This document shows positions 1-64,000 of a stretch of DNA of 64,000 nt, piece by piece (within the stretch, counting starts at the first letter, position 1; the number at the start of each line of letters is the position of its first letter). The notes beneath the pieces were generated by a model that worked only from the letters and a program-made list of their open reading frames with translations, did not search any database and was not told where the DNA came from. The stretch comes from Chrysomallon squamiferum (taxonomy: Eukaryota; Animalia; Mollusca). The position numbers and the translations under genes are program-made. The stretch lies in the NCBI GenBank assembly GCA_012295275.1, contig CM022671.1, forward strand, positions 35,278,001 through 35,342,000, read 5' to 3'.

Positions 1-803
1 TGATTACAAAGTATAATAAACAACAAAATACTAGTAAATACGTAATATATTTACTTTCACACGTTGTTATTTTTCTAGTTACTCTATTTCATATATACAG
101 AGAAATAAAACTAACTGATTTTTGTTTTTAAAGTGCTTGTATGCTAATTACAACGACTCACCTGCAAGCTCTGAACGGGCACAGTCCACTGTGGTCGTTC
201 ACAAATCCCACGTCTAAATAAATCGAACGATGTCGTTTTCTCCCTCACAAGTCAACTTGCTAATACAAAAAACAAACTCATTAACCCGTCTACTACCGTG
301 TAAAACAACAGAACACACTGCATAAACCCAGACGTTTTTATTATCGTATATTCAATATTCATAATTTTCGTAGTTATTTTTTTTTTATGGTTTTTTTTTT
401 TTTTTTTTTTGAATTTGAAGGTCAATGCGAGCGCAGACGACACCAGATGAAAAAAGCGGGAAGTGAAGAAACTGGCACGTGCGTGATGGTTCTCGGATTT
501 GAACTGACAGAGTACACGGCACGTACGTGTCCGTACGTTTGTTGTACGTGGTGTTTGCGTGTGCTGCAGGCCAAACACGGAAACTGAACGAAGACGTAGT
601 TTTACAAACAGTTATGTTCTGAAGTTAACGGTATCTGATAGTTTAAGTGTGTAATATACCTACTATGACCCAGCTCTGTTTCTGTTATTTTAAATAAACA
701 TCACCATACACACAAACACATATATGTAATCCTAAATACAGCTATTCACACAGATTTAGTCATATATATATATATATATGTATGTGTATATATATATATA
801 TAT

Positions 804-842
<39 letters not shown>

Positions 843-1426
843 TAGATATAGATATAGATATATAGGCACACAGGCCTACACAGATACATTCACATACACA
901 TAAGTAAAGTACCTACTTACATATATACCCATCGATATAGATAGGTATTATAACAGTGAAAAACTTTCATATTCTCTGTTATTATTTTCTAATTTTGCTT
1001 TTGAGCTAATTCTGGGGAATGTAGCTAAGGAGCAAGGTACTGGTTGACCTAGACAATAACAAAGTCAGGCTGAAATGACTTTTCAATGGGAACTGATTTT
1101 GTTGTATTTCTACTCAGCCTTTTTATTAAACTATTTTAAAACGGTTACGGAACCATCTAAGTGGATATGTCTTTGTTATATGTTTAATTGCTGTTATTTC
1201 TTTGTGCCGTAATAATGTATCTAGCTTCTGGCAAGTTTATCTTGCTCTTAGTTGTCCCGTTGGCAGGTTTTGACCAGTTTTTATTTAAATTTATTATTTA
1301 TTACTTAATATGCTAAATATTGGTACATAGACATAAATAAAAGTACACGCATACATACTTACACATGTACATAAATTATAGATTCACACTCATGCTCAGA
1401 TACATACATGTAATAATAAAGTACAT

Positions 1427-1467
<41 letters not shown>

Positions 1468-2222
1468 TATATGCATATTTATTAAAGCGTTAAATAACAT
1501 CTCTCACACCACATCAACATATTCAGTTTGAACACGATGACTCATTTCATTTTTTAAATTATTATTATTTTTTTAAATCTATTTATCATTAATAAAATAT
1601 ATGTGCAGTTATCATTGAACTGCGATGTCAGCACACTGCATAATCGGCGACGTAAGCACGCAGTGTCGTGACACACGTCTGCAACGTTGTGATATACTAA
1701 CAGTTTGTTTACGTGTACATGTACACACACGCATGCACTCACAGACACACTCACACAAAAATACATATATACATTCATGCTTACATACACACACACACAC
1801 ACACATATATATATACATACATATATATATATATATACACATACATACATACATACATACATACAATATATACATACACACACACATCCACACACACACA
1901 TACATAATACATACATACACACACACACACATTCATACGTACCTACCTACGTGTGCCTATGAGTAGATGGTTGTGTCTGTGTATCTGTGTGGATGTGCTG
2001 TTATAGTTCTCTGAAGTGGTCCTAAAATAATAATAATAAGAAGAAGAAGAAGGAGAAGAAGAAGAAGAAGAAGAAGAAGAAGAAGAAGAAGAAGAAGAAG
2101 AAGAAGAAGAAGATTAATAATAACAAATAAATAAAATAAAATAAAATAAAATAAAATAAAATCCAAGTTAAAGTTGTTTATATATATATATATATATATA
2201 AGTATATATATACACACACACA
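1427..2222. repeat. Microsatellite cluster (CA)n, (ACAT)n, (AAG)n, (AAAAT)n, (TA)n
   Basis: Directly visible; source of the H/T/Y- and L-rich ORFs in the track. Confidence 0.95.
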
Positions 2223-2838
2223 CAGTAATATTCTAAGGGAGACAACTCCAGTACCCCGAGGGGTAACAGAGTTAATGGTATTAATCGGAAGTGAACTATA
2301 CTAAAACGATGAGTTTCATTCCGACAGTAAAGTTCTTTAGATGCTTGGGTTGGTTAAGGTAATTTAGAAGTAGTACAGCAGCCAGATCGAGTTTGAGTTC
2401 CACAGCGTTGAACTGGTTCGGTGTTGATTTTTAGTTAGAGTGCTGTTTGAACTGTCCGACATTTGTTGAAGTGAAATTAAAGTGAAAGAAGTTATTTCTT
2501 ATGGTTCTTCCATGTTTGTTTTCTGTGTGCGTGGGATCTTTCTGAATATTTGTCGTATGTATGTGTATGTATGTTTGTGCATGCGTTTGTGTGTGTGTGG
2601 TGTAGAGAAATGAAAAATGGACTTTCAGGTAGTTGTAATTATAACTTGGAAAAAAAAGAAAAAAAAAAGAAGAGAATTTCAGTAGATAGGTTTTATGTAA
2701 GTGTATCTATGTAACATTTTATAATTTTCTATGCGACTGTAATATACGATTTCAGAAAAGATTTTTTGATTTTCTTTTTATTCTCATAATATTACTGTTT
2801 TTGATATTTTATTTTATTTTTATTTTTTTTTTTTATTA

Positions 2839-2886
<48 letters not shown>

Positions 2887-4424
2887 TAGCATCCTCATTG
2901 TCATCATTATTTTTATTTATTTAACAGTCAATAAATAACCACCATGATTCAGAGGGAGATAACTCCTGGATGTTCTTTTTGTTCAATTGTCAACAGAATT
3001 AAGGAATTCACCTGTCAGACTAATATCATCTAAAACTTCTCTGAAAGAGCTGGTAACAGAAAATAATGTGTAGTAGAAACTGAACTGGTCCACTGTACGT
3101 TGTAATCAAACTGATTTACAAAATGTGTGATTTATGATGACGCTGTAAAGGTTCTGTGTTGAAATAAAGTAATAAATGCAACACATCTGACTACATTTTG
3201 CATAAATTTAAGATTATCACTAGACACAAGTATATCAACATTTTGAATTTTGGCGTTCTGTTATACAGAATTATTTACTGTTGTTGTAGAAGTATAATCA
3301 CTACTGGACACACAGAAAAAATAAAAATAAAAAAACCCACAAAAAACAACCCCACATTGTTATGTGAAAGGAAGTAACGATCACTGCGACTATAAATATT
3401 TCATCAATATTATTTTACAAAGAAAACAAATATATATATTTATATATATATAAATTCGATTTGTATGTATTCTGTCATAACAATTATCGATTTCGGTGGC
3501 GATACAAACTATAAATGCCTTTTTTATTTTTGTTTTTGTTGTTGTTGTTGTTATTATTATTAACAATATGTAGTTTGTCACTATGAAACTCGGAAGTTAT
3601 TAATAATAAAGAAAACAGATGTATTTTTTTTTACGTATTTTTTACAAAGAATTACCCAGTGTGAAAAGTGATCTGATGAAAACATTCCATTATACAGCGT
3701 CTGCCTCTTCTCCAGCGACTGACTACTGACTGAATGATTATTATATCATTTAATGCATGTTATCGATTCTCCTTGGAATAAACTAAAAAGAAATATTTCA
3801 GACGATTGTGATTAACATACAAGTGGACATACAACAACTTGTGTAACGTTAAATGGTTACGTGAATCGGTATCTCAAAAGAATACGCAAATGTGATGTAA
3901 ATTTAGAACATCTAACGTTAAACTTCCTTCTGAAACTGGGCGATGGTTAACATTCTAAGAGAAAATAGAAAATGTCATATTTTCATATTTATAATCTTGA
4001 CAAAACTGTAGATGAATATCGTTGCATGTAATGATCCTATATTTTTGAATGTTAGAAACGGTATACCACACAAACACACATGGCATCCAAATATATTTTC
4101 ATATAATAATTTGTTTAATAGCAAAAATATCTTTATATTAAAAGACTTATGTTTGTTAATAAGGACTATATGCAAACTTCCACACATGTGCGTTTTAATT
4201 TTGTTATTATTTTATTTGTAACACATTCTTCTCGTGCTGTAATCCTACAGTTTATGAAAATAAAGTCACTGTCACTGATTGACTGGTAGATCGATCGATC
4301 GATCGATTGATTGATTGACTGATTTGGTTGGTTGGCTCTTTGATTATTTGCTTGTTTCTTTGATTATTTATTTATTTATTTATTTGTCTTAATTGTTATT
4401 TAAAACCAAGTGTTATTTTAACAA

Positions 4425-4478
<54 letters not shown>

Positions 4479-4829
4479 GCTTTTTTTATTTGCTTGCTTT
4501 TTTATTTGCTTGCTTTTTTTTTTTGTTTATGTAATATTACTTTTTTTGTTAATATTCCTGGTGTATATTATTAAATACTTTTAATCTATATTTTTATTTT
4601 TTATTGCTTATTTTATTTTATTTTCATTATTATTGTTGTTGTTGCTGTTGTTGTTGTTCTTCTTCTTCTCCTCTTTCTTCCCCCTCTTCCTTATTATTTT
4701 TTTATTTTTTATTATTATTATTTTTTTTTTTTTTTTTTTTTTTTTTGAACAGAACGTTTCTGAAGATTTTTTTTTTTTGTTGTTTGTTTGTTTATTTTTC
4801 TTTTTATCTTTCCATTCTGTTAATTCCGG

Positions 4830-5501
4830 ATTACTCACTGAAGTCTGTTGAAGAAATCAAACCGAGTTCAAGCGCACCACATCTCAAACGCACGCCCATT
4901 AATAAAATCCATGCAGGTAATAACAGGCCTAACGGAAGTTTGTACCACGTGATCATCGATATCTAAGAACAACAACATTTCAACTTTTCTGGCGCTGTGC
5001 AATAAGACTGCAGTCGAATTATCGAAAGAAGAAAAAAAAGACACATACGGCGCTTCCACTTGATTGCGACAAAGGGGATACAAATTGAATGAAAAACGAG
5101 GGAAACATGGAAATTACTGTTTTCTCCTACCGCTCAGTGTTTTGACAGGCGAGAGGGAATTTCCCGGTATCGGATCAATTTACAATCGCTTCAAGCTTTT
5201 TTAGCCCATGTGGGATTTTCTGACCTGTTCGTTCACGTCTGCTCTCTGCTGACAGGCGCCAACTCGGAGTCCGGAGAAAGTGAATATTATTATTATTATT
5301 GTGATGGTAATTGGGATTAATTCGTGATTGGATGTGATTATCAGTTAATGAATCGAGTGTTCTCACCTGCGGAGGGTTTAAGTTTAAATCTGGTGTTGTG
5401 TAATACGGTTTATTAAAGAAGTGAGAGAGAGAGAGAGAAAATACTTTCGTTGGATACGAAGGTAAAACGAAAGAGAAGAAGTGACGTAGTGTAACTTTCA
5501 G
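4830..5501 (+). promoter_or_regulatory. CpG-retaining island; candidate promoter/non-coding first exon of the RIMBP gene
   Basis: Many CpGs relative to flanks; CGGAAGT (4933), CACGTG (4946) and TGACGT (5482); ends at donor-like TTCAG|GTAAAT (GT 5502-5503); 2.3 kb upstream of the ATG. Confidence 0.4.
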
Positions 5502-6086
5502 GTAAATTTGATAGTAAAATCCAGAACGTGCTACAAAATTATTACTGAATAAATAAATAAATAAATAAATAAACACTTTAGTGTAAATAAGAAAATAATA
5601 TCTGTATAAAATATATCATCAATCTAAAAAAAAAAAAAAAAAAAGAAAATGAATCGACAAGATTTAAATAAATATTTTTTTTTTATCTGAAATTATATCT
5701 TTGGTATTGCACAGTAAAAATGTAAGTTTGAGTGATTTATTGTCAGTAAGATTTGTTTTCAAATTTATTATTCTCACCTTTTTGGGACCAATAAAAAACT
5801 ATACTACAATATTTTTTTTTTTTTTTTAATTCTTATAATCATGCATCATTCAACTTTTTGACATATATATTAAGTAATTTTGTTTTAAAGGTGGAGCTAC
5901 ATAGGATACAAAAGGATGGTTCTTGAATCAAGTTGGTCTCTCCAGCAATGTTCTCCATCAAGTTTTCACTCAAACAGGAAACTCACTGTAACACTAATTA
6001 GCAGCATGGCTAAACAGTCAGTAACAACAGCAGTTGGCTAATAAAATAATAAATTCAACAGGAAACACACATTACCACTAATAAAA

Positions 6087-6125
<39 letters not shown>

Positions 6126-7774
6126 GTGAAATTAACAAAAAGAAGAAAAATAACAACAAAATTGAACAAAATTATAACACTTGTTTTAACTCTTCAGAAG
6201 TTTAAAGTAAAATATTCATAGCAAAACACAAAAATTCAGCAAGAAATATAAATTTATTAATAAGGGAAATCCCCTTCAAAAAAAAAACCTTTCAACATTG
6301 CAAATTAGGCACACTATTGGAATAATTCATGAAATTCAGAAAACCAATTGAAAATAATGAACAAAGATTTTGCAAGAATATTGCAAATTATATAAGATAT
6401 TCAGCAAAAATATAGAAAATAATGTGAAAAAGAAATCAGCAAAAAATATTGCAAATAATAAAAAAAAAAATTACCAATAACATGAAAGAAATTCAACAAT
6501 AACATTGTAAATAAGTTTTAAAAATAAAAAAAAAAAAAAGAAGAAAATAGCAGCGACAGAATGCTAGTGCTTGTTTGGAGAAGTTGAGAAAACTTTGACA
6601 AAGTGAGAGAGAGAGAGAGAAACACATGTTCCACAAATACACGCGGAATCTGTGTTGTCAGATTGACTGTGGACTGTAGGATTCCCAGTCTTACGCTCTG
6701 CAGTTCCTCCTGTGAGCCACCTCTCCTTTGAGAAAGCAGAGCTGTTTAACCAAGACTTAGAGATGTGAAGAACCAGACATATGGATGGTAACAGCTGGAC
6801 ACACAGGTACAGACAAACAGACAGTCTTACATGACAGCGTTAGATGACTATCTCTGTTTAGATGGCGATGTGTTTTGCATATTCGTGTGTAGATTACAAA
6901 AGTTAATGCACTGTTTTGTTTGATGTGTTAAAAGTCACTTTTTATTGATTTATGAATCGTTGTGTTAGGTTTGTTTATTAATTTAAACATCAAGTTGTCT
7001 TTCTTTTGTGTGCTGTTTAAAACTTGCCATTATATTTCTGAGAACGAGGATTCGAAGTGTTTCAGAGTGTTCAATGAAGCATGAGTCGTGTGGTAATCCA
7101 GGCATGGAGTTTTGTCGAAGATCTTTAAATTGGCATGACTGTGAACTTTAACCTTCGTGCAGTGACAGTACATGTGTAATGAGCAGTTTTATTTTCTGCT
7201 ATTGTGAGGAGTACGAGCAGACTGTAAAATACTCATTGTTGTAACTGTTGATGTGTTTCACAGATAGACCCTTCTCAGTGCTTTTAATAATGTACACACA
7301 ACCATCAGTGGAAAGTGTTGTTAGTGGAAAAACAGCTGAAAAGATGTAAAACATAACTTATGTAATGTTTAACATGAAGAAAAAAAACTTCATTTATTTT
7401 CTTAAACAATCTCACCTGATGAAAGCCAAAGGGGTTTTTGTTTTTTATGTTGTTGTTTTTTTAAAATTCTGAAACAGTTCATATATTTTTGACAAATGAT
7501 GAATGATAATTGATTATTTAATGTAGTTTATTGAAAAGCCAGATGTCTCTTTTCAGCAAGTGATTTAGTGGATTAAGTCATAGTTTTTAAATAAATAAAT
7601 ATATAAAAACAACAAGAACAATTTCAAAGAAAATAATACAAAAGTTAGAGAAAAGAAAACTTAAGACTAAAGATAAGCAAAAAATAATATCAATAGCAAT
7701 AATAAAATTTATCAGTGAAGAAGATTTTAATAAAATAAAAAAAAATCTATGTTTAAGGTAAATGATAAGATTTA

Positions 7775-8218
7775 ATGATGGCATCAATTGTACCATCACG
7801 AAGATTCTCAGGCAGTCGGTACAGAGATGAGTATGAACTTGAGTTCAGCGACTTGAGTCCGAGTCGGGCTTCCAGTCCGGCCAGTGCCAGGTCCGAGGGT
7901 CCGCGGATTCGCCACAACCCGAAAGTGGATGAGTATCGCAGAAAGATTGCGAGACTGAAGAGTGAGTTAGAACTGGAGAAATCTAAAAGCAAACACGTGC
8001 TGAAAGAGAAGTCGAAAGAGCTGAAACATTTACGTTCTCAGCACGACGAGGACAAGAAAAGCGAACTCCAGTCCATCGAGGAACGACTGAAAGAACGAAT
8101 GAAGAAGGACGTGATTCGAATGAGAGAAGAGCTGATAAAGGAGAAGGACGCGGAGCTGCAGCAGGTGCTGAAGTACAAGGAGGACGAGATTGAGCAGCTC
8201 AAGTCCAGACTGTCGCAG
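7775..8218 (+). CDS. RIMBP2: RIMS-binding protein family gene, first coding exon, 5' part (N-terminal coiled coil)
   Basis: GC-rich, purine-rich ORF MMASIVPSRR...KIARLKSELELEK...ELIKEKDAELQQVLKYKEDEIEQLKSRLSQ. The EKDAELQQVLKYKEDE motif resembles, from recall, the RIMBP3/JAKMIP-type N-terminal coiled coil. The frame stops at TGA 8306, but coding-like sequence continues in the -1 frame. The symbol denotes the family; orthology is untested. Confidence 0.75.
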
Positions 8219-8898
8219 AGAACAGAAAACACAGGAGGAAACCAGATGACGAGAAACACCTGGCAAAAGAAAACGGAACCAATTCGCCAGAAGGTGAAAA
8301 ACACCTGAAAGGTGATTCGAAGGAAAGTGGAACCAGTGAAAGAAGTGGCGAAGCGGAGAAAAGCAAAGGTTCAATTCGGTTCAGGGACATGGACATTTTC
8401 AGAAAAATGGAAGAGGAGATTCAGAATCTGAAGGACGAGAACGTTCAGTGGGAGGAGAAGTACAGGAGGAAGTGTAAGGAGGAGGTTGCCAGGCAGGAGG
8501 AGCTGAACAAGGTGAAGGCCGGGTATGATGCTGAGGTGAGGAGAGTGATCAGTGAGTCAAAGAAGCTGGCTCTGGGAAACCTGAAAAAACTGAAAAGAGC
8601 AGAAATAGCTCTCAGTGAGAGTTTCTTTTCCGAGGACGAAAGTGTGACGTGTTCGTTGACATCAACACCAGCATCAGTATGCAGCAACATCGTCACAACA
8701 ACCACAATGTCCGACTCGTCACATCGCACAACACCATCTGAGGGTGTCGAGAGAATGTTGCCACAGCTGCCGATGGAGGATGGTTGTAGCAGGTCTGTGT
8801 CTGTTGTTGATGATGTAGCAATGAGCAGAAGAAGCAGCATCACGTCACTGGCTCGTCTGTTTACAGGTGACCACAGTGAAACAACACCTGGTGAACAG
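8218..8898 (+). CDS. RIMBP2: RIMS-binding protein family gene, first coding exon, 3' part (after -1 frameshift)
   Basis: Frame open from 8194 (ENRKHRRKPDDEKHL...RDMDIFRKMEEEIQNLKDENVQWEEKY...TTPGEQ). It ends at a consensus donor CAG|GTGAGT (GT 8899-8900), phase 0, compatible with the phase-0 acceptor at 39221. Confidence 0.75.
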
Positions 8899-9854
8899 GT
8901 GAGTAGTTGTTGTTATTAGTAACATCATCATCATCATCATCATCATCAACATTGTTGTCTTATGTTACTTTTATCATTGTAGTTCCTAATATTTGTTATG
9001 TTATTATATTTCTGGATGTAGCAAAATGAACAAATTGACATACCAGCAATATCTACATATAGAATGTGTATATTTATATACACATATATACATGGCAACA
9101 CACACACACACACACACACACAAAAACAAACACTCATTCCCATATTTACTACCAAGTGCATAATACCTATCTTCATACATACATACAGACATAAATAAAA
9201 ACACACAAAAAAAAGCTTACACAAAAATAAATATACTCAAATGTTTGTACTCACTGAAACATCAACATACAAACAAAATAAACTCAATTAGAAACAGACA
9301 AAAAAAAAAAAAAAATCCAAACATAAACAAATATATATATATATATTTTGCAGAAGAATAAACAGACACAGACACACAAATGCACACACATACACACATT
9401 AATTTTAATTAATTTTAAGTTAGTATATATTTAAGAATGGCTGGATATATTAAAACCCATATCATTTTTTTTAAAGTTGTTATAGTTGTGCATTATATAA
9501 TGTGAGTCAGTGAGTGCAGATAACAACAAAGGTGTAGTTTATAATGTGCACACGAAAACCTTTGTAGATACCTCACTTACGTTACTTTGAGGCCTGCCAT
9601 GCTAATTGTTCAGTCTGTTTAGGTCGTGTGTAAGTTTAACGCTTGATAACAAATAGTGGCATGTGTTGCCAAGTTGATTCTGATAACCCAGAGAGTGGGG
9701 CAGAGTTACTCACATACTCACCTGGGTGAAGAATGGCATGCAGAGAATAAGATTTTGAAAAGTTTGTCTAAAATTAAATGTATATGTGTGTGTGTGTGTA
9801 CACACCCACATACATACACACACACACACATTTAATCTGAGACAAACATATTAC

Positions 9855-9895
<41 letters not shown>

Positions 9896-10192
9896 TTATA
9901 TACCTATATGTGTTTGTGTTTTTATATATATACACACACACATAAATATATATATATACACACACCCACACACACATAAACATACACCCACACCCACACA
10001 TACATATATATATAGAAAAATACATATTACAAGTTTAAGTTTATAGATCTGTATGCATAAGCATACCAGTATAAATATATGAATGCATACATGTACTCAC
10101 ATGCACAGACATAAACACTCTATCAATCCTTTTAACTTTTTTATTTAGTTTTATCATACATTACATTATGACTGTGCTTGAAATTTAAATTT

Positions 10193-10269
<77 letters not shown>

Positions 10270-10637
10270 ATGATATAAACTTTTTTTTTAAAACAAGTTA
10301 CTTTTCTTCTTCTGACATATAAATTAAGTCCACAAGAGAAGTTAATTTTTCACTTGCTCTCTGTATGGTAAAGCAATGATGGTGAAAGAATGAGTCAGGT
10401 GATTAAAGAAGGTGATGTTGTGTGAAGTCTGTTTTGTTCATTTGTCGAGGAGCCTGTAACGTGATGAGGTGAATGATGAGTCATTGAGATGTAAATCTCG
10501 TCTCTCTTCAAATCTCTTTTCACACAGCTGCAGATGAGTAATGTAGATTTTTTCTACATAATAGTTTTACCTTTCTGTTTTGTAAAACTTTTCATTCTTT
10601 TCTTTTTTTTTTTTTTTTTTTCATTAATGTTTTATCG

Positions 10638-10671
<34 letters not shown>

Positions 10672-12009
10672 TGCATTTTGGAGGTGCTTTTTTGTTTGTT
10701 TGAGAAAAGCTTTTTTTTTTTTTTTCTTAGTTCTATCTCTTCATTATCAGTCTTTAAACATGCTTTAAAACCTCAGGTTACTTGAATACAGCAAGAAAGA
10801 TTAGATATTGTATCAGTGTGAAATGCTTTTTTATATTACATACACATAACTTTTATTTAAAATTTTGGAATAGATTGTTCTTTATTTTTTATTTTTTGCC
10901 TTTATTTTATTTTGTTTTGTATTGTTTTATTACATTTAATATAAATGAGTATTAACAAAATTAGTAAACAAAACAAAAAAAAACCTCAAAAAACACTTTT
11001 TTTAACATTTTATGGTATTCCTATTAGATTCAAATCTAAACCATTTACTTGTAAAAAAAAAAAATCGGATTTTCTAAGAGTATCAGCTGGATTTGCCACT
11101 GACAGAACTGTTCAGCATCAGCAACCCATTGTAGATTATGTTGTAGACCAAATTTATCTGACTTGAATAATAATTTATTGTTAAATATCCTGACTGTTCT
11201 GTGTTTATTTTTTTTCCAAGACACTTTTCCCATTTTGAAACTATTAATTACCAAAAAAACCTCACAATTATACAATCATTTAATTATGAATGTCACATAT
11301 TAAGAAAAACCTGATAATTATTATCAATCTGTTATATGTAATTCTATATTACATTACGTTTGTATAAAGTTATATTGTTTTTGTATCTCCAGCATTCTAT
11401 GTATCTTTATTTATATTTCTGATGAGCTGTAAAGCTCGTGATTAACAAAGAATTGAAACTGAATTAAAATATAGATTTTTAACTATATAATGCTGGAAAA
11501 GATTTAAAATAAGATAGCATTCTGTTAGTGTAGTCCTTTTAAACAAGCACACGAAAGACATGTATTTTTTATTTTATGCTTGGCTAATTCCAAATCTGTC
11601 AAAACAGTCTTCTCCTTTGTTGTTTCATTTGTGACAAAACGTCTGTACAGCTGTAATTGTAGTAAACACTGTGATACCATAATAATATTCTTAACAAATA
11701 AAGAAAATCTCTGTACTTATGAAGATTAAACTTTGGTTAATTATACCAGGATTTTAGTCTGCATGTTTGTCAGTTTTCAAAATAAACCCTTGATCCTTGG
11801 ACTCAGCTGGTTTTGGTTGTGGTTGTCATTTTACGTGCTGAGTTTTCGTATGAGTGGTGATTGTGTAAAATATCAATGATCTCAAGTAACAACAAGATCA
11901 AACCAGGATTTAAAAACACACTGGTTTCTTTTATCAGTAAATGTTATCTTACTCAATTAGTATTATGCTGGTATTTGTCTTTTCTGTGATAGAGAACTGT
12001 TTTATTTTC

Positions 12010-12070
<61 letters not shown>

Positions 12071-13015
12071 TTATTTCAGTCATCATCATCATTATATATT
12101 TATTTATTTATTATTTTTTGTATTATTCCATATTTTTACACTTTATTTTACTTAAACTATCATTTGTAATATTATTATTATTATTCAGATCATATATTTC
12201 CTGATCCTATCATTTGTATTGTTCCTGTCTGTATGTCACCTATTATTTCTTACCCTCAGCCTGTGTTGTGTGGTACATTGTAACACAAAGAAACTATGGT
12301 TACTTACTGATAAGTAATCAGGTACACACACAATTTGTTACAAAGATATTCAATGTTATACGTCAGCATGAAACCATTAGGTGCAGCTAAAGTAAGTAAA
12401 TACAATGTTTAATAACGTATTTATCATTTGTACTACATTATGTAAAAATAATACATTTCTTGCAAGGTTTGACACTGAGGATAAAGTAATAGGTTTTGTT
12501 TGTTATTTTTACAATTTTTTTTTTATTGTAATAGTTTTATTTGTATGTATTTTTCATGTTATGTTTTTATATTATTATTTCTTTTTTAAATTTATATTTA
12601 TGTGTATAATTATGTATTAAATGAAACAAAATAAATAAAATTAGATGTGCCTGTGTGTGTGTGTGTGTGTGTGTGCATCTGTGCATGTGTGAGAAAGAGA
12701 AAGAGAGAGAAACACACATATACATGCTGTAGAGTTCAGGTATACCAAATATGTCTCTCTCTCTCTCTCTCTCTCATTTTTTTTTTTTTTTTTTTTTTTT
12801 TTTTCTGAACTTCTGGATTACAATGTTGTAAATCAGGTTTAAAACTTGGCCTCATTCTTTCTTTTGTTGCACTTTTTTTTTCTTTTTTTTCTTCTCACCA
12901 GTCTTTCAAGACAGTGGTAATAAAAATTAGATTACAAAGAAATTACTTTTGCTTTCAACCATTAAAATTTATGAATTCAATATGGAGGCTTATCCACAGA
13001 AATAATTTTTTGTCA

Positions 13016-13065
<50 letters not shown>

Positions 13066-13861
13066 GTATTTAGACATGTCTATATCTAGTTGTATAATAT
13101 TTTGAAATAAATATATCTTTTTTTTTTACTATAGAGCTTAAGTTAGTTTGTTTTGGGTTATGTTTAAAAACATAAACATAATAATTATAATCATTAATTT
13201 AAAATTGGTTTTGATTGAGACAATGAATTCATTTATGAAATTTAAATATTAGTATAAAAATTATTAGTAAAATTTTATACATTTATTATTATTATTATTA
13301 CTAGTAGTAGTAGTAGAAATAGTAACTGCTATTATTTATTTATTTGTTTATTTGTATTATATTTATTTGCTGATTGTAGGCTACATTGTTGGTCTTTTTA
13401 TTTTTTTAGATATATTAATATTTTTAAAAAGTTTATTAAAATATTAAATTTTTTTTTCAGTTAAATTTTTTTTATTTCTTATAATGAATGTAAACATTTG
13501 AATATATTTATTTTAAATTAATTTTTTGATTTTGTTGTTTTTAAGAAAATAATTTATTTTATTTTATCTTATTTCATTTCATTTCATTTTATTTTGTTTT
13601 ATTAGTTTATTTCATGTTACTTTTTTTCTTTTTTTTTTCTTTTTATTCATTTTATCAGTTAGTTTTTAATTCTACTTTTAAAATTTTGTGTTTTTATTTT
13701 TTATGTATCATTCTGGCAGTACTTGTAAAATGCACTCTTTTTGAACCTGCGGACTTCTGTCAAACATTTCCAAATGTTGTGTGTATAAGCAGTTGCTTTT
13801 GTCCTTGTAAATGTTAAAACACCACTTTATGTAGAATATGTCCTCTATAAACACAAATATG

Positions 13862-13949
13862 TGTTTTCACTTAGTTACAGACCTGTTACATTTTTCTGAT
13901 GTTTTCACTTAGTTACAGACCTGTTACATTTTTCTGATGTTTTCACTTA
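13862..13949 (+). repeat. ~38-bp tandem duplication (2.3 copies)
   Basis: TGTTTTCACTTAGTTACAGACCTGTTACATTTTTCTGA repeated directly. Confidence 0.9.
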
Positions 13950-14398
13950 AAACCAACATCCAAAATCTGTTACTGGTTTGTACAGGGAAGGCTTATTATT
14001 ATTATTGTCTCTTTTAGAAGGAAAAAAAAAAAAAAAGGTGCGACCGTTAACTTACATGTGACGTATTCGGTTTATTGTATGGTGTGGAATAAATGTGTGT
14101 ATGACATCAACTAACTTGAAGATTGTGACGAGATAACTAACAGTGTTAAATCTCTTCTGTTTTACACTGCACAATGCCTGATAAGGTTTGTAGATAGTAT
14201 TGTTGTAAATGTACAGTTTAAAATGTTCAGATTTCATGACAGTTGAAGTAAAAATGTTTTAAAATGTTTCACAGTGAAGTTCAGTAGTCTTTTTTTTTCC
14301 TCTTTTTTTTCACAAATCTGTTGTCATTTCTTCCTTATGTTTTTCCTTCGTTTCTTTTTCTTTTCTTTCCTTTAATTTAGTTTTTCTCTCCTTTCTGG

Positions 14399-14484
<86 letters not shown>

Positions 14485-16851
14485 GTTGAACATTTTTTTC
14501 AGCTGTTCTGAAGGAATTAATTAAATATTAATAATCAATCTTTACTTTTATCTTGTTTTGAAAGCAATAAAATCTAATTAAAATGTATATAAAAAAAATT
14601 AAAATTAAAAATTCCACCATTGTCTACATAAATGTATAATTACACACACAGCACTAAAAAAAAAATAATAATAATTTCTCATAGCAGCTGCATTTGAATA
14701 AACATTTAAATTTTTTTTTTTTTTTCTTAAATTTAAATAATACAATTATTGTAGATATAGAGAATGCAATCAGGAACAGTATAGTTGAAATGAGACAGAA
14801 TTTGGTTTGTTATTTTCTGTTACAGCTCTTTTGTAAATTTAAAAAGTTTATAACTCTTTCCAGTAGGTTTTTTTCTTTCTCCTTGAAAAAAAGCTATCCT
14901 GAATGAGTTAGGAAAGTTTTTATTTATTTATTTTATTTTAACATATTTATTTATTTTATTTTAACATATTTATTTGTTTGTGTTTGTTTCATTTCATTTT
15001 TTAAATTTTTTTTGTTTTGCTTTGATTTGTTTTGTTTTATTTATTGATTTATTTTATTTTATTTTATTTTATTTTATTTGAACATATTGCTTTATAGTGA
15101 CACTAATTCAGTTTTATTGAAGTTGTTTCTGATTGAAGTATACCTGTAATGTACGAACATTAAAGTAAACTCATTTTGCATATTTCTACTGAAAAAAAAA
15201 AAAAAAAAAACAACAACACAGAAATTATAAAGGAAAAAAACAACAACAACACCAATATCTAACATTCATTTTAAAAGCAGATATACAATAATAATAGTAT
15301 CCAGATCATAATGACTTTTTTGGAGGAATTTTTTTTATATATTATTATCATCATCATCATCATCATATCATCATCATCATCATTATCATTATTATTAATA
15401 ATGTCTCTAATAGATTTACAAATCTGCCAATTTTATAAATATTTACTTTATTATTACTAAAGATTGAGGTTTTATAAAATTTAATCTTTTACAAGTATAT
15501 TGCATTTATTTATACTCATTCTCTTTTGTTGTTGTTAATTGTTGATTAATACATTATTTCAAATGAAAAATGATCTGAAACAATCATTTTAAATGTATAA
15601 TTAATATATTCATTCAACACACATTGTTCCTGAGTAAATGATTTTGTTTTTCAAAATCCAGAAAAAGTAATGTATATAAAATATATAGGTAATTTAAAAA
15701 TATATATTTTAATCAGTTTATTTTGCTAAATTTTTATAATAAGCATTTTTATTCTTTTTATTTTATAATTTAAAATAGGTAATTTTAAAGGAAATTCACA
15801 ACGTGTTTCTTATTTTTTATTTTTTTTTTCTATTTTGATATGCTTTAAAATTAAATTTTAATATACAGGTAGATGATGTAATACTTTGGTATTTTGTAAT
15901 TTTAAGTCCAGTTCTTAATATATTAATAACAGATATTCTAAATAAATATTAAGATAGAGCAGTTTTTGATGGATAATACATAAGATATATTAAAAGTATA
16001 ATTACGTTAAATCAGAATTATGAATTATATATATTCGTAAAAGTATTTTCATTATAAATTAGAAAAAACAAACATACCTATTAAATTTGAAAATATTACA
16101 TATATAGGTAAAATATCTTATATAATAAAAAGAAAGTATTCCTAACATAAGCTATATGTAGTAGTATTTTTATGTAATAACAAGGTACAGATATTTTTAA
16201 TAAAACTACTGTATATACAAGCATTATTTAATATTTAGTATATTTTTAATATATTGTTTAATACAGATATTATCTGATTTAGAAAACAGGTATTTCAAAT
16301 TAAAAAAAAAAGGTTTTACTGAATTGAGTATTTGAATACACACAGGTAGTATGAATTTAAATTTTTGAAAAAAAGTGTTTTTAAACTGATTCCACAAAAA
16401 GGTATTGTTAGAAATGTAAATTTTTTTTTTTTTTTTTTTTTTTGTAAAAGGTACTGTATAATTTATGGCACACAAAGGTATTTTACAATTTAAGGTGTTG
16501 TTTGAAGATACAGTATGTGGGGAATGTATTAAAAACCAAAACTGACACTGAGGACCTATAATTTATGTAAAGTACAAGGACTTTCAAAAGTGTCTACATG
16601 TTCAAACCAATATAGCCAAACAGACTTTCGCAGTACTAAAACATAATTGTTGTTCACTCTGCTGTAAGGTCAGAGATATCGTTAACATTGTTTACCTGTA
16701 TAATAAAGTGTAGAGGTGTGTGTAAATACAGGTTACTAATAATAAAGCTGAGAGTGACAACAAAGATTTTTTATTTTTTTTATTTTTTATTCTGTTTGAA
16801 GTAGTTGTAAAATAGGATTAGTTGGTTAATATTTTTAAATATTGTTCATGT

Positions 16852-17122
<271 letters not shown>

Positions 17123-17410
17123 ATTAAGTCTGTGTTTTAATATTTAAAAGATTTTAAATGTTTCATATTTCATGAGAAAAATTATGTGTGTGTTATGCAT
17201 GTACTTGTGGGTGAGAGAGAAAAAGAATAGAAAAAAGTGATGAGAAAAAGATGAGAAAAATTAAAGAGGTTAATATACAGTTACCTTATTTTAAAAAATA
17301 CAGAGCATTATGTCATTTAATACTGTTCTGTTTATCTTCTCTGTTTACCTTTGAGTGATAATTTATTTTTGATTTGTGCATGTGTGTCTAAGGTCTTCTT
17401 TTGTTTGTGA

Positions 17411-17457
<47 letters not shown>

Positions 17458-19131
17458 TATTACTTATCTGAAAAAGTAACTATGAAAAGAACTGTTTAAG
17501 TGAAATAAATGTTTTAAAATAATATATAATTAATTAAGTAAAATAAATAAATAAATAAATTAAATTGTAAAAAAATAAAAAAATATCAACATTTTTTTTC
17601 ATGAAGACAAATTGTCAACACAGACTGAGTTTCCCTTTGTCTAGAAAAATTGTTTACAGACTGAGGCACAGTTATGCGCAGTACTTATTTTGGTTTTATT
17701 GAAATAATTCATCTATTTTAATGTATTTATTTTCATTTTGACATTATTTTGAAAATGTTTATTTTAAGGCTTCAGGTCAGTTTTTAATCTGTAGAAGTTA
17801 TGACAAAATATTAAGTTACAATATTACATTTTTAGATATTAGTAACAATAAATTTTTATATTTATAAAGTGTAATCATTTTAATAATAAATTTTATATCT
17901 CAAATTTCTTCTTTTTTTAAACATTATTCACAGTTTTAACCACAAATCACATTTATTATAAATCCTGAACAGCTTTTTTTTATTACTTTTCTCTGTTGTT
18001 TTTTCTTTCATTTTTTTTTTTAAATTATTTTTCTCAATAGATTATTTTTCTATTTTTCATTTTAAAATAAAATAAAATGTGTTATGTAATTACCTAGCAC
18101 ATTATTTGTACTATGACTGGATATGCACTGAACCTTTGCAAAAAAATATAACAACCATTAAAATTTATATTATTTTTTTTTCTTATTTCCAAAACATTGT
18201 CAACCAAATATTTTGGTATGCAGTTATCTTTACATTTCACTTTAACAGGGAAATAAATAAATAAAGGAAATAATAAAAAAATAAAATAAATTAATGTGTA
18301 TCACATTTCAAAAACATACATTAAGATAATTGTTACATTATTTGGGATGAAAAGTTGAAATGATAACAAAGTCTTTTATTTTTTTTTTCCTTTCTATTTA
18401 TATTTTTCTTTCATTTTTACTACAAAGTTAAAAACCTTTTTTTTTCAAATAAAGTAAACAGAACAGAGTACATTAAATGTTTTATGACTGCGTTTTCTTT
18501 ACATCCAGGTGTTTTTAATACCTGGAAACACGTTAATTGGGGCTGTGTGCTAGTCTGTACATTCCACTGTTCCTTCAATGCATCACCATGGAGACGACAG
18601 GCAGAGGTCATTTTTTTTTAAAGAGTGGGTTTCAGGACCAGTCAACCCTCAAAATCACTGCTGTTTAAATTAAAATCTTCCAGTTGTGTTTACATATGGG
18701 GAGTGTGTTTATGTGTTGAAGATTTCTGTTTTATTGTGGTATTACTGAAGTATGTTATCCAGGTCAGAGGTCATGGCATGGCAAGCATACTTTAACGGTT
18801 AATTGGTAGATTTATGTTAAAGTTTAGCCACTCTGTTGTGAAGCTTTCTTTTTATGTGTCTGATAGACGCTCTTTCCCTTTTCTCTCATTATGTAGGTGG
18901 GTTGTCAGTAGGCTGTAGTATGTGGTTTTGAGTACAGAACTGAGGCGTGATAGGTTTCAGGATCAAGTCCTTATTGCTGCTCTTCTACATTTTCCTTTCT
19001 CTTTTTTTTTGAAAGAAAGAGAGAAAGAAAGTATGAAAGAAAGAGAGAAAGAAAGAGTGACTGTGAAAAAGAAAGAGAGGGTTCTGTCCAGTAAAGTCAT
19101 AACAAAAGAAAAAGAGAAAGTGAGTCAATGA

Positions 19132-19349
<218 letters not shown>

Positions 19350-19844
19350 TAACAAGACAGAGCAGTGAAACTTTGATCTCTGACTGACTGAGTGTATTCA
19401 GAAACAGGCTATAGCAGTTGAAACTGGGGGAAACTTTGAGAGAACACCACATATTTAGACCAGCAGGCTTATTTCCTGCCTCACTTGAGGCTTTACTGAG
19501 CACATTATCCCTGCAAGCCAGCGTGTGGATACACCTGAGTGCTCCTGCACAGGTATGCCGTACTCCTTGATTACCTGTTCATACCTGCTGACCGTCCCAA
19601 TCAGGCAATGCTTTGAATGGCTGCTGTCAGTTGTGGTGTATTCAACAGGTAGTACAGGTGGACACCGCTGTGACATGGTTTACAGCAGTCACTGACAACT
19701 GGGACAAGTTTTCTTCCTCTGGCAGAAATCATCCAGACACTTTTGTTTTCATCATTTAAAGTGATAGTATCTGGCTGTAATATATATCAGTGTTATTTAA
19801 CTTAGTGACTGGACATCTACAAGTTTTATCCATTGTGTTCTGAG

Positions 19845-20180
19845 GAGATATACCAGCTTTGTTTTTTTTCTGTGGTGACTTTGCATACTGATATTACACA
19901 TGATTAAATGTCTTCTACTTGTATAGTTTAATGTTTTCTCAGGATATATGCAAGTATGTTTTCATATGGTGACTATATATATTGATATTACACACTATTT
20001 TAGGTTATCTACTGGTATACTTTTAATTCGGTTCCCAGATTAAATATCAGCATACTTTCATCTGGTGACTATAAATAAACTATTGTTATGTCACAGGTCA
20101 CTGTCATATACCAGTATAATTTAATGTGTTGAGGCTATATACCAATATACTTTCAAGAAGTTATTATTACATAGATTACT
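19845..20180 (+). repeat. Degenerate ~95-bp tandem repeat, 3-4 copies
   Basis: GGTGACT marker at 19874, 19968 and 20064 with shared flanks (TGATATTACAC, CTACT.GTATA). Confidence 0.65.
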
Positions 20181-21109
20181 GTGCTTGTAGTAATATCAGA
20201 AATATTAACTGCATAATATATCATTATTAATCCACCTGCTAGTTATATATATCAACTATCAATAACATCATTCATGATGACTCATATAAAATATGAGCAG
20301 TTCAGGATTGCATGTTCTTGATAGTCAAATTACGTTCAGTTTTTATCTAAAGGTTTCACTGTATCTTTTAGGTTATTAAGTGTAATAACATCTTTCAGTA
20401 TAATCTGAGGTAGTCTCAGTATATAGATATATACTATTATTATTTCATTTGTAACTGGTTTATTTACTGCTGTCAGATGTGATACTGAAGTTATCTGACA
20501 TGCTGACTGTTTATTAACACAGTGTTATAAATATCTGTATGTACCACAACTCAAAAAGTGATTACCAGAGCAGTATGTGACTTTCTAAAAATATCTCCAG
20601 TCTATGAAATTGTTATATGTTAGAACACCAATTTGAAAGGAAATTCATTTCTTTTCTTTTTTTTTTAATTAAAATTCTGATATCACATTTGTTTGTATAA
20701 ATTATCTCAGTTAATTCTATTTTAAAACTGAATATTTTATATAATTTTCAGACTACTGGCAATGAAAAATATGTATTTTTATTTATAACACATTTTCAAC
20801 ACTCGTAATATTTGTAAATATTCAGGTAAAAAAAAAAAGTGCTTCTATTTTGTCCATACTGAGGTAACAATATGAATATATATTTATATTAAATATTTAT
20901 ATACATGTAGTGTGGCTTTCATATACATACAAAAACAACATATTTCCGTGTGTGTTGGAAAGACTCTTTAATTAATGTGTGACCAGTACATACGTATGAT
21001 ATCTCACACCAACTGATTCAGTATTAGCTGAATATGACATTTAACTCATCAGAGAGAAACATGTTTTAATGATGGAGGATAATTATTAGAGTGTCAGCTT
21101 GTTTTCATC

Positions 21110-21214
21110 ATGGATGTTCTGTTAGAGCGGAATCCTAGGCCCCTGCAGGAGTACTTGGAGGAGCAGGAGGAGCAGAGGGAGTCTGAGCGAAGACCTCACA
21201 GTTTCTTCTTACAG
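21110..21214 (+). CDS. Candidate alternative first coding exon of the RIMBP gene (35 aa)
   Basis: GC-rich island in AT-rich intron. ATG 21110 follows an in-frame TAA (21080); MDVLLERNPRPLQEYLEEQEEQRESERRPHSFFLQ; donor CAG|GTAACC, phase 0. Confidence 0.6.
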
Positions 21215-23803
21215 GTAACCATGGTTTCCTCTTCATGTCTGTTTTGAACTACACAGTATCACTGTGGATTTGTCCCCTAAATCATGTTTAGATATGCTGG
21301 TCTAACTTTATTAATTATTTTATTCATTTGCTTTTATATTTATCACTTTTTAATTTGGATCTTTATTAAAAAAAAAAAAATTTAATTTTAACTTTGGGAT
21401 TGGTATATATAATATGATTCACTGAATGGTTAATAATTAGTAATGGGTGTGGTCATTCAATACTGATTATGTTCTGATTGTATTTTAGACATTCATTCAG
21501 TCATTATTTAATATATTTTCACTTTTATATATTTCTTACTTCATCTTATTTTAAAATAATTTATTTTTAATTTATTACCTTGTCTTCTATCATTCATTAA
21601 TTCACTCATTCTGAAAAGATTTATTTTAACCTGCATCTCTCCAATTGAATGGTCTTTAAATTTTCATATTTTTTATTGCAGTATCTTAATGTTTTTTCAT
21701 TCATTCATTCATTCTGTCTGTGCCTCTACACAGTCATTCACTCTTTTTTTTTCATCCTGTCTGTCTCACTATCTCTCTTTTCTCTCATACCTCTTCTTTC
21801 TTTTCTTCACTATATCTTTCTTTGTTCTTCTCTCTCTCATTTACTTTGGTCTTTTAAACTAACTTAAAAAAAAATATATATATTTTGTTTAGGTTTGTCT
21901 TTGTCTGTTCATTGAACCATTCTTTCATTCATTTATTTGTGCCAATGTTGAATCTGAGATGTATTAAGCAAAGACCTGTTAATCCGGTAATCCAGGTTAA
22001 GATGCAGATTATGTAGACATAATCAAATCAGCATGGTAAAAACTTCCTTCTTTTTTTTGACATTTCTCTGCTGGTTTTGGCTTCATTTGTCTGACTAAGT
22101 ACAAGGAAGTTATTTACAGATAAAAGGAAAACATAAAAACACATACAAAAAATCCACACAGACAATAAGATATGAAATATAGTTTATTTTTCAAAATACG
22201 AAAATCAGATACATTTTATTTCTAAGTCATATTTTTGTGCTAGAATAAAAAATATTAATTCATTTCCATACAAATAAAACTGTAAAGATAAATTTTTATA
22301 AACAAACATCTTAATTATATTATTCTTGTCATAATAATTTTGTGCCATTTGTGAAATTTTTTGTAAACATTATCATATCATTATGTCGTAATAATTTAAA
22401 ATTATGTACATAAATTCTAGATATATCACAATTTATTATTAATTTTTCTATATTTTATTTATTTAATATTACATATAGTTGTGTGTGTGTGTGTGAACAC
22501 ATACAAACACATACAAACATATATATATATATATATATATGAACAATCACATTACTGTTGCCCATACAACACAACATATGTAAGTTATTATGCATGGCAG
22601 TATTATGAGCTGTCACCTATCTATAGTTTATACTTACAAATGACAGGTTAATTGATCTTCATGGAATATGAGCTGCAGTCATGTGGTAATGTGAATAACA
22701 ACACTACAGCCACACGTTTATATACCACGTTTGTTAAACAGTGCGATACAAACCATGTACTAAACACTAGTGTTTGATCAGAGGTTTATATTACATGTGA
22801 TAACATTGATAAACTGTCTGTACTACACTGTTCATGTAAACCTTTGGAAAAAGACACCTGAATCTCAACAAATGGGGTCTTAGTCAATGAATAGAAATTT
22901 TTGGCAGCTTTACACAAGTATTCAAAATCAAATAATTTTAATTAATTTATTATTTATTTTATTTTTAGAAAAAGGTCTTGTGATAAGTGTTTAATATTAA
23001 GGAATGAATGTGGTATAGTTTTGTTGTACTTGGTTTATGTTAGACATTTTTAAATGTTGAGTGATACGAGGAAAGAAACCAGTCTGTATCACACACAAGA
23101 TTTCTTTTACTGATACCAGAAACATCTTTTATACATGGCTTAACAGAACACACATACCATAACTTCTCTGTTTCTTTGTGGAGCTCAGGCTTGAATGGGA
23201 AGTTGCATTATATAGAACTGATTCTCTGTAAAGAATATCACACACACAAACAGACACACACAGACACATATACACACAGAGAGACACACACACATTTAGA
23301 GTGTGAATTATAATATATTTCCTATCTGAATCAGACCATTTGAAAATTGTCACAACATATATTTTATTTTTATGCTGAATTAGAAGATAAATATTTATTC
23401 TGATTCTAATGTTTCAGATGGGTTGTAATAAATAAAACTCTTTAAAAATGAGTAATAAAGATGGAAATCAGTGTTACAAGTTAACATTTAGCAATAATGA
23501 ATCACATTAAACTAAAAATAAAATCAGAGGATGTTTTTATCTGAATTGTATAATTTCTGAAATTTTTCAAACTCTTATGTTTTTTTTCCATATTTTTTAG
23601 TAGATGATCTTTCAAAAGCCAGTTTCCATTCACAAATAATCTTAGAATTTCTTTTTTTTTTCTAAATAATTCAAATAAAATAAAATTTTATAAATGTTTT
23701 GTTCAACAAAAGTTTGTCCTTTCATCCTGAACATGCTGATGTGGAAAACTGACAGAAATGATTAGATGACAATTTTGAAAAAAACAAACAGAACAACATT
23801 TAA

Positions 23804-23885
<82 letters not shown>

Positions 23886-24540
23886 TAATAATAATAATAA
23901 AATAATAATGCATACTTGGGCTAGCAAATCAATATTCTCCTAAAGATTAGCAGTTTTGATTATAATTAATAATGTCATTATTTAAACACATTGAAATATG
24001 CAAAATAAAAAACTGTATATAATAATATATGAAATAAACAAAATTAAAAAAAATATGAATATATTGCTGAGTGTATTGACGTCAGTTACCTTCAGCTATC
24101 AATTTATAATTGGTGAATCATACACCTGTAAATTTACCTAATTACATATCACCTGCAGATCAGATATGTTACCTGTATTTTCACATCATTTATCCACTGT
24201 AGAATACTTTTGATGCTAAGCAATTTAACAGTTGAAATTCTGATTAAACAGCAGATATATTCAGTTATTAGTGTACATTTTAATATTTTCCTTTTATCAG
24301 TACATTTAACAGTTTGAATTTGTATCTTAAAGTATGAGTAAACAGTTTTAAATTACATTTTATGTAAATCAAAGGTTAAAATTGTTTTCTTGTGTTTTTT
24401 CATATTTTCATTTTTTTTTATCAAGATATTTAATTCTTGGATCTTAAATTATTGTTGAACATTTTTTTGTTGTTGAAAGATTAATGGGAAACTGTCCTGT
24501 GGAATGTGAGGGATGTTTAGAAAAATGTATTTTAATTAAT

Positions 24541-24571
<31 letters not shown>

Positions 24572-24798
24572 CACTGTAGACATTTAATAATGTGACTTTA
24601 TATTTCAAGAGAAGAGGATTTAAAATCATTATTCTCAGTGATTTACAATAAGTGGTGTTGTGTTTGTAGTGGCTAGATCAGTTACTGTTTAAAGAATGAA
24701 TTAAAATCTTGGTTTTGTCTCTTGATGAAGTACTCAGTGTGGATTTTTATTGTTTATTGAAGTATATAGAGTATCATGTGTCCAGTTTTGAAAAATTG

Positions 24799-25027
24799 TT
24801 AAAAATAAATAAATCTAATTTTGTATTTATTGATTTAATTTTTTTTATTTTTTTTATCTATTATTATTATTTTTTTTTACATCTTTAACAAAGGTATTTT
24901 GTTTTGAAAAATTGTTAAAAACAAAATACCTTTGTTAAAGATGTAAACAAAATAATAATAATAATAGATAAAAAAAATAAAAAAAATAAAATCAATAAAT
25001 ACAAAATTAGATTTATTTATTTTTTAA
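24799..25027. repeat. Near-perfect inverted repeat (arms ~105 bp, loop ~10 nt)
   Basis: ...TACATCTTTAACAAAGGTATTTTGTTTT / AAAACAAAATACCTTTGTTAAAGATGTA..., and AAATCTAATTTTGTATTTATTGATTT / AAATCAATAAATACAAAATTAGATTT, are reverse complements. Confidence 0.92.
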
Positions 25028-25651
25028 TTTATTTACTTATTTATTTATTTACTTGCATACTCATGTCCATACCCATGCACACATACACGCACATACATAC
25101 ACACATACACAAACAGATACACAAACACACACACATACACACCTACATAGACACACACACACATACATGTACATATATATGTATGTAGACACACACACAC
25201 ACACACACACACGTGTTAATAGTTGACTGACAGTTGCACTATGTACTACTTGTGCTATTTTTAAATGTCATTCCTCTTCCAGCAGTTTTTTTTTTTTTTT
25301 TTTTGTTACCTACAGATAAAAACTTTATTGATAAACATTTATAGTCTTTTTCAAGTTTTGTCACTCTGCATAAACATCCTCATTGTCTCCATCATTGTCA
25401 TCATCAACAAACACATCAGTAATCACAATATGTAAAAACTTTTTTTTAAATAATTAACTATGTAAATAATGTGTATTTGTATATGTATATACTTATATAT
25501 ATGCAGACACTTGTTTTTACCTAACACTATGACACTACTATTACAGTGTGTTGTACTGTAGAATGTAGCTTTTCTTCTACCTGTGTAGATCTGTCTGTCT
25601 TACTGTCTTTCCCTTTCTATTTCTTTCTGTTCCTTTCTCTCTTCTCTCTCT

Positions 25652-25744
<93 letters not shown>

Positions 25745-25924
25745 CATCTGTATAATGATATATATCATATGTAACCCGAGTTTAGAGACTACTGATATTA
25801 TTTGTTTCTTTGTTTTCAAAGAGTAATTTTACATGCCAGGTACCTACATTTACAAAATGTTCCACATATCTGTCAGTGAATAAAAAATAGCTGTTTTGAT
25901 ATAAAAAATAGGAATAACAATAAC

Positions 25925-25967
<43 letters not shown>

Positions 25968-26606
25968 GCAATAATAATAATAACAATAAAAGCAATAATA
26001 ATAATAAAAGCAATAGTAATAATAATAACAACAACAACAATAATAATAACAGCAGCAGTAACAACAACAACAACAACAGCAACAATAACAATGCTATAAG
26101 TATATTTAAATGCACATTGATCACATGCTTAGTAAGCCTGTCTACTTCTTGTCACTGTGAAATAACTCACATAGAAGATACCCCGCTGTTTATATCACCG
26201 ACTTGTATGACACATGAAATCATTTGTGAAATGTGAACCCGTTTATAAAACAATTTCTTTGATAAATGCTTCCTTGATAAAAGCATCTAATGAGAACAGC
26301 ACAAGTTATTTATTGTGTATTATGACAAATATAATTTATTCCTTACCTGTTTTATATTAAATGGTTGTTGTGCTTGTTTTTCATGTCAGTGTGATGGCTT
26401 TATCTACATTTAAGTATGAAAATGTTTTTGTAAAGACATGTATATATTATCATTTTCAGTGCCTTTCTTTCTTTTTCTTTTTTTTATATTTTTTTATATT
26501 TTTTTTTTTTATTTTTTTTGTTTGTTTCTTACTCTTTTGTTTGTATACCTCTTTATACAGATATCTATATGTAGGTGTATCTTTCTGTCTGTTTTTATTT
26601 TCTTCT

Positions 26607-26666
<60 letters not shown>

Positions 26667-28969
26667 ATGTCTCTCTCTTATTGTCTCTCACATAATTGAA
26701 TTATTAGAAAAGCATAAGTAAAATGTTTTCTTTTACTTTTTTATTTCACTGAATATTAAAATTGTAAATACATCAGTAAAATAAGATAAATTTAATTACT
26801 AGTGAACATCTTAACAAGACATCTTTAATTGTAAATTATAAACTGAATTTAGAAAGAAAGCAAGTATATGTGTGTGTTTGTGCATTATATGAATATATAT
26901 AAAAGAAAACTAAATTAGATTAAAACAAAAATTTGGGGTTTTCTGTTTCCTAATTATGTCTTCAACACAAAATGATTCAATTATCTGAAAACTTCTCAAA
27001 GTAAAAACACAAAGGTGATAAGCATGTTTCCATCACAAACATTCAAAGAAGACAAAGCAAGAACAATCAGATTACACACAAACAGAACTTACATCAGTTA
27101 GTTTTTCAAGTCAAAATATGTCAAACAGCTAAGTGATTCACAATGTAAATTGCTTTATTTACATCATCAATTCAGAAAACAAATATTTGTGTTTACCCAG
27201 GTTCGAAGCTTTCTCTCCTGAAAGCAGTCATTTTTTGTGCTGTGTTTATTTTTTGTGTTAAAACAGTGTCAAACCAAAAAGATAAGATTTATTTGTTTGT
27301 TTTTTTATAAATATAGTGTCAGATCTCATTAAGTTATATTGCATAGTGAATGATTAGTTAAATTCATATAATTTGTAGGTATATAAATAAATATAAATAA
27401 ATATATATACATATAGAGAGAGAGAGAGAGAGGCAGAGAGAGAGGCAGAGAGAGAGAGAGAGAGAGGCAGAGGCAGAGGGAGAAATATTTGTGTTGTCAT
27501 ATATTTTATCCTTTTATTTTAGCAAAAATAGTTGCAACCTGTATGTGTTTTGTCTGTCTGTGGTATTTGTATATTTGTGTTTGAGTATGTGTATGTGTGT
27601 TAAAGATAGAGTTTATTTGAGTTTATATTTGAAATTCCAGGGATTTCTTTAGAGGTAATAAATTATAGTTTAGTGATTCAAGTGTTTGAATGTGTAGGGG
27701 ATGAACAATTCAGACAGTGAATGCTTCAAGTCTGCTTTTATCTCAGATAGTGTGGGAGCTTTCCACACTGTGGGAAAGTGTATTAAAAAAAAGTCCTTGC
27801 TGCTATTTAAGTGTGAATCTTTATGTGCCACCTAATAGCCATCCATGCAAGACTGACAAATAAACAACATTATTCCTCACTTCATTTCTCTATCTGAATT
27901 ATCAAGTTATTTTCAGTTCATGGTTTAACATACTGAACACAATAAAACATGTAATCTCTTTATTCAGAAATATTAATTAATTTTTTTTTTTTATTTTTTT
28001 TTTTTTTTTTTTTACCAGTTTTTATTTATTATTTTTCTGTTTCTAAAGTGAATACAGTAACTTAATTTCCATTGTTTGAACACATGTTGCTCACAGATGC
28101 AAACTAATTTGTGTGTAATGAGGTGAGACTGTTAATTAGTGGAATTAAATCACAGCATCCTGTTACCAGCCCTTAGTCTCACATCAGCTAGAATAACTTT
28201 TTTGTTTTTCATTTTTTTTAAAATCTTTTTCTTCTTTTAAATTTATTTGTTTCTTTGTTTATTTAATTACTTTATTTATTTTATTATTTTATTTTATTTT
28301 ATTTTATTTTATTTTTTTTAGTTTAGTTTAGTTTACTTTGCTTTATTTCATTATTTTTGTTTTACTTATTTATTTATTTCTTTATTATTTTTTTACTTAT
28401 TTAATTTTTTTTTTTTTTTTTATTTTTATATTTTTTTTTTACTTATTTATTTTACTGATTTATTTATTTATTTATTTATTTTTTTATTTTTATGTAGGTA
28501 AAAAAATATATCAAATATTTATTAAAATTACTCATCATTTTTCATCCGTCACACATATCTATTTTAATGTCTCAGATGTAGATCTGTGACAGCAGTAAAA
28601 CTGGGTTAGATACAAAGATTAGGTAAGAATAGAATAAAAATCCTGCAGGTTAATTGAGTGTGATAAAAATCTTTGAGTCTGAGCCAACTTGTCCAGCATG
28701 TGTTATTGGTAATATTAATAGAAAACCGGATTTTTGTTTATTTATTTTAAATGACAGCAAATTGTAGAAACTGTTGAATACAAAAAGAAATGAGATTTAC
28801 TTGAATAAAAAGTTTTAAACATAATTAACAGTTTAATTTGATACAGCTTACAGATTAAGTGAATTAGCAGATTATAATTATGACATAAAAGAATTTTAAT
28901 GAAAATATTTTCAGTGGTTTTTATCTTTACTGGATGTGAAAAATTAACAGAAAAAAAAAAATTGATAAA

Positions 28970-29004
<35 letters not shown>

Positions 29005-29227
29005 TAGTAAATAGATATAATTTCACAGTGTGAAGATTTATAACAAGGTCATTTTCAAGATGTCTGCCATTCTCATTTGAAATCACTGTAAAGGCTTTCT
29101 TAATTTGAGAGATAGAACTATTTTCAATTTTTCTTCTCTATGGTGGGCTTTCAGTCAAACTTAAAAAAATCAAATGAAATGTTAAATTTAATGTTATGGA
29201 ATGTAAATTATTTAAACATACTAATAG

Positions 29228-29500
29228 AAAACCAGTCAAGCAGAACAAATTTATTTTAATGTCATGTAGTGTGGATTGGGTATGTGAAATTTGATATCAA
29301 AAACCATTCAAGCAGAACAGTTTAGTTTAATGGGGTCACACATTTTGAATATAAAAAGATTTAAAAAAAATAAATAATAAATAAATAAAATAAAAAGTCA
29401 GTGAAGAAGAACAATTTAAATTACTGGAATCATTAAACTTAAATGCACCAAATAAAGAAATCAGTCAGCTAGAACTGTTTAAATTAATGGGACCATGAAA
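29228..29500 (+). repeat. Degenerate ~70-90-bp tandem repeat
   Basis: AAACCA(G/T)TCAAGCAGAACA..TT motif at ~29229 and ~29301, with weaker copies at ~29396 and ~29460. Confidence 0.55.
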
Positions 29501-29764
29501 TTTAAACCTAACAAACCTTAAAGCTCTGTTCATGTACACATTTTTAACCTAAGTTCACATCAAATGCTAAGAAAATCAATATTTATAACAATGTCCATTA
29601 ATTTTTCAAATTCTGAATAAAAATCAATGTTAAAAGTTTTCAAATTATGAATAAAAATCAAGTTCTTTAAAAATCATGGTTATTCCTGGGTATTTGTGAG
29701 TCACATTGAGTGATACACTTGGTAAAGCATTGTAACGTTACACTGTAACAATTATTTTACATAA

Positions 29765-32594
29765 GGGTCATTCCGTGTCAAATCACCCAATGGTTTAAAC
29801 CCGACCGTCTCAGATTTTTATGAAACTTGGTATACTTGTTGACTGGGATCCCACAGCACCAAATCTGAAATATTAGCCCAATCAGACCAGTGGTGTGGGA
29901 GATACGGCCCACGGAATTTTGAGATTTTTGCCAAAAATGGGTGTGACCACCAACCTTAGAACCCTCATATCTCAGGAACTACTGGGCCAATCTTCATAAA
30001 ATTGGTATTGTTAGAAAGGCAAAATGACAAGGATACCAAATCTGCCATTTTTGTTTAGTTTGGAAAATATTGGAGTACCTTGACCTTTTGACCTTTGCTA
30101 TGACCTTGAAATTGACCGTGTGGATCACGTGATCTTGAGATGACCTTTATTGAAATTTAATCTCCCACATGTTAACTAAAACATATAAAAGTTTCCTGGG
30201 TGTAATATTTTTTGTTTAGCCACAATATAGATTTAAAAAATGCACATACATGAAAATAACACATTTTCAGCCATTAACATCTGATTGACTAAAACCTGAA
30301 TGATCAATTCTGGATGCTAGGAATCACCATCTCTCTTGATCATTGAGTAAGACATTGTAGGCCTACATGTATGCATAAAGTTCACATATAAAAGTTTCCT
30401 GGGTATAATATTTTTTGTTTAGCCATAATAGAGATTTAAAAAAATGCATACCTGCATGGATGATTGATACAATGCATTACAATGTACATTTTCTCTGAGA
30501 CTAAAAACTCATCTTTGGAGTTAAAACCCACCTGACATGTCTGAAGGAATGCCTGAAGGATATGAAAAGATGCCAAATGGCATGGCATGTTCTACACAAT
30601 CAGGCTCAAAGGGTTAACAGGCAGGTCAGGAACTCCTTTAGATTCCCTGGTGCAATCCCCATTGAGCACATTGCAATTAGAAGTTTAAGACAAAGAAGTT
30701 TCTTCATCTGCATTTCTTTGACAATCTGAAGCATTTTAAGTTGGACACAATGTCAGATGTTGATATATAAACAATATTTTTATTTCATAAAACCTATTAA
30801 GTAATTTTATCATGTCATGTGGGCCTTGCCATTGGTTTTGAACAAGGTTTCAGTCAACATTAGTACAACCCAGTCTGAAATCAGACGTCATCAAGTGATG
30901 TACTGCATAATGTATTTGTATACCCAGTCTTCGGCACAGACTATGAACAAGGTCTACTTCACCTTAATAAACTGTGATTTATATTTGAGAAGATTGACAT
31001 AAATGCCCAAGACTTGTGGGCCTTTGGCAAAAACACATGTACTCTGCTGCCATTTTATGACCTGCTTAACTTTACTGAAAGGGTTTCAGGATTTGATTTA
31101 ATATTTAGGAAAGCACTGACTTTGTTCTATTGAATTGAAGGTGCAGGCCAATACCGAAAATCCTTATTTCTTCCAGGGCTAACTGCAGCTTTAACTCTCC
31201 TGAAAATGTGTGTTATCAACACCATCATATCAAAAAAGGAGTTTGTGTGAAGTGTATGGAAAACTGAGGAAATCGAACTCCTCACTCTTTGAAGTGGGAT
31301 CAAAACACTGGACATCAAGAGTATCATGAACAAGAACTTTTCATCAAATTTTCAACATTGCAGAAAAACTGTTGTGATCCCCTTAATCGCCCACCCTGCA
31401 CTAGATCTTTAAGAATTGTTAGCATGGGCACTTACAAATGCTTAGTAAATCCTCCAAAGACACTAGTGCCAGGAGACAAGTGGTGCTGTGACTGTCTGAT
31501 TACCCTTCAGAAATCAAAGGTCCTGCAGAGGATGGCTTTAGTATGGGTGGTATTACAATGGGAGAATTTGGTGATAACTTGCCAGACAAACTGCTGGTTG
31601 TTGTTTCCCCAGAAAAGGACTTTGATTTGAATTCTATTCTGTTGAGTTTAGGCGAAACTCCTGTCAAACTCCATTCACTAGCACATTCCAGTAAATGAAT
31701 GAAAGTACAGAAAAAAACTAACATCAGCTACAGTAACATTAAAATGACATCTTAATGCCTGAATCCTACCCAGAGCATGTGCAAATCTTGATTTTGTCAC
31801 CCTTTACCATTGAAAGGACAATGAATTGAAGGAGGAAATTATCCAATTTTATGAAAGTGATGAGAACAGTAGAATGTGTCTGGGAATGAAGGATACAGTG
31901 AGCATTTGAAACGAACATAGTGAGAAGGTTAAGCATCAGAAACACCTAGTTCTCTCAAATTTATGTGAATTTTATGCATACATGTAGGCTTACAATGTCT
32001 TACTTGATGATCAAGAAAGATGGTGATCCCTAGCATCCAGAATTGATCATTCAGGTTTTAGTCAATCAGATGTTAATGGCTGAAAACGTGTTATTTTCAT
32101 GTATGTGCATTTTTTAAATCTATATTGTGGCTAAACAAAAAATATTACACCCAGGAAACTTTTATATGTTTTAGTTAACATGTGGGAGATTAAATTTCAA
32201 TAAAGGTCATCTCAAGATCATGTGATCCACACGGTCAATTTCAAGGTCATAGCAAAGGTCAAAAGGTCAAGGTACTCCAATATTTTCCAAACTAAACAAA
32301 AATGGCAGATTTGGAATCCTTGTCATTTTGCCTTTCTAACAATACCAATTTTATGAAGATTGGCCCAGTAGTTCCTGAGATATGAGGGTTCTAAGGTTGG
32401 TGGTCACACCTATTTTTGGCAAAAATCTCAAAATTCCGTGGGCCGTATCTCCCACACCACTTGTCTGATTGGGCTAACATTTCAGATTTGGTGCTGTGGG
32501 ATCCCAGTCAACAAGTATACCAAGTTTTATAAAAATCTGAGACGGTCGGGTTTAAATTTCTTTTTTTTTTGGGTGATTTGACACGGAATGACCC
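29765..32594 (+). mobile_element. Non-autonomous Sola2-type DNA transposon (2830 bp)
   Basis: Termini GGGTCATTCCGTGTCAAATCACCCA...GGGTGATTTGACACGGAATGACCC; 4-bp TSD ATAA (29761-29764 and 32595-32598); long, highly similar TIRs (~29765-30388 and ~31962-32594). GRG/CYC termini, a 4-bp TSD and the internal transposase remnants fit Sola2. Confidence 0.88.
31289..31987 (+). pseudogene. Decayed N-terminal half of a Sola2-like transposase
   Basis: Fragments in shifting frames: EYHEQELFIKFSTLQKNCCDPLNR..RSLRIVS..LVPGDKWCCDC (Cys/His-rich N-terminus), LNSILLSLGETPVKL, and EIIQFYESDENSRMCLGMKDTVSI*NEHSEKVKHQKHLVLSNLCEFY (recalled Sola2 motif FY..DE.SR..PGKKD.VS...QKRL.L.NL.ELY). Stops and frameshifts present; no DDD catalytic region seen. 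Confidence 0.8.
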
Positions 32595-32691
32595 ATAATT
32601 ATTAGAGCAATGCCCTAAACACTTAACAGTTGCAATGTTGGTGGGGTGTATTAAATTTAAGTGAAAACCAATCGTGCAGAACAGTTTTCTG

Positions 32692-32895
32692 CAGGTACAA
32701 TTTCCAGGTGTAGAGTTCTGCCCGTGGACAGTAGTAATTGTTTGTGAGTCAGGTGGATTAGGTTACCTGTTCATTGTTATCCCACTACACCTGGCTGATT
32801 TGATGTGATTTCTCACCTGTAATCAGCCTTGTAATTTATCCAGGTATTAATGTTGGATTAATATTTGTAATTGAAAATACTGGTATGAATACCTG
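32692..32895. promoter_or_regulatory. Homotypic cluster of 8 CAGGTR/YACCTG sites
   Basis: Sites at 32692, 32705, 32750, 32764, 32788, 32814, 32841 and 32890 in non-repetitive sequence. Confidence 0.5.
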
Positions 32896-32971
32896 AATAT
32901 TATTGTTAATCTAGATTTGTAATTCAAAATGTTTTTTTTTTATTTATTTATATTTTTGTGTATGAGTTTGT

Positions 32972-33007
<36 letters not shown>

Positions 33008-33072
33008 ATATGAGTGTGTGTGTGTGTGTGCATGTGTGTGTGTTTATATGAGTGTGTGTGTGTGTGTGTGTT

Positions 33073-33114
<42 letters not shown>

Positions 33115-33344
33115 TATTCTCAGTACTATTCATTTTATTTTATTTATTTGCTTATAATTAAGACATTATTTCTTTTATTTCCACATTTTTGGCCTGTCTG
33201 TCTGTCTGTCTGTTATCCATCTATTACTGTTTAAACCTAATGCTGTTTATAAAATCAAAATACCAGTCCTTTCTCATTTAAATAACAAATGACTAAGACA
33301 AAATCCTTTATAGCCTGAGTCACAATGAATTTTTTATGAATGAC

Positions 33345-33600
33345 TGAATGAATGGTTTATGTTAATGACATACCAGCACTCAGAATAAAATGGGTATCAA
33401 TAACATGTCACATTTAGACATGGTGAGGCCACAGGATGTACAAAACTGTAAAAAAAATAAACCTATGAGCTCAGTCTGCGTTTTCTTTATAATGAAAGAG
33501 CACTGTCTGGAATGGGAAATTAGCAAAAAAAGTTTTATTAAGTGGATTGATTCTGTAGCTCTTTATATCTCAGGCTTATCATTCAGCTACTATGTAATTA
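33345..33600 (-). mobile_element. Decayed tRNA-SINE-like interspersed repeat
   Basis: GAGCACTGTCTGGAATGGGAAAT...GGATTGATTCTGTAG...CTCAGGC, shared with copies near 54617-54805, 57510-57610 and 59055-59320. The reverse complement of the GATTGATCC motif is B-box-like. Family identity is inferred. Confidence 0.5.
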
Positions 33601-34810
33601 TTAATACTAAGTAGATTTAAACAGAGTTAATATAATCACATGATAAATGTGATATATTAATGTGTCCAGTATTTATTTTGATATATAAATATGTGCAAGG
33701 ATTAACATGGTCAGAATTTTATTTCATATTAATTCTGATTTCTAAAGTGATACAATAATGATATTAAATAAAGACAAATGGTGAATCTAATGTTACTTTT
33801 AATAAATAAAATAATATTATATTAATTTTAAATTATCTACTCTTGATATATGAAACTTCACAAATTTATTGTTATTTTTTAATTTTAAATTTTCTTTAAT
33901 AAAAGTATACATTACCAGAAGTAAACCATGGTGAAAAAGATGAAATAAAGTTGATAAATAACAGTAATTTTGATATATGTAGATTATCAGAACATTTTAG
34001 TTTGTAATATACACTGTTCTTCAACAAAATTTATCATTAATTTTATCCATTTATATATAAATACATATAATTTTGTATATTATTAATAAAAAATTTATTG
34101 AGAAAAAAAAACAACAATATTTATATTACCAGCCACAATATATTGATAATTTATACAAATTAACTCAACATGTGTTATATAAAGAACTTTATTTGATACA
34201 TGCAATACTTACTTTAACACACCCCAAAGTGTAAATTACAACTTTCTCTAAGATTTCCTCATTCTGATCTGGAATGTATGGGATGTGTGTGACCCAGCCA
34301 GGGAGAGTTTAGACCAGGTGAAATACTGCAGTCATCAAAACAAGCAGCTGTTGCAGTGAGTAACTGTCAGACGTTTCATATCGATTTGCACCGACCCACT
34401 TCGAGTTTTTCATATACAGTATTCTCCGCATTGTTTTACCTGTCTGCTTCAGTCACACGTGGAATATGCTTGTTATACATCGTATGTGCTGATAACAAGG
34501 AGAGACTTTTTATTTTTTAATAAGTGTACGAAAAGGTGACTCACCTGTGAAACTAGTGAATTTAAAATGTGAACAGACTTAAACAGACCACCTGAACATT
34601 CCTACCTGTGTGATGTTAGTGGAGCTTTCCAATGATAGGTGTGATTATTTACCTTGACAAACGACACTTACCTGTGTGTTTCTCACCTGTCTGTGGTGCA
34701 TCCCAAATTAGTCGTTACTAGCTCAGACTTTTCAGCTAACCACACATACGTCTTTGAGCTCCTGTGAAGTGGTCGGTAGAGGCAGCCAGTTTTTTTATGT
34801 TGTCTTTGAA

Positions 34811-34960
34811 ATGTTGTTGTCACCATGTCGTCCTGACAAGGAGGCCAACAGTGATGATGAGTTGCCAGACTACAAAGAAGATGCGCTGGACATGAGGATG
34901 CCAACATTTCACTTAGCTGAAACTCGGTCGTCTTTCGTACCAGTTCATTTCATTCCATGG
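34811..34960 (+). CDS. Candidate alternative first coding exon (50 aa), weak donor
   Basis: Protein-like ORF MLLSPCRPDKEANSDDELPDYKEDALDMRMPTFHLAETRSSFVPVHFIPW at the end of a CpG-retaining island. Possible phase-0 donor TGG|GTGTGT; otherwise the ORF stops at 34984. Confidence 0.35.
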
Positions 34961-35458
34961 GTGTGTTCTTTACAGGCACCGTAAATCTTGTTTTGTTGTT
35001 TTCAGTGTATTTTTAATCTGTTTCTTAAAACTGTTATTTAAATATTTTAAATATTGTTCTCTGTGAAGTGTTGTAAATAATTTAAATTGTATAAGCTGAA
35101 TACTGACTTCTGTTGAGAATCAATATAATGTTATTAAGTTTGTCACATTGTGTAATTTAGTGTGTATTACATTGTGTTGTTCAGTTATTAAACTGTATTA
35201 CAGTGTTTCAAGTCGTGTGACGTTTTCTTCAAGTGAACGTTCTAACATGTTATAATTTGTTACACGTCTGTGTTCGCAATGGATAAACACAGAAGTCAGA
35301 CCTGTTGACCGAACCAACTGTTGTTCACTCTGGTGATCATGATATTTGGATTAAATTTTTCACTGGTTCTGTTCAAGTATGGAATGTTATAATTGATTTT
35401 CACTTTCTAAAAGTGGGACACGCCCTCCTCAGTGTGATCGACTGTTACACCAGGAGCT

Positions 35459-35536
35459 ATGAATGGAATTCGTCCAGAACTGTATGCCATGAGACCAGGG
35501 GGGTTTACTGATGAGGACCTCTATGAGATCTGGGAG
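35459..35536 (+). CDS. Candidate alternative first coding exon (26 aa)
   Basis: ATG 35459 after in-frame TGA (35435); MNGIRPELYAMRPGGFTDEDLYEIWE; donor GAG|GTTTGT, phase 0; locally GC-rich. Confidence 0.5.
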
Positions 35537-37166
35537 GTTTGTTTGTGCACCCCTCTCTCACCTGGTGGTTTGGATACAGTGTTTTGCATTCATTTTTGTT
35601 TTCCAGCTTGATTTTTTGTTATTATTATTTTTAATATATATATATATTCAGTTGGATTTGGCTTTATTGTTGTTTTGATATTTTGGGTTAAAACATTTTG
35701 CTATTTCTTATTTTGTCCTTTGTTTGGCAAACATTTTAGCTTTTTATTACTTTGTTTTGTTCTGTTTATTATTCACATTGTCATCAGTATCATCATCGTT
35801 ATTCTTCTTCTTCTTATTATTATTATTTTAAATTGTTAGCATTTTTGTGAGTGAGCTGGTGTGTGTGTGTTTTATTTCTTTCCAGTTACTAAAATAATTA
35901 TAGTTACAATGGCAATAGGAATCTTAATGCATATTCAAATTTGTAATTTAATTATTTTATTGTTTTTATGTATAAAAAAACATTATCTAGAATTTTGTTC
36001 AATTGATAAAATTGAATTAATTAATCTTAATTTAAAAATAAATTATTTTTTTCTGAATAATTAAATCAATGCTTTGAAGAATTAAAACTATTTAATCTGC
36101 CCCTCTCCCAATATGCACACTGAATTTTAAAATTCTAAACTGGAGAGTATATTTTGTTTTAAAGAAAAACCCTGCATGTAGCATTTTAACACACAAATGT
36201 GTCAGGAAATGAAGTTTTAATCTTAGGATTAAAGTTGTTTTGAAACCAGATTATGGTTAAAAATGTCTTGTTAAATGCGGTTCTGGTTATGCATATCACA
36301 TCTCACATACTTTAATACATGTCATGATGATACCTCATATATTCTACCTCTGTGTGCTTGTAAACAGTGATATGTTTATATTTGACACAACTGTCACAAT
36401 AAGCTGTGCTATTTTGAAATGTTGCATTTGCATACATATACATACAGCACAAACATGCATTTACCTAAAATTGAAAACAGAAAAATATTTAATAATTTTT
36501 AGAACATTTTTTTAAAAGAATAGTTATCTTTATTATAATTATAATTATAATTATAATTATTATCAATGATCATCATCATTTTCAGCATCATTTTTAATAT
36601 TAATATTTACTGTTACTACTATTTTTCAGTTTTCATTTATGTTTTCTTATTTTTGTCACTGTTAATTATTTATTATTGTTGCTGTTGTTATCATAATAAA
36701 AGACTTTCTATTTATATAAACAACATACATGAATGCATGATACTGAAACACAAAAACAAAAGCAGACAAGACAAATGTCATTAAACTATTTCTGCTTTGT
36801 TTGCCTGACATACCTAAAAGACACTGCACTCTGACATGTGACTTCACCCACAACATAAACCCATCACCTGTGAAATGTGAGTCAAATACCTGTACTCATT
36901 CATAACTCACTCACTCACTCACACAGTGCTTACCGAATAATTTTCATGGATCACACTCACATCCACATGAATGTGACTCTATATTTATTTTTAGTATTTA
37001 AAGTTTATTTTTAAATGTTCTTGTATTTAAATTTTGTTTTAATTAAGAATGAAACTTTAAAACCAGTATTTATTTCACTTTGAATTTTACCTAAATATTC
37101 AAATCTGAAACCACACTAATTCTGATTTTAAACTTCAATATTAAAATTACGTTTCTTCTTTGTAAC

Positions 37167-37236
<70 letters not shown>

Positions 37237-38046
37237 CATCATCATCATCATCATCATCATCATTGTTATTATTATTGTTATTTTTATTTATTTATTTATT
37301 TTTTTATCCCAATAGTTTTTGATACTTTCTGGTGAAGTTTTGAAATCCTTATTTCATGAAAAATTTATTTTTGTTTAATATTAATTTTACTATTAATATA
37401 ATTTTCAGATGTTTGATTGTTTCACAACACATAAATTACCTGTTTGTTTGTTTTTCCTATTTCTTCTCTTTTTCTTCTTTTTTTTTTTTTTTTTTTACTT
37501 TCTCCTTTCACCAATGATTACTTACGTAGCTGTCATTATTTATTTAACTGACTGTAAATTTACATTCTCATAGTGACATAAAATACATAAAAACACATTC
37601 ACTAAGAAAAAAGTATAAATAATTCTTATTTTTGTTGTTCTTATTATTGTTATTATTATTATCATCATCATCATCATCATCATCATTGCTATTGTTGTTG
37701 TTATTGTTTTTTTATTTATTATTATTGTTGTAATTTATTTATTTGTTGTTGAAAATCCTCCCTGTTTACTGTTAATTGAAGAAGAAATGAGAAACTCGTA
37801 TCAGTCCAGTGAGAATGAATTAACCTAAATATGTTACTGACAGAAATAATTGATTTACTTTGATAATTTATGAACATGTACTAGTTATTCCCCATTCTAG
37901 TCACAGGCAGACAATGTTTGTATTTTATATTTTATAGACAAACTGTGACTTGTGTACACTTTTAAACATTATGTAAATAACAGAAAGGTAAAATGCATAA
38001 AACAACAACAACAACAACAAGAATAATAATAATACAGCAACAGTAT

Positions 38047-38082
<36 letters not shown>

Positions 38083-39220
38083 AAATTTCTAAAGTTGATA
38101 CAGAATTTGTACTTAATCAGAACAGTTCAAACACAATTAATAATACATTGTAATAAACAATATTTATCTTTAATTAAACTGATCTAAAATTACTTTGATT
38201 AAATTTATTTTGACTTAATACTCTTGAAAATAAAACCTCAAAACAAAACAGTTATTTCAAAAAAGTGTAATAATTTGTATCACTTATTGTTTATTTTCTT
38301 TATAACACTGTGCTTTGTTTGCTTTTCATTACTGTTGTCATGTTTGTTTGTTTCTTTTCAAATCCAAATGAAATACATAAATTTACCATTAAACAAAACA
38401 AAGTGTATAATTAAAATATTTTGCTGAATGAAATGTGATACATTTATTTCATTTAAGTATTAAAAAAAAAAAATATTGGCATTTTCTATTAATATTTTTA
38501 TACTATTGAACTTTGAGAATAAAATTAAAAAAAAAAATTAAAATAAATAAAAACAAAAATTAAAATAAAATAAATATTTTGTTCTGTTACTTGTAATATT
38601 TATTTACTTACTTACTTACTTACTTACTTATTTATTTATTTATTTTATTATTACTAAATTTACTGATGGAATGATTGGAGTGTTTTAGGGACAATGTAAG
38701 CTTTGATGATGTTAATTAAACATTTTAAAAAATAATAATAAATAAAACAAGTAATAACAAAAAAAATGAAATATGTACACTCATTTTATGTTATTTAAAA
38801 CAAACTATTTCTTATTATAAATTATACCTCAAATATTTGTTGTGAGTTATTTTTTTATTTCAGTTCAATGGTAATAGAAATTTTGCAATGTTTTATTTTG
38901 ATATGATACTATCAATTTGTTTAACAAAGTTTTGAAACAAAAACTTTTTTTTTTTTTTTTTTTAACAAACGGCAAAAGAAATAAATGTACTATAATGTTT
39001 ATTTTCTTTTCTTCTTTTTAATTATTATTTGTTTATATGTATTCACTAATATTTTATTATTACCATAAAGTTTTTTTTTAATAGTTTTTGTATAAACTTT
39101 TATTTTTTTTATTTATTCATAAAAATGCATTCACGATTTGTGTCAAACTAAAAAAAAAAAAATAATAGTAATAATAAAATGCAGAATATTTGAGTGTAAA
39201 ATGATATTGTGTAATTTCAG

Positions 39221-39340
39221 ACGAAACAAGAAGAGAGAGAGAAAGAAAGACAACTGCAGAAGAAGATAACAGAGTACCAGACACAGATACAGCGACTGGA
39301 GCGAAGAATCAATTTACTCAGAACTGAAAATGAGTCTTTG
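39221..39340 (+). CDS. RIMBP2: RIMBP coiled-coil exon (40 aa)
   Basis: Acceptor TTTCAG|, donor TTG|GTGAGT, 120 nt, phase 0/0: TKQEEREKERQLQKKITEYQTQIQRLERRINLLRTENESL. Confidence 0.9.
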
Positions 39341-40294
39341 GTGAGTTTCACCTGTCAGAAAATATCAAAATTGTTTACTTTAATAATTTTCAGTTGTCAA
39401 GTGTTAAGTGTAAATTATCTTCAACTGGTTACATTTTGAAATTTCTAGTTGTTTCAAATTGTTTAATTTAAAGAATTTTTTCTTATTTAAATTTTAGAAT
39501 TTATTTATTTATTTATTGTGAACTGAAAATTAATTTATGATAATATATTATAATTAGAAGAAAGATTTAATATTACTGTCAAAACAAATTACCTGTTTAA
39601 TTCTGCTACTTTCTTTAAGTTTACTGTGAAAAAAAACATATTTTTTGTTTATTATTTTTAAAGACTGAATATTAAATACCAGTTATAAAAAAAATTTTTT
39701 TTTTTTATCATACACTGTTTATAAAATTAAGTTTTTGTAAATTTATAAATCTGTTAAATTTAATTTATAAAATATCTAAAATTTCATCATAGATATTAAT
39801 TTATTCTGTTAAAATTTGTAAACTTCATTAATTTTATATTGAAATGAAAACTAATTTTTTGTATTTCTATTAGTTTATAGTATTTCAGTTTTTGCATATC
39901 TCAATGTTATTTTATACAAAATGTTTATTATAACACTTATTCAATTTTACATATTATGAAACTTTCAAGCCAGTAATTTACTGTTTTAAGTAAGTCACAT
40001 TTTACAGAAAATGTTTAACATTCTTATAGTTCAATTTTTGATGATTATTATTATTATTATGATAATTATTCTTTTAAATCAGTCATTATGTATATCTTTC
40101 TCAATATTGTATATAATTATATACCTATATGTCTATACATAATAGATGAATGAGTGTGAAACTATTTGACTGTGTGTGTGTGTGTGTGTGTATATGTATC
40201 TGTTTTTGTATTTGAGTTAACTTTCTCCATTGTCAGCTATTACTGAGTATTACTGTATTGTCTATGTTTTTGAGTTAAATTTTAACTACCATCA

Positions 40295-40757
40295 ACTCAG
40301 TTATTGAAGTCTGAGTTTTTGAGTTAACTCACATCAACTCACAGTTATTGAAGTCTGTGTTTTTGAGTTAACTTTAACAGTTATTGAAGTCTGTGTTTTT
40401 GAGTTAACTCACATCAACTCACAGTTATTGAAGTCTGTGTTTTTGAGTTAACTTTTAACAGTTATTGAAGTCTGTGTTTTTGAGTTAACTTTTAACAGTT
40501 ATTGAAGTCTGTGTTTTTGAGTTAACTTTTAACAGTTATTGAAGTCTTGTGTTTTTGAGTTAACTTTTAACAGTTATTGAAGTCTGTGTTTTTGAGTTAA
40601 CTCACATCAACTCACAGTTATTGAAGTCTGTGTTTTTGAGTTAACTTTAACAGTTATTGAAGTCTGTGTTTTTGAGTTAACTCACATCAACTCACAGTTA
40701 TTGAAGTCTGTGTTTTTGAGTTAACTTTTAACAGTTATTGAAGTCTGTGTTTTTTTC
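40295..40757 (+). repeat. Two-variant (36-38/44 bp) minisatellite abutting the 40762 acceptor
   Basis: 12 copies of the core CAGTTATTGAAGTCTGTGTTTTT(GAGTTAACT) with linkers CACATCAACTCA or TT(T)AA. Spacings are 44,36,44,37,37,37,38,44,36,44,37. Confidence 0.95.
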
Positions 40758-40761
40758 TCAG

Positions 40762-40893
40762 CGACGACAGAAAGATGATCAGAAGCCGCTGGAAGAGAAG
40801 ATAAAATCTCTGAAGAAGAGAAATGCGGAACTGGCAGCCATTGCCAGGCGACTGGAAGAAAAAACCAAATCTTTACAGCAAGAAAACTTGAAG
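40762..40893 (+). CDS. RIMBP2: RIMBP coiled-coil exon (44 aa)
   Basis: Acceptor TTTTTTCTCAG|, donor AAG|GTGACA, 132 nt: RRQKDDQKPLEEKIKSLKKRNAELAAIARRLEEKTKSLQQENLK. Matches the recalled RIMBP-family motif KRNAELAVIAKRLEERARKLQETNL. Confidence 0.92.
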
Positions 40894-41053
40894 GTGACAT
40901 TTTTAACATTTTAATTAAAGTAACTCAAAGAAATATCTCAAATGTTTCCAAAAGCAAAAAAAAGTTTATAACTATTTTAAATTAGTTTTGCATTTGACAT
41001 AAAAAAAAAAAAAAAAAAAAAAATACCCCATGGAAAAAAATTAATAAAATAGA

Positions 41054-41327
<274 letters not shown>

Positions 41328-42060
41328 GTAAAATGAAGTAGGAAACAACATCACACTAAATACATACTAGTAATATTATGTATCAATACAGAATATTATA
41401 TTATATAGGTGAAAGTATTTTTTGCATAAATGAAGTACTTAAACGTACGATAAGAAATAATCTATAATTTATCATTTGGCAATAACAAATGAAGGAAAAC
41501 AATTTAAAATTTGACTGATTATTTGAGGTGCAGTTGTGTCTGGTGAAGATCCACTCCTAACATGAATCAATACATTACTGGTATTTCCTTACAGTAAAAA
41601 GTGTTTATCAAATTTGTTTTTTTAAATCCTTAGATTGAAATACAATAAAAATCAATATTGAATGTACTGAGGTGCTTTTAAATAAATATTCTGTTTGATT
41701 GTATTTATTTATATGTTTTTCTTTATTTTTTAATTAATTAATTTATTTATTTATTTTCTTATTTATTTATTTACTATATTTTGGTTGTGTATTTGTTTAT
41801 CTAAGTATTTAGTTATTATTTTTTTTAATTTTCTTTATTTATTATTTTGTTTGTTTAATAATTTATTTATTTGTCCATTTATTCATTTATTTGTTTGTAT
41901 ATATATTTTTTTTTCTTTTGTTTTATTTTTTTTTTTTATTTTTTTTTTAAATATTAATATATATTTTAAAACTGAGAATCACTGAATAATAATAGCTAGT
42001 AGAACATTGTTACAAAATGTTGTACAAATTAATCTTAAAATGAAACATTGTGTAACACAG

Positions 42061-42246
42061 AGGAACAAGGAAGATGGAGGTCAGGAATCAGAACACCTCA
42101 AGAGACTGTTTGCTCGACAGAGAGCCAAAGATTTGGCAGAACATGCCAAAAACATGCTGGCCAAAGATCGGGAAATTGAAGATCTTCGTAAAAAGTGCCA
42201 GGAACTGGCCAGTCAACTTAGCAATGGAGAATTCTATGCCCCAGAG
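42061..42246 (+). CDS. RIMBP2: RIMBP coiled-coil exon (62 aa)
   Basis: Acceptor ACACAG|, donor GAG|GTAAAT, 186 nt: RNKEDGGQESEHLKRLFARQRAKDLAEHAKNMLAKDREIEDLRKKCQELASQLSNGEFYAPE. Matches the recalled RIMBP3 motif ARQRARDLSETASALLAKDKQIAALQRECREL. Confidence 0.92.
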
Positions 42247-42381
42247 GTAAATCTTTTAAATTTGAAATCTTTTTGTAATGTATATTGTTAGTTTTATATT
42301 CATTAAGGAGATAGCATGTCTGAATTGTGAATATTTTTTTATTTATTGTTGTTGTTATTGTTATTGTTATTGTTATTAAAC

Positions 42382-42382
<1 letters not shown>

Positions 42383-42418
<36 letters not shown>

Positions 42419-42466
42419 CATTAAAATTACTTTTATAATTGTTATTGTTACGATTACAACTGCTAC

Positions 42467-42514
<48 letters not shown>

Positions 42515-42562
42515 CATTAAAATTACTTTTATAATTGTTATTGTTACGATTACAACTGCTAC

Positions 42563-42607
<45 letters not shown>
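42383..42607 (+). repeat. (ATT)n blocks with a duplicated ~50-bp unique spacer
   Basis: ATCATTAAAATTACTTTTATAATTGTTATTGTTACGATTACAACTGCTACT occurs twice, 96 bp apart. Confidence 0.85.
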
Positions 42608-42608
<1 letters not shown>

Positions 42609-42861
42609 AATTTCCATATATTTCATTATGTATCTGTGCATGTATGTAGATTTCTATTTCTATTTTGCTAAAAAGAATGGATGGATGAATTCATGTAAAA
42701 TAGAAAATAAATAATTCCTATAATATGTACACCAATAAGATTAGCCCATAATGTGACTGCACCAGGATAGTTTATTTGTGTCAGGGGGAGGATGTGAGTA
42801 TGGGTGTGGGTGTATGTATTATCCTCACCATTCATGACTAATGTAAACTGTTTGTGTTGAT

Positions 42862-43231
42862 CTGTTTGTTTGTTTATTCAGAATGTACAGGTGTATGAGG
42901 AGAAAGAGGAGCTGGTGACTATAACTGTTTGTTTGTTTGTTCAGAATGTACAGGTGTATGAGGAGAAAGAGGAGCTGGTGACTATAACTGTTTGTTTGTT
43001 TGTTCAGAATGTACAGGTGTATGAGGAGAAAGAGGAGCTGGTGACTATAACTGTTTGTTTGTTTATTCAGAATGTACAGGTGTATTAGGAGAAAGAGGAG
43101 CTGGTGACTATAACTGTTTATTCAGAATGTACAGGTGTATGAGGAGAAGGAGGAGCTGGTGACTATAACTGTTTGTTTGTTTATTCAGAATGTACAGGTG
43201 TATGAGGAGAAGGAGGAGCTGGTGACTATAA
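42862..43231 (+). repeat. Six-copy 63-bp tandem repeat spanning an intron/exon boundary
   Basis: Unit = CTGTTTGTTTGTTTATTCAG (20 nt of intron end) + AATGTACAGGTGTATGAGGAGAAAGAGGAGCTGGTGACTATAA (43 nt of exon start). Exon-part starts at 42882, 42945, 43008, 43071, 43126 and 43189. Confidence 0.97.
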
Positions 43232-43296
43232 TAAAACAAGCAGCCAAAGAACGGCTACAGCTTGAGAGACAACTCACTAGAGGCAAGCCAGTGGAG
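43189..43296 (+). CDS. RIMBP2: RIMBP exon (36 aa); acceptor is the last of six tandem copies
   Basis: Acceptor TTTATTCAG|, donor GAG|GTAAGT, 108 nt, phase 0/0: NVQVYEEKEELVTIIKQAAKERLQLERQLTRGKPVE. Confidence 0.85.
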
Positions 43297-44249
43297 GTAA
43301 GTCAGTCTCAATTATTTTAGAAGTGTCAGTTGTCTCCCTTGACCTTTTTGCGTGAGAAATATAATTTTTATTTATTTATTTGTTCCTTTAAATTTGTTAT
43401 TGTTGTTTGTTGTTGTTTTTTTTTGTGTTTTTTTGTAGATAATTTATTTTAATTTTGTTTTATTATTATATATTTGTTTTCTTCTTTTAAAATTACAGGT
43501 TTAATTTAAATTATTTAGTACTTTTCTCAGTAGTTACTTGTTATCTTTTTATCTTATTAAAAACAAGTTTCAGTCCTTCATCTCTCCATCGTGTCACTGT
43601 CAGAGATTATTATGAAACAATGGCAACATAAAATATACTCAGCATTCTAATTCCTGATAACACTGTCATATATAGAAATTTTAAAATAACATTTACTTAC
43701 AATTGAATCAGACAAAACCAGTTGTAAATTCTTCAAAATGTTCTGAGAAAATGTTGAGATGCAGAAGTGTTGGAAGATTTCTCCCATTTATCAAACAGTT
43801 TTGTGTATTTCCATTCTTTCACATTTTTCCTCTGTCCTATTTTCCTTCTTTCTTTTTCTTCCTTTCGTTTTCTTCTTTTTTCTTACAGTTTTACAATTAT
43901 TTTTTCCTTTCTTTTATTTTTTCTAATTTTAGTATCCTACTTTTTTCTTTACTACTACTAATAATAATACTAATACTATTACTATTACTGTTATTATTAT
44001 ATTTTATACTGTTCATTTATTATTTTATTAAGGTACCAGAAATTCTCTAAACAACATATCTTAAGTTAAATTTTGGATGCAGTATATTAATCAATGTCTC
44101 CTGACCAGATGTAACCAAATGTTAATTAAGTTGTTGGGAGTATTTGTTGTTTTGTGCTGTGAATTAAATTTTACAACTCTGAGGATTTAAAAAAAATATA
44201 TATATATATATTTTTAAATTTTGAAAAAAAATGAAGTTGTTTATTTATT

Positions 44250-44318
<69 letters not shown>

Positions 44319-44767
44319 TATTAATTAACAGTACTTTAATAAAAATAAAAACATCAACAACAATAACTATAATAGCATTAGTAGTAGTAGTAGCAGTAGG
44401 GCTGTAAAAACAATGAAGCAATGAGATCAATGATAAATTACGTTATAAACTTTTCACCAGACACTTGTTGTGTAATAGAAGTATCAAAATGATAGAGAAG
44501 AAAAGACACATTGTTATTTATTGTTAGAGTGTAGTATTTTGTATAACAAGCTATTCAAACAGACACAATGACTACAACAGCTGTTTAAGTCTATGAATAT
44601 GTATGACATTTTGACTGGCACACTTCCAATAGCTGAAAATAAATAATAATGGGTTCGCTTGTAGAACACTTTTATTTCAAGAATTTTTAATTTTAGATTT
44701 ATTTATTTATTTATTTCATTGTTATTAATTTTTTGTTGTTTGTTTGGTTGGTTGTTTGTTTGTTTGT

Positions 44768-44845
<78 letters not shown>

Positions 44846-45580
44846 TAATGTATTTATTTTATTATTCTAGTATTTTTGATTCAGTAATGGTTTTGACCTG
44901 AAAGCTGCTGCCTTGTTTACCTTTTAATTTTATTTATTTTATTTTTTTTTAATTAGATTTTCATCAGTATTTTATTAGACATTCCAGTAATTGTATTTTG
45001 ACAAGATTCCTTTGAAGTTGAAATGAGTTTTTGTTTACGTTATCGATTAGTTTGTTAATGCAGTAAGTAAGATTTAAAAAATGTAATTTTACAGAAAAAC
45101 CTGTATATGTGTGCCATGCATATGTTTGACTCTACTGTTTTGTGTTAGACACATGTATAGTTGTACTTACACAATACACAGTAACATTTCAATCTGAATC
45201 AGATGTTTATATCGTTATACTGTTTAAAACAATGTAATATAATGTAATACTTTGCAGCTGATAATTCTCCATACTAGATGGCATGATTTTTCAGAATGTT
45301 TTTAAGAAAATTATTTCTAAGGAGCTTCAGACAAACTTGTATTATTCTGCTCTGAGTGTGAGTAAATTGTTCTGTAGTTAAATTTAAAAGGATAATGGAT
45401 GAGCAAGGTTGGCAGAACAAAGATAAGTTTCAAAACTCCTTGGTAGGTGGTGTACTGTGCAGTAGAATTATGTAGAAGGATAATTGTTAATAATTTATTT
45501 CTATTCCCGACTGGGTTCACCAATGGATGTATCACAGTATGTGGTAAGTGTTTTTCTTTGTACAGAGAGAGAGAGAAAAA

Positions 45581-45687
<107 letters not shown>

Positions 45688-45707
45688 ATGTGCGAGTGAG
45701 TGAGTGA

Positions 45708-45759
<52 letters not shown>

Positions 45760-46209
45760 ATGTCAGTGATATAAAAAAAAACCGACTGAAAAACAAACAA
45801 TGTTTAAAAGACCAGTCACAATCTAGAATGTATGATTGTTTACAGCTAGAGTTTTATTCCGGGGATATTTGTCTCTGATGCCAAATCATTGATCTGTGCT
45901 CACATCTTTGATTCATTCCCCAACATGCAGCTACATCAACTACATCAGTATTCATACAAGGGATTGTTCTAAGCAGATCTCTGATGAGTTCTGGATTACA
46001 AACCTTTAAATATTAATGTCCTCCAGCAGAACTGTGCTCACTGCAGTGTGTTTTACACTCTGACTCTCTCTGCCTCAGTGAGCGCTCACAGTAATTAGTT
46101 AATTGGTGTGATTTCCATCTTTCTCCTTGGATGTGATCAAACCAGCATCAACCCTGAGGTTGCCAACAGAAGCATGGGAGGCAGTGATGTTAACACCAGG
46201 CTTCCATTT

Positions 46210-46565
46210 AATATGAGGCATTAAAGTTAATGTGAGTCAGTGAGGTTAACATGATGCAGTAAAGTTAATGTGAGGCAGTAAGGTTAACATGATGCAGTAA
46301 AGTTAATGTGAGGCAGTAAGGTTGACATGATGCAGTAAAGTTAACATGAGGCAGTAAGGTTAACGGGAAGAAGGGACATTAAAATGAGTCAATAATATTA
46401 ACGAGGTTATGGTGTTTACATTAAGCAGTTGTAATGTTAACATTAAACAGTAAAGTTAACACAAGGTTGTGAAGTCAACAGTAGACAGTGATGTTAATGT
46501 GAAGAAGTGATATTAGGACAAAGCTGTGAAGTTAAGATGATGGTAAAATTCTCAGTGAGGTTAAT
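46210..46565 (+). repeat. 19/38-bp minisatellite decaying 3'-ward
   Basis: TGAGGCAGTAAGGTTAACA / TGATGCAGTAAAGTTAATG alternate over 46230-46362, with degenerate copies beyond. Confidence 0.8.
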
Positions 46566-48850
46566 ATTTAAAAAAACAGATACAGCCCTTTCCCCATGTG
46601 TGTTTATCCCAGGGCTGTTCAGCTTTGTTACAATCCAATTAGTAAAATAATACATAGTTTCCTCCCCTTGGGCTGTTTTTCTTGTTCAGTGTCTTGTTAA
46701 TTAAAAACAGTAGCATTATGATAAACTGTTTTCTTCCTTAGTTTTCCTCTGACACTTTGACTCTTCCAGTACACATACATGTGTATAAGTATGCATCTGC
46801 TGTAGACGGTGTTAACTGTATTTGATCTGATGTACTCATAGTAATTCATTATTTCTGAAGAAAGGTTCTGGTGAACCATGTGTATTAAAGTACAAGTAAG
46901 AAATCCCTTTGTGATAATCAGTAGAAACAAAACCCTGCAGTTTTGTGTTTTCTCTCTCTCTCTTACTATCCCTGAATAATTACACTAATATAATGTTAAA
47001 ACTACTGTATACAGTTTATTCAGTTATTAATAGTTCTGTATTTACAGTTAGAATGTTTATAGCGACTTTTATAATAATTATTATTGTTGTTGTTGCCGTT
47101 GTTCTTGTTACTTGTAATGACTGATAAAACTGTTTCTTCAAGAAATGTGTTAAAGTATTAACCTTTATTTCTACATTTTTAACATTATAAATTATTCTAA
47201 TAAAGCTTCTAAAAATATAAAAATGTGAGATATTTTTTGACTGTAACTAACACATTCATACATACATTCATAGATAAATACATACATATTTACACACACA
47301 CACACATGCACACACACACACACACACACATATACATACATATACATTAAAACATAAATACAGATATATCTACACATGTAGATACAGACATATGCATCTG
47401 AACACATATACACATAAACATACCCACATTTATACATAATATACATATAATTAGTTACAGACATAATAATACCTGATAATTTATACACATTGCAGTACAT
47501 GATTATTTACATTTATAGTACTAAATTATACAGTTTAGACACACAAACGTACATATAATGAAGGTTAACTTATTATTTATATATTCAGACCAATCTCAAG
47601 CAAACTGTTTAATGGAGGGTGCACCCAAGTTATTAGCTTTGTCCATCATTAGCCTGGGTCAACATTGCAGCATCAATAGTTTTGATAGCATTATTGGCTA
47701 AAGACCTACACAAGTGTGCGATACACTGTATATCTCACACTCCTCGGCTTGTACTCACTGACAGGCTGTTATATACAGTACGTAGATACCTGACAGAGGA
47801 TATGATTACCTTTTAGCCTAAGATGATATTCTACTTAAATCATAAGGATCAATGGTGATGGTTAGAGACTGGGAACACCACACTGCTGTTTGTGAACATA
47901 GTTTTTTTCTTTCTTTCAAAATATTGAATAAACGCCGGCCAGATGATGCGGTATCCGGTATTGATCTTGTACAGCGATGGCTGCTGCTTTGGTGTGGTCT
48001 GGCGTAGCTGGTTGGCATGAGCTGATAGCATTAAAACGGTTTACTGGCGACGTTCATATCCTGGCCTCATCTGACCACTTCCGACGATGACAACCACAGC
48101 CATGTTGTAAGCAGCAACAGCACTGCAACCGGTCGAGAGATGTTTCACCGAGTAGATTATTATCAAAAAAACCCAACCTAAAACAGTTTCCACGCCGGTA
48201 CCACCTACTGCAGGGTAGAAGCTACACAAATGATGAATTGTCTTTTCCTGTTGAGAAATTAGATGAATTAACAAGGTAAATTTGTATGTCTGTGTGTCTG
48301 TGTGTGTGTCTGGTTATTGTCCTTAGTCTTAGCGTCTTCTAACCTTGTCAGTGTTGTTTGTGTATTCTTCATTACAGTTTTGGGTTAAAGGTTTCATTTC
48401 CAGAACCTGTTGAATGATTTTCTGTTTTGTTTGAAGAAAAAAAAAGGAAGATGGTAATGATGTGGTGTGTTTTCCAGAGATAAAACTGACATGTTAATAT
48501 TCATTGGTAGTTCAGGTGTACAGGTGTGTTGATGATAGTTTACACATTACTCTTATCTACTTTTCAGGTGTTATATCATTATAGACACACTCTCAGTCTT
48601 TCTATCTATAGTTTTTTATTTTTTATTTTATTTTTATTTTTTTTTATTTATTTGATTGGTTCTTCTCCATAAAACATGGAGAGAAATTTGTTGGGTTTTT
48701 TTCACTGTTTTTGATTTTTGGATATTAATAAATCTTTGTTTATGTCTATTAATCTATCTTATTACTTTACTCATATTTTATATAAAATATTTATTTACTA
48801 AATTTATTCACAGTTCTGCCACTGACATGTATAATTGTCCTTTAAAATTC

Positions 48851-49349
48851 AAAAATAAATGTTAACATGTCAAGTATTCTTTACATATTAGAATTAATTT
48901 TAAAAATAAATGTTAACATGTCAAGTATTCTTTACATATTAGAATTAATTTTAAAAATAAATGTTAACATGTCAAGTATTCTTTACATATCAGAATTAAT
49001 TTTAAAAATATATGTTAACATATCAAGTATTCTTTACATATGAGAATTAATTTTAAAAATATATGTTAACATATCAAGTATTCTTTACATATCAGAATTA
49101 ATTTTAAAAATATATGTTAACATATCAAGTATTCTTTACATATCAGAATTAATTTTAAAAATAAATGTTAACATATCAAGTATTCTTTACATATTAGAAT
49201 TAATTTTAAAAATATATGTTAATATATCAAGTATTCTTTACATATCAGAATTAATTTTAAAAATATATGTTAATATATCAAGTATTCTTTACATATCAGA
49301 ATTAATTTTAGAAAATACATGTTGACATATCAAGTATTCTTTATATATC
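48851..49349 (+). repeat. 51-bp minisatellite, ~9.7 copies
   Basis: Unit AAAAATAAATGTTAACATGTCAAGTATTCTTTACATATTAGAATTAATTTT starting at 48851, 48902, 48953 ... 49259, plus a diverged last copy. Confidence 0.95.
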
Positions 49350-49610
49350 TGGATATATCATAACAAGTATCCTTTATATTTCAAGAAACGTTAAAATCAC
49401 TTAAAGCATTCCTTCTATATCAGGATATATCATAACAAGTATCCTTTATATATCAAAATAGATTAATATCACATAAAGACTTACTCATGTATCAGGATAA
49501 ATCATAACAAATATTCTTTATACTTCAAAACAAATAATATCACATCAAGTATTTACTGTGTATCTAGATATATTATAACATATAACAAGTATCCTTTACA
49601 TACTTGATAC
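49350..49610 (+). repeat. Older ~72-bp degenerate tandem repeat
   Basis: GGATATATCATAACAAGTATCCTTTA-like motif at 49351, 49423, 49495 and ~49566. Confidence 0.7.
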
Positions 49611-50214
49611 AATATTAAACATAACCTAGCAGGTTTCCACTGTGCATCAACTCCCACTCTGTAAACAAAAAAAAATATATATATATATATTTGTCTGCAT
49701 AATTAACACATTCTTCTTAAGCAGATAAAAATATTTACATATCTCTTTGAGAGGTTATCTTCAGAATCATCACAGATAAAGAGATTTCTCTTCTAGTTCA
49801 CTGATAAATATTTAATGTCAGCTAAATACCACTGGGGACATACATATCATATTTCATGACTAGATGTGTTATACCAAACTACATCCATCATGCTTCTGCT
49901 CATAAATAAAACTGATGTTCATATTAGTCTTTGTGGCATATCTCATTGTTTTTTTTCAACTGCAGAGGAAATAAACAGTTATAAATGTTTTACAAGTTAG
50001 CTACAAACACATAGCTGTCACTTGAGAAAGCTATTTTAAAAAATCAAGATAATGGAAACTGCTTTTCTTCATCATTACTTAGGGTATTGATCTTAGAAAT
50101 CTCTCTCTGTGTGTAAGTAATGTTATTAGGGGCAAGGTTATTATTTTTTGTTTGTGACATTATATAACACTGGGTGATGAATAATGCTATTAGATACAAA
50201 TACATAAACAGAAA

Positions 50215-50289
<75 letters not shown>

Positions 50290-51205
50290 GGAAAAACAGA
50301 TGAATGAACAGAGAAGAAAGGGATAAAATTAGAGATGACAGACATTTTATTTGCATTTAAAAACAAACTGATTTTGTTATATTTCAGGCATAATTTGGTT
50401 TTAGAGTATTGATTACTAACCTGAAGAAGATGAAACAAACTTTTTTTTTTACAAAAATTCTTGAAAACCCATTAAATTAGATTATAAAGGAAAATAAAAT
50501 CTGTGTATTGAGGAGGAAACACAAAAAGTATTTTATATTAACATTCCCAGTAAGGTAAACTGGATTAATTAACTACTGCTAATGAGATAAATAATGTATG
50601 ATTAATGCTTGAACAGTAGCAATTAATTAGCCTTTGAAGATATACTAATATCAACTGAAGGTTCAAACACATATTGTCTGGGCACAAAAGTCTGGGACAG
50701 TGGTAGACAATTTATTGCTATTTCTTTCTTTTCTTTAAATATTTGTCTTTAGAACCCATTGGTGAGATTTGATCTCAGGTCACTCTAGTTGTAAAGACAA
50801 TAAAGTGAATAAACTAGAGATAGAAGTTTTCAGCAAGAACTGAGCTTAGTACGCAGGTGTTGTACGTGTTTTAACTGAAAGAATGGGCAGAAAACAGTAG
50901 TAAATGCATGCTGTAAAGCCGATGACTTACAGTACAGACAGAAACTGTGAGTGTGTTTTTGTCATAATGTCAGTGATATAGATGTAATAGGAATCAAATC
51001 TCACTGTACAAGTACTGTGAAGCATGCAACACAAAGAATTTACTGTAGAGAGTTAATTGAAAGACAAGATTGTGAACAATACTGAACAGAATCAATGATA
51101 ATCCAATAGTAAAATACAGCAGTGTGTCTTCTTGTGTCTGACACTTTTACTGTTTTATTGTTTACTGTGTGTGGGGAAAATTAATAATAGAGTGAAATTA
51201 ACTGT

Positions 51206-51251
<46 letters not shown>

Positions 51252-54200
51252 AGAGACATATAAACACAAAAAATAAGAAATGGTTGTAACAGAAAGGTTT
51301 TAAGACAGACCCATTTGACTCTTGTATGATTGCATGATTTGTTCATTTAGTCCAGACAGACAGACATAATATCAGACATTATTCAAATGTGGGAAAGATG
51401 AATTGTAAATCTGTGTAGACCATCAAGTCAATTATCAGATTAAGTGAGAAAACTTGCTTGTGACAAGTTTCCATGATAGGTACCTAAAGTCATACACTAT
51501 AGTCGCGACATGGGTTAGCAGTTACAAATGTTGCTTTTGTCATTTTTATTTTATTTTCAGGTTCTTTTCTAATTTTTCTGCACAGATGAACTAATCTATT
51601 TTTCACACTCATGGTTAAAGCAGGCTCTGCGTGGACTTCATCGTTTCTTTGCCAAACACACTGGAGCTTTTTAATTAGTAGCTTAGCAACAGAAAAGTAA
51701 TTTCAGTCTGGCAGAGTTTTAACACCCAATATGTCAGTATTTGACGTACAACAACCAGGTTGATTGATAACTGCTTACCTTGCCTCAGGTATTTATTGGA
51801 CGTCTTCCTACCATGCTGTTGTGTTTTAATTAACATCCTCATATGAATATATGTAAGCTTCGTGTCAAATTAGCTAGCAAAGAAAAATTGGTCTTCTTGT
51901 TAAAAACAAAATCAAAATAATTGATGTATGTAATTAAGTGCGTCATGTACATAACTTATTACACACTGTAAGTATATGAGTTGTATATTACAGCCCAAAG
52001 ACAGGGTTATAAGACTGGTTATCAGTGGCTATGGCAGGTATTTTCCTGTTTGTAGAGTATGAAACTTTATATCTTGTTGTTAATGGTAAAATGTAGTAGT
52101 TTTTACAGGAAGAGAATATTTCAGAATATTGAATGGTTAGTATCAAATAACTGATGAAAGAAAATTAATCAATATACTCTTAGGAGATATAAAACAAAAC
52201 ACTGAGGGTTTTTGTGTTTTGTTATTATTGTTGTTGCTGTTGTTGTTGTAGTGGTTGTGGTTTTTAACTATTTCAGGTTAAACACAATAATGTTTATCTG
52301 TTACAAAGTAATCATAAATATCCATAAATTGGCTGTAAATATCTTTCATCTGGTTGTAAATATATTTCATTTGATTGCAAATATCTGGTACATTAGTTTG
52401 CAAATACCATTTATCTAATTACATGTCTATCTATAAGCAGATTGTCTATATCTCTAAATCCAAAATCTGTAGATTTACACAATTAATGGGCATTAAGTTA
52501 TATAATAAAACTATAAAAATAAATTTAGAATATAAATAAAAATAAAGAGAAAATATATTTGAATGTTATTTCTGTGTGTGATATATCTGGATTTTGTAAG
52601 TTTTATACATAATAACAAAATATTGCCAATATTAGACATCATAAAAATTTGGTTGCCAGGCAGCGCTGACATCAGAATTAAAACAAATATCCAGCTGATC
52701 TCTTCTTTCCTGTGTCTGATTGTCATTTGTCTGTCAGTCCGTTTCTGTAACTACTGGGTGTTTTTTTTTTCATGTTGTTCTTTCAAATGTTTTTTTTTTC
52801 TTTTTCTTTTCTTGTTGTTGTTGTTGTTGTTGTTGTTATTGCTGTTGTTGTTATTATTATTATTATTTTAAATCCTCTCTTTGATGGTGTTGACTCTGTG
52901 ATCTGGCGGTTCACACAGAAAGGTTAAAGCAAGCAGTTGGTGACACAGTGTAATTTTCATTTGAATCGTGTCCACTCCTTCTCATCAAGTCATGCAGCAC
53001 TGCCAATTATAAAACGCTGATGTAGCCAATAAACAGATATTTCAGACGACATCATGTAGGTGAGCCACTGTGTAGGTTAGTGATTGTGCGAAGCTGTGGT
53101 GTGTGTGGGGGTGGGATGCCAGTGGGAGGCAGCCTAGGTGGGTGTAAGTTAATTACATTTAGAATTAAGAATGAATATGTGTGTGTTTTTGTATGTATGC
53201 TGTGGTGTGTCTTTATGTCTGTGTGTGTCTGGATGTCTCAGTGTATGTGTATGTCTGTGTATCTGTATGTTTCTGGGGATGTTTGAATGTCTGCATGTTT
53301 CTCTTGTCTCAGTATTTTTATGTCTGTGTGTGATATGTATGCATTTGTATATCTGTGTGAATATATATATATATATATATATTAATATATAAGTATGTAC
53401 TTGTCGACTTGATTATTTGTGTACGCATGTAAAATTAATGCTCTGTACCTAAACAAAGTGACAGATTATTACAGAATTTTGTTCTGCTGTTCAATAGCTA
53501 CAGATATATCACAACCAGCCATGCAATATGTTCACTTTAATCAACACATTGAGAATGCATTTACGACAGCACCTCTCATAACAAAAGAAAATTGCTTCGC
53601 CTGGAAACTTATGAAACATGAATGAATCACAGGGGAGAACTAATACAGTGTCAGCTTCTGATAAAAACTCTGTGTTCACCGAGATGTAATAATCAGAGTT
53701 ACCTCAGGCGTGAGAATATGAAGTTATTGTCACCCTGAGACCTGGTTGATAACAGAGTTATTTATCAGTCTGTCCTCAGAGACTGCTTTATTAATTAGTC
53801 TCCATACTGCACAATGTCCTTCCTTTTCTTCCTCTGTTACATGGAAACGTGGAGTTTAGCGACGTTACAGACGAGTTATAGGATCAATTCTGCTTGGTGG
53901 AACTTTCATTCTGTTTTCATGTTTCCAGTCAGTGTCTGGCATATTATAAACACATGGCAACAAACAAAGCATGAAGATGCAAACCAGACAGAGGTGTCAG
54001 CTCACAGCAAGGGTCTCCACAACAAGCTGGCTGGCCCATAACAGAGTGGACTGAGAGAACTGTACAGTGTGTGAAATACCCAGTTACAGCACAAGTTTAT
54101 ATGAGCTAGTAAATGATATGTGGTTGAAGTTAACAAATATTGTTTTAATATTAACAGCCCATTTCAGTCCAGTTCAGTATTTTTGTAATAGAGTAGGTTT

Positions 54201-54611
54201 TTACTATTATTATTATTATAGTTTATATTATTATTGTTATTGTTGTGGTTATTATTATAATTATTATTTGTTATTATTTTCTTTCAGTAATAGTATTTTT
54301 CGGATTATAGGAGAGACTCAGTCTTATGATCCTATTGTTTTTACAAAATAATCTTTCATTAAAACAAAAGGCAGTTTAGTTAAAAGTAATACTAAAACAA
54401 TAAATAATAGCTTAATTATATCTGTTGTTTTGAAATCAATGAAAAATTAATAAAACTATTTAGTTAAAACACTACATTGATATAATGTAATAATTATAAT
54501 AATAAAAATAAAAATAAATAAATAAAATAATTAATTATATTTTTTTTTTTATTGATTCCATTAATTAGATATAATTAACTGAAATCAATATTAAACAAAA
54601 CATTTCTTCAA

Positions 54612-54806
54612 GAATGGAGCACTGGTCGGAATGTGATATACTCCAACTGGCACTTCAGACTGAGAACTGATCTTGCACTATAACGTAATTATCTCAAATC
54701 AACTACAATTTGTTTTAGCCACAGTGTACTGGTTGGAACGGGAAATGGTATAATATTCGTACATCATGCAGAATTGATCCTGCAGTTATCCGCGCCTCGG
54801 GCTAAG
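54612..54806 (-). mobile_element. Decayed SINE-like copy (two partial units)
   Basis: GGAGCACTGGTCGGAATG and GTACTGGTTGGAACGGGAAATGG...GAATTGATCCTGCAGTTATCCGCGCCTCGGGC; similar to 33498-33575. Confidence 0.5.
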
Positions 54807-55802
54807 AACAGAGCTAATAAAGCTGCTCCAGTGATCTCCGAGATTTTAATTGATTTTATAATTCCTTTCCTTTCATCTTGGGTTAATCGCCAGTCCTCCT
54901 TGCAAGCGATTTCTGAAACTGCTGTCATTGTTGTTTGTCATTAAGAGTGTGTTATTGATAGTATTACATAGTGTCGTATGACACACTCAGTCTGAACTGA
55001 CGTGTGTCTTTGATAACACAGAACTGAATCAATAGCAAGGATAAAACGTAATTGTCTAAGCAGGCATGGAAACCTGTTTAAATTGTAGTCAGTTCATTTA
55101 TTTTTATTTCTTTTATTTTTTTATTATTATTTTATTTTTTTTTGTCTCTGCTTGTTAAATTTTCTTCTTTTTTTAATTTTTTTTAATCTGTACATCATTA
55201 TTTTATATTATTCTTACAATGACTATTTTCATTATTATTATTATTATTACTATTCAAATAAATCTTTTATTCTGTTGTTCAGTTGACCCAATTTTATAAC
55301 AATTACCATCTTATGAATATTCATGTCAATGCATGTTACTCATTCATGCATAACTGTTATTTTTTTTTTTTTAAATCTCTTAAGTAGGTGTAAGAATATT
55401 GACATTTTTACATCACGCAATGCTGTCAGTGATAAACTGCTAATCACTTGTAACATGTTGTAAAGGTTTTTGTTTTGTTAGGCTGTGATATAACTGAGTT
55501 ATTAAACAGCGTGAGTATTTGTATTTATTTAACGTTTGTATGCTTTTCATTATCATCATCATTATTATGTTACTGTTAATTTCTTTAATGTGTTATTACA
55601 TTACCATAGTCAGTCTATTCATTTTTTTTATTTATTGATTGCCAGATTAAATCAGCTTAAATCATAATTTTTTTAATTATTTTTTTTTTTATTATATTTT
55701 TTATTAATAATGGTGCCAATGAGGATGATGTTACAGTAGTAGTGGTAGTAGTAATAATAAATAGTAATGATTGTAATACCACTAGTAATGTTAATAATAA
55801 TG

Positions 55803-55866
<64 letters not shown>

Positions 55867-56357
55867 TAATAATGAGAATTATTAACAACAACATTTACCA
55901 GAATAATGTGTCTGTGTTATTGTGTAAGAAACAGGTTCTGTGTGTGATTGCTATTGATTATAATATTATATGGCTATTGACTGTCTTGATAACACATTTT
56001 CCACTGGAGTGATCACAACCAGATGCACTTAGGTGACTGTGTTTAAGGAGAAATAATAAATCTTATGCTCACTTGAATTATCCTGGCTGTGAGGCTGCAG
56101 ACTTGGCTTAGACATGTATCTTGTAAAAAATCCTACACATTATCAGGCTTTAGGCATTTTCTATACTGTAACTTGTCATTTATTTTTGTCACTTTTTTCA
56201 CCATCTTTTTTATTTTTTTTATTTTTTTTGTTTCCTTCATCCTTTATATACTCTTTCTTTTCATTATCTTTCACCCATTCTTTCTTTCTGTCTATCCCCA
56301 CTTACTTCCTCCATTCCTGTTTCTTTTTCTCTCTTTCTGTCTGTTATTTTGAAGGTA

Positions 56358-56416
<59 letters not shown>

Positions 56417-56472
56417 CTCCTGTTTGTTCTTTTTCTTTCTCTTTCTGTTTGTGTTTTTTCTTTCTTTTTCTG

Positions 56473-56530
<58 letters not shown>

Positions 56531-57504
56531 CACACACAAACAAACACACAAACACACATCCATAACATACACAAACTACAAACATAAATGGCAACTAGAA
56601 TTAATGAAAAAAAAAAGTAAAATCAAATTTATAACTATATTCATCTGATTTACATTATAAAATATAATTTGCTCTAAAAACAAAATGAGTCAATGGTATC
56701 ATTATATCTGCTATTTTTGTATGGCAAGAAGAATAACAAAGCTGTAATTACATAATATCGTAATTTCTGTTATTATAAAGGGTCACGACAGTAAAGTTCT
56801 TCTGTATAAAATTACCATTTTTGTCCATCTTGTATGTTCTACTGAAATATTATGAAATGAATGAACTAATGATAATATCATGTATCAGAGTTTGTGTTGT
56901 TGAAAGTTTCTGGTGTAACAGAATTAACTTGGATATTTGTTTTACCTGTACTAAACTGATTTCTGACAGAAGTCTGCATGTGAAGTGTGGGCCACTCTAA
57001 CATGTTAAATTTTCAGTAATTCCATTTCATGTTGCAAGCAGAAGCAGAACTTGTTTGCTGGTTAATACCATCAGCTGCCTTTGTCAGCTGTAGAAAACCA
57101 CTTCCAGTTCACCTCTTGAATAATGAATTAATGAATGAATGAATGAATGAATGAATGAGTGAATGAATGAGAGAATGAGTGAATGAATGAGGATGTATTA
57201 ACCTGTTTCAATATTATTAACAAAATTCTTGATATCAAAAACATATTATTTCTGTACAAACAAAAGACAATATTAGTCTAATGACATCTCAGTATTTTTT
57301 AATATTAACAGTTATCAGATATCAACGTACTGATCTTTTGTGTTACGTTTCACTGGAGACCAAACCTACATCTATTAATATATGAACTGATTTTAGCAAC
57401 ATGTTATTTTTTATATACTTTTCATTAGACAAATTTTTTTTTTTTTTTAAAACATAAATAAATAAATAAAACCCAAAACTGTTGACACTTTATATGTACC
57501 TGTC

Positions 57505-57612
57505 ATTCTGCAGTGGGTAGAATGGGAAATGATGCAAAAGGTCTACTAAAGAGGACAGATCCTGTAATTGTTCACATCTCAGATGACCATTCTAACCATT
57601 GGACTACTGCTA
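57505..57612 (-). mobile_element. Decayed SINE-like copy
   Basis: CAGTGGGTAGAATGGGAAATG...GGGTCTAC...GATCCTGT...CATCTCAGATGACCATTCTAACCATTGGACTAC; same motif order as the other copies. Confidence 0.45.
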
Positions 57613-57675
57613 CAACTGTATAACACTTTTGCTAAAGCTTTCAATTATTTTATTCTATTTTATTTTATTTATTTT

Positions 57676-57706
<31 letters not shown>

Positions 57707-59049
57707 TTTTTATTTTATTTTATTTTTTATCAGAATTTTTATTTTTATTATTTAATTAACTGTTTATATCATATCATTAAAAAACTAATTTTTTATTTTT
57801 ATACTGATGTATAATATGTATAAAAGAAAACTTTGATGTGATTTCTAAATTAGCCTGTAGTGTATGATATAAATATCATACATATTACACAAGCGGTGTG
57901 AAAATACAGTGTTTATTAAACACACAGTTTATATATGACCAGTTTCCAGAAAAGGCCTAAAAAGTCTGAGCTTGATTGACACTACATTCTTTATGACACT
58001 TTCTGGTTTTTTGTAAGTGAATCCTGGTATCCAGATATTCGAGAGATAACGTTAAGAATGTAACGCATACATTTCAGTTACACAGTTATAAGACATTTTA
58101 TATAAAAGCTTATATTTTCTTAATGTGACAGTTTCACTTTCGTTATCACACAGTAATGAAACATATTATTCAAAATTTATAATTTTATATTTTCTGAATG
58201 TAACAACTTTATTTTAATTAATCATACAATTTTTACAAGATACAATATTTCAAAACTTATATTTAATATTTTCAAAACAATGAAAATTAATATCTAAAAT
58301 TATCGTTAAAATATATAGTTTATATATATATATATTTAAAAATCACTTTATGAATATTTTGTGGGAATGGGTCACATCTGAATTAGTTCTCAGCAGTGAA
58401 TCATCAGCTACAAGTGTTAACAGATGGCTGGTAATAAAAACAAACATATGAGCTGATATTATAACAGTAATAAAAGTCTCTACAGAATGAACCAAGTTCT
58501 CATTCTGGAAAGTTAAATCACATCCGTATAGAGGAACTATGTACACACAGGTATATATATTTTAACATTTATTTTTTTCTTTAAGTTATTTAAAAAAATG
58601 TATATAAATAATTAAAAAAAAAAAATATAAATAATTTTAAAAATATATGTAATAATAATAATAATAATAATAATGATCTTAGATATATATATATATATAT
58701 TGTGATACAGAATTATTTTCTGATTTTGTCATTTTTTTAAATTTATTTTATTTTATTTTGTTTTATTTTATTTTATTTTATTTTATTTTATTTTATTTTA
58801 TTTTTACATTTGGATTTTTTTTTCAATTTTTTTTTTCATACTGATTATGTCCATATTATCTCAAATAACATATACAAATAATAGTTGTCTATTAAATACT
58901 TATTAATACATAAAAGTTATTAACTGTGTAGATTGTTCCTATTTTCAAAATTCAGATAATTGTTAAATTTCAATATATACATTTTTAAAAACATTTTTAA
59001 ATATATAGTTTACTGGCACTGCTTCATACCATTTCTTTTTTATAAGCTG

Positions 59050-59352
59050 GTTTTGGAGCTTTGGGTAGAATGGAAAAATAGTTGTGTAAGCACGTTAATG
59101 AGAACTGATCAACAGTCCTGTTATACTTCTTATAATATTGTTATTCTGTCTCGGAGCTTTGGATATAATGGAAAATAGTTGTGTGGGCACATTAATGAGA
59201 ATTGATCAAATAACCTGTCATACTTCAGTCATGTTTCTGTAATCATGTAGTTACTGTGTGTCTTGGAGCTTTGGGTAGAATGGAAAATAGTAATATGAGC
59301 ATATTAATGAGAATTGAACAACAGACATGTCATACTTCAGTCATGTTTCTAT
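59050..59352 (+). repeat. Three tandem ~100-110-bp units derived from the SINE-like fragment
   Basis: GGAGCTTTGG(G/A)TA(G/T)AATGGAAAA(A)TAGT...TTAATGAGAA(C/T)TGA at ~59055, ~59153 and ~59265. Confidence 0.75.
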
Positions 59353-60464
59353 ACAACATGTTACTCTGTGCAACTCTGTATTAAATTTAAAAAAAAAATA
59401 ATAAAGTAAAAAAAATCCTAAAGTCATCTGTGTCAAACAAATTGTTATTTTATTGATCCAGATTAGAACAAAAAATCACAGCCACAAAGTGAAACATGCT
59501 GACACTAGGGAAAATCTATTGCTTGATAAATGCATGAAAAACGAAAAGGAAAATCAATTTCATAAAGTAAGAGATATTTAAAAAAACAAAACCACAAACA
59601 CAAATCTTTAAAATAGAAAAAAAAAAGAAGAAAAAAAAAAAAAAAAAGAAAAAGCAAAACTGCAAGAACAAAAAGATAAAAAAGCGAAAAAAAAAAAAAT
59701 GCCTCAAAACATAATTTGCCCAAACATAATTTTATGGCAAAAAAGAAAAAAAAATAAGAAAAAAGGAAATAAAAGAAAATGTCTGTTTGTAGAAATACTT
59801 GGAAAATAATTGAAGGAACCTTTTACAAGTCACACTCTGCTGAAACCAATTGAGTGTTTTAGCCTCTGTTTCTAATTTCCCTCTTTTTTCCTCACTCTCT
59901 GATAATTGCAATCAAAGCCTACACACTGACCTGCAGCCAGCAGATGCAACGAAGACAACAGCGTCGTGCACTGTTATGTCAGCCTCGACACACACACGTC
60001 TTAATGATGACAGTGAACATCTACGCTCACTCAGCACGATGTCACAGTCAGGCCGGTCAGTGTAGCTGCTGCCCGCCTCCACGCTGCTGTTGTCAAGACT
60101 AATTGGACATGGGGAAAAATGGCTGTGAGCAAGTTTCTGTCTTTTTGTAATCACCACTGACACTGATCGGAGACATTTCTCTATTTCATCTCACAGTGTG
60201 CAAAAGTGACAGAAAAAAAAAAAAATTGTTTACAGTGCTTTTGGGGTACTTAAGAATAATAATAATAAAAAAAATGTCACTTTTTTTTAATCATGTGTTA
60301 AAACAGTTTCAAAAAGAAGAAAAACAAATTAATGTCTTAGGGGAAATAAATGTTGCAGAAATCCTTGGGTTCGAGCAATGTGTTATATAACACTACATTT
60401 CAAACACCATCTGTAGTTAAATTGCTTACATATCTCATTTTTTTTCTTGTCTTTTTTCTTTGCC

Positions 60465-60502
<38 letters not shown>

Positions 60503-60503
60503 T

Positions 60504-60550
<47 letters not shown>

Positions 60551-63500
60551 CTCTCTTTCTATCTCTCTCTCACTGTCTCTCTCTGCTTGTCTGTTTGTCT
60601 GTCTGTCTGTCAGTTTCTCCTCATATACTCAAAGGAAAGATCAACAGTCTACATCACACTACATTCCTAACACAAACTATAAATCTATTTTAAAATTCTA
60701 CTCTGTTCTAGTTTAGAACTTAAAATAACTGTAATTTTATTCTTATATTCTCGTCACATCTTCTTGTATTAATATTGTTTCTTATACCAGTCTATTCCAG
60801 CTTGTCTTTACCTCAATCAGTGGGAATGCTGTCTGTTAACACAGCTAATCTAATTTCCAATTTTCAATATTTCCTAATATGTCCTGATTGCATCAAAAAC
60901 ACAGCATCATTTGTACACTGACTTTGGACTGCTCTATTGATAGAACTTGCTGAAAAATTCCTCAAACCAGCTCAATTCTTAAATGTGTTCCAGCCACAAC
61001 AGAAAACTAATGAAGACGCTTGCATGACTGTCGGTGTATTGGGGAATGCTGTGTTGAAATATTTAATACGATTTCAAACCGAGAGTGTTTTTTTCAAGGT
61101 ATTACTGTCAGGAGGTTTGCATGTCTGTGCTAAGCCTGGAGATCATACTTTCTGCTGTGTTGACATAGTGATCATTATCAAACCAGTATTCCTCACTGAA
61201 CCAGAGAGGCTCTTTCCAATATCTAATCACTGAAGAATCAGTATTGTTCACAGTATCATTTTTTTCTTCTTTTCCCATTCTAACCTCTACCATTACTGTA
61301 GAATCAGTATTCCTTATTCTATTAGTTACACTTTTCCTTGTACCCTATGACTGCAGAATCAATATTCATTACTTTATCAGTTAGGCTTTTCACATTCTAG
61401 CCTCTACCCCATTACTTCAGAACCTTACATGTTTTCAAGACTTACGTGCATTTAAAAAATAATAATAATAATAACAATAAAACAAAGATCTCTTGCAAAT
61501 AAAATAATCTTTCAGAATGATGACAGTGGGTTTTCTCTTGCATATCATCTTTACACTAAAGTATATTTTACTTAACTGTTAACATTAACACCTGTCAAGC
61601 TATTCAAATATTAATTAACATCTTCAGACAAGTTCGTTTTTTCTTTAAGCACCGAGATTAATAAAGTTCAAGTGTAGATTTAATTCTCTTCAGCACATTA
61701 GGAAATTATCATCAGATTATTGAAATCATTTACTGGGACAGCCACTGCCATGCAGAAAACACCAGTCATTTCCAATCTAGCCAGCTTCCTGCCAGCGATT
61801 ACAAGAAAGAAAAACAGAAAATTATTTCTAACTTGCTGAGATGAATTGCTGGCTCACTGAAAAGAAAGTGCTGGCAAAGTTCCTCCAAACCGAGCTGCTG
61901 GACAATGCAAGTTGAACAACAATTGACATAATGTGCTTATTGATATTTTCTCTCTCCCTCATTTGCTGGCAGTTATTTCTTGTTCTGTTTTGACATGAGA
62001 AAACTTATCAGTGCGTGATTGAGAACATTTGTGTTTGATTTACACAGAGTGGGTTTGTAAGTGAACACAAAATCTACCTGTAAAATGCTGCTAACAAATA
62101 ACACATTACAATTCCTGGTAATTCTTTTATATGCTGCAAGGATGCTGATAAAAAAAAAAAAAAAATCAAATAAATGTTTTCAACTAATTTTCTACTTTAT
62201 TTTTTGCTGAAATGTAACCAATGGTGTGCCTGGGAATGCTGATAAAAGCTTAAATTGTCTTTTATATTTCTAAGCAAGATTTTTGTTTTGTTGTAGTTGG
62301 GTTTTTTTGTTTTTGCTTTTTTGTTGGATTTTTTTTCCATGATATATCAAAATTTGCTAATGAAAAGGTACAACAGTAACGTAAAGGTAATAAAAGCTGT
62401 TAATTTATTCAGTATTATTAAATAACTGTGATACCACACTGTACAGAAATATTAAACTCTGTGATAGACTGACAGATATCTCACTGACTCACTTGTTTAT
62501 CTTCATCATCAGTAAATAAATAATATCAAAGTTGTCAGCCTATCTAGCATTTTTAAAACTCTTTTCTACTTTTACGTAGTATATGAGAAAGAACTGAAAA
62601 CAACCTCCATGATTTGTGTGTATTAATCATCTTGTCATATACTTTATTATCAACAAAGTTTGGGTTTGAATAACAAATGTAAATATCAGTTGAAAGGTGT
62701 AAAATGCATTTAAACTATTTTTTAACATGACAATAATTAAATTTTATCTGAAATTTTGATTGTAGGTTTTACAAATGTTTACTTCAGAGTCATACATAAC
62801 AGTGTATCAGGACCTGTCACTCAAATTTGGTTCTTCATGTGAACTTAATTCACCGATTTTTACAGTTTGTACATCACAGTCACTAATGGTAGAACACCCT
62901 GACCTGGGTGCTGTCTGTGTCTGTCTGTCAGTGTGTCCATTAGTCTGTCACTGTATCTGTCATTCATAATCTCCACTCTTAACTCATTCCATGAGCCTTT
63001 CTCCCATTACAAGAGAAGTTATCAGGCCTGGATTGAATTTTGAGCAAATTTTACAAAGAAATCGCTGACAAGAATTTCCTGGTATTACAGGTCAAAAAAA
63101 AAAAAAAAATGACTGTATTTAATTAGCACATACTGGAATTAAAAAGAAAAAAAAAGAAATGTTTTCATTGCTTCAAGCTGGATTTAAAACTATAAATTTA
63201 TTTTCCAAATAGAATTACGGCAGAAGAGTAGTGGATTAATTGAGGTATTTCACTGCTTCGTAGAGACCGACACATACACTCAGTATTGCACATCCCCCCT
63301 TACACCGTGAGAAATGTGATGAGGTTAAATTTAATTTGTGTAAATCGCAGATACAGGGGATGTTTAGCAGAAAGCACTGTGTCGTGCTGCAGGGAAGAGA
63401 CTGTTTCTAATCAACATCAAATGAATAGAAAATAGAAACGGATTACATCGTCTGAAGCAAGATTTAATACAAATTTACTCCTAAGCAGAACTGTGGTGTG

Positions 63501-64000
63501 AGACCTCAGAAAAGTTAACTGAAATGTATTACTCTGTGATAAATGTTTTACACCGTGATAAATGTTTTATATCATGATAAATGTTTTATAAAACTATTAT
63601 AAACAACATTCCATGATACATGCTGTATTGTTATAAATAAATTTTCTAAGATAAATATGTGATTCATACAATGAAAAAACAATAATAAGAACAGCAATAA
63701 CAGCAACAGCAACAGCAACAACAACAGCAACAGCAACAACAGTAACATTTTAGCAACAACAACATGGACAGCAGCAGCAATGACAATAACAGTAAAGATA
63801 ACAATAATAATAAAATCTATTATGTTGCTTGTAAAAAAGTCAGAACAAACTGTGTGACTTTGTACTGCCAGGCTGGTATTGTATAGTAGAAATACTGCAT
63901 GGCTTGGTATGGATTATTCTAATTAATGTGGCTGGGACATGCCAGTAAAGGCAGATCACCTGAGACTGTTATCTGATGTTTGACTAATTAATATCAACAT

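What the first reader, a model, noticed from the sequence alone, without database searches (positions are those of the whole stretch)
42862..43296. Six-fold tandem duplication of a splice acceptor with an internal CAG|GT: possible intron birth in progress
Seen: the 63-bp unit copies the last 20 intron nt and first 43 exon nt, and each copy contains AATGTACAG|GTGTAT. Using acceptor 1 (42882), the GT at 42891 and the CAG at 43195-43197 of copy 6 would remove a new 307-nt GT-AG intron. That leaves a 9-nt micro-exon (NVQ) and restores the ancestral protein exactly. Joining instead to acceptor 43189 gives an in-frame NVQNVQ. Established: this is the geometry of the tandem-duplication (AGGT proto-splice site) model of intron gain, which is rarely caught in action. 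Copies carry diagnostic variants (TTATTCAG vs TTGTTCAG, AAA vs AAG, one TAG, one 8-bp deletion), which argues against simple assembly stutter. Actual splicing use is inference.
Basis: partly seen in the sequence, partly recalled or inferred. Interest (0 to 1): 0.85.

Follow-up and report, generated by a model that had tools for sequence, protein, structure and literature searches.

The report
Repeated splice acceptor in snail gene
The boundary where an intron ends and an exon begins in a snail synapse gene (RIM-binding protein) is copied six times in a row, the repeat is real and appears to vary in length between animals, and the mature message is normal, most likely because the cell splices straight to the last copy, as known for "mirage" repeats in lancelets, rather than because a new intron is being born.

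Summary
The geometry is as described. The array is real: the head-to-tail junction is in 4 of 4 DNA-like runs laid, from three studies. Rough depth ratios suggest about 4 to 7 copies, with different unit variants between samples. The gene is a gastropod RIM-binding protein. In 3 of 3 RNA runs laid, the main contig joins 42246 to 43189 with a single NVQ. That product cannot separate direct splicing from the proposed micro-exon plus 307-nt intron, because both give identical letters. Points against the new intron: the CAG|GT is an old Gln-Val codon pair, also inside the single-copy exon of a distant animal. About a quarter of 43-nt exon stretches hold AGGT. The donor is weak at +4/+5. Exact repair needs a CAG that sits 9 nt behind a stronger acceptor. 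This is a 'mirage' minisatellite, described in amphioxus, where the intron-gain idea was already proposed (PMC3087553); human CBS 844ins68 is the two-copy analogue. The scan has found such arrays before on other genomes. One weak hint for the bolder reading: variants avoid unit positions +1 to +15.

The parts
42061..42246 (+). Upstream RIM-BP coding exon (part of RIMB1_N, PF25566), phase-0 donor GAG|GTAAAT at 42246
   Evidence: Pfam E 2.6e-15; 89% to a Gigantopelta aegis RIM-BP2-like protein; in spliced contigs of X7 and X9
42247..43188 (+). Intron as removed in the main mRNA (942 nt, GT..AG); it contains copies 1-5 and the intron part of copy 6
   Evidence: Joint 42244->43187 (cut +2), GT..AG, depth 129 and 21.9; X6 loose end
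42836..42861 (+). Unique intron just upstream of the array, with the best branch-point-like motifs (CTAAT, A at -41; TTGAT, A at -22 from acceptor 1); these were not duplicated
   Evidence: Motif scan; function inferred
42862..42924 (+). Copy 1: original intron end, acceptor 42882, 43 exon-derived nt
42925..42987 (+). Copy 2 (G at intron -6, AAA)
42988..43050 (+). Copy 3 (G at intron -6, AAA)
43051..43113 (+). Copy 4 (in-frame TAG at 43086-43088; not seen in the rows shown for four DNA-like runs)
43114..43168 (+). Copy 5 (8-bp shorter intron part, AAG); its 3' end supplies the branch-point-like TGAC (A at -27) and TAAC (A at -21) ahead of acceptor 6
   Evidence: use as branch point inferred
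43169..43231 (+). Copy 6: 20 intron nt, the working acceptor at 43189, and the first 43 nt of the real exon
43189..43296 (+). Authentic 108-nt exon (NVQVYEEKEELVTIIKQAAKER...), donor GAG|GTAAGT
   Evidence: Spliced RNA contigs of X6, X7 and X9; matches mollusc homologues
42891..43197 (+). Hypothetical 307-nt 'new intron' (CAG|GTGTAT ... TACAG|); no evidence of use
   Evidence: Geometry only; donor scoring
42882..42914 (+).

Best explanation
This is a real minisatellite that copied the last 20 intron bases and first 43 exon bases of one RIM-BP exon six times and appears variable in copy number, and the spliceosome most likely joins the upstream exon directly to the last acceptor, so the five extra copies would simply be extra intron sequence. 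Shown: the array, its junction in several samples, unit variants, and a normal main mRNA. Inferred: (1) it arose by one tandem duplication across the 3' splice site and then changed copy number by slippage or unequal exchange. (2) Only the last acceptor is followed by a normal 108-nt exon with a strong donor (GAG|GTAAGT), so exon definition favours it. (3) The junction supplies branch-point-like motifs 21 and 27 nt ahead of acceptor 6, which would let it work without the original branch point. (4) In the window's haplotype, use of acceptors 1-4 would hit a stop and likely be degraded; acceptor 5 would add 21 residues in frame. It works like human CBS 844ins68 and the amphioxus 'mirages'.
For: Junction contigs in 4 of 4 DNA-like runs laid (X1, X2, X4, X5; studies P1, P2, P3). 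Leaving out X1 as a possible source of the assembly, three samples from three studies remain. Rough per-contig depth ratios: X1 3.5-4.3, X2 about 4.3, X4 about 7.4 copies, with X4 internally consistent (312.1+79.9 vs 393.8). Variants absent from the window: a 4-bp-shorter junction and a change at +29 in X5, and a unit differing at five exon positions plus a 2-nt-shorter junction in X7. Main RNA contig with a single NVQ in 3 of 3 RNA runs laid (X6, X7, X9). 59 of 65 homologues carry the exon, all with the same length at this place; 5 run into other sequence at the same boundary and 1 did not match. The AG|GT at +9 is also inside the unduplicated exon of distant animals (CAG|GTGTAT in L002, GAG|GTGTAT in L001). 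Internal donor has +4T/+5A, against +4A in 6 of 6 authentic donors; sites with 6 or more identities to the (recalled) donor consensus occur 4.2 per kb in the window. No UGC in the 30 nt before any acceptor; UGC is found at most, not all, SRRM3/4 micro-exons (10.1101/2024.09.17.613571, passages). The window has 8 complex minisatellites. Mirages reported not to disturb splicing (PMC3087553, PMC3902484); distal site favoured in CBS 844ins68 (PMC2630376, PMC7490669).
Against: The mature mRNA is letter-for-letter the same under direct and two-step splicing, so the RNA does not prove the direct route. Logan contigs drop rare forms, so minor NVQNVQ or cassette isoforms could be hidden. Array-derived contigs are present in RNA at 21% (X6) and 9% (X7) of the main contig's depth, summed over copies; they may be pre-mRNA or DNA, but could also be transcripts that use an upstream acceptor. 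One authentic donor of the gene (AAG|GTGACA) scores no better than the internal GT by simple consensus count. All 9 variant sites seen in the exon part lie at +16 or later, sparing the would-be micro-exon and its donor (post hoc P 0.02 to 0.18 depending on how events are counted). Copy 1 has the better branch-point motifs, so why the last acceptor wins is inferred, not shown. Depth ratios are rough; the tool warns that depth is not a copy number.
Confidence: 0.76

Rival explanations
1. Direct splicing dominates, but the array also yields minor, possibly neuron-regulated isoforms: NVQNVQ (9-nt micro-exon joined to acceptor 6), a 33-nt cassette NVQVYEEKEEL ending at CTG|GTGACT, or +21-residue read-through from acceptor 5. 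This would be an imprecise, partial intron gain like the potato RdRp case.
For: All three forms are in frame. Array-derived contigs exist in RNA of X6 and X7. The second donor-like site has +4A and resembles the authentic donor at 40893. RIM-BP is a presynaptic gene (established knowledge). Potato RdRp gained an intron by a duplication across an acceptor that activated a cryptic donor (PMC4974935, parts 1-2 of 5 read).
Against: No insertion, second joint or such loose end in three RNA runs. No homologue among 59 shows extra residues here. The X7 internal unit carries an in-frame stop after +15 (loose ends), which would kill the cassette and read-through forms in that animal. No UGC upstream.
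Confidence: 0.15
2. One reading: the main mRNA is made in two steps through a 9-nt exon and a new intron from an internal GT to the CAG at 43195-43197, so a precise intron gain is under way.
For: Exact restoration of the protein. The mature mRNA is compatible. Variants spare +1..+15, and in X7 the purine run after the GT has turned T-rich, as would suit an intron start. Ebner et al. proposed this route for mirages (PMC3087553, Fig. 7 legend).
Against: It needs TTCAG to be used in an upstream copy yet skipped in copy 6 for a CAG 9 nt downstream with a poorer pyrimidine run (9/17 vs 13/17). If the internal GT were the main route, NVQNVQ would be the expected product, and the main contigs have a single NVQ. 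The donor is weak, the CAG|GT is an ancestral codon pair, and AGGT is common in exon stretches of this size.
Confidence: 0.06
3. The array is an assembly artefact of a single-copy exon start.
For: The window has a probable 1-base slip near 8215. The TAG and the 8-bp loss were not seen in the rows shown for four DNA-like runs.
Against: The exon-to-intron junction stands at multi-copy depth in four runs of three studies, and in RNA contigs. The X2 pieces 42620-42891, 43119-43168, 43139-43179 and 43202-43400 match unitigs predicted from the window haplotype.
Confidence: 0.02

Closest known systems
Amphioxus 'mirage' minisatellites (Adh3, globins BflGb6/BflGb9, troponin C, PGBD5; PMC3087553 and PMC3902484, passages read; the original Adh3 paper known only through these)
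   Same: Head-to-tail copies of an intron 3' end plus exon 5' start; copy number differs between haplotypes (BflGb6: 6 and 3 units); unit variants; normal mRNA; the authentic exon is the last copy; the same intron-gain speculation was already made.
   Different: Here in a gastropod. The unit is 63 nt, a whole number of codons with no stop, and holds a CAG|GT at +9 that allows exact restoration without any new mutation.
Human CBS c.844_845ins68 (PMC2630376, PMC7490669, passages read)
   Same: Duplication of the last intron bases (52) and first exon bases (16); the distal splice site is favoured and the mRNA is normal.
   Different: Two copies only, a longer intronic part, and the direct use of the distal site was tested experimentally there (Romano 2002, known only through citations); not tested here.
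Potato RdRp intron gain by duplication across an acceptor (PMC4974935, parts 1-2 of 5 read)
   Same: Duplication crossing an intron-exon boundary, with a cryptic donor in the upstream copy and an inherited acceptor in the downstream copy.
   Different: There the donor was GTAAG, the new junction was supported by 106 RNA reads and the mRNA gained sequence. Here no such junction was seen and the donor is weak.
Rogers AGGT tandem-duplication model; ATP2A1 and fission-yeast 24-bp cases (PMC3443670 passages; PMC4974935 introduction)
   Same: A duplicated AG|GT could serve as donor in one copy and acceptor in another, leaving the protein unchanged.
   Different: The model duplicates an exonic segment, which forces the new intron to be used. 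Here the real acceptor is duplicated too, so direct splicing makes the new intron unnecessary, and both routes give one product.

Membership tests
'Mirage' minisatellite | Tandem repeat whose unit spans an intron-exon boundary | tested here: met
   20 intron + 43 exon nt, six copies
'Mirage' minisatellite | Real in the genome and unstable in length | tested here: met
   Junction in 4 of 4 DNA-like runs; rough ratios about 4 to 7.4 copies; different variants per sample. Copy numbers are depth inferences.
'Mirage' minisatellite | Main mRNA spliced normally | tested here: met
   Single-NVQ join 42246->43189 in X6, X7 and X9
'Mirage' minisatellite | Somatic instability (reported for Adh3) | not testable with these tools
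   Needs single-molecule reads from several tissues
Intron gain by tandem duplication (AGGT model) | Duplicated segment contains AG|GT | tested here: met
   CAG|GT at +9/+10 of each copy; also ancestral and common
Intron gain by tandem duplication (AGGT model) | Duplicated segment is exonic, so that a new intron is needed to restore the mRNA | tested here: not met
   The unit includes the true acceptor; direct splicing gives the same mRNA
Intron gain by tandem duplication (AGGT model) | The new GT and AG are used by the spliceosome | tested here: inconclusive
   No NVQNVQ form or second joint in three RNA runs, but contigs drop rare forms and the exact route is invisible in mature mRNA
Intron gain by tandem duplication (AGGT model) | Absent from sister lineages (clear phylogeny of gain) | tested here: inconclusive
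   Only distant loci found: L001 and L002 have a single acceptor at the same position. No sister-species DNA; proteins only.
Neural micro-exon (SRRM3/4, eMIC type) | UGC near the 3' splice site and a strong 5' splice site | tested here: not met
   No TGC within 30 nt of any acceptor; donor lacks +4A/+5G. UGC is not strictly required (10.1101/2024.09.17.613571, passages).
RIMS-binding protein gene | RIMB1_N coiled-coil domain and similarity to RIM-BP | tested here: met
   PF25566 in two exons; 65 hits, mostly named mollusc RIM-BP/TSPOAP1-like. The SH3/FN3 exons lie outside the window and were not tested.

The most novel reading that the evidence does not exclude
The array is turning into a new intron. 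Some transcripts use an upstream acceptor and the internal CAG|GT as a 9-nt exon, and selection keeps the first 15 bases of each copy intact while the rest loses its purine-rich enhancer, gains stops and, in one animal, a better branch point. Different snail populations would then hold different stages of one intron gain.
Probability: 0.1. Interest if true: 0.7.

Novelty: new member of a known kind. Interest (0 to 1): 0.27.

Why it matters
As most likely read, it is one more splice-site minisatellite. It extends 'mirages' to a gastropod (none was found for molluscs) and, unusually, comes with population and RNA data. It is a neat natural test of how the spliceosome chooses among identical acceptors, and of whether a branch point can be made from exon sequence at a duplication junction. 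If the internal GT were used, it would be a segregating, staged example of the intron-gain route proposed for mirages in 2010 (PMC3087553), in a presynaptic gene. The X7-type allele, with internal copies that differ from the last copy from +17 on, makes that directly testable with raw reads.

Tried and rejected
No whole genome is held for this window, so no genome-wide splice-site model or count of other mirages could be made. Donor strength is only a count against a recalled consensus. First translation used donor 42247, an off-by-one slip, corrected; three donor positions were off by one and were corrected. Of 20 runs listed, 7 were laid: X1, X2, X7, X9 and X4, X5, X6, X7; X3, X8 and X10-X20 were not. 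X10-X20 hold only small shares and are no evidence. X6 and X5 have no kind on record; I read X6 as RNA because its contig joins exons, and X5 as DNA because it holds only array contigs at high depth. The RNA runs show array contigs but no cover of the unique intron flanks; lack of cover in contigs proves nothing, so I do not use it. X7 and X9 mRNA have one other letter in the exon whose place the tool did not give; unresolved. The X7 diverged unit is in low-depth RNA contigs (3-12) and could come from another locus or another animal; not confirmed in DNA. The metagenome scan gave 11 distant loci (46-72% identity), none a sister species, and none with a tandem repeat of period 20 or more. Recursive splicing was rejected: joining 42246 to an acceptor gives AG|AATG, so no donor is rebuilt. 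A 33-nt exon rejoining copy 6 at +34 was rejected, as there is no AG there. Literature searches; I did not search for this gene in this species. Supplementary files were not read; the mirage alignments in the supplements of PMC3087553 may bear on how often mirage units hold an internal AG|GT.

Full report
Observation. The window holds six head-to-tail copies at 42862-43231 (period 63, score 649). Each has 20 intron bases ending in TTCAG and 43 exon bases; copy 5 lacks 8 intron bases. Acceptors lie at 42882, 42945, 43008, 43071, 43126 and 43189, and every copy has CAG|GTGTAT at +9/+10. With the donor at 42246 and the exon end at 43296, direct splicing to 43189 gives ...FYAPE-NVQVYEEKEELVTIIKQAAKER.... 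Any upstream acceptor, plus 9 bases, plus rejoining at 43198 gives exactly the same letters, and rejoining at 43189 gives NVQNVQ. Read-through from acceptors 1-4 meets the stop in copy 4; from acceptor 5 it adds 21 residues in frame.

The gene. Two upstream exons match RIMB1_N (PF25566). The best of 65 homologues is a Gigantopelta aegis RIMS-binding protein 2-like sequence at 89% over 62 residues, so the animal is a gastropod, probably a close relative of that vent snail (inference). Exons lie at about 7775-8898, 21110-21214 (alternative first exon), 39221-39340, 40762-40893, 42061-42246 and 43189-43296; the next exon was not found in the window. Of the 65 homologues, 59 carry this exon, all with the same length at its start; 5 run into other sequence at the same boundary and 1 did not match. 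The intron position is therefore old, and the ancestral acceptor is the TTCAG, not the CAG at +9.

Is the array real? Yes. Of 20 runs listed I laid 7. All four DNA-like runs (X1, X2, X4, X5; three studies) hold contigs with the exon-to-intron junction. X1 may be the source of the assembly; the others are different samples. Four X2 pieces match unitigs predicted from the window haplotype. Per-contig depth against the single-copy flank gives about 3.5-4.3 copies in X1, 4.3 in X2 and 7.4 in X4, where the branches add up (392 vs 393.8). These are rough inferences; X5 had no flank to scale by. X5 has a junction 4 bases shorter and a change at +29. X7 has low-depth RNA contigs of a unit that differs at +17, +18, +19, +26 and +28 (all purine to T, giving an in-frame stop) and a junction 2 bases shorter that reads as a consensus branch point. 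The window's TAG and 8-bp loss were not among the rows shown (109 and 1 rows hidden), so the exact six-copy haplotype is unconfirmed.

What does the RNA do? In X7 and X9 a 1461-nt contig (depth 129 and 21.9) joins 42246 to 43189 across 942 bases, GT..AG. In X6, a run with the same sample code as X1, a 2514-nt contig does the same with no other letter. No insertion and no second joint was listed. This shows a normal main mRNA with a single NVQ. It does not show the route, and contigs drop rare forms. Array-derived contigs are present in RNA at 21% (X6) and 9% (X7) of the main depth, summed over copies; they can be pre-mRNA, DNA, or transcripts using an upstream acceptor.

Is the internal GT special? 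No. It is the codon pair Gln-Val. The unduplicated orthologous exon of a distant animal has the same CAG|GTGTAT at +9 (L002), and another has GAG|GTGTAT (L001). AGGT occurs in 358 of 1353 43-base windows of this gene's other exons. The site has T at +4 and A at +5, whereas 6 of 6 authentic donors have A at +4; one authentic donor nevertheless scores lower by simple count, and sites of this grade occur 4.2 per kb (consensus recalled). The CAG at 43195-43197 has a poorer pyrimidine run (9/17) than the TTCAG 9 bases upstream (13/17). Exact restoration would need TTCAG to be used in one copy and skipped in copy 6, in the same local sequence. If the internal GT fired often, NVQNVQ would be the expected product, and it is not the main form. 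There is no UGC before any acceptor; UGC is found at most SRRM3/4-dependent micro-exons but is not strictly needed (10.1101/2024.09.17.613571, passages).

Mechanism. Most likely one duplication across the 3' splice site founded a minisatellite that has since changed length and diverged, in a genome rich in such arrays (8 complex ones in 64 kb). The best branch-point motifs stayed in front of copy 1, but each junction makes new ones 21 and 27 bases ahead of the next acceptor. Only the last acceptor opens a normal exon closed by a strong donor, so exon definition likely selects it, and copies 1-5 become intron. Steps after the existence of the array and of the normal mRNA are inferred.

Comparison. 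Tandem copies of an intron end plus exon start are the 'mirages' of amphioxus. They vary in length between haplotypes and do not disturb splicing, and the authors already drew the model of intron gain from them (PMC3087553, passages; PMC3902484, passage). Human CBS 844ins68 duplicates 52 intron and 16 exon bases, and the distal site is favoured (PMC7490669 and PMC2630376, passages; the latter calls the site a donor, the former the 3' splice site). The classical AGGT model concerns an exonic segment (PMC3443670, passages). The potato RdRp case is a real gain from a duplication across an acceptor, with a GTAAG donor and 106 junction reads (PMC4974935, parts 1-2 of 5). Cryptic-site intron formation in human minisatellites is reported too (PMC2812944, passages). 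I found no mollusc mirage. The lead to mirages came from earlier notes of this scan, which list similar arrays in other genomes, one with the same 9-nt geometry; I checked the papers myself.

What speaks for the bolder reading. All 9 variant sites seen in the exon part lie at +16 or later, and most turn the 15-purine run at +16..+30 towards T. The chance of sparing +1..+15 is 0.02 if every site counts, 0.12 if the X7 cluster is one event, and 0.18 without the unconfirmed TAG (post hoc). This fits selection to keep a micro-exon and donor. It fits equally the silencing of decoy exons, or one complex mutation, and the X7 unit is not confirmed in DNA.

Verdict. Real feature, new member of a known kind; intron birth not shown and unlikely as the main route (about 6%), with minor isoforms possible (about 15%). 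Interest 0.27.

Noticed in passing
window 40341-40754: A 37-bp minisatellite (10.6 copies) ends 7 bases before the acceptor of the exon at 40762 and repeats its branch-point-like TTAAC, but not the AG. So 2 of 8 complex arrays touch one of 4 internal acceptors of this gene; chance 0.007 by random placement (post hoc).
   Followed up: partly
window about 8215: The large 5' RIM-BP exon changes frame here (frame of 7769-8305 to frame of 8194-8916); probably a one-base assembly slip, not checked in reads.
   Followed up: partly
window 21110-21214: Alternative first coding exon whose translation matches the N-terminus of the Gigantopelta isoform P0001, so the gene likely has two promoters.
   Followed up: partly
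window 43297-64000: The next RIM-BP exon, seen in RNA loose ends, was not found in the rest of the window, implying an intron of more than 20 kb or a break in the assembly.
   Followed up: no
window 29781-29996 and 32372-32578: Two near-identical stretches of about 200 bp in opposite orientation, about 2.4 kb apart (same translation on opposite strands); possibly the ends or copies of a DNA element.
   Followed up: no
window 42382-42607: A perfect 96-bp unit (2.4 copies) built around a TTA microsatellite in the same intron.
   Followed up: no
runs X6 vs X7/X9, exon 43189-43296 and next exon: The mRNA of study P2 differs from that of P1 by one letter in the next exon, and from the window by one unplaced letter in this exon, suggesting distinct populations or alleles.
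   Followed up: no
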